Shown: positions 1-63,989, counted from the first letter of the whole stretch. The stretch is DNA of 63,989 bases, filler included, from Reticulomyxa filosa (GCA_000512085.1; 21 parts of 21 records of this genome joined end to end with filler, not necessarily neighbours in it); one strand, 5' to 3'. Notes: a model not told the origin generated them from the sequence alone. Program-made: numbers and translations.

Positions 1-84
1 TACTGAAGTGAAATAAACTTGAGATATTTTGCAAATGATCAAACTATTGTATCTGGTTCAGAAAATAATACGATTGGATTGTGA
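1..84 (+). pseudogene. WD40-repeat gene relic
   Basis: Translates as RYFANDQTIVSGSENNTIGL*, with stops on both sides. Resembles the 'KYFPDGKTIISCSEDKTVRLW' repeats of the intact WD40 genes in this window. Confidence 0.5.
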
Positions 85-560
85 ATGCTTGCAATTTGAG
101 TATTTACAATCCAATTATTTAGCAAAACAGGTTTTGGAGCTTTCTATTTAAAAGAGTGTTATCAGCGTAAGCACAAATTTTTGAAAATGAAAGAAGGCCT
201 TATCAATGTTATTAAGCAAACCTTTTTTTCATTACAATATTAATGGATTTCTTCACAGTTTTGAAATATATTGATTGATGTAACTCAATCTGTTTTGAAT
301 TTTGCTACTATATGTTATATGCGATTTGTCATTGAAATCAAATGCAAGAAATCCAAAAATGCCTTTTAACGAACAAGTTTGTTAAAAAATATAAGAATCA
401 AAATTTGTTTATGGCTACATATAAAAGCAGAAAGCAAATTGCTGAAGAAGAGAGGCATCATGAATTTTGCAAAAAAAAAGGATGAAACCAAGTCAGCAAA
501 AGCTCAAGTACAACTTGAACTTGTTGTAATGCCAAATTTGATTACAAATGAATAAAGTCG

Positions 561-1016
561 TTAATAGCCCAATACTTTGATTAATACTCGCTTGGAGCGC
601 CTCCCATCAAATTCTGCATAAATGATTTCTTCATTGTCACATAAGTCCATTTTACCATTGGTAACACTTATACAAACCTCTCTTTTAAAAGTTTGTCTTT
701 TAATGTGAGAATCTCCGTTGCTATCTCCTGGCGAATTGTGATTATAGTATGCAAGTTTACCCCTCATGTCTTCATCATTTGGCAATAATGTCTCCAGGAA
801 TGTGCCAAAGTCTTCCAGTAACTGTTTTTCATTTTGTTGTACAATCACAGAGGCCGTGATGTGCATAGGAGAAACCAAAACTAAACCCTCTGTGATTTGG
901 GATGCTTGGAGTACTTTCACTACGGCTTGAGTTATATTCTCGAATTGCATTCGGTTCTTTGTTTCAAAGCGCAACTCTTGCTTATAATGCTTCATTTTTG
1001 AATTAGCTGTAGTCAT
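561..1016 (-). CDS. yjbQ: YjbQ/UPF0047 family protein (secondary thiamine-phosphate synthase-like), intronless
   Basis: Family motifs NIT, EGLVLVSPMHITAS, HN..GDSNGDSHIKRQ and YAEFDGRRSKRVLIKVLG. First ATG at 1016, 151 aa. Confidence 0.88.
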   Translation of the reverse strand: MTTANSKMKHYKQELRFETKNRMQFENITQAVVKVLQASQITEGLVLVSPMHITASVIVQQNEKQLLEDFGTFLETLLPNDEDMRGKLAYYNHNSPGDSNGDSHIKRQTFKREVCISVTNGKMDLCDNEEIIYAEFDGRRSKRVLIKVLGY

Positions 1017-1705
1017 TGTATCCACAATGTTTTACTTTAAAGGATTATAATGTCTAAACTTTTAATCTTAAAAAAACTCCTTGTTGGGCCTACTTTTAAA
1101 TTCAACAAGAAATACAAGTCAAAAACTGACACATGTATTGAAATATGCATGAAGTGCTCTGTCAATAAATTTGAGTAAAACAAACTAATTGTGAAGAAAG
1201 CGCAAAAATGTGTTGCTCCAAAATAATTTTTCTATAGGAAAAGAAATGGTTAGGATTATCTTTGATTAAAAATTGGTGACAGCATGGATTCTTTAAGGAG
1301 TAGAATTATCTGAATGTTGAAAAATTGGAAAAGGTTAATAGTGAAAAAACGACGAAAGATGATAGTCAACAGTATTACATTAGCAATGGAGTTTATGAGA
1401 AGAAGTGTAATTGCTAATTTCTCTTCGAACAATTGTATTTACTGATTGGACTTTTCACAAAGCCTTTAATGAATAAACGTAATAACGACAAAAACTTGGG
1501 GATAGAGAGAAAGGGAGAAAAAAAGATATGAAGGGCAAAGATAAGGGGAGAGTTTGATGAAATGGAGTTGCAGTTTGAGTTCAGTTCATATCAAAAAAAG
1601 TCCGAATTTGTTCATTTTGAGTGGTGGACACGTGGCAAGCATCTTTCCAGAGGATAATTTGGGAAGTGTCATCGGTAGTGACAAAGGATTGACGATTGAG
1701 ACCCA

Positions 1706-2732
1706 CTAAAGAACGGATAGGTGTGGAGTGAACACGATAAATGCCAAGAAGGACATGACGACAATCAAAGCAGTATTCGCTAAATTGAGGGGCGTGTCTT
1801 GAGCGTTGTTGAATGGGATGGAGTTTGAGTTGTATTCGGTGTTGATAGAATAGGGATTGGAATTGCCAGGTGTGGAGTGAGAAGAAAGAGTGAAGCGATG
1901 GGATTCATTAGATTTGATGGTGGTGGTGTTGGTGGTGGTGGTTGAGGTTGTGGTAGTGGTAGTGGTTGAAGTGATGGGGATGATTTTGGTAGCTGGCGAA
2001 GCAAACAGAGTCCGTAGCGATTGCAATCGAATAGGCGGTTGAGTTTGATATTGGTACATGCATTCCAAGTTCCAAAGACGAACACTTCCATCTTTGCTCG
2101 CGCTAACCAAGATCTTCTCTTCGTCGATTGTGGTGACACCTGTGATGGTGTCGTCATGGCAGTCGTTGACACACCAGCGAACTTCGAAGGAATGGTTGAA
2201 CATAACCACGTGATTGCCGATTCCGCAAGCAAAGTCTCCATTGGAGAGCTTTCATTATATCCGATTTCGAAAGTGAATATAGCAATCAACCCACACAGAT
2301 ATTTACATATATATATATATATATAACAACGTCATTGACAAATACAAAACTCGAACAATACTGTGAATATCCATTGAATATAACGGTGCGGACTTCTTGG
2401 AATTGACAAGAGGAGTAATGTTCGAATGTGGCGAAGTGCCACTGTTCATTACAAGCAGACTTTCATTGATTCTGTCGTTAATGCGATGCAAGCACTGTGG
2501 CTTGTACGAGTCCATTTTCCATACGCAAATCAGTCCCGATGATCCAATGCTGGCCAACTGGTCTTTGTTGAGTTGACAAATCTGACACAAGTTCACGTCA
2601 TGCTTTTGCACATAAATCATGCGCAGCCTGAAAGTGAGGTGATTAGTCGTCATCACTCCCGAATTGATGACCTCATCGTACTTGCGATCAACAGCGCGAA
2701 GATCGATGAAGACCAATATGCCGTCGACGCAT
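1706..2732 (-). CDS. WD40-repeat protein, partial, multi-exon
   Basis: WD repeats LASIGSSGLICVWK and HDDTITGVTTIDEEKILVSASKDGSVRLWNL. GTTTTG...AG intron at ~2350-2250 joins the two ORF-track frames. Thr-rich tail. Both ends uncertain. Confidence 0.7.
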
Positions 2733-2781
2733 CCTACAATTAAATATTCAAAGCATTGGCCACTTTTGCCTTTATTTATAG

Positions 2782-2782
<1 letters not shown>

Positions 2783-2853
<71 letters not shown>
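2783..2853. repeat. (ATT)n microsatellite
   Basis: About 23 tandem ATT units; source of the spurious poly-L and poly-I ORFs. Confidence 0.95.
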
Positions 2854-2854
<1 letters not shown>

Positions 2855-2919
2855 GTTATCTGTTCTTTTTGTTTTTCGTCCACTCTTCTTTTCTTCTATT
2901 CCTTTGTTTTTTCTACTTT

Positions 2920-3019
2920 NNNNNNNNNNNNNNNNNNNNNNNNNNNNNNNNNNNNNNNNNNNNTTAATTAATTAANNNNNNNNNNNNNNNNNNNNNNNNN
3001 NNNNNNNNNNNNNNNNNNN
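2920..3019. other. Artificial contig linker (first of 20)
   Basis: N44-TTAATTAATTAA-N44. Identical 100-nt copies start at 2920, 4709, 12350, 21293, 23809, 27122, 31779, 33460, 35711, 37019, 39758, 41196, 45931, 49155, 55251, 56794, 57970, 59689, 61753 and 62868. Confidence 0.99.
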
Positions 3020-3229
3020 AAAATATTGATTGATCCTTTTTCGATTTAATTGAGTGAAGCGTTGTTTAATTTCACAATAATCTTATTTATTGTATTTATT
3101 CCAATTAATAAACAAAAAGATAGATAATTTTGTATTATATAACTTTGTTTACTACAAATGGTAGTCTCACATTCAATACTGGTTAATTCATTCAAAAAAA
3201 AAAATTTTAATTGTTTACTAATTGTGGAA

Positions 3230-3600
3230 ATTTAAGATTGGATATTCTACTTCTTCAAAACTATTTCTGTGATCTAAGAAATACATTAACTATTGTATGT
3301 GCATTTAGTTAAATCAATCATTGACTATTTTTTTTATGATATAATTTTATTCCCATCTAATAATTAATTGTTCACAACATAATGCAGACAACTTCTTCAT
3401 ATTTGATGTGTTTCGTTCATTATCCAAATTACTCAAAACTTTCACTGGACATACAGATTGGTCAATTCATTTGTTCTAGATCAGATGATACAACAGTTAT
3501 AGAGACCAATCAACAAATTCAATCATTTAATGAACATTCATCTGAATTGTGCTGTGTGAAATTTTCAGAATATTATCCGTAAATGATTTGTTGTTATCAA
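3230..3600 (+). pseudogene. Degenerate WD40 gene relic
   Basis: Fragment QFICSRSDDTTVIETNQQIQSFNEHSSELCCVKFSEYY, with surrounding stops and frameshifts. Confidence 0.6.
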
Positions 3601-4885
3601 TAATTAATACAATATTTTCACCAAGTAAAAATAAAACATTTATTATTGATAAGAGACCCAAAAACAGGGAATTGATGAATTGAAGAGCAATAATTTGACC
3701 ACTGTTTGTTCTTTTTTTTTTTTCTATAGGAACCTTGAGTGGACCCCTTTTTGCAAAACTCTTTTTTGTATCATTTTATTTTTATGTGTTCAACCAAAGT
3801 TGGAAGAGGAATTAAACAGAGTATAAACAAATGGACGAAGGTGGAACACTTGGTAGAGTACGAGAATAGCAGCAGCGAGTGGCAAGAAAAAAAACAAAAA
3901 GTATGGACATACCATTAAAAAGTTGCATCAATATCTTTCCCAATAGTATACTTCTTCTTCCTATACCAAGGAAGGCAGTTCTAACGAACAAAAAGGAAGA
4001 ATGAATAACTTTTGACACATACTGCTTACTGTTGAAAATATATATATATATATATGTGTTTACTACGTGTATGCACATGCTCATAAACATGCAGCTCTTA
4101 AACATAACTGCAAAGAGGTTTTGTAACAACATAATAAAGAGTTTGATAATCAATTGAATCTTGCCAAATCAAAACGTTCATAGATTGATTTTTTTCAATT
4201 GAAAGAATAATATGTTTCGGATTGATATAATAGACAAAGAAGACTTGTAACAATTATCAAGGGAAAAAGAGGAAATAGAAGATAATATGAAAAAGTATAT
4301 GATGAAGATTTTTTTAAAAAATCAAAAAACATCGAATACTTGCATCAGTACACTGCCGTGTTTCAATTATTCAATGCTTGTAAACTGAAATTTCTTCCAT
4401 ATTCGCAATATTTCAATATCAGTTGTCAGACTTTCAAAGTTTTAACAATGGTTGTAGTCGATTTTGGCATGTATTGCCTTAGATGTAAGAAAGAAAAGAA
4501 TGAAACAAATGAAGAAGACAATTTAACAGAAAATATTTATTGAACAGAGTATGTAGACTTACAAATTTGACATATATGCATTTGGAATCTCATTATTTGA
4601 ATCGTTTGTTGAAGAACGAACGTAATGTGAATTGACCTTCCAGCAGGCTGCTACCTTAGTTGAAAAATAAGTAATATATACGTCATGATCTAAATAATGA
4701 AAAGATTGNNNNNNNNNNNNNNNNNNNNNNNNNNNNNNNNNNNNNNNNNNNNTTAATTAATTAANNNNNNNNNNNNNNNNNNNNNNNNNNNNNNNNNNNN
4801 NNNNNNNNTGTAATTTTGTTAAGATGAGCAACAAGTAATTTATTTTTTTTTTTTTCTTTCTTTTGCAATGGGGGTGGATAAAAGA

Positions 4886-7697
4886 CGGTGGCAAATCACA
4901 TGGAGAGTTTGTTTCAAGTATTGGAATACGAAAAGCATATGAGAAATATATACGGTGTGTACGAGTCGTATGTCAAAACAATATTAATAGTGGAGTATTT
5001 AAAAGGCTGTGCAAACCTATATAACCACGTTTATTACTACAAAGAGGATAAAATGAAAAAATTGAAGCATGCCAAATTGATGATGCAATTATTTACACCG
5101 TTTAAGTGAATCCACGCATATTATATGTATATATATATATATATATTATATATATATATATTGTGATCTATAGTATACGTACACATCTATACGACAATGA
5201 CAAATGACAAACACAGCGCATTAGAGCCTTTGCGAAAAATAATCGAAGAGGCAATAATGGATTATGCCGTGTTGGTGTCTCAGCCACGAAAAGGAATGCG
5301 AGATTACAAAGGACATTTCTTTTGGGGCAAAGATTACAAACGTGTGGAGTCCATCTACGCGGATTGCTATTTGCTTTTTTTACAAACGTACACTCGCTTG
5401 TGCAATGACGTGACGATGACGACCCAGGACAAGTCGGACAACAGGGAAAACCTTTTGATCGATCCGTCTCGTTGCATCACATTTTTCGCCACGACGCTAT
5501 ACGGACTGATGGGTTGCTTGCACTCGCAAAATCGCGAAAAGACGCAGACAACAAAGAATCTCTGCATTCAATTGTTAGAAGTGCTCATTTCCATTGACTA
5601 CGTCAATGAGCATTGCATAAGCGAGGCGATGCTATGTAATCTCGTGTCGATGCTGCATGGGGCCGTCCTTGCAGATGTGCATTGCTATTTGTACGCACTC
5701 ATGCAATCGACCCCTGGCAATACCGGAATGCCGACGCCATCGCTATCGCTTCCGTGGCAAGAAGATATTAGTCGTATCTTATGCAAGATCACATCCGTGG
5801 TATTGAAACAGTCGAAGCAAGTATCTGTCCAAGGCAACACATCTTTTGTTCCGCAGTCCATTGTCAATGACCTGTTCCATGTGCTCATTGCCTGTTTCAT
5901 TGACCCAGTGGAAGTGCTGCTGGCATGGACCACTTCTGACTTTGACACTTTGCCGTCGTTCTCGCATGGTTCGCCCATGGGAACTCCGCGCTTGACTTTA
6001 CATCGCAAGAACGAAGTGGAGCCACTCCAAAAAACACCGAGTCAAAGCCAAGACAAAATGCCCGCGCATTTTGGACACGAGGTCAAAGTACTTTGGAGTG
6101 ACCAATGGCTGGGAGCCATGGATGACTTGGCCAATCACTTTTGTGCTCACAACGATCGCAACGCTCACTCGGCTCGATTATCTGAGGTTGTAAATACCAC
6201 CGATCTGCTCAATATTGTTACGTCTATTACATTGCTGATTTCCCATGAATCCGCTGTTGTGTCAGAAGATGATAGAAAGACAGACTCCAAAAGACCTTTT
6301 CGGACAATCGAGCTGTCCAAAGCCGACAAGCAATTGTCCGTTCGCATCGCTCACAAACTGCTTTATTGTGTCCAACGATACTATCAAACCGAGGAACATC
6401 GAAACATCGCTTGTTCCGTCCTCAGAGAAAATATCTTGCACTTGCTCAAACAATTAAAAAAGTTGAGGGACAAATCAAATCTATTAATTATTTGCTCATA
6501 TATGCATATATATATTTTTTTTTTTTTGTTTGCGATATACACATATGCATTATATGTAAAACAAATAAAAGATGGGAAACGGCAAAGACACCTTCGTTCA
6601 ATGAAGTTATTGTTTTGGTTTGGCATATGTCACACTTGCACTTCTGGATGGTATCGGAGGATAAAAAAGCCAAGTCGATCGAACGTCAAAACGAAAATGA
6701 AAATGAAAATGAAAATGAAGAGAGATCATCGTCTTCGTCGGAAAGTGAGCTGTTGGAGGCCGTGCGTGATCTTTTGGTAAACAAACTTTCGGAAAAACAA
6801 TACGTTCAAGCCATTGGCGAAGGCTTGAGCCATTGTTTCCTGGATATCGTCACCTCGTTAACTGTTGAACAAAAACAAGGCAGTAATGTCGATATTTTGC
6901 TTGATACCTCGTCACCTCTTTATTTCCAAATTGAGACGCTCGTGCTCTTGCTTCCTCATATTCTATTAAATTTCATCGAAAGTCAGAGCCATCCTTGTTT
7001 GGCGGTACGTGTAACTCTTTTTTTTTTTTTTGAAATGGAATGTCGTTGTACTGTGTGGAAATACTTGTACGGATATCATAGATAACACATTGCATTTGCC
7101 ATGCACTGGATATTGCCACGTTGCTTCATTCCGTGTCTCCTTTTTATCAAACTAATAATAGTTTGCAAGCCTTGTATGATTTGGTCGTTCCATTAATTAT
7201 TAATTGCATCTGTTCTTATGACAGCGTTGATTCTGTCTCGGATGGAAGAAATCATTGTGTGTTTATAATTTTTATTTTCTTCTTTCCATCTATTTATTTC
7301 ATCTATTTCTTCAAAAAAAAAATTTGTGTGTTGTTTGTCTTACTTATTTTAATAAATCGTGACCATCTCCTTACCAGTGCTGCTGTTTATCACAAGAAAT
7401 ATTATGACCAATCCTACTTTGAAGATTTCGGTTGCAAGATCTCCTCGAGATAAACTTGTTATATTGCAAAAGCAACTCAACGCGTTTTCTCAGCGGCTTA
7501 TCCAGAGCACAAATAATCAAAATGAGCAAAAAATAAACACAACGTCTATAATACAGACTGCACAAACATCTACCCAAAAACAAACTCAAGATAGTAATGG
7601 ATCCTCTCAAAAATTAAAAAAAGACAAAATAAAAGTACTAGAGAAACCTACTTTAGTCACAACTGAAAAAAATGAAATTGACTTTAGTAAGTTTTGA
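4886..7697 (+). CDS. HEATR5/Laa1/SWEETIE-like HEAT-repeat AP-1 accessory protein, C-terminal part, multi-exon
   Basis: By recall, YESYVKTILIVEYLKGCANLY, AIMDYAVL...GHFF...VESIYADCYLLFL and NLCIQLLEVLI align with HEATR5 segments (YxES.TME.LAVLKAWAEVY; ALKDYALL...GAFY...HY...W..IL). Ends in a low-complexity linker plus IDFSKF*. Several AT-rich introns. Not confirmed by search. Confidence 0.55.
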
Positions 7698-8869
7698 TTG
7701 CTTTTTCTCTTTCTCTACATATCCTTTTGTTGACAAACATTTCTTTTTTGCGTAAGTAATACAAAAAATTACAACTATCGCTACTGAATATCTTTTTTCT
7801 CACTTCAAATTATAAAACAAATATGGTTTTAAACGAGTACAAAAATGATCACATACGACCCAATACTCTTCTTGCATTTTTTTTACAGTTGATTGTTAGT
7901 GGTATTCACAAAAAATTTGAATCACCAGTCAATTTGTTAACTGCACATTACTTTGCAATTGATGGGAAATATTTGCAAGAAAACACAAGCTATCTTCACA
8001 ACTTCAAGAGAACAATCTTTTTTTACAAATGTAATCACTGATATGTGTACACCAAATCATACCACAAAGTACATTCACTATCTCATTGTTTTTTTCCAAT
8101 AAAATACATATGCGCGATCACATAATTATTATGTTTTGTCATTATTTTGCGCGACTACCCGTACATTTTATTGTAATGATGTGGTTTTTTTATCCTTTTT
8201 CTTTTTTTTTGCTGTACACGTTTAAAAACAAACAAATAACAAAAATCAAAACACCCAAAACAACAAAATTGTCATTTCTTTATCCAAATGCAATTTAATT
8301 TCACGTAGCACCAACTCGTATGATAACGTCTTCACTACCAACCACACACTTTTTAAAAAAAAAAAAGGAAAAAAAAAAAAAAAGAATTTTACGAACGTCC
8401 CCCTTTGTGATAGGTAAATTATGTATTAAAGTTTATAATATAAAAATAATTTAGTTAGTTCATTTTTTATTATTTTTAAACTAGTATATTGGTTAAATAT
8501 CGAACAGTTTTTTCAAAAATATTATTTTTATTTTCAATGAAAGAGACAATTTCATATAACCGTCTTTTAGAGCAATTGATTTGAAAGCTGAAAGTTTTGA
8601 AAAAAAGCTTGAAAAGCGAGAACTTTCGAAAGGAGGTTAGCAACAAAAACTTGTAAAAAAAGGGCAATGGGATGTCAGGAATGCCTTCTTGTGAGCTTTT
8701 TGTTTTTTTTGTTTCATGTATTTGATGTTTTGATTTTGCTTGTCTTTTTCCTGCATTTTAGAAAAAAGATTATATGAAACCTTTTAAAAAAAAACAGCCC
8801 CCCCAAAAAAGAATTCGGCACAATTCGGATTTTTAACGAAAGTTGATTCAAAGCAAGGTCAAACAAACG

Positions 8870-9981
8870 ATGCAGGAGCAGGGAAGTCGAAAACGCCACC
8901 ACCTCCGCCTCGCAGTGCAGTAAGCCACAGCAAAATTGTGTCATCGGTAGAATCAAAAAGTCCGTCCATTCAATCATTGAAGAACTCTCCAATCAACGAC
9001 CCACGTTTGCAGTTATCACAAGGAGAAGTAGCAGACAAAGAAAAGAGCGAAGAGAACAACAAAACGAAAAAAAGCAGTCATCGAATGTCGAGCCAGGATC
9101 TCCACCAACAAGCATAGTGTCGGCATTGGACAATAATACAAATAATAATGGCGCTACGACTGCAAACCAAGCAACGCCTCAAGACGCGGGAAGAGTATCA
9201 TCACCGACTTCACGCAATGGCAAAAGTATAGGCATGATCCAACGGGCTAATACGACAGCAAATCTTTCGAATGAATTCCAAACCAAAGTCGCAATGAAAC
9301 TGACACCAAAGGAATATACGAACGATCCAAAGCAACCAGAAAAGTCAGTAAGTACTACACCGCTGTCATTGAGTACGTCAAGTTTGGTTACATACACAGT
9401 CCTTTCATTTTTTCTTGTACGTCTTACTGATCACTCAGAAAATATGGTTTGTAATGTCAATTGGCATTCCGCAAAGTTGAGATCATATCAACAAGGGCCT
9501 CATGTAACAATAACAATTGAAAGGCTATGAGGATGCCGTTGACGTGGATGCAGATACCGACGAGGAAGAGTTAGTACCCAAAGAGGAAAAAAAAACGTCG
9601 TTTTCTAAACTCTTTGGGCAATTGAGAAAAAAGCATTCCATGCCGGAGTTGCGTCAAAGTCCAAAACATGACAGGAAAAAATTGAGTGATATTGGTGTCA
9701 TCAAACGTACAGATACTTCACCGACCACACAGGCCGATTCAGAGCCAACACACCAACGCTATCATACTACCATCGATGCCACTCTTACCATCCCTCCACT
9801 CCCAAAAAAAGATGTTCATCAAGTCACCCAACGCATTAAAGCCAAATATTTTGCTGAATTGAGAAAAAGAAAACTACCTCTTACTCCAATGGTCATGCCT
9901 ATGTTTACTGTTTTGCCAGATGAAATTGACAATGAAGACGGTGACAGAAAAACGACTAAACACTTTACAGCTCCAAAATGA
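8870..9981 (+). CDS. Hypothetical low-complexity Ser/Thr/Lys-rich protein, multi-exon
   Basis: Consecutive coding-like ORFs 9117-9530 and 9517-9981 with intron-like interruptions. No recognisable domain. Confidence 0.45.
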
Positions 9982-10955
9982 CCTTTCATAAACATAAAAC
10001 ATAAAACAAAACGCAATTTTTTAAACCTAGGCAACAAAAAAAAAAAAAATTAATATATACATATTTCCATATAATAACATCAAATACACCCAAGCGAGGC
10101 TTTGAGCATTATACGTGCTCAAAATAATAACAATAATGCTCTCGTAATTTCAGTGCGATGACATCCTTTTTTTTTTCCTCTACCTCCTCCTGGTTTGATT
10201 TTTTTTCCTTGTGGCCATATTAACATGATCATCATTTTGTAAAGATATCTTTCAGAAAGATTTTGTGGACAAATAGCATACTTTAGCAAAATAGCTCTCT
10301 GAATAATATTTACCCCATTGTTGTTGTCAATACATTGGTTGTACTCCCTCTTCTTGTATTCGCATTTGAATGTACGGCACAAATGTTTTTCTTCATGCAC
10401 AGCTACAATAACAGTAAAAAAAAGTCACCCTAAAATGATCTCTATGAATATTTTCATTTTATTTGTAAAAAATCAATACCTGTTAAAAAATTTTAAAGAA
10501 AATAAAAAAATTCACCGTTTTCTACACTTTTATTAAAAACGATATTTGTGTTCTCCAAGCGCGTAGATATCATTTTAAAACAGAATTTTGAAAAAATATT
10601 GATTTATCATGAATAAACTCACAAATGTTTATTGGAGTCATTTTGGAGATCTTTTTTTAGCTGTTGATTGTATATGTAAAAAAATATACTACACAAAATT
10701 TATGAGATTTTATTTTGAATGGTGGGTAAATACGAAACCCTCTCATTACTGATAGGTTCATGTGGCAGCATGTTGTCTAAAAAAAATCTTCTTTGATGCG
10801 TGGTCAGACAAAGAGACGTGAATTAAATTTTCTTCCTCAAAACTGCCCTTTTCCAAGATTATTAATCTTTGGGTGGCTAGAAACAACGAAGAAGATTTTG
10901 AGAAAAGTGAATAAACAAACAAACAAAAAAATAAATAAAAAAGAACATGTGCCAT

Positions 10956-12247
10956 TTATTGATGAGAAGGATCCGAATTGTTTTTACTTGCCATCAGCCC
11001 AAAAGTGAATCTATCGACCTCAGTTTTGTAATCTCCAGGTGACAATTTATACACAGTATGCAGATTCAAATCCAAGTGCGGAATGGATTGGATAGGCAAT
11101 TCCATGAAATACGAATATAAGCATCGGAGAACAGCACGATGAGCAATGACAAGAACAGGTTGTGTGCTTCGTTCTAGCTCAAAGATGACAGGCTCCAATC
11201 TTTGAATGACATCTTTGTAAGACTCACCTTGAGGATAGCGATAGGAGAGCTTGTCTTTTGCTCGAGCAGTAAATTCATTGGGCATTTCGCTTTCGATTTG
11301 TTTGTACGTTTTCCCCTCACAAATGCCAGCATCAATTTCATTCAAAGCTCTCCATTGATAAATTTTGACATTGGGAATTCTTTTTTTGAAAGCGTTTGCA
11401 GTTTGGACTGTTCGTTTCATAGTGCTGCACCAGATATGCATATGTCCTTGTTCTCGGTTGTAGAATTCCGGTTGCATGATGATCCAATCCGCCATCGCTT
11501 TCGCATAGCGTTTGCCAGAAGACGAAAGCGCGCCATCCCCACCGATTCTGCCAGAAACATTGAACTCAGACTCCCCATGTCGAGTCAAAAATATCGCCTT
11601 CTTTTTCAAGTCGATGTGCATCAAAAAGTACAGTATCCTTGCCGGCAAGTAGCCCCGAATCATATGTCCAATTACATATTTACCTGCGTCGATTAGTTTT
11701 ATAAAGCTTCCTTCTTCTTCTCGAACCGCCTCATATGCATTTTGATAATGAGCGATACGTTGTTTGAAGTCCTTAACTTATATACATATGCATATACATT
11801 TATACGTATGCATTATGTTAAGTGGCTAGAACGAAGGAGGGGGGGAAAAGGGGGCCATTAAAAAAAAAAAACACCTGCTTCTTGTGGCGCGACATGAGCA
11901 TAATCAGGTGATCTTAGCTTGACATTCAATATATTTTGGTCAATAAGTTTTTCATCGTGACACTCACTTTCTAGAAATACCAAGTTGACCTTCAGACGGG
12001 AGGCCACATCGGCGGAAGCAAAAAAGGTTCGGATCATTAACCTTCTTTTCACTGTACTATTCGTCCCGTCCAATATCGCAACTTGACCGCCATTGTACAA
12101 AAACTCCGCTGAATCTTTCAATGCCATTTTGGCAAATTCCTCGCGTTGCTTGGTAGCCTCTTCATTCAAGGGGTCAAAAAAATTCGCACTTGCTTTTCCT
12201 AATGTTTCGCTTGCTCCAATTCGACGATATGCCCCGATATTAAATGA
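10956..12247 (-). CDS. PFKFB: 6-phosphofructo-2-kinase/fructose-2,6-bisphosphatase, 5'-truncated at the contig end
   Basis: Kinase half: SFNIGAYRR, NFFDP, VAILDGTNST, SPDY, DFKQRIAHY. Phosphatase half: LTRHGESEFN, LNEIDAG, RYPQGESY, IAHRAVLRCL. Intron 11874-11777 (GT-AG) joins QEA|VKDFK. Confidence 0.93.
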
Positions 12248-12464
12248 CTTCATTAGTTATGTTTGATTGTTGGTTTATTGTTTATTGTTGTTATCATTAT
12301 TTCATTGTCTTTTAATATCAACCATTCAAAAAAAAAAAAAAAAAAAAAANNNNNNNNNNNNNNNNNNNNNNNNNNNNNNNNNNNNNNNNNNNNTTAATTA
12401 ATTAANNNNNNNNNNNNNNNNNNNNNNNNNNNNNNNNNNNNNNNNNNNNATATATATATATATT

Positions 12465-13136
12465 TTAAAAAAACAAAACATGGATAGAGCGAGGTATTTG
12501 TGTCAAGCTAAAGGCGAAATTGGAAGGCAAGGATGTGGTCATTGTGTCTTGTAGGGACTGGAAGACGGGAAAGGCGCGAAGCAAATGGGGCGACTCTCGA
12601 AGGATGAGACATTGGCAATCCTCGGCGATGATAGTCAAAATGTGATCGGGAATGCTCGCCTGGACAAGCAAAGGGACGGCTTGTCGACAATAGCTGAGAT
12701 ATTGATAAATTGCATCCTGCGCTTGTTTCATCGGTCCCGTGACTTCAATGTCGTAATTGAAGCCCTGTTTGTCTTGCTTGGCCTTGCGGATTTGCTTTAT
12801 GATCACACCATTATACCCTTCAACCGTTGCGAGCAAAAGAGTCGGCAATGGAAAGGGACGTCCTTTCAGTATAAATCTTTTTTCCAATCTTTCATTCATG
12901 TCACTTCTCGTTGACTCTTTCATACTCAATATCTTGTTCTTGCTCTGGCTCTGGCTCTGGCTCCCATCCTTGCTCTGGCTCTTGTCTTCAATTATTACCG
13001 TTTCTTCCTTTTCCTTTTCCTCTTCCTTCTTCTCCTCCTCCTCCGATGTCACGCTTGACTCATGTCGCTGCGCTATTGCAAACGTCTTGCTTTCTGATAC
13101 TCTGCATTTATGAATTGTCAGGTAACTACTGCTCAC
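12465..13136 (-). CDS. Exon with acidic linker and degenerate KH-like domain; possibly the N-terminal part of PFKFB across the gap
   Basis: PTLLLATVEGYNGVIIKQIRK...DIEVTGPMKQAQDAIYQYL resembles the KH pattern GxxG..IKQI...I.ITG. Exon ends at a GTTTT donor just before the linker, on the same strand as PFKFB. Confidence 0.5.
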   Translation of the reverse strand: MSSSYLTIHKCRVSESKTFAIAQRHESSVTSEEEEKKEEEKEKEETVIIEDKSQSKDGSQSQSQSKNKILSMKESTRSDMNERLEKRFILKGRPFPLPTLLLATVEGYNGVIIKQIRKAKQDKQGFNYDIEVTGPMKQAQDAIYQYLSYCRQAVPLLVQASIPDHILTIIAEDCQCLILRESPHLLRAFPVFQSLQDTMTTSLPSNFAFSLTQIPRSIHVLFF

Positions 13137-13726
13137 TTTCTACGGTGTCACGGTTTTTTTTTTTTTTTTGCGTTTACATTATTTATTTATACATATATGT
13201 GTACATGTCCCAAATGGTAGCACTACAAAAAAAATAATGAGCTTATCTCACTTGTTCTGGACAACATTTACCATATATGTTGATTTTTTCAACCATCGCA
13301 AGTGGCTATACCAATTCCTGCGAAGCATTATTAGGACAATGAGATTATCTCCGTATCTCAAACTTTTTTTTTTTTGTTTTGTTTAAGTTACCCTAAATCG
13401 CTGTCAGCTTTGCTTTTTTTTTTTCTTCTTTTCAATCGTTGATTGGGTTTTTCAAATACGTTTTATTGGTTTGTTAAAAATTTGGTATCTATATTTAAAA
13501 ATAAATATGTACTATTTGCAGTTTGACGTGATTTTACCAATGAAACTAAAGCGTTGGGTTTTATGAATATGATGTCTGCCCAAAGTTGCAACTTTTTAAA
13601 TTTGATAATTACCTCCATATTTTACACAGCTACAACAACAACAAAAAAAAAACAATGGAAGAAAAAAAACGTACATAGACAAAACAAAACAAAAACAAAC
13701 GTACACATCTCAACATTGACAATCCT

Positions 13727-14734
13727 TTACAAAACACAACAACACGCACAATGAGTCGAAGATGAGCGCGAGTGATTTACATGATTGACTTGAGACTGAT
13801 GAGGAGCCGGAAGAGAGCTTTTTCTGACTTGCCATACAAAAGAAGGAGGTCGAATGTTTTTCTGATACTCGCCAGTGTAAACTTGTGGAAGCAAGTGTTC
13901 AAACAAAAACTGAGGAGTGACAACATTATTTTGAAATTGAAAATTGATATCGTTTTCTTTTTCTTTTTCTTTTGCTTCTTCCAAGTAATTTTGACAAATG
14001 GGCAATCGAAACATTGCAACTGAGCAAATTTTTGGACAGCACTTTGTTCAAACTCAAGTGTCACTACATCCTTCATCAAAAACTCTTGCGTTTCTTCAAA
14101 CAAGTATTGAGAAAATTGTGAAATCAATTTGATTATGTCAACGGGAACCAACACAGAGTGCGCACACTCCGAACGGAACCAATGTTCCAACACACATTGA
14201 TGGTCGCGTTGCTGTGTCGCAAAACTTGGTTTTGCTGTCACATCCAAATATAGATCCAACTTTGTTCCAATCAATATAAATTTTTTACAGTTGGGTTGGA
14301 ATTTCAACACTTGCGGAAATAGTTCTTTTTGCAAGTGCACAAAACTTTCACTGTTGCACATGTCAAACACCAATAAAAATAGATCCGTCTGATTATATGA
14401 CAATGGTCGTAGTCGTGAATATGTACCGTCGCCGCCCGTGTCCCACAATTTCAGACCATACGTTTGCTCGTTCCATGTAAACTGTGGATATGAAAAGTGT
14501 TCAAATATTGTCGGGACATATCGTCCGTTTGACTGTTGTCCAAGAGCTCGGCGGCACAGTTCACTTTTCCCGACCTTTTTTTTTTTAAAGTAACCCTTTT
14601 TTTTTTTTTGAACTTTGAACAAGACAGAAGACGGGAAGAGTTAAAGTAACAACTTCTTTGGCTCCAACCACTACCACCTTGACCGAAAGGGAAGGATATA
14701 TCTCATTTTCCTCTTCAGACGGACTCGTTGTCAT
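13727..14734 (-). CDS. Atypical Rho/Rac-family small GTPase with insert and C-terminal CAAX; one apparent frameshift
   Basis: ATG at 14734. Intron 14653-14575 restores KVVVVGAKEVGKS. Motifs YVPTIFE, LWDTGGD..YSRLRPLSY, LIGTKLDL. The C-terminal ...HCACCCVL* lies in another frame, reached by adding one A near 13980. Confidence 0.85.
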
Positions 14735-15181
14735 TTTTTAAAAAAACATGCTCAACAGAAGTGACCCTTTTCCTACTTGTGTTCGTTTTGTTTTCTCCAG
14801 GAACTTGACACCTTGAATTACTATTTTTTTTAATGTAATGAAAACGCAATAAGAATGCAAAACAAGTAGCAACGGTGTAGTTACGCATATCATTTGAACA
14901 CCTCGGTTTCCCTTATCATCTTTTTTTCTTCCAAAAAAATCTTATTAAATATTTAGACCAAAAATAAAAATCACTTGGTAAAAGTGTGAATTAGTTAGGA
15001 GTTGTAAAAAAATTAAATGTAAAAACACACACAAAAGTAATATCTTGTTCGAATCGTTTGAAACACCGTCTTTTTTCGGCAATTGAAAAACTCATTTTAT
15101 TGTATTAAAATCTCTACAAAAAAACTTAGCAGAAAATTAACAATATAACTTAAGATCGATAAGCAAAGCTTTGAACAAAAG

Positions 15182-16876
15182 ATGAACATAGAAGATGATG
15201 AAAAAAAGAAAGAAAAAGTGAAAACTAGAGCGGCTCCAGTTTCTTTTGATCAACCGTGCTTTAACAAAAACTGGATACTTCAGTTAAATGAAGAAAAACA
15301 AGTTATTCACTTTGTTTGTTTAATTTGCAAACAAGTTGCAAATCATCCACTTGAAATCAATTGTCCTGAACATGAAAACATGGATGAACCATTGATCGTT
15401 GGAAAGCGTTGTTTGCAGCAATTTCTCGATAATAATACAACACTTGTCCAATCGATCCACATAACGGTTGTCAGTATCATGACATGAAACCATTGCAACT
15501 ACAAATTAACAATTTAACTGTGATCTGTCCACGTCAATTCCAGCAAGATTTGGAGGCACCAGAAAGTGGTGAAGAAGGAGTAGAAGGAAAGACATCAACA
15601 AAGCCAACATGTAATTTCAAAGGGAATATAAAAGAGTTAAATGATCACTTAAATAACTCCTGTCCGTTGAAATTGTTTGCATGTTGGTTTCAATCTTTTG
15701 GATGTGATCACTCATGTCTTAAGGAATTATTGGAAGAGCATTTGATTTCACAGAAAAAAAATCACTTTGATTTGGTTATCAAACATACGAAATCATTACA
15801 ACAAACCACTCAACATTGTCAAGTTTATTATTTTATCACTTTGTTTTGTCTCTCAGATTTGCAATAATAATAATAATAATAATAAAAATATATTTGTATT
15901 ATTAAAATAGGAAGAGTCAAGAAAATTACAAGTAGAAAATCAAACATTGGAGTCAGAAATGGAATTATTGAATAAAGAAATTTATTCAAAAAATGGTGAA
16001 ATTCAACAATTGAAAGACGAATTAAAATTAAAAGAAAAACAATTGTCGCAGAAAGGTGATGAACTCAAGGCAGTGCAAGAGCGCTCCCAACAAGCAATAT
16101 TCCGACATGATAGCGTATGTGCACTTTTGAAAAACGATTTTTCTGAAAAAGAAAGTCAAATTTTAAAACAAATGAACGAACTCACAAAATTGTTGGAAGA
16201 AAAAGACAATGAAATTGATCGACTTAAAAAGACAAACACACACAATGAACACAAAGTATGCTTATCCAAGTATCTATCAATTTTCAAAGAATGCATGAAT
16301 GCTATATTTTCCACTTTTAACAATAATTTCAAATTCCAATTGGTGTTTTTGATTTTAATCCTTGTCATGACATTGCGCTACTTCTTTAAATTGACACTTT
16401 TGGTTTTGGTCATTGTTATTTCGCTATTTCACAAACGTATTTTCGCTTATTGCGATTACAATTTAGGAAATTATTACTATGATCGTAAACAGTACGGTAA
16501 AGCTATTGAACGCTATGAAAAATCATTGAAATTAAGATTGAAAATTTTAGGAACAAACCATGTAGATGTTGCTTGGTCGTATAATTGTTTGGGAAACTCT
16601 TATTTCAATAATAAACAATTTGATGAATCAATCGGATGCCATGAAAAAGCATTGCAAATAAGGAAGGAGTTATTTGGGAATGCAGATAGAGTAGCTGGTG
16701 ACTCAAATTGGAATTTGGGATTATCATTCGAAGGCAAAAAAGAAAAAAAAACAGCTTTGAAATATTATGAAGAAGCATACAAAATCTACGCTAAAGTATT
16801 GGGAAAGTCACACGAACAAACATTGAAAGCAAAAACAAAGGTCAAAGAGTTAGGAGGATGGTTTGCGACATGGTGA
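15182..16876 (+). CDS. RING-like/TRAF zinc finger - coiled coil - two TM segments - TPR protein; one apparent frameshift
   Basis: CLICKQVA...CPEH...CL...CP (frame restored by +1 A near 15437). TRAF-type ICP...CNFKG...HL..SC and CWFQSFGC. Intron 15823-15910. Coiled coil, hydrophobic hairpin, then kinesin-light-chain-like TPRs (KILGTNHVDVAWSYNCLG). Confidence 0.8.
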
Positions 16877-17255
16877 CAACTAAAGCGATAGCATAAACAT
16901 GTGCTTGCGCTGATCTCTTTTCTTGTGAATCGCGCATTTTTTTTTGAAAAAAAGCGTTTGGATAATCGTGTAATAATTTTTGAAAGGGGCACTATTTGTT
17001 CCAAAAAGATTCACGTTCCTTCAACTGTAAATAAAATTTTTTAAATCTTTTGTTATTATTGAGCTACTCGTGTTTCATTGTAACGATAATATATTTGAAT
17101 TATCTCAACTAAACAATGTTTTAATTTGTAATGTGGCAAAACATTTGAATATCAGAAAAAAAATAATTGAATTTCAAAAACAAAAAAAATCGAGTGAATG
17201 CAGAGATTTGAATCTTGCATTAAAAGAAAGATATTCAATTGATTATGTATATCAT

Positions 17256-18408
17256 TCACCTCCAAATTTGGATTGTTTGATCGACAGAGCATGACACAAT
17301 GAAATTATTATCTGATGAAATGGCAATACTTGCCACCCGATCGGAATGTCCTTTTAATCTCTGTATTTCATCTCCTGATTTCGCATCCCACAAACGAACT
17401 GTCTTATCTTCTGAGCAAGAAATAATTGTCTTTCCATCTGGGAAGTATTTGACATCTCTTACAATATCAGAATGTCCTTTTATTTCTTTTATTTGTTTTC
17501 CTGATTCCACATCCCATATTCGAATTGTTTTGTCAAATGAACAAGAAACGATAAATTGACCATCTGGAGAGAATCTTGCTCGTGTCACAGTATTTGAATG
17601 CCCTTTTAATTTTTTCAATCTTTTACCTGATTTCACGCCCCACAAACTAATTATTTTGTCATTAGAAGATGATACAATCGTTTGACAATCAGGAGAAAAT
17701 TGTACACTCAGTACACCACGTGAATAAACTATCACCTTTTTGATCTCTCTTCCCGAATCTACATCCCATAATCTTATTGTTTCGTCATAAGAGCCTGATA
17801 CAATATATTTACCATCTGAAGAAAAGCTTACACTCAATATTGGTTTTGCATGTCCTCTACATTGCAATAGCTCATTTCCCGATTCTACATCCCATAATCG
17901 AATTGTTTTATCCCACGAGCAAGTCACAACTTTACGCCCATCTGGTGAAAATTCTGCACAACTGGTCCAATCACGATGTCCTTTGAAAGTTTGAATTTGT
18001 TCCCCAGACATGGCATCCCATATCCGAACCATGTTATCATTTGACGATGAAATCATGTTATATCCAACTGCTGAAAAACTTACACTATTTACTTGTTTGC
18101 CATATCCTTGCAACATTTTTAGCAATTGGAAAGACTTAGCCTATTTTAAAATGGTAATGATTAAGATTTCACAGTGTCAAAAAAAAAAACAGCTTAACGT
18201 ATTTGGCGACCATTTTATCAAACTCACGGATCCATCCCAATCTCACTTGTAAAATTCGAAGCCAATTTTGAATGATTAACTTAGTCTCTTTTTCGGACTA
18301 GTTTATTGCAAGAAAACTCATTTCTTTGTTTTATTTCAATAACAAACAAATTTATTGGATGCCTACCACTTGTACTATATCCTTCTTTTTGTGGATGGTA
18401 GTGTTCAT
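17256..18408 (-). CDS. WD40-repeat protein (about 7 repeats) with short N-terminal helical motif, 3 exons
   Basis: Spliced: MNTTIHKKKDIVQV|SEKETKLIIQNWLRILQVRLGWIREFDKMVAKY|AKSFQLL..., followed by regular GH...FSPDG..SCS.DKTIRLWD repeats. Confidence 0.88.
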
Positions 18409-18569
18409 TAGTACAAATCAATTTCAAAATAAATTTGAACTTTTTTAAAGCTCTTGTTTGTTTACATTTCTTTCACATTTTTATGTAAAGTTAAATTGAA
18501 ATTGAAAAAAAAACTTTTTGTTTAAATCAATTATTTGTTTAGTGTTTTATCAAAAATTGAACAGGAAAG

Positions 18570-19360
18570 ATTTCTAAAAAGTTTGAATTTTTTTTCCTGA
18601 TGAGACATCCCATATTCGAACTGTGTCATCATCTGATGACGAAACAATTTTGCGCCATGTTTAAACTGTTGTGGCAAAGGGAGATTTGAGAATAACTTGC
18701 ATATGATATCAGAAGTGATGCTTAATCAAATTAAACAAATCTAAATGCCCTTGTGATAATTGAAGCTGCTTCCACAGACGAAAAGTTTTATTATATGAGC
18801 CTGACACAATCTTGGAGTAATTAAAAGAAAATTGAGCACACGTAACATTATCGGAATGTCCTTTGAAATAAGCATGTTCGCCAAAGTGAACTTCATTTAT
18901 GGACGCATTTGTGAAATTCTTGTTAAGGAAAGCTTAGAAGATCCAAAATAGCCTTTTTGAAGCTGTTCCTTCGAGAAAGGTACGATCAAGGATGGCATGA
19001 AGTATGCTGACATTATCCCAATTTTGATACCTCATACATACACTTACTGCACTAATATGGTTACAAATTTGCGGTGCGGCTAATACAGTTGGACTATTTT
19101 TGGATGATTCAATGATTCGAAATAGTTGTTTCAGATGCACAAATTCTTGAGTTTGATAGTGAATCCGATCTGCGATACATCTGGTAATTTCAGGCTCATC
19201 ATGAGTAATCTGTACTTGACGTGTAGGTCAGAGACATTCCATGCAATATCAAATACAGTTCTTTTAGATGCAAAGGACTGTATTTGTGACCAATTTTTCT
19301 AGCAAATATTTTGCAAACTGTCGCGTCTAAAATATTTTTGCCAAACTCTTCCACCATTTT
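18570..19360 (-). pseudogene. Relic of a NACHT/pentapeptide/WD40 (STAND, NLR-like) gene, post-NACHT region
   Basis: LKQLFRIIESSKN...HAILDRTFLEGT, then NFTNASINEVHFGEHAYFKGHSDNVTCAQFS..SKIVSGSY and KIVSSSDDDTVRIWD, with stops and frameshifts. The NACHT domain itself is not visible; the family call is from recall of this linker region. Confidence 0.6.
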
Positions 19361-19929
19361 CCGAAGATTTGAATATAGATTGCCTTTTTATGTTATTCGA
19401 ATTTTAATGTCTGTTATCACTAAAGTCAACTTAATGCTGGATGTGCATCAGTATAGTCAAAATTGCTCTAAATTTTAAGGGACGCATAAAACATTCTTTT
19501 TTAAATAGAAAAAACAAAAAAAAGAGCAATCTTTAGGTAGCCAAATATTGAAAAAAAAAGTTGTGAAGATGAAAGCTTACCGACCGTAGTGTTTCATTTC
19601 CCTTTTCATAATCGTATTATTCATTTCGGGCTGGTTTGATCTTTATCTCTTTTTTTTAACTTAGAGAATAAAACTTTTTTAGAATCCTTGAAACGATATT
19701 TAGTTTTGTTTTGTAAATGCAATTTATCAATTTGAAAAAATGAATTAAATGAAGAAGAGAAATAAGAATAAGAAGAAATTCAAGTAGTGTGGCGAAATTT
19801 CTCAAAAAATACCCCTTAAAGTGATATGAATCGATGGTTTCATTAACATAAAATAAAAGAGTAGATTTGCTTAGTTTTTTTCTTCGAAAAAAAATAACAT
19901 AAAAATTTATCTATTTTAATTTGATTATA

Positions 19930-21069
19930 TTATCCCCAAATTTGGATTGTATAATCACTTGAACAAGATACAATTGTATTACCATTTGATGATATATCTA
20001 TTCCTAATATACTCCTGAAGCATCCTTTTATTTCTTGTATTTTTTGTCTTGATTTTATGTCCCATAAACAAATTGTTTCATCATTTGAACAAGATAAAAT
20101 AGTTTGACCTTCTGGAAAATATTTTACATCAGTTATAATACCTCGATGTCCTTTTAATATTTGTGTTTGTTTTCCTGATTGAATATTCCATATTCTAATT
20201 GTTTTATCTGATGAACATGATACAATAAATTGACAATTTGGAGAAAATTTTGCACGTAATACATCATATAAATGTCCTGTTAATTGTTTTAATATTTCAC
20301 CTGTTTTTACATTCCATAAAGAAATTCTTCCATCCTTTGATGATGATATAATGATTTGATTGTCTGTTGAAAATTGTACATATTTTACACTACCAGAACG
20401 ATATATTAATTCTTTAATCTCTTTTTTAGAGTGTATATCCCATAATTTTATTGTTTTATCAGTAGAACATGATACAATTTTTTTACCATCAGAAGAAAAA
20501 TTTACATATAATACTAAATCTTTATGTCCTTCCAATTTTTTCATTTCTTTTCCTGTTTTTATATCCCATAATCGAATTGTTTTATCATTAGAACAAGAAA
20601 TAATTGTAGTTCCATCTGGTGAAAATTCTGCAACATTAACCCAATCTAAATGTCCTATTAAATGTTGAATTTGTTTACCTGATTCGACATCCCATATTCG
20701 AACTGTTTTATCAGTAGATGATGAAACAATCATACGACCATCTGTTGAAAATTTTACACTTTTTACTTCTCTGTCATGTCCAGTGAAAATTCTTAATAAT
20801 TTAAAATATTTAGCCTAATTTTGATATCAAAAAAAAGGATAATAATAATAAATATTCTCAAATAGATTTTAAAAAATCACTTAACATATTTGATAACAAT
20901 TTTATCAAAATCATTTATCCATCCTAGTTTCACATTTAAAATACGAAGCCAGTTTTTGGTCACTGTTGTTACTTCTTTCTCTGACTTTTTTGTTGTTAAT
21001 TCAGCAATTCAACAAGAATACATTAGTTCAATGATAGAGAGTTACCAATTGTGGTGCCGTAGTAGCCAT
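19930..21069 (-). CDS. WD40-repeat protein, paralog of 17256-18408 with the same exon structure
   Basis: Spliced: MATTAPQL|SEKEVTTVTKNWLRILNVKLGWINDFDKIVIKY|AKYFKLLRIFTGH..., about 7 WD repeats ending TIQIWG*. Confidence 0.88.
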
Positions 21070-21502
21070 TTAATATAAAAATAAAGAAAAATTTGAAGGA
21101 TTAAAACATAAACTTTGAACTTTTGTGCCTCCTTGTGTTCGCAAATTCATTAAAAATATTGTATTAATTTTTCATTCTTTAGAATCTGCTACAAGTGTCA
21201 TATGTATGGATAAATCAAATGAATTATATTTTATCTCCAATAGAGAGTAAGTACTATGATTCAAAATGAAAATTCGTCCCCTTACAAAAAAANNNNNNNN
21301 NNNNNNNNNNNNNNNNNNNNNNNNNNNNNNNNNNNNTTAATTAATTAANNNNNNNNNNNNNNNNNNNNNNNNNNNNNNNNNNNNNNNNNNNNTTTAATCT
21401 TTTTCCTCCTTTTTGCTTCCCCCCCCCCCCTTTTTTTTTTTTTTTTAAGAATATATTCAATCACACAGTGCAAAAAAAAAAAATAAAATACGTATACTCT
21501 GA

Positions 21503-21796
21503 ACAGTCCAACAGCAGCCAATATCGAACAATCGAATAATGAATAACAATAGCAACGGGATGCCAAGCAACATGCAAAACAAGATTCAAAATAACGTGCA
21601 AAGTAGCGTAGCAAATGACGACAGTCGGAGACAGGTACAGGCGAAGCAATGGGACATTGACTTGGAAGATGACGAAGTGAACAACAGTTACAACAATGGC
21701 GACTACTTTGAGAAGCCTCCGCAAAGGGAGCTAAATCCCCCCAAATTGGTCCTTTCACCAAGGAATATGTCACCACCTTCCTTGAATGTTAGCAAC

Positions 21797-21833
<37 letters not shown>

Positions 21834-23745
21834 GCAGTAACAATGCAATAATTCTAAATAACAACAATAGCAAAAGCTACAATAGTTACAACAATAATTA
21901 TAGTAATAATAACTACAGCAACACCAACGTGAACATGACTATGAGCAAGAATAACAATAGCAATAGCAATGGTTACAACAGCAACAACAGTTACAATAAT
22001 GGCAATAGTTCAAAAGCGCTGATAAACAACGTGTCTGTGTCAGCGTCAGAGAATGATGTCGACGAAAATGAAGTGGTTCAAATTGATTACGGCAATAGTG
22101 ACAATCGGACCCACGTTGAGAGTTACAGCAATGACAACCACCATGTGTACAACGACTATGGTGGGAACAATCAAGGACAGTATCATTTCAATAATTACAA
22201 TGAACGCGTGGGTAATGACCAGTTCAACATGTACGAAAAACAAGGTTAGCCACTGGTTTGCTTTTTTGGCCGTCTTTTTTCCTATCTTGAAATTTTTTTT
22301 TTTTTTATTCGATGAAGGATAAATGTTGTATATATGAACACATGTATACATTCGAGATGCAAAAAAGAAGTTTGATGGAACACAAAAATAAATAAATAAA
22401 TAAATAAAAGGTAGATACTCCAATTTTGCAGAAGACATGGCCATGTTGTCAACTGTGCCAAAAGTCCCAGAGTTGATTGAAGTCCCAGAATTCAATTCTG
22501 ACCCAGTTCTTTTTTTAAATCACAATTACAAAAAAAAAAAATAAAAAATAAAAAAATAACTTGTGTAAAAAGAAAATTTTGTTTTTTACGTATACGTTTT
22601 ATATATATACGTTTTCGCGTTTTTATTACTTTTATTTTTGCTTGCTTCTTGAATGTGGACACATCAGGAGATTCTCGAATTAAACCGACAATGTGGATTC
22701 ATAATACTACTGAACAGCCGGTTACTAGAATTGCAGTTGGAAAGCAAACTGAATTTCCCTAAGTTGGACATTGGGAAAAGAGAGGATAAATTGAAGGTAA
22801 TATTTTGTTTTCTTTTCTCAGAGATATGAAAGACGATCGCATCACTATATAAACGCACATATATAAACAACAACAACAGGAACTGTTCGGAACACACTAC
22901 GAGAAGATAATCCAAGAAAAGGCGGAATTGGAACGCACTCGTCGCAATAACGAAAAGGAGTTGAACCAATTGCGTCCATTGCGCCAAATCAACCAAGATT
23001 TGACGCGCGAAATTAACCGCTTGCGAGAAAGCAATCGATCTATTTTATCCAATGTCAAGTCTATTGTTAAGTCGCAATGATAAAAAAAACAAATAAATAA
23101 ATATACAATATATATGTATATATATATATATACATATATATTGTATATTTATTTATTTATTTATTTGGCTTATTTAATTTATTCATTGTTGATTTTGTAT
23201 ATATAAATACCAACGAACAGCAAAATGCAGATATCCGATCGATGCTGTCCGAAAAGAGTAGACAATATGTGCAAGACATTGAGTACCAATTGAACTATTA
23301 TCGTATGCAAGTGGCGACATTGTTGCGCGAGGTGGAGAACTTGAGATATGCATGCAACGGGTGTATGGATCGCATGAGCCAAGCGCAGTCGGATCTGACG
23401 ACGGCGAGGGATGAGCTGTCGGGCCTGTTGGCGCAAATGCACGAAGTGGACGAGCGCACGAATGCCGACAAGGAGGACGTGTGTCGTCTGAAAGTGGAAA
23501 TGGAGCAAATGAGGTCGCAGATCGACGCCGACAAGCAAGCTTTGCAATGGCAGCTGGAACATATCAAAAATGAAAAGGAGGTGCTCAGCGAGGCCCTGTC
23601 CAATGAGCGGTCTAAACAAGCCGCGTTGCAGTACGAAGTGTCTTCGGAAAACAAGTACGCCAAGCAAGTCAAAGAACTGCAAGACCAATTGAGTATGATC
23701 GAAGCTAACAAAATTCAAGTCCAAGATCAGTGGGAAAAAGTTACC
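21503..23745 (+). CDS. Hypothetical protein fragment: Asn-rich region followed by a long coiled coil, multi-exon
   Basis: ORF 21539-22249 is poly-N. ORF 23242-23760 is heptad-rich (E/Q/K/L). Small exons lie between them. Truncated by linkers. Confidence 0.6.
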
Positions 23746-24698
23746 CCCCCTTTTTTTTAACTTTAAAAAAAAAAAAAAAAAATAATTTTTTAAAAAAAAA
23801 AAAAAAAANNNNNNNNNNNNNNNNNNNNNNNNNNNNNNNNNNNNNNNNNNNNTTAATTAATTAANNNNNNNNNNNNNNNNNNNNNNNNNNNNNNNNNNNN
23901 NNNNNNNNATTTTTCCAAAAATAGAAAACTGGACATTATGCAATTGAATTATGTTAAGAGCAACATCAAGCCCGTTTTTGCAAAAAAAATGAAATCACTG
24001 GTATTGAGATGCAGAATTAAATAAGTGACTTTTTCAAAAGATGACAATGGTTACTATATCGACAATTGCATATTATTCCAACAAAAATTTGCTTAACTTT
24101 AGCATTTTAAAATAATTTTATTAAAGAAAAAATTACGATTAATAAAATATAACAATTTCAAGCCTAGTTTTCTTTTAAAATGCAAATTGAAATACTCCTA
24201 TAAATTGTGAAAATTGTCTTTTTATTTTTATCAAACAAATGTTAGTCGATTTTTTTGAAAAAATTAAAAATATCATACATTTTCTTTGTACCAACTTAGA
24301 ACAACATAAATCTGTTGGAAATTGAATGCAATGATGTTTATTCCCAATTATTATGCCGCAACTCTACAAATGTACAACAAAAAGTATCTCAAAATTGTCA
24401 TCAAATGTTGTCTTTTTTATCCAACAAACAATTAGAAATAATTTCATTATTATATTCTAGTAACAAAAAACCTTACTACAAAACTAAAAAGAATTTTTTC
24501 GATAAAAAGTGTGGCAATATTATGTATGCAATCAATCAAAAAATGTTAAACATATAAAATTAAGTTCTATTAACTACGAGAAATTTTGACGGAAAAGGAA
24601 TATATTTAAGATTTTCCAAATTCAGAAACGTTGGCAAACAGTTCTGTTGTCAGTACTTCAGGACCAACAAAAATCCCCTTTTTCTTTTTCAAAGAAAA

Positions 24699-25478
24699 AT
24701 GTCAAAAATAAGATCCGGTCATACATACAATTTTTTAAGTTTCCAAACCTCAGAAGAAGAAGAAGAAGCATTTTTCAAAAGCTTATTGGAAGAGTGTCTC
24801 TACTCTTTGATCCCTTGTTCTGAAAGTAAAGACGACATAGTGAGAATGAGCCAGAGCAAACACCCTCTGAAGTATGTCCAGGAATACTTGCGAATGGCAC
24901 ATGAGGTAACAATAGATAAGGAGAGTTTGGACTATCTGAATCATCACGAAATGTTTTACATATGCGGCATGACGGACAGTCTCCAGTATTGGATGATTGT
25001 TGTTGAAAAGAAGTCATTTGTTGTATGTTGCGAAAACGGCGGATTGTCGTCAAATGACACTTTGTCGTCGCTTAAGCTTTTCAAAATTATACATCACAAC
25101 ATCGCATCAATTTGTTTGAACACTGCCAAGTCGATGATGGTTCATACAACAGAGCCAATATCGTGAGTTCTGATGGGTCGTCGAACAAGGGTTCTCATCA
25201 CAAATTTATTTAAAACTTCAAAAAAAAAGCATTGCAACGATATTGGAAGGCACTTTGTGGAGTCTTTTCATGGACACGACTTTTTGATCGAAGATCTACT
25301 AATGTACAGTGGTAAGTTGTTGATGAACGAGACTGTCCCAACAGCAAATTGTGGAGATATTTCGGGGATTGAAAATGTAATGGTGAAAAGGATAAAATCA
25401 ACAACAATCACAGCAAACTTGCATTTGACTTTCGAGGAAAGCATCACGGCAAAAATGTTGGTACCGCAGATGAAATAG
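24699..25478 (+). pseudogene. Intronless hypothetical ORF interrupted by one in-frame TGA
   Basis: ORFs 24699-25166 and 25173-25478 are in the same frame, separated only by TGA-GTT-CTG. No recognisable domain. Confidence 0.4.
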
Positions 25479-27294
25479 AAAACAGACATTTAGAAAAATT
25501 TGGAACAGTTTGTTTTTTCCAAAAAAAAGGAAACATTATTTTATAGATAGTTCGACCATATCATTAATTTTTTTTTGATAAAAAAAAACTAATAATAAAT
25601 TTTTTTTAAAAAAAAAAAGGTAAAAATAATGAACACTATTGTTATGGTGTCATGATTCGCACCCAATTGCAAAAATTTTTTTGCTGGATTGGAACTTTCC
25701 GGAAACCTTTTTCGTGCAAGTGAAGACCCAAGTGCATTTGAATTTCATACGCACAATCGACTTCGGCGCTGTGCTTGTATTGCCGATCAGACGAATATCG
25801 CACGTATGTGATTTTTAAGGCATGTCTTACGCCGGAGTCATGAAACGAGCTGCAGAAAAACGATAACAGTGTCATTCATTACGATGTGTACGTCCACCAT
25901 TGTTGATGCTGTTCGGGCTTGTGGCAACATTTCAAAAGCGTTGGTGAAAGTGAATTGAAACTTGCATTTGGAGGTCCCAAAGTTCATGAATGTTAAAAAA
26001 AAAAATAGCAACGAAAAAAAACATTTACACAGTGTTCATAAGTCCATGCTACCACAAACACCTGGACCACAACATACAAAAGTAATATCGATGACTTTAA
26101 TCTTTTAATGTTTATCAATTTTTTCAATCGTTTTCTAAAATACTTTTGCTTTTTTTTTTCAAACTAACTTGAACAACTGTCGTTACAGTGAAGCCTTTGA
26201 AGAAATAAAAAAAAGTCGAACATGGAGGAACACACAAATTCTCTTACATTAATTATGATGCAAAAACGCTATAATTGGATAAGAAATCAGGTGAGCTGGC
26301 GGTAAGGCATTGAAATTATCGTTAAAAGGAATATCAAAAGAACCACAATCCACACAAAGACGAACTTTTCCAATCAAAAATTTGAGGCAAGTATCAAATA
26401 CTTGCGATTAAATATGCGACAAATTTGGCATTGTTTGCACTTCGCTTCGACCTTGTTTACTGGCACCACAACTACCACAGCCACTTTCCACTTTCTCGAC
26501 TGACAGGTATTGTACTCTTTGGAAACCTATGTTATATACGTGTGTATTGACCATATATATTTCAATCACATCATAAAAAAACACTATAACTTGGAATATA
26601 GGCTGCGAATATAATCACGATAATAACCAGCCCACCGCTTTCAATATACCATGAACCGCAGTACATGATATGGACCTTTAATTTTTTTTCCAAATTGCAC
26701 ACGTCATTCAAAACGCAAACAATGACCCATATTTGAAGCAAGCCGTCACTATAGATACTCGTTCAATAATGAGCAAATAAATGTATTGGAGAAATGACGA
26801 GCGCGCGTTGTAGTGAGGCTTCCATGATTCGACAACGAATTTGATTTCCATCAGCAACATTCGACCATGAGGTTGCCAGTGCTACTTTCATCTACTGCAA
26901 CAATCGATATTGCTGTGATTGCTGTCACAATTGCAATTTCCCTGGGAACTCGCTGCAGCACCAATGACAACGTAAACAGCAAAACATGTCCATTTGCATT
27001 CCAATATTTTATTGACCTTTAAATGTCTAATCAAAAATTTCAAGCAACACATATTATACACATAAATAAATAATCAATGTACGTATAAAGATGCTGTGTT
27101 GTTAGTTATTGAATATGTACANNNNNNNNNNNNNNNNNNNNNNNNNNNNNNNNNNNNNNNNNNNNTTAATTAATTAANNNNNNNNNNNNNNNNNNNNNNN
27201 NNNNNNNNNNNNNNNNNNNNNAAAAAAAAAAAAAAATATAAAACATAAAACAAAAACATGCTATTGTTATTATGAATTGATCAAATGTTAGACT

Positions 27295-30200
27295 GTGAAT
27301 GACAAAGATGACTTGGCTGGATTTACTGGAGCCTTGTGTGTTCTTGGAGGGTTCTGGGAACCCTTACGCTGCGGAGGATTTGTTCGAGTTGAAACAGGAA
27401 GTGGCAAGAACAGTTCAACCGAAATGGCAATTGTGGTGCAATCACCACCTTTTCACGACCGACTGCATTTGGTTTTTCAAAAGAAAAGAGATATGTTATG
27501 CAATGCAACAAGCACAATCCGTATCAATGCTAAGAATGTCACCCCAGTCAGCGAATTTTTACCAACCTTTGATCTTTTGAGCGAGAATCCTGAAATATTC
27601 GACACATTAGTGGATATCATCCGTAGTGATACGTCCTCAATGGTATTATCCTCACGAGAGCAACTTTGGGTCAACTTGTTGCCTTTCAATCGAACGTTGG
27701 CAAAAGCCTTGCCTGTCTTAGCAAATTCTGAAACTTTACCTGCGGAAACTGCCCTTGCGTATGCCTCCATTTCTTCTCACACATGCAGATACACGTACAC
27801 ATACACAAACAAACAACAAACAAAAAGAGAAAGAATGGAATGGAAGACAAATTGTATATCTGTTGGACACAGAGGAGTAGACGAGGATGTGAAACACGAG
27901 AAAGACGAAAAGATCGGGGAACCCGCACCACTTCAGCAATCGGCGGTCATCCGGCAGCCGATGAAACCGTTGAACGCAGACGATATGGCAAGGAACACGC
28001 AAGAGGTGAGTTTGATTTTAAGTGAGCTACGTTATCGTGCAATGGGTGTCGTGGAGTCACTGCTGTGGTCGTCACAATTGAGCAGTCTAAGCGGCGGATT
28101 GATCGATAAAACAGTGCATTTGCTATTGGAAAATGCATTAACGAACAATGTTCGTCGAAACAAATTGTCGAGTGCAGATGTCGAAGACACCATGGTCCAA
28201 GCACTATTATTGCGCGATCGTTTGTGGGAAATCGAAAATCTAATGTTGCCATGCTTCGTACAAACGCCGCTGGCTCCGATGCAAACATTGGACGAAAAAG
28301 ATATGGATGACATAATGACTCCAGAAAGGGCTGCCGAAAATCGTTGGGTGTATTCGCAGACCCTTTATCAATATGACAAGTTGGACGCAGGTGATAACAA
28401 GAACAACTTGTTGCGCTATTATGACAAGCACATTGTTCCCAAACTACAAGACCATTTACGAAAGTATTTCCAGCCCTTTGAGGTCGCTGATTATACCATG
28501 CAGTTCCGAAAACCATTGCAAAGTGGTGATGAAATGACATCGTTTCAAGTGGCATGGGTGTTATGCGACAACCGCGTCCCTGACAGAGTCGCTTTTCCAG
28601 AAACGGATCGGGATTGGACCACTTTGATGCATGACGATATCCAACCTGGACAACACGTGTACGTGACCCCTTACGCATTGACATCTCCGTTGATGCATGC
28701 AGCGCACATGCACCAGTTTATTGGACAAGTCGGCCGTGTGAGATCGATCGACAAAGACTCGGAGTGTGTGTTGGTCCAGTTTTACAATGAGTCGCGATGC
28801 AATACAAATGCATATTGGTTTGAGTCCAAAGTATTGCGAGGCGTGCGACCATTTTATTACATGAGCAAGTTTAGCGGATGGTTGGAGAGATATCTGAGTC
28901 GAGCGGGCTCGTTACAAGCGCTTATTGAAATGGAAGAAAAAGCGGTCTCCTTGGCTTTGCAAAGAGCACTCTTTACTTTGTGTTGTCAATCGGAAAATCC
29001 GTTGCCTCGATTGAAAAATATAATGTTGGAACTTCAGCCCAAAAATATTGGGAAAAAAAAAGGCACAACGGAAATGGACGTAGACGCCAAAGACGAGTCG
29101 ATGCCAATGAATTTGCCCGAAGTAAGTCAGGACCCAGTTGATTTTGTGTTGTCTGCACTCAAACAGGCGATCCGCTTGCGAGAATTGCATATGTTGGGAG
29201 AGCCCTTGTCCGATTATGAAGAGAGCATTGAACAATTGAACCACAATTTGCAAGAGTACGCAAAAGCAGAAGGACTCAGTGAGTTAGACTTGATGACCAA
29301 ATGGATGGAAAAATTGGACTATCGTCTCAACATTGCCGCCACCTTTTATCGCAAAAACATTTTGTTCCGACATTCTCGTGAATGTGACAGTAAACTTCGA
29401 AGCTATTCACGTGCAGTGTCGGTAGCAGGAGCGTGTGCATTGATCATCATGTTCAGCACGCAATCCGAACTCCCAAATTCTCAGTACTCTAGTTAAGTCA
29501 ATTGTCTTTTTTGAATTTTATTTTAAATGATGTATGTCGTTTCTATTTTCAAATGTTGTGTACGTTGGTCTCACTACAACAGCTCACAGTGTTGCAATCT
29601 ATTCTGATGAAACGTGTCAATCGTTGGTGAAAATGTATTCCGCCGGACAAATTGCAAAGAATGTGTTGTTGCCTGTCGTCGTGCCGAGCCACGAATGTTG
29701 GGTGAAGCTGTCGTACCCCGAGCTCTGTCCATTGGTGGAATTCCAAGTCTTGCCTATCCATCCGGACTTGGGCCTATCATTCTGGTTGGTGCGATTTTTA
29801 TTAAAGTCGATCGGCTTGAAGACGTGTGTGGAGTCTTTGGATTTGGTTCAGAGCACTCAAATGTGTCTCCGCATGATCCACTTATTGTTCGATCATTGGC
29901 AGATCGTTGCGTTGCCAGTATCCCCATTGAAACATACGCTGCTGTCATTGACATTCCAAATCCTTTCAACCGTGCACGCTTTGGTGAAGAAGCACAAACA
30001 AGATCTGATGAACGAAGAAGTTCAGAGCGTAATTGACGAAGGATTGGAGTTACTCAAGGAGCTGAAGCACGAGATCGAGACCATTTTCGAACGAGAGAGT
30101 GGCAGTGAGGTAACAGCCTATTTCCAATTGCTAATGGATGTCACAGTATTGGCAGACAAGCTCCGATCGCCATCGCATAAGCAGGCCTCCAAAATCTCTT

Positions 30201-31778
30201 TTGATTCAGGCAAAGGAGACGACAAAGAAGAGGAGGACGCGGAAGCAGATGAAAACGGAGACGACGAGCCCAAAACGTGGGATTGTCCGATTTGCACCTT
30301 CCAAAACCCATTCGAAGAGGACAAGTGCTCAATGTGTGACACAAATCGCCCTCCGTTAAAAGCCAAAGCGAAACGCGACACAAAAGGAATGAACGCAGGC
30401 AAAGTGTTGCAACAGTTGGTGGGACTGTCCTCTGCAATTGAGTTTTTCAAAAACGTGAACAAAGAAAAGAACGCAGTAATCGAAACGCTATTGAAGACGA
30501 CATGGAATCATTTAAAAGACGAACACGAACCTTCCAAGCAATGGTTTTTAATCACAAATGTCCCTCCAGGTCCCAAAGAAAAAGTCAAAGAAATCCTTCA
30601 ACAATGTATCGATCACATCGAGTCAGATGAGCGTGTGTACATTGGAGACGTGTATTTGAGCATAGATCCTGGTGCTCCCAAGCCAATCACCAAAAAATGC
30701 AAGTTTGTTCAAAAGACTTTTTACACGGAACCCAATCCCGAAGAATGGGGAGAAGAGGGCATAATAAGCTATTTGGCGACCCATGGCAAAGCGCATCCTT
30801 GGAAAAATCCAATGGACGAGGGATTGTTGCAAGTACGGGCGAAGAGCTTGGCGAATGGCAAAACCATCAATAACGTGTTTGAAAACAACGCTCTCAGCTG
30901 CATTTCAAGAGCAGAGCCAGAGAGTTATGTTGTCGTTGACTTTGGCGAACGAAAACTTTGTCCTTCGTTTTACAAATTGCGACATTCGTTCCACAGTGAT
31001 GGAGAAGCGCTTCGCAATTGGAGACTGGAAGGATGTGCGGAGCCCACCTCTTCCTTGCTCCATGACAGCGACAACAATTGCAAATGGGACTTGTTGATTG
31101 AACATAAAAACGATGATAAGCTCCAACGGGCTGGACATGTGCAGCAATGGAAAATTACCGAAAATCATTCCAAAAAATTCTTCCACAAATTCCGAATCCT
31201 AATGACCGGACTCAATTCCAGCAGCAACTTTGTCTTGGCCTTGTCTGGCTTTGAACTCTACGGAGTTTTGGATATGCCTCCTGACATTACTCCCGATCAT
31301 CAGAAAACTCATTGCTTTGCTGTTTTGGAAGTCGCCAATGCCACGCCGGAAGTATGCCAGGCGCTGGTATCGATGAGCGGAGTTTTGGTGAAAGCACCAA
31401 ATGGAGTCGAATTGGATTATTTGGAACCCGAAACTATCCCTACGTCGTCATTAGCACAACAACCAAATATAAACACTGTGGCGAAAGAGCCCACATCTAA
31501 TGATACAATATCACCTGTTACTGTTGTACAACTACAAGAACAACCACAATCTGCTCCACCGGTGCAATCCCAAGCACAAGAACAGCCTCAAGCACAAGGG
31601 CAGCCGCAAGCACAAGAGCAATCTCAAGCACAAGGACAACCTCAGGCACAAGAACAACCTCAAGCACAAGAGCAACCCCAAGCACAAGAACAACCTCAGG
31701 CACAAGGGCAACCTCAATCACAAGAGCAACCTCAAGCGCAAGAGCAACCCCAAGCACAAGAGCAACCTCAGGCACAAG
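27295..31778 (+). CDS. Internal fragment of a giant HECT-ligase-like protein (HECTD4-like segments, RanBP2 zinc finger, HECTD1-type Sad1/UNC-like domain)
   Basis: GALCVLGGFWEPLRCGG; SH3-like MHQFIGQVGRV...VLVQFYN...YWF; WDCPICTFQN...CSMC; GIISYLAT...WKNP...YKLRH...ALRNWRLEG...FRI...LSGFELYG. Probable introns 27759-27872 and 29492-29582. The HECT domain is not in the window. Confidence 0.7.
31570..31778 (+). repeat. Coding 18-bp minisatellite, (QAQEQP)n
   Basis: About 11 units of CAAGCACAAGAGCAACCT-like sequence running into the contig end. Confidence 0.9.
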
Positions 31779-31880
31779 NNNNNNNNNNNNNNNNNNNNNN
31801 NNNNNNNNNNNNNNNNNNNNNNTTAATTAATTAANNNNNNNNNNNNNNNNNNNNNNNNNNNNNNNNNNNNNNNNNNNNTA

Positions 31881-31914
<34 letters not shown>

Positions 31915-32376
31915 TGTTATTATAAATAACAAACGTGTTGTGATCCCACAAGACTTTCCAAATGTCGTCGTTAAATCATCAACGATGCACCGCAATCTCA
32001 ACGCAGTCATAGGATATTGTGAATGAACATGAAATTGGCACGCTGATAATATGCGAATGTGTGCGGCTAAATTACTTTCGTAGATTAGATTTCCAAAGGC
32101 GTAGTCACATATCACCTTGCCGATATAGACGCCAATGTGTTCGCCATATTGGTCACTCATGTACTTTTGCAAGGGCAATGCGAAATATTCGCGGATTGTT
32201 GAAAATGCATTTTGAGGTCCGTACGTGAACAACGGATGAGGCAACGATTCTGGAAAGGTCATGAGTTTATTAGAAACTGGGAGTCCTGTCATCTCAGTTG
32301 GTGGAGGTGGCTGCGTATTTGAGGAAGGAGGAGGAGGAGGAGGAGTAGGAGTAAAAACACTTAAACGATCACCCAT
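31915..32376 (-). CDS. Hypothetical protein, 5' part, Pro-rich N-terminus
   Basis: ATG-initiated ORF MGDRLSVFTPTPPPPPP..., truncated by the linker. Confidence 0.5.
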
Positions 32377-32835
32377 TAACTTTTATTTAGAAAACGCTTT
32401 AATCTGAACATTATTAGTTTGAAGGGACTCTTTTTTCCCTTCTTTTTTTTAAAAAACAGGAAATTTGTTACGAAAGAAGGAATGGCACTTAACAAGCTTT
32501 TAGTTCATGTTTGCATATATATATTGCATGTGCATAATGCTTAATAAATACAAAAAAAAAAAATTTAAAGTTCAAGGCCCAAACGCAATGTTACTTGTTT
32601 ACAAAGTTTTTTTTTAAATTTTTTTTCCCTTCAAAAGGTTCAAATGAAGAATAAATTTAAACGCAGAGAATTACGCTCAAAAAAAAAAAAAAAAAACTTG
32701 AAATGATAATAACAATTAAAGTGCAGAGGTCAGAGAAGACGCACGCATGCATACGTACGTACGTGCAGGGATAAGTAAAGTGAAGAATGGAATGAGACAA
32801 AAGCGTAAGACAAAAAGCGAAAAAGAAGAAGTAAA

Positions 32836-33437
32836 TTAATCGCCAATGGCGTCAGCTAACAAATCCACATCTCGTTGTTTTTCATATTGTTTTTTGATGT
32901 ACTGTGCAATGAAGCCATCCAAGACAGTGAAAATGGGGAAATAGATCATAAGTGGGAGAATATACAAGGCCAGTTCGGAGCCATTTCCGTACATGTCAGT
33001 ATACATGACCACGCCAATAGTGATCGACTTTTGGGAGGAGCAAAAGGCGATAGCGATCCGATCTTCCCAGCTGAACTTCCATCGCCATAAATATTTGGGC
33101 AACTCGTAGCTGATGATGAATACAAAAATGTGCAAAAACAAGCAGACAAAGAGCAAGCCGATAACGTCTTGCCACGCCGCATGCGCATGACTGCACATGC
33201 TGTTGGCGATGACCATGGCCACGATTACAAATACCAGCACGTCGACAATTTTGCTGGAATAAGGACGGAGATAGCGATCAATGTACTCCACGGCGCGAGG
33301 ATGCGAGTTCCTGGCGATTTGTCCGACGATGAACGGAGTCACTACTTTCAGTGCCAAGTCTATCAGTTGTGTTCCTATGTCAACGGCGACGTCTTGTCCG
33401 ATGATCCACGTTACCATTGGCGGAGTAATAAACACTT
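32836..33437 (-). CDS. Sodium/bile-acid symporter family (SLC10A7/RCH1-like) transporter, last exon
   Basis: VFITP, VVTPFIVGQIAR, DRIAIAFCSSQKSITIGV, ILPLMIY; several TM segments. Confidence 0.8.
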
Positions 33438-34284
33438 CCTTTTTTTTTTTTTTTTTTTTNNNNNNNNNNNNNNNNNNNNNNNNNNNNNNNNNNNNNNNNN
33501 NNNTTAATTAATTAANNNNNNNNNNNNNNNNNNNNNNNNNNNNNNNNNNNNNNNNNNNNGTGTTAAATTTCCTTTGGCTTTTTTAACTGCCTGTATTCTC
33601 TTTAGTATCGACTTTATTAAATTTTTTATTTTTTCCCATTTTGTTTCGAATTAGTTTCAAAGTTCTTCAGTAGTATTAAATATTCCTTTTTTTGTGAATC
33701 TTTGTATTTACTATCCACCAAAGATTTTCAATTGGATTTAAAGCAGTTGAATTTTGATGAAAATTCATTATTTTCTTTTTTTTTTTTGTTTTAACCATTT
33801 CATAATTTTTTCCGACTTATGGCATGTTGTATTATCTTGCTGGAAAATCCAATATTCTTTATTTTATAAGCAGAAATTGACGCTCTTTAGGATTTTGTCA
33901 GATAAAAATTATATATACATCGGTATTTATTCCATCTTACAAACGTAACCTGTTTCTAATGCCCCAAAACATAGACTTACTAAAATGCTTCCACCACCAA
34001 ATTTTGCTATTTTTTATATGAAATTTTCATCTAATGGTTGTCAATCAATATTTCGGACAAAATAATAAAAATAATAAAAATAAATATCGAACACCTAAAA
34101 AAAAAAATGAAAATCTCAAAAATTGTTTAAAAAAAGATTGGCAAATTTCATGACTATAAAAATAATATTGTATAAGTTGGCATTTTATGTGTCAACTTTA
34201 TTTTTTATCTTACTGTATTAAAAAAAGAACTTTATATCGTTTGAAAGAATTGTATTTTTTATATAATAAAATTTATTTGTTTAA

Positions 34285-34501
34285 TTATAAAAAAACAAAT
34301 CAAAAGATATATTGCCAACTGCAAAGAGTATATTTTTATCGTCACATAAGTTGATACTGTAGTACTTTTATAATTTCTTCCTCCAATACTATGTACAAAA
34401 GTATTATCTTCATTCAATATCCCAAAATAATCATACAATGGAATAGATAAAGAACGTTTAAATGTGATCCATTCATGTTCTTGTATTAAATACTTGTGCA
34501 C
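34285..34501 (-). pseudogene. Kelch-like beta-propeller gene relic
   Basis: HKYLIQEHEWITF..LSIPLYDYFGILNEDNTFVHSIGG matches Kelch repeat spacing (Y...W...GG). Isolated fragment. Confidence 0.5.
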
Positions 34502-35089
34502 TGATTTTGAAATAACATTTTTATCTAAATAATCTCCTCCATCAAAGTATCATGTTTAATAAATTGAAATATGTTTGAATTGAATACACGCAGATTTTTC
34601 TTGCAAATCTCCATTCGGATATTTTATTAACTGACAAAAGATTTGAAGGAGATTGGTCAACAGTTTTCCACAACAGCAGTCTCGCTGTGTTCATTAACTC
34701 TTCCGTCAGATTGTGATTACTGTGCATATAATATATCTTCTCTTTGTAAAGTCTGCATTTCTCATACCGATCTGCATCATTCAAACAAAATGTCAATTGA
34801 TTCAACACATATTCTCTTGTGGTTGCTGATCCCATCAAACTCAATGCCTCTGCTCAGCAACGGGGGATGTTTTTGTGACAAAACAAAAACTTTTACAAGC
34901 AAGTAGAAATGATAATTTAAAACTGGAACGAATTACAATTTTCCTAACAAATTAATATCCGAATGATGCGAAAGAGGAAGGATCATTGCAATCTAAGAAA
35001 ATTCAATCAAATGAAAACTTGTTTAACCTTTTTGGAGAAGCTTCTTAGGAAAAAAAAGGACCTTTTAACAAGAAGGTATATTCTTGTCA

Positions 35090-35645
35090 ATGGCAGCATT
35101 ATTAGTGTTAGGATTAATCTTTCTGTGCTGCGATGTCGCACTCTCCTTTCCGCGCACAAAAAGAATAGTGAATGGTATTCCAACAACAGGCAATGATTAC
35201 CCATACGTAGCGTCACTGTACGGAGAATCTTCAGGCGACGAGTCCCATTTTTGCGGGGGGTCTCTCATAAAAGCCACAAAGCCAGCCATTGTCCTGGTAC
35301 ACAGCAACACAAACCCAACGGACAAAAAAAAAAAAAAAAAAACAGTAACCAAGACAGATTTGAAAAAAACGTATACGAATAGACAGCAGCGCATTGTGTA
35401 TCAGAAAACGGACAAGCGATCGAAGTGCAGACTGCAGAAACGACAATGAAAGTGGATATTGGCAGAACAAGCGTACAAAATACAAGTGAAAAGGGGTACG
35501 AGACATTGACATGGAAGCAGATATACGTACACCCATACTTTAACAGTACATCTTTAGAAAACGATATTGCTTTGATAATGATGGAAGATGGTCTCGATGC
35601 CACCTATCCTGTCAGCCCTATTTTCAACTCTTCCAGTTCCTTTCT
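35090..35645 (+). CDS. Secreted trypsin-family (S1A) serine protease, 5' part
   Basis: Signal peptide, RTKR|IVNG activation site, HFCGGSLI. Intron 35297-35382 restores VL|TAAHC. VHPYFN...NDIALI carries the catalytic Asp. The GDSGG exon lies beyond the contig end. Confidence 0.92.
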
Positions 35646-35669
35646 GTCAACCAATCAAAATAACTCAAA

Positions 35670-35700
<31 letters not shown>

Positions 35701-35845
35701 CGCCCAAACCNNNNNNNNNNNNNNNNNNNNNNNNNNNNNNNNNNNNNNNNNNNNTTAATTAATTAANNNNNNNNNNNNNNNNNNNNNNNNNNNNNNNNNN
35801 NNNNNNNNNNTTTATTAATTAAATTAATTTGTTGATGTTATATAG

Positions 35846-37018
35846 CAAAGAGCCTCAAGCGCGCATGTCTACGGGTTTGAAACCCATCAAACAAAAAAAA
35901 AGTTTTGTTCTAAATTTGTTTTTTTATGTTATAATAATAATAATATTATTATTATTTATAGATGTCCGATGCTCCAGCAACTTCCTGTGTGCTCCAACGG
36001 GTCTATAACCCGTATCCAACAAAAAAATAAAAAAGTTTTGATTTATCTTTTATTGTTTATATTATTATTAAAGATTATTATGTGTATGTATGGCAACAGC
36101 ATCAGAGACCCCGTTCAGCCTCCGACTACGGGTTTAAAACCCATACAAAAAAAAAAAATGGTTTGATTATATGTTTTATTTATTTATTATTACTATAATT
36201 GTATTACGACATGACAACTGTTTACAGGCAACGGTGCAAAGGCAGTCATGTGCGCTTCCAGCGGCTCCAGCAAATCCAACAAAATAAAAAAAGGTGTGAT
36301 TTATTTCTTAAAATTTATGTCAATACTGAAAGCCAATATTCTGCACACAGAGTCAACGCCCAAAGACGCCATCCAACACGCGACGACGGGCCCTCAGCAG
36401 TGCAAAACAAAAAAAAAAAGTTTAATTCTATTTTGTTTTGCTTTCACTTACAAATACAATACTGTCATACTTTATAGAAGCAAAGTGCCACTCGCCTGGC
36501 CGCAGCGAGTCCAACGGGTTGTAACCAACCACAAAAAAAAAAGTTTTGTTCTTATGTTTCTGTTCTTTTTACAATATAACAATAACAACATTATGATTTA
36601 TAGGGCCAAATGCCTCGAACACCCGCTCCAGCGTACTAAGGGTTTACACCCGTATCAAATAAAATAAAAAAAAGGTATGACATGTTCTTGATTTTTTAAA
36701 TTGTCATAACGGCTTGTTATTACTTATAGGGCAACTGCTAAATCCCCACCTGCGCTATCCAATACGGGATCACAACCCGTCTCAATAAAAAAATAAAAAG
36801 TTTTGTTTACTAATGTGTTTTACTTGTTTATAATTATAATATTATTATTGCCCATAGAGCCCCGCCCAAATCTCACACTCGAACGGGCTCCGACCCGTCA
36901 AACAAAAAGAAAAAAAGTTTTGTTGTTTTATTTTTGTTTTTGTTTATATATATTATAATAATATAATTATAATATAGGGCCCCTGCCACCTCCAACGCCT
37001 CCAACGGGCTCCGACCCG
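35846..37018. repeat. Non-coding array of at least 10 units: unique GC-rich segment + conserved hairpin motif + A-tract, separated by GT...AG spacers
   Basis: Units start at 35846, 35962, 36100, 36228, 36351, 36478, 36604, 36730, 36858 and 36978. Motif ACGGG-N(5-7)-CCC(G/A)T, degenerate in units 4-6. No reading frame stays open across units. Confidence 0.85.
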
Positions 37019-37118
37019 NNNNNNNNNNNNNNNNNNNNNNNNNNNNNNNNNNNNNNNNNNNNTTAATTAATTAANNNNNNNNNNNNNNNNNNNNNNNNNN
37101 NNNNNNNNNNNNNNNNNN

Positions 37119-37420
37119 ACAAACTCCACCACAGTGTCCGTATCGAAGTCGGACGGGAAACCGCTGCTTTCTTCATCTTCATCTTCGGGACCTGAAAATA
37201 AAAACATGCTCCTATAACACCCGCAGCGACACTTCACTTCAGACCGGCAGTTGGGGCAAGACCAACTCAACAACCCCGAACCAGGAAGCTCAGCGTGGAG
37301 AGCATTCCCCAAGCACACCACATGAAACTTGTGACCACAAGGAGTCACACTCATCTTGGAAGGTTCAATCTCTTCCATACAGACAGTACAAATGTCTCTT
37401 TCAGTAACAACAGAAGACAT
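37119..37420 (-). CDS. Small RING-H2 finger protein, 3'-truncated
   Basis: CTVC...PCGHKFHVVC...CPNCR, then CRCGC and an acidic stretch. ATG at 37420. Confidence 0.82.
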
Positions 37421-37989
37421 TTTAGTTTGAACTTGCAAGACTTTTACACAAAAGTTAAAAAGGTAAAACAAAACAAGACAACAAAGTGAACTAGAAAAAA
37501 GTTTACCCCGGTCCTGAACTCAAAAATAAAAACTCTAGATTTTTTTTAAAATTTTAAAAGGTTGCAGAAAACATTTTGGAAATACAGATTTTGATTCCTC
37601 TCTAACAAAATGAATGATAATCAAGCCAAAAAAAAAGCCAAAAAGTTCAAACATATATAAAAGAATTTTCCAAGAGAATAAAGAATTTTCTTTTTCCCCC
37701 CTTCTTCTCCATTTTCTACTCCAAAAAAATTTTTTTTAGTCATGAGCCCGCGTTTCTGAAAATCCTATATCCAAAAAAGTTTTTACTCCAATTTTTCCAG
37801 AGTCATGATCCCGAGATTTTTGCAGACCAGTCTACAGAAAAACTTTACTCTTTTCAAAAATAATTACAGAAGTGCTACAGAAATGCTACAGAAGTTTTAT
37901 GAAAATCAGTTTTGGAAAATGCTGCACAAGTTTTATAAACAAAAATACTTACTTAGTTTTTTTCGAAGCCAAAACAAACAAACAAAAAA

Positions 37990-39356
37990 TCACTCCTCCC
38001 TTCTCCTCTGTCTTGGAGGTTGGTTCTCCTCATTTTCCTCTTCATCTTCTTGAGCAGCTTCGTTGATGAGATCCCCCAGTCTTCTCCTCTGGACCCGAGC
38101 TCGAATAGGAGCATTTGGAACTGCAGGTTGCTCCCGTAAAACGTTTGGAGACGGGAGATAATTCCTAACACCATCGTAGCGAGATTCAATAAACTCCCCT
38201 TGTTCATCCACCATAATATCATCTCGAGCTGGAACTGAAGGTGAAACATCAGACGGAGACAGTTCTTCATTTGACAAGGCAACCAACCTCGCCCTTTCAT
38301 TGTCCAACATCGACGGCAATGCTGGAGGCTCGGGCAACGCAACCACCTCCTCGAAAAAATGGTCAGGCTGTGGTCGGGGAGCGTTGACAATAGCATTCAA
38401 TTGACGTTGTAAAATCTCATTAGCGCGACGCAGAAAATCGTTGGCGTTCTCTCGTACTTGATTGTTGCTAACGAATTCCGCTCTCGATCTGAGTGTTGGA
38501 AAGCGCGACCAATCGATTGTAGAATAGTCATCATCGCCACGATCAATAAAACACCAATTATTGATATGGGGACGAAACCATACATTCCGCTAAATCCTAA
38601 AATCTCATTACACAGAACAGCACCACAAGTACAAACCTGCGAAGCACGGCATTGAGGGCATCGATTAGAAAGCCCTTCATGTACCGCACGATCCCAGCAA
38701 CGAACGCAAAGATGATGTCCACAACTTAGAATTCGTTCTCTAACATCCTCCAAATTGTAATCTTGACAACAAATCGAGCAACCATTCGCGCCAAAATTAT
38801 TCATCAGTATCAAATTTGTCTCCAGTACATTCGAAACTCCTAATTGAAGAGCCTGGACGATGTTATTGAGACGCATCCTCTCGACATCCAAACGAGCAAT
38901 GGCTCTCTCCACTAAGCTCACCATTCGTTGTCGCGAGTCAATAAGCTCACGAGTTTCTTGTCCACTTGGTAACTGCTGGGCGAAGTCAATAGAGTCTCCA
39001 ATAACACGAAAAGGTTCCCCAGGTTCCACTTCCATTAGACGATCAGCAAAAACATCCGCCATGCCGATGCCGTTGCCTGGGACATGTACATTGTCCGCCA
39101 CATCAATTGACAAACCTATACACAACAAACTTTAGTATACGTACAAACACATCATAAACAAACAAAACATACCATTGGAAAGGGCTGGTGGGGATGGCGC
39201 TGGGGATGGGTCTTCGGACTTGAAATCTTTCTCGTCCTTCTCCTCCTTTTCTTCCTTGTGCTCGGCGAGGTTGGCGCGGGAAACACCGACTGTGAGGTCC
39301 AACACCTCGTCATCACTCTCAACTAAGTCAACAAAAACATTAGAACTTAAAGACAT
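37990..39356 (-). CDS. SIM-containing RING (C3HC4) protein, RNF4/STUbL-like architecture; one apparent frameshift
   Basis: ATG at 39356. N-terminus VFVDLVESDDEVLDLT. Intron 39172-39116. CSICC...SCGHHLCVRC...CPQCR. Adding one A near 38585 continues the frame to the stop at 37990. Confidence 0.75.
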
Positions 39357-41356
39357 GTCTTCGATATATCGTTGAAGCAAGCCTAAAAGACAACAAACAA
39401 CAAAGATGTTAAAAAGATGAAACAAAAAACTGAAACGACAAGTGAACTAAAACTTTTCTAGCTCTCTAGTTCCCCTGGGATCCCCCTTCGTTCAAAAAAC
39501 CAGAAATGTGGAAAATAAGTTCCCCACAGACCACTGAACCCAAAACCCCATTATTTCTATAAACCAAACTCAATTCAACATAGGACCTTTGTTTTCGTCT
39601 CTTTAATATATATTAACTTCATTCCCCCTACATTATATATAAAAGAGACGGGAAGTCAGGTCCCAGGCCAATTTCAAACACTAATCCTTAACTTCTTTCT
39701 TATTCACATTCGTAATCATTTTCAAAACACTATTGCCCGATAGGTCCTTAGAATAAGNNNNNNNNNNNNNNNNNNNNNNNNNNNNNNNNNNNNNNNNNNN
39801 NTTAATTAATTAANNNNNNNNNNNNNNNNNNNNNNNNNNNNNNNNNNNNNNNNNNNNAAATATTATTCGTTCTTTGGTTTGAACATTACATTATATGCCC
39901 CTGCAATGAAGATTTGTTTATGCCACATTAGCAATAATACATTTTCGATAATACAAAAAAGTGTATGAAACAGAAATTTTCCTAGTATAAATAAACTCAA
40001 ATGTGTAATTGATACAACATATCTTTCATTTGAAAGTCTTGGAACAGCTATACAATAAAATGTCAATGGAGGAGCTTTTGTCAGCATCCTGTATGTCTGT
40101 AGTTCTACCTTATACGGTCGTTCAGTTCAAGAAAGATCCAATAGTCTTTCGTACTCAAAATAACATCAAGGTTGTTTTTTTGGTTAGAAAACGTAGCAAT
40201 CTCCACATTTATGTATTCTGGCATTGTTAAGCCGTCACACCGGCAAAATCACGATGTCATGAGCATTGATCACGCGATTGGATACCAACTTTCTATGCGG
40301 AGGGCTCTTATCTATAGGTTAAATCTAAAACTGTATCAAACCACTACTACTGAGCGTGCGGCTAGTGTGAACACCAACTCTTATTCGAAGACCAAGAAGC
40401 AACAATGGAGGATAGGCTGTGTTACCACAGCATCAAAGACATACACACACGCTTAGTCAATTCAAACACAGAATAATGAACATGAACCATGAAAACATTA
40501 AAATGATTTTAACTATTCACAAATCAACCGTTCTTGCATTGACAAGTTTATAATAAGCAAAATGAACACATACAATAAATATCTATATGTACAGTTTTTT
40601 TTTTTATGTACGCCTACATACAATCCAAAAAAAAAAAATTAAAAATAACGTAGCTATGACAAGACTGCAATCTATGAGCTGGGAACTGCGTACATATTGC
40701 GACAAACTAACTTTTTTTGGGATTTGATGCGGTGGTATGCTCGCTGTCTTTGATTTGCTTGTTCAAATTTGGAGAACGGATTTATGACTATACATTGGGA
40801 CATTTAGAGACTCTCCATAATTACAGTTCGGCAAAGATCACATTTCTTTATGGCGACAAATTCGAGCTCCTCCTTTTCTGGTATCACCAAAAAGGCTATT
40901 GAAACTACCGATCCAGTCGCACTTTCGTCCAAACGAACTATATTTTTACTTTATATTAATTGTTGGAATTGGGCAATTGAATTGTTATTGAAACTTCATA
41001 CGCTTTTTTTAATAAATAAAAACGATTAATTTTAAATCGCAATATGAATGAACTATATAATGTTATTATTATTTTTTCTTAGCACCGACTATAAATCAGT
41101 TGATTGCATATTGCAACATGCAGTTATCAATTTTTTTTTCAAAGACACAAATGAACCAAATTGACATATTTACATATTTTTGGCTTGGATTTTCANNNNN
41201 NNNNNNNNNNNNNNNNNNNNNNNNNNNNNNNNNNNNNNNTTAATTAATTAANNNNNNNNNNNNNNNNNNNNNNNNNNNNNNNNNNNNNNNNNNNNTTTTT
41301 TTTTTTTTTTTTTTTTTGGCAAAAAAAAAAAAAAAAAAATCGATAATGGTGACAAG

Positions 41357-42773
41357 GATTTACAACCAATCAAAGAGCAGCAGCTTGTCTATGCATGGTC
41401 TTAGGCACAGTAACTTTTACCTTTGGAGTCACTCAAGTAGTCCAGAGTATCGCTGTGCAATCCAAGTACAACACGCACGTGCAAAACGTGACCGCTTGGA
41501 CGAAACACAACCAAGAAATACTAAATGATGACATTATCAATGAAATTCGCTTATATTTTCAATATAAACATGAGAGGGTACACTTTGAAGAGCAAGATAT
41601 TGTCCAACTCTTCCCTTTACATATGCGGAAGAGAATCATGGCCTACATCTATGGTCCCATAGTCGCCAACGTGCCATTGTTCAGCCACTGCTCTAAACGA
41701 TTTTTGACAGAGCTTGTGGTGCGACTCAAATCCGAATTTTACAATAAATATAGTGTCATTTACGAACGAGGAAGCGTTAGAACGCACATGTTCATTTTGA
41801 AAAATGGACTTGTGGCCATTTATGATGATAAAAGTATCGTTCACACTGCCTTTGTTGTCACCCCTGGGCAGCCCTTTGGGGAGCTTGCAGTGCTTGATGC
41901 AAGTGCTACAAGGACGGCCACTGCTGTAGCCTTAGATTGGACTGACATCAGTTCTATTCATTTTTTTTTTAAAAACAACTTGGTGTAGCTTGTCAACATG
42001 TGCTTTTTTCTTAAAAAAAAAGTTTCAATTTCCAGAGAAGACTTGTTAGAAGTACTGATTTATTTTCCAAAAGAAAGACGATTGATTCGAAAATATGCTG
42101 TTGAAAAACGCAAAGTGTGGGAAAGAGCTCATGATCTCTCGCAGGCCGCGAAGGACTCAGAGCGAGCCTCACTTTGTACAGTGGTATCTCTCTCTTGTTT
42201 TCGTGTTATTGGTACAATCCTCAAGCACACATTTCCCTTGCGATGTACGCATAGAAGGCAGAAACAAAAGAAAGAAAGACTGTTCACTTATCAGCCCAAG
42301 ATTATGCAAAGGCAAATCCGTCTTCGGTCAAGCTTGGGAATGGTGATGCCCGACATATCACTGAAGCGATAAACCAAAAAATTGAAACAATTAACTCTCT
42401 GTTGGAAAAGGTACAGATTTGTGCTCTTCACAAGTTTTTTTTCTGACTCAGCTAGGATTTGGGTAATGTCTAGATTGAAAAAGAAATTGAAGCGAGAAAA
42501 GAAGCTCTTAAAGCGCAAGAAATAAGGAATAAGACAAAAAATACTCAATTTCGATATGATAGTAATCACAACAGTCTACAGAGCATTTTTGATGGCATGC
42601 CTGGGGACAGCAGTAGTGATGAATTTGACTCAGTTAATGATAAATTACCCAACGTTGCACCTCGTTCTCCGTCGGCAACTAATTTTGAAAAGGTACTGAA
42701 CAGTGCTTTTGATACTAAATCACGGATTGCAGTGGGAAATAAAGTGATAACTATTACTCAATCGTCACTTTAA
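41357..42773 (+). CDS. Cyclic-nucleotide-gated/HCN/EAG-like ion channel, C-terminal part (S6, C-linker, CNB domain)
   Basis: MVLGTVTFTFGV (S6), IRLYFQY, VPLFSHCSKRFL.ELV.RL, MFILKNG, FGELAVL...RTATAVAL, SISREDLLEVL. Last exon ends with TAA at 42773. Confidence 0.87.
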
Positions 42774-43499
42774 AAGATGTCCAATTCAGTTTTTAAACTT
42801 TTGAAATCTAGCTTGTTGTCTCATAAATGTACTTGAATTTTTCAATTAACTTAGTTCAAAGTAAAACTACTTGGAAAATATTCCAATATTACCTAGTTTT
42901 TTTCAGAATAACTCACAGATCAAGCGTAACAGCATTTAATAATCTTTTCGGAACATGACGAACACAATGAAATGAATAATCTGTGACATACACGTTCTAT
43001 TTCATTTAAATTTTTTATTCAAAGAGTAAATTTTGCAAAGGCTTAATAAAACACATTCCAAAACGATCCGAGCTGGATTTACTAAGAGCAATCGTTTGAA
43101 CAAATACCATAAAATTACTGGATAAAGAGTTAAAGCGTGAGTATCCGAATTTAACTTTTAAATTAATCTCACATATGCAAAAGAAGAGCGAAAAAAGACG
43201 AAACCAAGGAAGCCATCAATTTGATTTGAGAGCAAAGTAAAAAAGGATAAAAAATGGCGATGCAAAAAAAACAAATAAAAAATTGATTAGGCAAACAGCC
43301 ACAAATTGTTGAGACAAAGTATTATCAACGTGTTTATTCAAAAGTTCATTTGCTCCCCCTTCGAAAAAGAAAGTTCAGTACCGTTATTTTCTCCCTTTTT
43401 TTGTCAAGGGAGAAACATTTTAATTTCGGATTTATTAAGTACATTAGATGAAAGGTACCTCACAACATTCTGCGCATCACATCCAATGTTGTTATGTTT

Positions 43500-43941
43500 T
43501 CTAATTCACACTATATTTGTCCAAGTTTGTCCATTTTTCATCAGAGTCACTGCTGATCATTCCTTTTTCTTCAAGCGATCTTTTAGCGTGTAACTTTGCC
43601 ACGCATATACGGCAGTTATCGTTAACGTCGTTCCCACCATCATCCCCAAAATTCTTTGCGAAGTTGTCTTTGATGTTTTTTCAAGTTCACAAATATGTTA
43701 TACCTTTTTGAAAAGTTAATATTTTGTGACCGTTTTCCACTTTTCTTATTCTGTTACCTTCAGATCTTGGTTTAACCCCTTGCTTTAAGATACGAATGTA
43801 ACCTTCTGGTAATTCCCTCTTCCCACGGTTCTTCAAGTGACTGGGCAAGCGGGGCTCGCTTGCAAAGTTCCGAATATGATTAGAGTTGAAATGAAGCGAA
43901 GAACCAAAAACTACACCTTTTCTGCGCAAATGAGAGAACAT
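43500..43941 (-). CDS. Small hypothetical protein with a mitochondrial-presequence-like N-terminus
   Basis: MFSHLRRKGVVFGSSLHFNSNHIRNFAS is Arg/Ser-rich with no acidic residues and an R-x-F-A-S cleavage-like site. A downstream frame encodes one TM helix. Splicing unresolved. Confidence 0.35.
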
Positions 43942-44360
43942 GACGTTAAATTTTATTTGTACTATTACATGAAAAAAGATAAAAGGGGAAAAAAAGAAAA
44001 ACTTATGACCTTTAGTCTTGTATGTTAATCGCAGCTAGAAAGCAGTCTAATTGAACTATACCTAGTAAAATTTACATATCATTGCATAGAAACTATTAAA
44101 CATTTTTTTGCCAAGAGACGCCGCGAAAAAGATTGTCACAAGTGATGATATCATTTCAAAACTTAAAAAAGTAGAAAAATAGGGTGAAACTCTGAGTGAT
44201 CGATCAAAGACGCATGGCTATTTTCCTTTGTTCCAAGACGTCGACTTCAACTTATGTTTTTTTTGTGTGCAAAAAGTTTTAAAGAGGGCAAGAAGATAAT
44301 GGCAGGTAAAAAACAAAATAAACAAATGGTAACATCTCTTGCCAATGAAGCAAATAATCT

Positions 44361-45890
44361 GTGATGATTTGGAACGGTGTAGGTATTGGTTATGTAACGT
44401 CTCGTTCAAAGAACAGATGGATTGACTCGAAATATTTAAAAGGTTTTGACATCCAAGAAGAAAAATCAGGGAAAAATGTAGTGTATCAACGAGAGTATTT
44501 CACAGACGATCAATTCAACTCCATCAAAAATAATCAAATTCCAATTATATTTTTATTTGGAGACAATGAACAAGACAACATAAGACAAAACCGCAAAGAA
44601 AAAAGGCTCGGATTTTCAGGACAGGCCAGGATCGCGGGCAAGTTGGAGTTCGAAGACAAGCTTTCTGTTGGCATTATCACCCTTTGGCACTCTGTATGTA
44701 CTATGTCTATAACCACGCATATTCTGCACTGTCAATTAGCGCAAAATGATATTTGTATTCATTAATTAAGGGAGAATTAATTTATTTATTATTATTATTT
44801 TTTTTTTTTTTGAAAGAGATATGACATCAAACAAAAAATTCAAAAATGGGAACGCGCTTTCAATATCGTGTTATCGAAAATTCGACAAGGGTAGTTTATT
44901 TTATTCTATTTTGTTGTTCAATATTTTGGATTCTCTTGATTGCTTTTGTTTCAAAAAAAAAAAAAAAATTGGAGCCACCTCTTTTTTTCTCCCGGAGGGA
45001 CAAAGTGGAGCCTTATTTTTAAAAATTTTTTTTTGTAAGAAAATATCATCCTAATGACGCACACAAAAAAAAAAAAAAAAATCAAAGGTACACAGTGGTG
45101 GTTCCATCTCCTTCATTCGCTGATTTCAGCTCACATCACCATAAGTTCTTTGGCAAAGTAAATTCAAAAATAACTTTATTTGTTTGATTGTTGGTTTGTT
45201 CAATTTGAAATTTGGATTCAAAATAAAATAAAATAAAATAGGAGGACGGAAAACAAGTGATATTCCATTCATTGGGCACAGGCATTGCGTGCGCACCATT
45301 GACCGATTTATACGTGCTTCAGCAATTCTTAGACTTTTTAGTTGAAAATTTTTTATTCGTCTGATTGTTTGCACCCTTTTTCTCTTTCTTTTTTTTAAAT
45401 TGAATATAAATGCTTTTCTTTATTTACACGTATTTGTACGTATACACTCTAAACATTGTCACATGCGTGCATGCGCATGCCACATATACATGTACATATA
45501 TAGATATATACATATATGTATAAATGGGATAAATATTACATTTGCTTTTTTTTTCACATCCAATAACAAAGGAAAACGAAATAGTGGATAGCAAATTAAT
45601 TGATTGCAACCCAATGAATAATCCATTGATTTTGTCATCTATTGACCCCGCCGGATACATGTCTATTTTCTTATACACATATACAATATATACGTTATAC
45701 ACATATCTACTGTATTTATTCGTTTATTTTTGCAATTGGATGAAAAAAAATGGACAGATACGAAGGATCAAAGAGAACATTGATTACGAGTGCGAGTGGA
45801 TTTGATCGAGAAGAGGACACCAAATTATTGGAAGAAAAAGATCTTACAATAAAGAATTTGCAACGAGGAATTGACGAACTCAAAAGTGCA
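44361..45890 (+). CDS. Hypothetical multi-exon protein resembling a phage/bacterial macro-like family
   Basis: Motifs in order across exons: IFLFGDN, GFSGQARI, SVGIIT, TVVVP (~45090) and HSLGTGIA (~45270). Confidence 0.55.
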
Positions 45891-47639
45891 ATTCTTTTCT
45901 TTTTCTTTGATTTCATTTTTTTTTTTTTTTNNNNNNNNNNNNNNNNNNNNNNNNNNNNNNNNNNNNNNNNNNNNTTAATTAATTAANNNNNNNNNNNNNN
46001 NNNNNNNNNNNNNNNNNNNNNNNNNNNNNNAAAATTGAATAATCAAAATTCAATCATGATTTTTTCATTTATATATACTAGAGATCGTGGGGAATCCAAA
46101 TCTGTAGTCAGAATTCTTGTACGATGAACACAATTTATATCAGCTCATTGCAAAAAATATTACAAGATAATGTAAAATGCAACAAATGCAAAACAAAGCG
46201 TTTGTACAAAATAAAATAAACTTGATTAGATTCCTACAAATTCAATCTTATCAAAACCATTTAGCAATGATTAAAGCAAGACTTTACAAACGTGATTAAA
46301 TAAAAACAGCACTTAATCATAAGAAAAATTTGAAAATAATTAGAAAAAGTGAAAAGAAACGTATGCAGAAGTTTCATTGAATCTATGCAAAAAACAAATA
46401 CTAACACCGAAACAGTATGTTTTTTATTTCTGAATTCTTTTATTACAGATGTCTTTGCTAAATATTGAAATATAACTTATATAACAATATATTCAGTACG
46501 TTTCTATATGTTGCCCAATTTTATTTTGAATTGAATACTTAAACTAATTTTGGAACATTTACATATTCTATACACTAAAGAATAATATAAAATCATATTC
46601 AGCATATATTATTGACGTATTAATTTCCTTTAAATAGCATAAGTTTATAAATCTTAATATCATACTTAATCTGGATACAAGGAAATGGAAATACGTTCAC
46701 TTAAAACTAGTACAGAATCTTTTAATAAGTTGAAATAACATATGTTTATTTCATAATAAGTTATAAATAATAAATTATTGTCACTTCCACAATCAAATCA
46801 GATTATCATATGAAATTACAATTTCCAATTATCTTTCTTTGTAGTAATCTGCAAAATGAATCAATTATTGCACAAGCTGATTTTATTGATTTATTATAAT
46901 TATTTCAATTGAGATAAATACTTAGAGTATCATTTTCATGTATATTATCCGATGTTGAGCGGATACACAAATATATACTTGTACTGGTTTTTGATTGTAT
47001 TGTAAGAATAACAATTACTTTGTTTGTAGAATCAAAAATGAAAATTTATGTTGATTATTCTTCAAAAAAAAATTACCATTTATAAAAAAATCGAAAAAAT
47101 GTAGGAAGTCTACAGTGAAGAGCTTCACTAAATGTAATACGAAATAGTGTTACTCTCAATGAGAGTGACTTTCAGTAAATAAAAGTAAATTAAAGAATAA
47201 ATCAAAGACAAAAGGAGTAAGAGAGAAAACAAGTAAGAGGTAGTTTGTTGAGGAGATTTAACTCAAAGGGAGCTCCTCAGTTCCATAAGCGTTCAGCCAC
47301 GTGTGATAAGGGCTTGCCCTACAAAAACACTTAAAAAATTTATTAAAATTCAAAAAAAGTACAATTGTTTTAAAATTAATAAAATAAAAAAATTTAATAA
47401 AAAAAACTATAAAAAATATAATAAAAATGTATATGAGTGTGTTAGTAAGAATGTGCGATTGTGCGTGAGTATATGTATGTTTAAAATAACTAAGATGGTA
47501 GGATGAGTGGATAATAAATAACACATGAGTTAGTTTATGGACAAAAATTTGAACTGATAACAGATATTAAATTAAAATTACTAGAAAAAAAGATGAACTT
47601 GACATTAGTCGATTTTTGCGTACCATACAAAAGCATATA

Positions 47640-47810
47640 ACGGAAAACGAATAAACTATGAAAGCAAACAAAAGCATAACTATAGTTTCAAAATTGGAGA
47701 TTCCGTATTATTGTTTGTGATGGATCAAAGAGTTAGTAATAAAGCAAAGTTACTACCAAAATTTGTGTGACCTTATGTTGTCATTCAGCGCACCAGTCCA
47801 GTTGTGGGTT
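47640..47810 (+). mobile_element. Ty3/gypsy LTR-retrotransposon relic (integrase GPY/F module)
   Basis: FKIGDSVLLFV...KAKLLPKFV*PYVVIQRTSPV, the F..GD.V...KL.PK..GPY.V motif with the Gly codon mutated to TGA. Confidence 0.75.
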
Positions 47811-48663
47811 TTCCTGCTGCTCTTTTGAGCAATTTAAAACAAAAGATTAATGATTTAAATAAAAGAAACAATAAACAACAAGATTCAACAAGTGAAAGAG
47901 AAAAGACAAGTCGTGAAAGTGAGTAGTGTGTTTTTAGAATAAAGGGTTCCAAAGTTCACTTGTAGTGCGCGAATTACTTATTACGACATCATGAGTACTA
48001 CAAAGTAAATTTTAAAACAAAAATAACAATGGATTTGAAAAAAACTTGGTGTCAAAACTTAAGAAAAGTAAGTCATTAGAACTACTAGACAATTCACCAC
48101 ATCCACTGGAGCCAATAGACACTACTGAAGGCGTTGAAACTTTCAAACTAGCAAGTCGAAAGCCAAGTAGAAGTGACGAAAAGATGGCAAATAACACAAC
48201 ATAATATGCTGCCTGGATGAGGCAAAGAGTGTGGAATGTAGCACAACGCCTATAATTACATGAGAAGTTCTACTCGGAATGAGGGACCCTTTTCTTTTAA
48301 CATTCACCCTCTTTAGCTTTTCCGTTTTCTTAGTCTTTTCGGTGTGCTGGCCATTTCTTTATTATTTGAAAACTTTTGTTTTCTAAAAAAACTATTATTG
48401 TCATATATTTTAGAAAAAAATCAACAACTCCAAAGATATGTATTATATCATCGGATTGATTTAACGTAATAGTACTTTTTGCCACATCAATTAAAATGAA
48501 ATTAAGCATATTCGCAAAAATTCCTTAAAGAAAAACAAAAGCAAAATTGAATTTATCAGTGCGCGGGTCTGTAGGACGAAGTAAGTTTGAAGTTCACTAC
48601 GTCAAGTTTCTACTGCGTACTGCTCTTTCAGATACCTTTTTGTCAGTTTCAAAATTTCAAACC

Positions 48664-49108
48664 ATGTGCCGAAAATATGTGAGTGAACCTGGAGAGATTG
48701 TCTTTCAGTACTATGAATGGTCGTGGCATGGACGGTGGGGGGTGTTGTTTCTACTGGCCGGTATTGTCTGCGAATTTATTGCGGTTCACTACGGCGCTCT
48801 AATAGCTCCACTAATTTCTGCGGCTATCATCACGCTGCTTGGATGTTTTCTTGTGACTCAATGTGGTGGAAGTTACGTTAATGAGCAAAAAATAAATGTT
48901 CCAAAAAAAAAAAAAAATTGAAAAAAAAAAGGGACAAATTGGATTTTTTCAAAAACAGGTTGGCTCATCTTTAACCCGTCTAAGGATGCTGTCCACGTAG
49001 TTCAAGGGTACTTTGTGAATGCAAAACTTTCGAAGGCTAATGCAGGGAAGTTGTCACAATTAAAAACAGTCATGATTACACGTGTCATCCACAGAGGAAA
49101 GAGTGGCA

Positions 49109-49109
<1 letters not shown>
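48664..49109 (+). CDS. Hypothetical membrane protein, 5' part (two TM helices)
   Basis: WGVLFLLAGIVCEFIAV and LIAPLISAAIITLLGCFLV. Intron ~48898-48958; second exon ends at a GT donor before the linker. Confidence 0.55.
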
Positions 49110-49154
<45 letters not shown>

Positions 49155-49367
49155 NNNNNNNNNNNNNNNNNNNNNNNNNNNNNNNNNNNNNNNNNNNNTT
49201 AATTAATTAANNNNNNNNNNNNNNNNNNNNNNNNNNNNNNNNNNNNNNNNNNNNACACACACACATATGCACATATATATATGTAATATAAACAAAAGGG
49301 GGGGTGATGCCTTGAGCATATGTTTGTGATCTACGTGTATACGTATGTAGTGTGGAACAAGAGTGCA

Positions 49368-50865
49368 CCTTGCAAGATGTGAGTGAGAGCAGACGAGCGA
49401 AAAGATGGTCTTTGTCCTCGAGACAACATCGAAATGGCAGTCGTTAACGCAGACAAAGAGCTGTTGATGGCAATCGCCTCTTTCAATCTCTCGGGGTCAG
49501 GATTGTCGCCAAGAGCTTTTGTGACGTCCTCACTTCCGGCCAAGTCGCCAAAGTTTAGTCGCGACGTTCGCAGTGATGCATCTACCATCTTTTTTTTTCC
49601 CCCCCCCCAATTCCAAAATCAAAATGCAAACTTTTTTTTTTTTTGGGGTCCTATGCATGTTCACAGATAAGCAAACATGCAACAAAAAAAAAGGGTATTA
49701 TATACATATATATACTTATGTATGTATATATATATATATTTTTTTTTTGTTAAATGAAGAAATACCATTTGCTCCACCGACAGCATGACCAGCATGTGGG
49801 AACGCGAGGACACGGCATTTAAGGCATGCTTCGCAGTGATACGATTGCGAATGGCTTTGTATAAAGCCTTGTCAAAATCCTTCACATTGGTAACACTGAT
49901 TTTGCTCAAGTTTTCGACTTGGGTAGTGTCCGTCTGAAAGTTTTGTCGAATTCGTAACTTTTTATCCGATTTGGCATCTAGCAAATCCAGCAAGTCATCT
50001 GTACACAGACACACACACGCACACATCTATCCATCCATCTATCTATCTATGCATACGCACTTATGTATCACATACACATATATGCACGTACATTACAAAA
50101 ACGACACACTCACAAAAAAAAAAAAAAAACACCACTTTTTATTGTTTTAAAAAAATAAAAATAAATAAAAAAAACTTTTGTAAATTTGGATAAATTCCAC
50201 ATAGACTTTCCATTCCTTGACTGGTGAAACTATCTCGTCGCCATCGTCGGTGTCGTTGTCTCCTTTTTTAGTTGTTGATGTGGATGACACCTTCATGCGC
50301 TCGTTCAAATTTTCTATCAGGTATTCGATACAACGAGGCACTATTCCGTACAACTCCTTGTCTAATGATCTTTCTTTATCGCTTGGCTCGGGTCCGAACA
50401 TCTTTTTTTTTTTTTTTGTTGTCGTTTGTATACTTATCTTATCCAATTACATATCAACAAATTAAAAAATAAATAAATAAACTGTAAATGATTTGCCGGC
50501 ACCACTTTGACCATAACAAAATATCGTGGCGTTGTAACCCTCTATTGCAGCGTCGACCATTGGCCTTCCGACCTGCAGAAACGCTTCGACTTGTGTTGAC
50601 TCAGACGGAAATATTCGGTCCAATGTACATTTGTATGGCTTTTGTTCACTTTCATGACCACGATCTAGCTTCACTGTTTGTGGAGAGATGAACACTGGTG
50701 GAAGGTCTATTAGACCCTGCGTGTGTAAGTGCTCGTTTCAAACGAGACAACTCGATCCAGCATATACAAGACACATTTAATACCCACCTCTTCTGATTGA
50801 TGCTCTTTTTCTGACTTACTGATGGGTCGAAATCTCCCTAACACTCGGATTGACTCTTCACTCAT
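49368..50865 (-). CDS. Kinesin motor domain protein (N-terminal motor), 3'-truncated, at least 5 exons
   Basis: IRVLGRFRP, GYNATIFCYGQSGAGKSFTMFG, GIVPR, DLL, NAVSSRSH, DLAGSE, INSSLSAL. Confidence 0.93.
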
Positions 50866-51933
50866 CCCAAGCCTCCCCCCTCTTAACACAAACAAAAACC
50901 CTGCTCACTTTTCTTTGTGTTTTCAAAACGTTGGTGCTGTTCGCTTGCTCTCCAAATATTAAAGTAACAACATTCATTGTTCTTCGTGCTGTAATTCACG
51001 TAACACGGAAACTAAACAAATTAAAAATTGTATACTGACAGTGGCTCTAGAAATCATTTACCTGCTCAAATTATACTATAAATTTTCTCTTTTGGTTTTA
51101 TACCTAGATAAGGATATTTATAATTGATTTATTTGTTTATTTTTTCAGAGTCATTTTATTGATTAAACGGAGATTGTATATTAAATCATTTTTCCGATTT
51201 TCTTTACGTGTTTTTGTTAAGTCAACATAAAAACCAGAACCTCGTAGATAGTTTACAAATCTATGCAAAGAAAAAACTTGACAACAGATAAAAATAACAC
51301 AACGTACAAAGGTAAATTGAACAGGTTCGCTTCTGGTACATGCATTTGTTGTCAGGCGAATATGCATTTATTGAAAAACACAATAAAAAATCCAGTTTTC
51401 CAAAAAAAAGAATAGAATTTTATAGAAGTGGAGCCGCAAAAAAAAAAAGCAGGGGATTTAATGTTCAAACAAAGACGACAAGACAGACGTGTCAAAAGAT
51501 CATTGAAAACAAGAACACACAAAAAAAAAATTTCCCAAATTAAAACAAACAATAAAGAAAAGCAAAAAAAAAAAAAGGTGAGTTTGGAAATAGCTTTTGA
51601 GGACATGAGCATCTTGGCACGTTGTAATACAAACAAAGACATTGTTTATTGCTGTGACTGTTTGCGTAAATTACCTTCCAAAACAGAAACTACATTACAA
51701 TTTCACGCACAAGCTTTAAAAGTGCAAATAAAATAAAGTAAGATAAAAAAAAAAAAAAAAAAGGAAATGGCACAATGAAAAAAAAACGCCATCAATGCCA
51801 TTGAAGAAAAAACGGTCAATCAAAAACCTATTTAAAAAAAAACAAAAAAGAAATTTGGAAAAAAATAGATTGTTCTTTTACAAGCAGAAAGATAGCAAAT
51901 TTTCAGAGATCAAAGAGAAGAGATAACAATCTG

Positions 51934-54900
51934 CTACGTTTCGCGAATACTATGCAGCTGTATACATATACATACATATGTATATATACATATACATATA
52001 TAAAGAAATACAAAAAAAAAAAAAAAAAAGGTAAAGAGATGTCAACAATTAAATATGTATAAATGTAAAAGATATGTGTGCCAGCATGAAAGGCGACAAA
52101 ACTCTGACAATATCATCAATTTTGTTTTTCAGCTCGGTTGCATTTTCCAGCATCATTAGGCATTCTTGTGTGCTGTGATCTTTCAGCAACTGTCCAGTGA
52201 TTCTTTTGGTGTCATTGGGATAGTGTTTGTACACAGCAGCAAAAATGCGATCACCAATCTTTGCATCCACCATGGTGTTGTTGATAGTGGTGACAACATT
52301 TGTGCTAATAATATTACTATTACTGCTGCTACTGCTACTGCTGCTGCTACTACTGCTGTTACTACTGTTATTGCTACTGTTGTTGCTATTGTTATTGTTA
52401 TTGTTATTGCCGTTATTGAGAACAATCTTGGGATTGTTACTCTTGTTCGAGGCATCGATGGAAAGGGAGCCCATGTTTTTGGTGAGTGTGTCGTCGGTGG
52501 GCGTTTCGACGCCGTTTGTAGAAAGAGGCGCGATGGTGATTTTGGGCACCACATTGGGATCGAGTAACTTGTTGTGATGGAAGCCGCCCATTCGCTCGGA
52601 GACAATCGGATGGACTTGTTGCAGTTGCAACTGCTGCAGCTGTTGCAATTGTTGCAGTTGTTGCAATTGTTGGAATTGCTGCCAATTATTATTATTATTG
52701 TTATTGTTATTGTTGTTATTATTGTTATTGTGGTTATTGCTGTTATTGTTGGGACTTGGTGGTAATTGTGCTTGCGCCTGCAAATTGAGAAGCACCTGCT
52801 GCGACGTCGGCGACAGCAATCGCGGTTGCACTTTGTTGTTCTTGCTCGGCGGCGCCATCGTCGGTGCCTTGTGACTCGAAAACGTGGACGGCGCAATGTT
52901 CGGAAATGTGGTGGACCCGGCCGAAAGCACTGAGGAATACTCACTGCCAGGGCCAGGAGAAAACAGCAAGGGCTGAGGAATCGTGGTCAATGTCGGCAAC
53001 TTTACGCCTATGCAAAAAAAACATCGTCTTTTGTTTTCTCTTTCGATACAAGATCCCCCACTTGGATACACACACACACACACACACACACACAACACAA
53101 ACAAACAAATACCTGGGAGATTCAGTTTGTTCAGAGTTCCATTGCTCGAAATGACTGTTGTAGATGGCAATGCACTATGAACTCGATCTTTCAATAATGG
53201 GTTTTTTTCTAGTTTTACACATACGTAACATTTGAGGAGGAGAGGGGAAGAGAGTCACTGCCATGTTCTTTTTTTTTTTTTTTTAAAAAAAAAAAAAAGA
53301 TATATAAATACATATGTTTATATGTATATATGTATATGTAAAACCTTGTGAAGCAGAGAAAGATGCTTTTGAATCTTCTGACTTCACTGCGTTGAAGTCT
53401 TTGCCAGATCCTGTAAAAAGCAACGACGGGTTTTCCAGGGACAAGAAATGGCCGCTGGGCGTCAGAGGGTCGGACATTTGCTGGTGCAACGTTTCTCCAG
53501 GAGCTTCGATGAAGCCTTCCAACGAGTTGTCCAAGTGGGTGTTTGATGCCAAGTGTCGATAGCTCGGCTCATAGTCAGGACCTGAATGGTGTGCTCGATC
53601 CAACACAAAAAAAAAAAAAAAAAGGGAAACACATTGATATATGAAAGTGAATAGATCCCAAATATATGTTCTTATTTCAATCGAGGATCATGCTTTTTTT
53701 GGGTATATGTACATATATATATATATACATATATTTGTACACAGACGATGTAAGAGAGGAACACATGCAACAGTCCGAAAAAGACCTGGCTTACTTGGAA
53801 TTGGTTGTGTGGTTAACCCAGTGCTTAGACCAAGTGTGTTGTACATTCCGTTCATCAGTTCATTCCTCGCATTGTGCGTGTTGGTGGGCATGACCGAAGG
53901 GTAGGGATAATTACCGACGTCCGTATAATAGGTTCCGTTGCTAACGGTGTCATTGGAAGACGCCGTCAGAGGTATTGTCCCAGTGTTCGTGTTGATGTTG
54001 ATACTGCCGCTGGATGCATTGTTGCCATTCCTCGCATCCACATATCCATAATAAGGATATCCACCAGGTTCTTGATACACAAACATTGGCGCAGGTTCCA
54101 TTACTCCATAGGCTTGCAGGTGTCACAACAACAAAGACCATTTAGGCATTATAAACATAAACATGAAAAAATATATATATATGTATATATATATTATTGT
54201 TATTATTATTGAAAGAGAAAAAAAAAAAAAAAACAAACACACACATTGTTGTGTCTGGTACAAGTCAGAATTTTTAATCAAATGTGGTTGAATAGACAAA
54301 CCACTCATATTTGCCATTTTGAAACCTGTGTTAATGTTATTGTTATTATTGCCAGCATTGCTGATGAGAGCAATGTTGTTGATATTATTGTTATTGTTGC
54401 TATTGTTCGCATTGGTGATGATGCCGTTGTTCATGTTGTTGTTATTGCTGTTGCCATGATAGTCTCCGTAGCCGTGTGTCAAAGGCAAGCCATTGATGCT
54501 GTTGGCATAAGGGTGAACCTTGACCCTGTTGGCACTGTTTGCCAAAGGATTGTTTTTCAGCAGATTGCCATGAATGTTGTTGAACTCGTCGATGCCATTA
54601 TTGGTATGTTGGCGAAAGGGTCTTCTTCCACGTCGTCGATTGTTGTTGTGATTGTTGTTGTGATTGTTGTGGTGATTGATGTGACTGTTATTATTGTTAA
54701 TGTTGTTAATGTTGCTATTATTCATACTGTTGCCGTTATTCACGTTGATACTGTTGCTGCTATTGTTGCTTATGCCGACCATATTTTCTTTTGCCATGAG
54801 GGGAGGATATTGACCCTTCCATCGATTGCTATTGTCATGAAGGCTATTGTTCAGGCTGTTGGCATGATTGTTCATATTGTGATTGCTGTTGGCATTGGTG

Positions 54901-55110
54901 ATAGTATTCCACGCTCCCGTTGTTACCACGTCTGTCATGTCATTGGATGTAATGTCTCCATGTGACTGTTGCTGTTGCTGTTGCTGTTGCTGCTTTACCG
55001 CCAGAAATGCCGCCATCATTGTCTCATCTTCGATGAATCGAACCGATCCAGTTTCATCCAACTCTTCCACGTTGTGAGGCCGAAAGCCAATTTTGGGTTG
55101 GAACGGGTCC
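51934..55110 (-). CDS. Asn/Gln-rich low-complexity protein with C-terminal MLLE (PABC) domain, 5'-truncated, multi-exon
   Basis: KIGDRIFAAVYKHYPNDTKRITGQLLKD.STQECLMMLENATELKNKIDD matches the MLLE consensus (LGERLF...AGKITGMLLE...L.MLE...L..KV.EA). Probable last exon LHSIRET*. Confidence 0.75.
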
Positions 55111-55560
55111 CTGTTTTTACAATGTATGTTACATTTTTTTTTAAAAGCTCGTTCAAGTTCAGTACATATACAAATATGTATATGTATAAGTATTAAAAAA
55201 AATGCATAGCGTTGTCTATGACTATTTTCCTTCTTTCCTCTCTCTCTCTCNNNNNNNNNNNNNNNNNNNNNNNNNNNNNNNNNNNNNNNNNNNNTTAATT
55301 AATTAANNNNNNNNNNNNNNNNNNNNNNNNNNNNNNNNNNNNNNNNNNNNCTCCTACACTAAAAAAAAAAAAAAGGATTCAGTAAAACATTTGACCACAA
55401 CATTTGTTTGGAAGGAGAAAAAAAAAAGATAAAACAATCTGCCCCCCCAGTGAAGTGACGTCTTTACATATACGTATTCATATACACATATATGTGTACA
55501 TATACACAAACGTATATAAAAACATAATGTGAACAATAAAATGTACTCGGATTTGCCTTG

Positions 55561-56793
55561 TCAAAGAAAATGCACCTGCATAATTTGGGCATTGGTAAAG
55601 GCAGTGGCAGCACTACCTTTTCGATTTGCCTTGGTGGGACTGGAAACGGTGTTGGTATTGCCGCTGTCTCCATTGTCGTCGACTTTGGTATCAGGCTCCA
55701 ATTGGGACATGTTGGCGTTGGTAATGGAGGCCGAATTGTAGCTCGAGCCTTTAAGATCCAATTCGATGGTGACGCTGAGCGACGCGGATTCAGTCTCTCC
55801 ACTTTTTGACTTTGAGGATTGGCTGGCGTTGGAGTTGACATGCTTGGCTTTGTCCTTTTCTTTTTTGGCTTCCAATCTGTAAACATCGTCTTTGTCGAAT
55901 TGGTACGATATGCTGTCTTTGCGAGGCTTGGTGATTTCACTTTTGCTAGGTTTGGTTATTTCGCTTTTGCTCTTCTTTCTTGTTTGATAATACGCTTGTT
56001 TATTCAATGTCATTGTCATTTGTTTCACCGATGGCTTCGATGTTACTACCGTCGTGTTGCCATTGCTGTTGCCATTACTGTTACTATTGCCACTGCTCGT
56101 GGTATTGGTTGTCTTTGTATTTGTATTTGTATTTGCATTTACTTTTGAAGCTGTGTTTGCACTTGCATTTACATTTGCATTTGCATTTGCATTTGCATTT
56201 GCATTTGCATTTGCATTTGCATTTGCATTTGCATTGGAACTTCCTTTTCTTTTTGTCTTTGTCTTTGTATTTGCTTTTGCATTTCCTTTTCCCTTTTCGC
56301 TTGGATTTGCATTTGCATTGGCAGTAGTGTCTGTCGCTGCTTTTGTTTCTTTTGATTTGGTCTTTGTCTTTGTCTTGGCTTTGTCAGTGTTATTGCTATT
56401 GCCGTTGGCTTGCTTGGGCGTCTTCACTTGGGCATTAGGAGACGCAGGGGTCTTTTTTGCTGACGAGGGTTTCTTTTCAAAGTCCGTTCCGCTTTCTTTT
56501 TCTTTCTTAATGTCTCTATCTTGATCATGGTCGTGATCATGATCATAGTCATCTTGACTTGGGCTTTGATTATCCATTTTTATTGACCTCTCTTCATTGG
56601 TTTCATCTTTGGCTTCATTTTTGCTTCCATCATTGACAATGGCAATATTGCTTGCCTCCGTTTCGTTAATGGGTTTCACCTTGTCCAACGTATCTTTTTC
56701 TACTTCAATTTCTTTTTCTGCTTCGACCCCCTTTTCGATTTCTTCATTCTTCTCATTGTCTTTATTTTTATCTTTATCATTGTCATTGTCATT
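55561..56793 (-). CDS. Low-complexity Lys/Asn/Thr/Ala-rich protein fragment
   Basis: Open frame over 1.1 kb with (AN)n, (TK)n and (DH)n dipeptide runs. No domain recognised. Confidence 0.55.
   Translation of the reverse strand, partial: NDNDNDKDKNKDNEKNEEIEKGVEAEKEIEVEKDTLDKVKPINETEASNIAIVNDGSKNEAKDETNEERSIKMDNQSPSQDDYDHDHDHDQDRDIKKEKESGTDFEKKPSSAKKTPASPNAQVKTPKQANGNSNNTDKAKTKTKTKSKETKAATDTTANANANPSEKGKGNAKANTKTKTKRKGSSNANANANANANANANANANANVNASANTASKVNANTNTNTKTTNTTSSGNSNSNGNSNGNTTVVTSKPSVKQMTMTLNKQAYYQTRKKSKSEITKPSKSEITKPRKDSISYQFDKDDVYRLEAKKEKDKAKHVNSNASQSSKSKSGETESASLSVTIELDLKGSSYNSASITNANMSQLEPDTKVDDNGDSGNTNTVSSPTKANRKGSAATAFTNAQIMQVHFL
56164..56236. repeat. (GCATTT)n hexanucleotide repeat encoding (AN)n
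   Basis: About 12 tandem units. Confidence 0.9.
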
Positions 56794-57199
56794 NNNNNNN
56801 NNNNNNNNNNNNNNNNNNNNNNNNNNNNNNNNNNNNNTTAATTAATTAANNNNNNNNNNNNNNNNNNNNNNNNNNNNNNNNNNNNNNNNNNNNTTCTTTT
56901 TACGAAGTACTATGTCAATGCTTTGACGAGGTGCTTCCTCTCACAGTCACACAACACGCAAGGCGTAGAACCGACGACAATAGCCCAATAAAAACGTTGC
57001 CAAATGGTGAAAAAGGTTAAAAACCACAAAAATCCAACTACTATTAAAAAAATTTTTAATCAATATAAAAATTAATTTTAGTAAAAAAAAAATTCGGACT
57101 TTGACTTGAAGATTTTTGTTGTGTTGAAACGACTTGACTTTTCGACTATTTTGAGATATATCGATATATCTACTTGTTCTAAGTTTACTTGAAGTGATT

Positions 57200-57969
57200 T
57201 CGATATAATCTTGACGATTTTTCACAATGATCGTTAATGATGATAATATAGATTTTTTTTTTCATAGCAGATTGTAAATTTCGACAGAAACTGCGGAATA
57301 ATAACGGTTTCTTTTGATCAGGACATAAAATTTCTACCCAACACTATTCATAACCAAATACATTGAATGTATCATGCATGTTATTGAATGATCGAATGTG
57401 GAATGCAAATCTCTTCGACATAACACTCCAGATCTTCCTGTTTCACTCCAGTGACAACATAAAGATGCTGGAAATTATAATCGATTCCTTCTTCTTTGAT
57501 CTAAATCCTTCTTGAATAAACAGATATTTGGCTTCTTCTGATGCAAATTTTGTTCTAATGCTTGGATTGTAATTGATTGAATGTTGAATTAATCTCTGCT
57601 AATCCACATCTTAGCAATGATATTTCATATCATCAAATTTCTTGTTCTGCGGCCTTTGATCATTGTTATTTTTTGTTTTATTCTTCATTCTATTGGTCCT
57701 TTTCTTTGGTTCTTAGGTCTATTCTCGCTTTCATTGCCATTTAACCCTTGTCCTTTCGCAGCATCAGTATAAGAATAATTCTTTGGTTGCCGCTGCACAT
57801 TTGATTTAATTGGAATGAGTTAAGATGCCTTCTTCTTCAAGAATACATCTTCTCTCCTTGTTAATTTAATACCAAGCTTTTCTCTTGCTTTGTGAATCAC
57901 ATCACACTGCAATGAATTGCTTGGTTGCTGCTTTCGGCATAATACACATTTGTGTTTGCTTGTGTCATT
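57200..57969 (-). mobile_element. Non-LTR retrotransposon relic: ORF1 zinc knuckle and start of APE-type endonuclease
   Basis: KCVLCRKQQPSNSLQC is a degenerate CX2CX3HX5-6C knuckle. Then PNICL/IQEGF, TGRSGVLCRRDL and E*CWVEI...PLLFRSFCR, with stops and frameshifts. Confidence 0.65.
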
Positions 57970-58299
57970 NNNNNNNNNNNNNNNNNNNNNNNNNNNNNNN
58001 NNNNNNNNNNNNNTTAATTAATTAANNNNNNNNNNNNNNNNNNNNNNNNNNNNNNNNNNNNNNNNNNNNTGCTACAAAAAATTCACAGAAAGTAGTAAGT
58101 GACTTATAATTGTATTGCAAGAATAGAAAATGGAAACGAAGAAAATTTAGGGTTTTTCAAAATGAAAGAAGATATTAAGTTTTAGTAAGAAGGAAAATCG
58201 AAAGTATTGTCATGATACCATATTTGCTTTAGTTGTAGTGTGTTTATATAGAATTGAGTTAGAGATCAGTACCGTGATATGATATTCCTGTGTATTATG

Positions 58300-59050
58300 C
58301 ATATGTCAAGAATTTCTTTTTCTGTTTGGTGCCAAGCCATTTAAGGCGATGTTTTCGGTTTGAGATTGGAGTTGGATTTTCTGTTATGATTAATCATACG
58401 CTTAAGAGGGTTGAAGCGCAGATCGATTAAATTATGGTGATAAATCCTCCTTTTTTTGTAGGCAGACCAAGGTGTGTCGCCATAAAGACAACATGTGATT
58501 TACATAACAGGCGCCGCAACATTTTGTACTATGTGAAAGCATAGAACAATTCTAATTCGTATTGTCAAATAAAATCAGGTGAACGTCTCGAGGAATGCAG
58601 TTGTTTGTATGGATTGCAAGAATTTAGTTATTATGCTGATCTATTTTATAATCTTGTAGATAAATCATGTGATGATGCGTAATAATTTGGATTGGCATGT
58701 AACGTTTGTATCGATTATGTTGTTATAATTGGATGAATTTGTGTTGTAATAAACAGCTGCACGAATTCAACAGACGAACATAGTATAGATTATTGAGTTT
58801 TGTGGGTCAATGGAAGAGCCTGGTAGTCAGATGTAATGTACGATGAGATTTAATGATGCGTATGCAAATGCCTCCTTATGTAATGAGAATTTGGCAATGC
58901 ATCCATTGTGTCTAACAATATGATGGATCAAAATAATTCAATTGTATGTTCGATTTTTGAATCAAAATGTTGTACTAAAACTGGAGTTTGCACGCAAAAT
59001 TAAATTTAATAAAGTAATTTATTTCGAAAATTGCAATGAATTCATTAATA
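58300..59050 (-). mobile_element. Highly degenerate non-LTR retrotransposon relic (region C-terminal to RT)
   Basis: Fragments NYFDP, IYTMFV, AAVYYN and QSKLLRIIT resemble post-RT motifs. Many stops. Confidence 0.4.
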
Positions 59051-61639
59051 ATGGAATCATTGTTTGCGCATGACTGTATCGAATTGGTCATCTTATTATT
59101 TTCATGCTATATGAATCGCTACCAAATGGAATACTGACCAATGCTTCGTTAACAATGATGTGGGAGATAATGTTAAATTGTGGCATTAGTTGTTAAAAGA
59201 AATGAATTTGAAAAAGACAATGTAAAGTCTTCAGATGATAAATAGTATAGTCACAATATGACTGACAGTACAACTTCAATACGTCGCCAAATATTACGAA
59301 CCAATGAATCGCAATAATGAACAACTGATCGTTAATAAATTTTTGCAATATTTGAAATAAAAAAATTACGAAATTGCAAATTTTTTCCAACATTAACAAC
59401 TACACGCAATAATAAAATAAAATGCAAACAAAATTCTTAATCACAAATTTCACCAATTGATAGAAAAAAGTTTGTTCTAACGCCCTGACTTGGTTTGGAC
59501 TATTCAGTTTTATCTTTTTTTTTAATGTTTGAAATTAGTGGTCATTTTACATGATTTTTGATATTACCCAAGTATTCTCTTTCAAATGTGAAAATACAAA
59601 TTAACAACCAGGTTTTTGTTAAGGTGCTTTGGAAAAAATAAAAAAAGGAATAAAAAAGAAAAAAGTGAAAAGAAATGTTTGTTGCATGNNNNNNNNNNNN
59701 NNNNNNNNNNNNNNNNNNNNNNNNNNNNNNNNTTAATTAATTAANNNNNNNNNNNNNNNNNNNNNNNNNNNNNNNNNNNNNNNNNNNNAACAGCATCAAA
59801 TAGTATAAATATTATTTGCAAAATATTTAAATGCAAACGCCTTTTAATTAGACAATGTGATATGCCGATAAGTACGCTAACTAATCAATTTCGTCTTTAT
59901 CAGTCACATGTACAAAATGTTTAAAATAATTGTTGTAAGCACTTGCATTTTTTAAATAATCATAAAACAAAGTGAAACATCAAATCATGCAAATTTTTGC
60001 ATTTCATAATAACATTCAACAATCAGATATCATACCTTTGTATTTGGAATGTGTAAAGTAATCCAAAGATAAATCTCAATTTGGAGATTAGCATTTAACA
60101 ATTTGTTAACTTCATCTTTGCTGGAAAAAAACAGTTAACTGACATTTTTTCCCTTTTTTAACGATTGTTTTGATTTGCGAATAAAGACATCATGAGATAA
60201 CGTTTAACAACTCTTCATAAAAAATCCTAAAACAAAAAATTTGATTTTCTTTGGTAAATCCGATGATAGTGTGATGAATTGTTGCTTTTTAAAAATGATG
60301 CGCTTTTTGTAATTGGTATTATCATACTGCTTCAAAGGTATGTTAATAACATATGTGGTCAAACAAATGGAACATGAACTGTTGCTTCTCAACAAACAAA
60401 AAAATTGGAGGACAATAATGAAAAAGAGACAAAACAGAAATTATTGTTATTATTTCTATGACCAAAGAAAAATTAAAACATATGGGAATTTACCGAAACG
60501 TGTGTTGAATTTGCAAAAAATATCACAATTAATGCATGTTATTTTTTAAAATCAACAACTGATTCTTTGAATGCATACTTAAAAAAATTTAGGTAATGAT
60601 TGTTTCATTTTCGTGAAACAATGCACACAATAAATTTTCGATCGAAGATGAGATAATGTCAATATGCATCCAATATGGAAGTGGAAGTCAATTGAAGATT
60701 CAATCGATTCTGCATATAGATATGTTGACAATTGTCAAATATCTTATGTGATTATGAATATTGTCTATTTTTATTTTGTTTTTTGTGATCAATTGTTGTT
60801 TCTTCAGCTGAAAAACAGTTTTTTCTGACCCAACAACAATATGCTTTCTGGAAACAAGAAAGCGAGTACTTTTGCTACAGTGAGGTTCAAAGGCGAACTC
60901 ATTTTTATATTATGCGAAATACTTATGATTTTTTGAATATGAAATTAATGTCATTCAATATATGATTCTTGATATTAAAAGGCATAATCAATGTCGAATT
61001 AAATGATCTGCTTTTTGAAAAGGAATTAAAATCTGTTTTTATGATGCATATTCAACAATTTTTGAGATCCTTCACATTAGTTTTTTTACTTCAACTTCCC
61101 ACGCTTTCCTTTTTTTCTTTTGGCCACGTAGACAAGCTGCAATTGTTCTTTAGAGCTTGTAAAACCAATTAAACCAAAAGAAATGTTACCCTTGTCAAAC
61201 ACGTTCAAAAAAAATCAAGAATACTTTTAAAGAATAACATTGAACATAATGACAAATACAAAAAAATAGTCAAAAATGCAAAGACAATCAAAAACAAGCT
61301 GCTGATGTATGTATTTCTTTGTGCTAATGTCTCACACAATTTTTTTGCCTGTTTGTATGTAAAAAATTCATGTGTACTAATTGTTTAAGTGCCAGAAATT
61401 TGACAAATCTTATACTATCATATATAGGATGGTACCTTTATGGGCAAGCTTCCTCAATCCAACTGAAAGTACTGGCAATAACAATAACTCTTTCTCCAAG
61501 TTTTTTGATAACTTTCTTCAGTAACAAAGACAGTTCAAAAGAATAATTAAAAGAACTGTTTAAAGATGATGAAATGCATTAAATGAAAATCAAAAGCGCT
61601 CAAAGATTCTACAAACAAAAGAGGTAATAATTGGTTGAT

Positions 61640-61752
61640 AGTCCTACGTGACTTGAAGATTCCTAAAATGAAAACAAAAAGATTTATAAATTTCTTATTT
61701 TCAATACAGGTTCAATTTATATCAACTCCTTCGAAATTTTTAAAAATCATTT
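61640..61752 (+). repeat. Dispersed repeat shared with 62745-62860
   Basis: CTACGT..CTTGAAGATTCCTAAAA...AAACAAAAAGATTTA.AAATTTC and downstream CGAAATTTT...TCATTT occur at the ends of two contigs. Confidence 0.75.
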
Positions 61753-61951
61753 NNNNNNNNNNNNNNNNNNNNNNNNNNNNNNNNNNNNNNNNNNNNTTAA
61801 TTAATTAANNNNNNNNNNNNNNNNNNNNNNNNNNNNNNNNNNNNNNNNNNNNAATTGCATTTTTAACTATTTTTTGAAAATGTTCAATTGTTAGTTATTT
61901 CATTTTTATCACTTTTTCTTTTCAATCGATTATCATATGAGCTTTCAACTA

Positions 61952-63005
61952 CAGTAGGTTTCAAAAAAAACTGAACGCCTAAAAGGCACCTTATAAAGAT
62001 GATTGAGTTTATCCATGAAAAATAAACATTTAGAGCTACTTTTTTTTTTAAAAAATATCTACAAATCTTGTAGTTTTTATATCTAATTTTTTTATTTTTT
62101 ATTTTGTTGATTTGCAGCTTTTATTGTGATATTTTGATTGTCATTTTAAAAGGATTTTATATTAAAGGTTAACATTTTGAAACGGGTAAGCATATAATTT
62201 TATTTGCAAAAAAATGTATTGTTTGCTTGTTAATTGTTAAACACAGAGCTATATCAGTTGATAAAAAATTTGGATTTGATCATGCAATGTGCAGTTTTGG
62301 CTGACAATTTCTATGAATAAAGGAATTATTACAGAAAGATTAGCTTTGAACGATCTGAAAAACTTCTGGACGTATTCAGCGTAAAATTGTTTGGTGGCAT
62401 GTTTTTAGAAAGTGTAAAACATTCAAAAATGTTTTCAAAAATTTAGGTAATGATGCTGAAATTAAAGTTTCGTATGCAACAGTGACTTAAAAAAACAAAA
62501 TTAATCGTTGTTAAAACAAAAAAAAAGCCAATTTTGAAAGAAAAAAACATTAATACAAACATAAATTTGCAAAATTATTCAATAATTAAATTTTAAACAA
62601 TTAAAAAAACAGTGATATTCTCAAAAAATTATTTCAATCTTAAAATTTCAATTGATTCGGCGTACAAAGGTAATAAACTGCAATAAAAGAATATGATTTA
62701 TCTCAAAAACTAAGAAAGATACAAGCCTAATTTTTTTTTTAAAAGTATCTACGTCCCTTGAAGATTCCTAAAAAATAAACAAAAAGATTTAAAAATTTCA
62801 TGGTTTCAAAAAAAGTGCAACTTAAGCGTTTTCCTGCGAAATTTTCGAAGTTCATTTGAAAAAAAGGNNNNNNNNNNNNNNNNNNNNNNNNNNNNNNNNN
62901 NNNNNNNNNNNTTAATTAATTAANNNNNNNNNNNNNNNNNNNNNNNNNNNNNNNNNNNNNNNNNNNNTATCGTTTTAGGCGTTCAGTTTTCTTTGCAACA
63001 TACTG
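61952..63005. mobile_element. Tc1/mariner-type non-autonomous element spanning the last linker
   Basis: 33-bp terminal inverted repeats, 30/33 identical (CAGTAGGTTTCAAAAAAAACTGAACGCCTAAAA vs CAGTATGTTGCAAAGAAAACTGAACGCCTAAAA), each flanked by TA (61950-61951, 63006-63007). Confidence 0.75.
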
Positions 63006-63729
63006 TATTTGGTAATCTCCATTTCAGTAATTGAGTTACTTTCGTATTACACTTACTTTTCATCACTTTACTTTTTTTCCATTATTTCTTGCAAATTTAA
63101 TCAAATACATTAGATTCATTTGAAGAAAGTTATGTTTATAATTTTCTAATTTTATTTTTACGGAATTTTGCTGCCAATGCAATAAGACACATTTTGTCTC
63201 ATAATAACAAACAAAACGAAAGATAGAATGACAACATACATTATGTATGCTTTTACTCCAATAAATAAATATAAATAATGTTTTTCATGTCTCAAATATT
63301 TTACTGTTGTTATCATCACTGATTGATAGATACGATATAATCATAGTTTTTCTTTTCTTGTGTATCTGATGTTAGTTTTGAATGGACAAACAAAAAGTGC
63401 TAAAATACGAGCTGAATGAAAGAAAATCGCATTGTTGCATAGAGATGCAAGAAAGAGAGCTTTTAGAAGTTTGTTGGAGAAAAGTGAAAACGGATTAAAG
63501 AAGAAAAAAGTTTTTTACATTGAAGGGTTGACTATTAAAACTCTGGAGTCACTTATGACTATCAAGTACTAAACAAAATGCCAATATATATAACACACTT
63601 TTTCTATCCTATCCGATCTTGCACTATGAAATAAATCAAAAACTTACACATAAACTCAATACAAACAACCAATGGATCGATGATATGAGATTTGCTAAAT
63701 AATACTCTTTTGTGTTTTAATGGTTTTTC

Positions 63730-63959
63730 ATACTTGAGCGAATGTGATATGCTCTGGAGCATGGGATAATACAATTCGTTTTTGGGATATTCGATCAAAT
63801 AAGAATGAATTGTATATTATCAAAGGATTTGAGAATGATAATGTAATATGTTGTCTTAAATTTATTGCATTGAAAAAGAAAAAGGAGACAAAGAATATCG
63901 CACATGATTTGAATTTGTGTTATGGCTCGTACAAAGGTCCCATTGGTATTTGGGGATAA
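63730..63959 (+). pseudogene. Isolated C-terminal fragment of a WD40 family gene
   Basis: ICSGAWDNTIRFWDIRSNK...LCYGSYKGPIGIWG*, with no intact upstream repeats. Confidence 0.7.
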
Positions 63960-63989
63960 TTTGCTGTTTTATGAAATAAGAAATGAAAA

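Follow-up and report, generated by a model that had tools for sequence, protein, structure and literature searches.

A diverged tandem array in Reticulomyxa filosa with the look of short exon-intron modules

What kind of element occupies positions 35846-37018 of the window, the 63,989-nucleotide stretch of Reticulomyxa filosa DNA (filler included) analysed here? The original prediction described a guide-like non-coding array, in which unique segments would serve as variable addresses and a conserved hairpin as a constant handle, laid out like a CRISPR array but in a eukaryote. On the sequence features described below, this array and a second one of the same family would be better explained as tandem exon-intron modules of a spliced, repetitive transcript, a reading that we prefer to the CRISPR-like guide array and to which we assign a probability of roughly one half.

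The whole piece extends from 35811 to 37018 with N on either side, and its 10 units at 35846-37018 bear out the predicted array of at least 10 units cut at both ends. Units run head to tail with a motif-to-motif spacing of 119-131 nt and a period of ~125 bp. The predicted internal layout (YAG, C-rich segment, motif, A-tract, GT) also holds, as the A-tract is followed by GT in 9/9 cases and AYAG stands upstream in 10/10. All nine motifs listed originally are found as written and in the stated order, and units 4 and 5 are indeed degenerate, the former having lost the motif and the latter keeping just ACGGGCCC. The hairpin motif has the consensus ACGGG(N6-7)CCCRT, and a pattern that adds the tail and GTTTTGWT to the motif has four matches, against 0.00 expected from 100 shuffles. 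Half of each unit was absent from the original description, namely a 55-67-nt AT-rich stretch that runs from the GT to the next YAG. In the window these spacers have a GC content of 0.10-0.30 and consist of 51% T and 29% A, whereas the intervening exon-like parts (56-73 nt) are A/C-rich and G-poor (A 38%, C 30%, G 18%, T 14%) and all carry an A-run of 7-15 at the 3' end. This contrast in composition divides the unit into two blocks, one A/C-rich and ending in the A-run, the other T-rich and bounded by GT and AYAG. Mean column identity across units is 55%, and Tandem Repeats Finder did not detect the array because its copies are too diverged.

Read on the plus strand, the piece opens with the gap-cut 3' part of an AT-rich intron-like spacer that ends in TATAG (35811-35845). 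Exon-like part u1 (35846-35901, 56 nt) has its hairpin at 35871-35887 and a 3' A-tract, and is followed by intron-like spacer 1 (35902-35961, 60 nt, GC 0.10, GTTTTG...TTATAG). The hairpin of u2 (35962-36034, 73 nt), at 35997-36013, has a 6-bp stem; spacer 2 (36035-36099, 65 nt, GTTTTG...AACAG) leads to u3 (36100-36160, 61 nt; hairpin 36128-36144), and spacer 3 (36161-36227, 67 nt, GTTTGA...TTACAG) to u4 (36228-36293, 66 nt), which is without the hairpin motif and retains the tail CCAACAAAATAAAAAAAG. Spacer 4 (36294-36350, 57 nt, GC 0.30, GTGTGA...CACAG) has no T4 run and is the least intron-like of the series. In u5 (36351-36419, 69 nt) the 5' arm ACGGGCCC at 36386-36393 is all that is left of the hairpin. 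Beyond spacer 5 (36420-36477, 58 nt, GTTTAA...TTATAG), u6 (36478-36542, 65 nt) carries an altered hairpin at 36514-36530 that folds as GGTTG/CAACC. Spacer 6 (36543-36603, 61 nt, GTTTTG...TTATAG) and spacer 7 (36675-36729, 55 nt, GTATGA...TTATAG) flank u7 (36604-36674, 71 nt; hairpin 36638-36653), which, like u8 (36730-36799, 70 nt; hairpin 36764-36780), is stopped in all three frames. Spacer 8 (36800-36857, 58 nt, GTTTTG...CCATAG) is the sole spacer with a TACTAAT element. It is followed by u9 (36858-36916, 59 nt; hairpin 36883-36898), spacer 9 (36917-36977, 61 nt, GC 0.10, GTTTTG...ATATAG) and u10 (36978-37018), which the gap cuts within its hairpin (37004-37018).

The window array has a counterpart elsewhere in the genome. 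A full HMMER scan, with the window read-through ORF at 36248-36664 as query, returned one real relative, P0002, which is the annotated R. filosa protein RFI_15257; P0001, from the same scan, is an unrelated repeat protein and was set aside as spurious. By this route the check for other arrays, suggested along with the original prediction, uncovered a second array of 11 units at 5213-6505 of ASPP01011166.1 (hereafter L004). As annotated, RFI_15257 starts inside this array and reads through its spacers. Look-ups of window ORFs and protein searches with P0002 yielded nothing beyond P0002 itself. Unit identity is ~0.6 both within and between the two arrays, and we found no collinear orthology between them; equal divergence within and between arrays indicates that the family is old and has not been homogenised. 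Pattern scans gave two matches in JGI metagenomes, both of which proved on reading to be ordinary coding DNA, and one in IMG/VR, and we regard all of these as chance because the motif is present just once or twice in each. A search of sequencing runs for the window stretch returned no RNA run, and the sole match was a 197-nt identical DNA contig from a 'synthetic metagenome'.

The surroundings of the second array are informative. It closes with TTTATAG, and a Vps35 coding exon follows at once in the same orientation (Pfam Vps35 positions 565-659, E 3.7e-15; PDB VPS35 chains, E 4e-12), and the intron after that exon opens with GTTTAGTAGC (GTTTAG), resembling the array spacers. The N-terminal 560 positions of Vps35 are absent from L004, and this context may represent a gene fragment or an assembly join. 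Genes encoding WD40, UbiA and TPR/prefoldin proteins are neighbours within 5 kb of the array; no candidate effector gene was found within that distance, and the window piece has no flank. A Helitron lead (Helitron_like_N at L004 4005-4253, E 0.068) was too weak to retain.

Conservation at the edges of the AT-rich spacers is the core of the argument for splicing. Over both arrays, G at +1, T at +2 and T at +4 are each present in 20/20 spacers, and the 3' boundary has A at -2 in 21/21, G at -1 in 20/21 (one L004 module is without AG) and a pyrimidine at -3 in 21/21, with varying positions on either side. Across modules, the other near-invariant features are the A-run and the GG/CC core of the hairpin. 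That GT and AYAG are kept while the units drift to ~60% identity points to constraint rather than recent copying. Standing at the edges of AT-rich spacers, these dinucleotides and tetranucleotides have the look of splice sites and not of small-RNA processing sites. Spacer lengths over both arrays range from 49 to 85 nt and mostly from 55 to 67 nt, which fits the mean intron length of 87 nt in R. filosa (PMC13746701) and was counted for splicing. No evidence speaks more strongly for GT/AG boundaries that would serve as splice sites, and for transcription of the plus strand, than the junction of the L004 array with the Vps35 exon. Finally, T runs follow the A-tract immediately in 8/18 spacers and lie within 25 nt as T4+ in 17/18, one spacer being without; their inconsistent placement, set against an invariant GT, speaks for a splice donor rather than a Pol III terminator.

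The same spacers are nevertheless weak introns by the standards of this genome. Their 5' site reads GTTT[TAG][GAT]; 18/20 have T at +3 and only 5/20 have G at +5, so that the site falls short of the complementarity to U1 (a purine at +3 and G at +5) seen in other introns of the genome. Three clean introns on L004 start GTAAGT, GTGCTT and GTATGC, and two of them, in the UbiA and TPR genes, contain a TACTAAC branch site. A YTRAY sequence within 40 nt of the 3' end is absent from all nine window spacers, the nearest lying 42 nt away, and the branch sites of these spacers may be AT-rich and degenerate. The spacers are also homologous to one another (z = 6-7 over block shuffles), and their interior is conserved as well, with a TATTATAATAATA-like block located ~25-32 nt ahead of the 3' boundary; such conservation is unusual for introns and counts against splicing. 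On the other side of the balance, the exon-like parts hold 26-46 bits of information in nhmmer profiles versus 7-22 bits for the spacers, a difference counted for the exon-intron reading.

How, then, does the CRISPR-like arrangement fare? Its 'unique' segments, which were taken to be unrelated, turn out to be diverged homologues: these stretches of 25-48 nt have residual similarity at z = 3 over shuffles and have the sub-motifs GGCCC... and GCCTCCAAAC in common. The supposed constant handle is a weak stem, mostly of 3-5 bp, within a 17-nt motif whose mean column identity is 81% and of whose 17 columns only five are invariant. With homologous variable parts, a handle of this kind, strict conservation located at GT/AYAG and an L004 array that runs into a Vps35 exon, the guide-array interpretation is not supported. 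Selection on hairpin structure, claimed from conserved arms and variable loops, receives modest backing from covariation over both arrays, but compensatory changes are lacking in the window alone, where 3/7 copies have a mispair at stem position 2. The 13 copies without gaps, taken from the two arrays together, have 83% of cells paired, with outer pairs often broken. Double changes affect 2/6 pairs in three cells (two C-G to U-A and one G-C to A-U), a covariation score matched by 5/500 shuffles, and a single inherited event may account for two of these three compensatory cells. Folds of exon size do not clearly surpass shuffled sequence (z -0.4 to -2.4), the minimum-energy folds of u1 and u3 do not use the hairpin, and RNAalifold on whole exon-like parts found no consensus fold past two G-C pairs. 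Some whole-unit folds reached z -2.3 to -3.7 through pairing of A and U runs that is inconsistent among units, and were discounted. A match to a known Rfam family, which had been offered as grounds for abandoning the prediction, did not appear: in Rfam 15 searched at E up to 10, the best score was 21 bits against gathering scores of 43-180 (E 0.8-9). Nor were there tRNA or snoRNA matches (ARAGORN, 0 genes; no C/D or H/ACA boxes). Overall, the original interpretation is partly supported, its description of the units faring better than its functional reading.

Could the array instead encode protein? The original view that it is non-coding on the plus strand was upheld, as no frame is intact whether the array is spliced or not, and unit 7 is closed in all three frames as stated, with unit 8 likewise closed. 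When reading phase is followed exon by exon, each exon being handled individually, the three window chains contain 3, 4 and 5 stops; without splicing, each of the six frames has 11-30. The rival reading, which we consider quite unlikely, is a protein-coding tandem exon repeat of ~22 residues, rich in S/T/P/A and ending in oligo-lysine (AAA codons), in which the hairpin motif would be conserved codons and errors in the draft assembly or recent pseudogene decay would account for the in-frame stops. It draws on the motif being read in one frame in 7/9 motif-bearing window exons (p about 0.02), on codon-wise alignment of u1 with u3 and u9 with u10, with in-frame indels and some synonymous differences, and on a weak 3-periodicity of NCC-codon composition in the window (chi-square p 0.049; 0.09 vs random offsets). 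In L004, where the Vps35 exon fixes the frame a priori, the anchored chain is the most open of the three, a trend only (2/10 exons closed vs 4.3 expected, p 0.11), which was also counted for the exon-intron reading. The in-frame stops are without exception TAA, and two fall in A-rich tails, where draft assemblies are prone to error. Yet the L004 motif falls in all three frames, so that the window periodicity is not replicated; three in-frame stops interrupt the window chain and two L004 exons are closed; and GGG and the C of xAC are invariant at third codon positions. Peptides from the chain frame are no more alike than those from a shifted one (956 vs 966), the A-runs of 9-15 contain almost no AAG, unlike selected lysine codons, and Pfam matched none of four exon peptides. 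The 139-aa read-through ORF at 36248-36667 had no exact record and no word-based relatives. A stop-free spliced path requires three ad hoc internal donors and was taken as overfitting. A ciliate-type code, suggested by the lack of TGA in plus-strand frame 1 after 35878, was rejected since the units are not spaced by multiples of 3 and the UbiA ORF on the L004 contig terminates in TAA, which acts there as an ordinary stop, making TAA reassignment unlikely.

Two further explanations take the splice-like edges for something else. An unspliced DNA repeat, an old minisatellite-like element that is intergenic or lies within one long intron, is possible but unlikely; here a protein would bind the palindrome ACGGGT..ACCCGT, as at a B-box/TFIIIC-like or Myb/Reb1-like site, the A-tract/T-tract would serve in bending or termination, and GT and AG would belong to conserved motifs. 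Several loops closely match the tRNA T-loop/B-box, such as GGGTTCGAAACCC at L004 6293-6309, and the minus strand of each unit reads as a T-run and then the palindrome. Reb1-type Pol I terminators have this layout of T-run then palindrome. The conserved spacer interior, the weakness of the splice signals, the lack of an ORF and the lack of an RNA run with the stretch are all easily accommodated by a DNA repeat. This explanation does not predict compensatory stem changes, which are unexpected for two independent half-sites, and leaves unexplained both the exact invariance of GT/AYAG at compositional edges and an array that ends precisely at a same-strand coding exon; ARAGORN reports no tRNA, there is no conserved A box, and the units, ~60% alike within and between arrays, show none of the homogenisation of satellites. 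Independently made small RNAs are more doubtful still. Each unit would have a TATA-like promoter ~30 nt upstream of a G start after TATAG and would terminate at a T-run, giving products of 60-90 nt with a variable C-rich 5' part, a T-arm-like hairpin and oligo-A, which could act as guides or adaptors. The position of the TATTATAATAATA-like block, the G at the start of most exon-like parts, the T4+ run found near the A-tract in nearly every spacer, the modest covariation and the absence of an ORF agree with such transcripts, but TATA-like strings are expected anywhere in DNA that is 80-90% AT, the T runs are less regular than the GT, and the last 'promoter' of L004 faces a protein-coding exon. 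RNAalifold pairing confined to two G-C pairs, folds not clearly better than those of shuffled sequence, the missing Rfam, tRNA and snoRNA-box matches, variable parts that are homologous and not acquired, and the lack of an effector-like gene nearby further weigh against small RNAs. In a bolder form, which we regard as a long shot, the foraminiferal array family would specify modular RNAs in which a C-rich 'address' diversifies while the T-arm-like hairpin stays constant and is joined by an oligo-A tail, and which work as guides, adaptors or a protein sponge. Whether each 60-90-nt RNA is made on its own or several modules are spliced into one RNA, these would be a eukaryotic system without a described counterpart.

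Returning to the exon-intron reading, we propose that the array is an old, diverged tandem series in which each module would consist of a short exon and a short intron on the plus strand. RNA polymerase II would transcribe this strand and the spliceosome would excise the AT-rich parts, yielding an A/C-rich modular RNA built of repeats of variable C-rich segment (25-36 nt), hairpin and oligo-A. The GTTTNN 5' sites are weak by consensus, and the U-rich 25 nt downstream could compensate by way of a U1-recruiting factor of the TIA-1/Nam8 type, a mode of U1 recruitment via U-rich stretches that is established elsewhere. Hairpin and A-tract could together form a cis-acting RNA element in each module, used for protein binding or exon definition. 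Since all frames of the exon chain are closed, it most likely gives a non-coding or UTR-like product, or else represents a low-complexity coding repeat in decay. We considered and rejected a helix in which the A-tail would pair with the T-rich beginning of the spacer and loop out the donor: cognate and non-cognate pairs are equally stable (-5.20 vs -5.15 kcal/mol; 9030/20000 permutations), so that this pairing is merely compositional.

If the modules are spliced, they would constitute a family of tandem mini-exon arrays in which constraint acts at the nucleotide level (hairpin, A-run and splice sites) and not on protein, and in which unusually weak GTTT donors are in use. They would then offer a natural case for studying exon definition in a foraminiferan and the origin and persistence of tandem exon-intron units, as well as the way in which repeats of this type disrupt draft assemblies and gene models such as RFI_15257. 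Were each unit a small RNA in its own right, far greater interest would attach to the arrays. At present, the two arrays are a well-defined puzzle, not a demonstrated new system.

Comparison with known systems sets these arrays apart from CRISPR arrays, Rfam families, tRNAs/SINEs and homogenised satellites. Satellite DNA has a high copy-to-copy identity, unlike the ~0.6 found here within and between arrays. CRISPR arrays and clusters of guide RNAs (snoRNA clusters, kinetoplastid gRNA cassettes) share the regular alternation of a short palindromic motif with variable segments. However, CRISPR direct repeats are near-identical and their spacers unrelated and of near-constant length, whereas the motif here is ~81% conserved per column and lost in two window units, and the segments between motifs vary from 25 to 48 nt and are related. 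Moreover, every unit includes a 55-67-nt AT-rich GT...AG spacer, the organism is eukaryotic, and C/D or H/ACA boxes, an Rfam match and an effector gene are all lacking. The hairpin resembles a tRNA T-arm or Pol III B box in its 5-bp stem and 7-nt loop, often TT(C/T)NNAA (the best copy in the arrays being GGGTTCGAAACCC), and its position ahead of an A-rich tail recalls tRNA-derived SINEs. In contrast to tRNAs and SINEs, the array has no cloverleaf (ARAGORN, 0 genes), A box, acceptor strand or target-site duplications, and its T-rich spacer, were it part of the element, would bring Pol III to an immediate stop. A spliced product would also resemble modular lncRNAs such as the Xist A-repeat, in which GC-rich hairpins are joined by U-rich linkers, in having reiterated short GC hairpins, homopolymer-rich linkers, variable sequence and no ORF; here, however, each module would occupy its own exon, and there is no homology. 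Tandem exon duplications, including titin PEVK and the Dscam clusters, differ in that the known cases are frame-open with compatible exon lengths, whereas the array has no open frame and mixed phase, and in that its 56-73-nt exons keep an A-run of 7-15 and a small hairpin at the nucleotide level. Nonetheless, the array works most like tandem exon duplication, with short exon-like and intron-like parts arranged head to tail on one strand, diverged copies that keep their putative splice signals, and a location inside or next to a gene.

On the + strand of the window, frame 1 of the array lacks TGA for 1.1 kb (35881-37018), its stop codons being TAA and TAG only. Because the whole + strand of the array piece holds just 10 TGA triplets, this absence is probably due to chance, and the TGA-free frame does not match the spacing of the array units. 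Spacer 4, the 57-nt segment between units 4 and 5 (36294-36350), is the least intron-like of the spacers (GC 0.30, with no T4 run) and is open in the chain frame, the reading phase followed exon by exon across the exon-like segments. Given this length and phase, exons 4 and 5 together with spacer 4 make up most of a 139-aa read-through ORF at 36248-36667.

A 197-nt contig identical to 36024-36220 of the window occurs in two sequencing runs labelled ‘synthetic metagenome’ (X1 and X2), both from one study, and may derive from the source sample or from a mock community. At the protein level, a window ORF matched a 550-aa protein composed of perfect tandem repeats of ~70 residues (P0001) in six stretches, with an E value of 4e-5; we judged this match to be a low-complexity artefact and rejected the protein as a relative.

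On contig ASPP01011166.1 (L004), which carries a second array, the R. filosa annotation places the gene model RFI_15257 (P0002) at 6057-7393. Its annotated start is an ATG within an array A-run, and the model reads through AT-rich spacers upstream of the Vps35 exon; the N-terminal ~115 residues of the model probably stem from faulty annotation. Pfam coverage of Vps35 in this protein extends only over positions 559-684 of 726.

Directly upstream of this second array lies a 400-nt C/A-rich, G-poor stretch (4790-5190; C up to 44%, G 4-12%), which contains telomere-like AAACCCTCAAACCCTAAC and pieces similar to the variable parts of array exons, such as AACTCCGTCCA, and from which spacers are absent. 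An ORF at 4005-4253 (+) matches Helitron_like_N in Pfam at an E value of 0.068, below the cut-off and too weak to use; if the match were real, a gene-capturing Helitron could contain both the Vps35 fragment and the array.

At the end of the same contig, a long AAT/ATA trinucleotide microsatellite (11560-11691, −) sits in or beside a called gene fragment. The contig also provides a handy reference for R. filosa splice signals, in the form of the UbiA (8798-8940, +) and TPR/prefoldin (about 10140-10253, −) introns, whose donors are canonical GTAAGT or GTGCTT and whose branch sites are exact TACTAAC.
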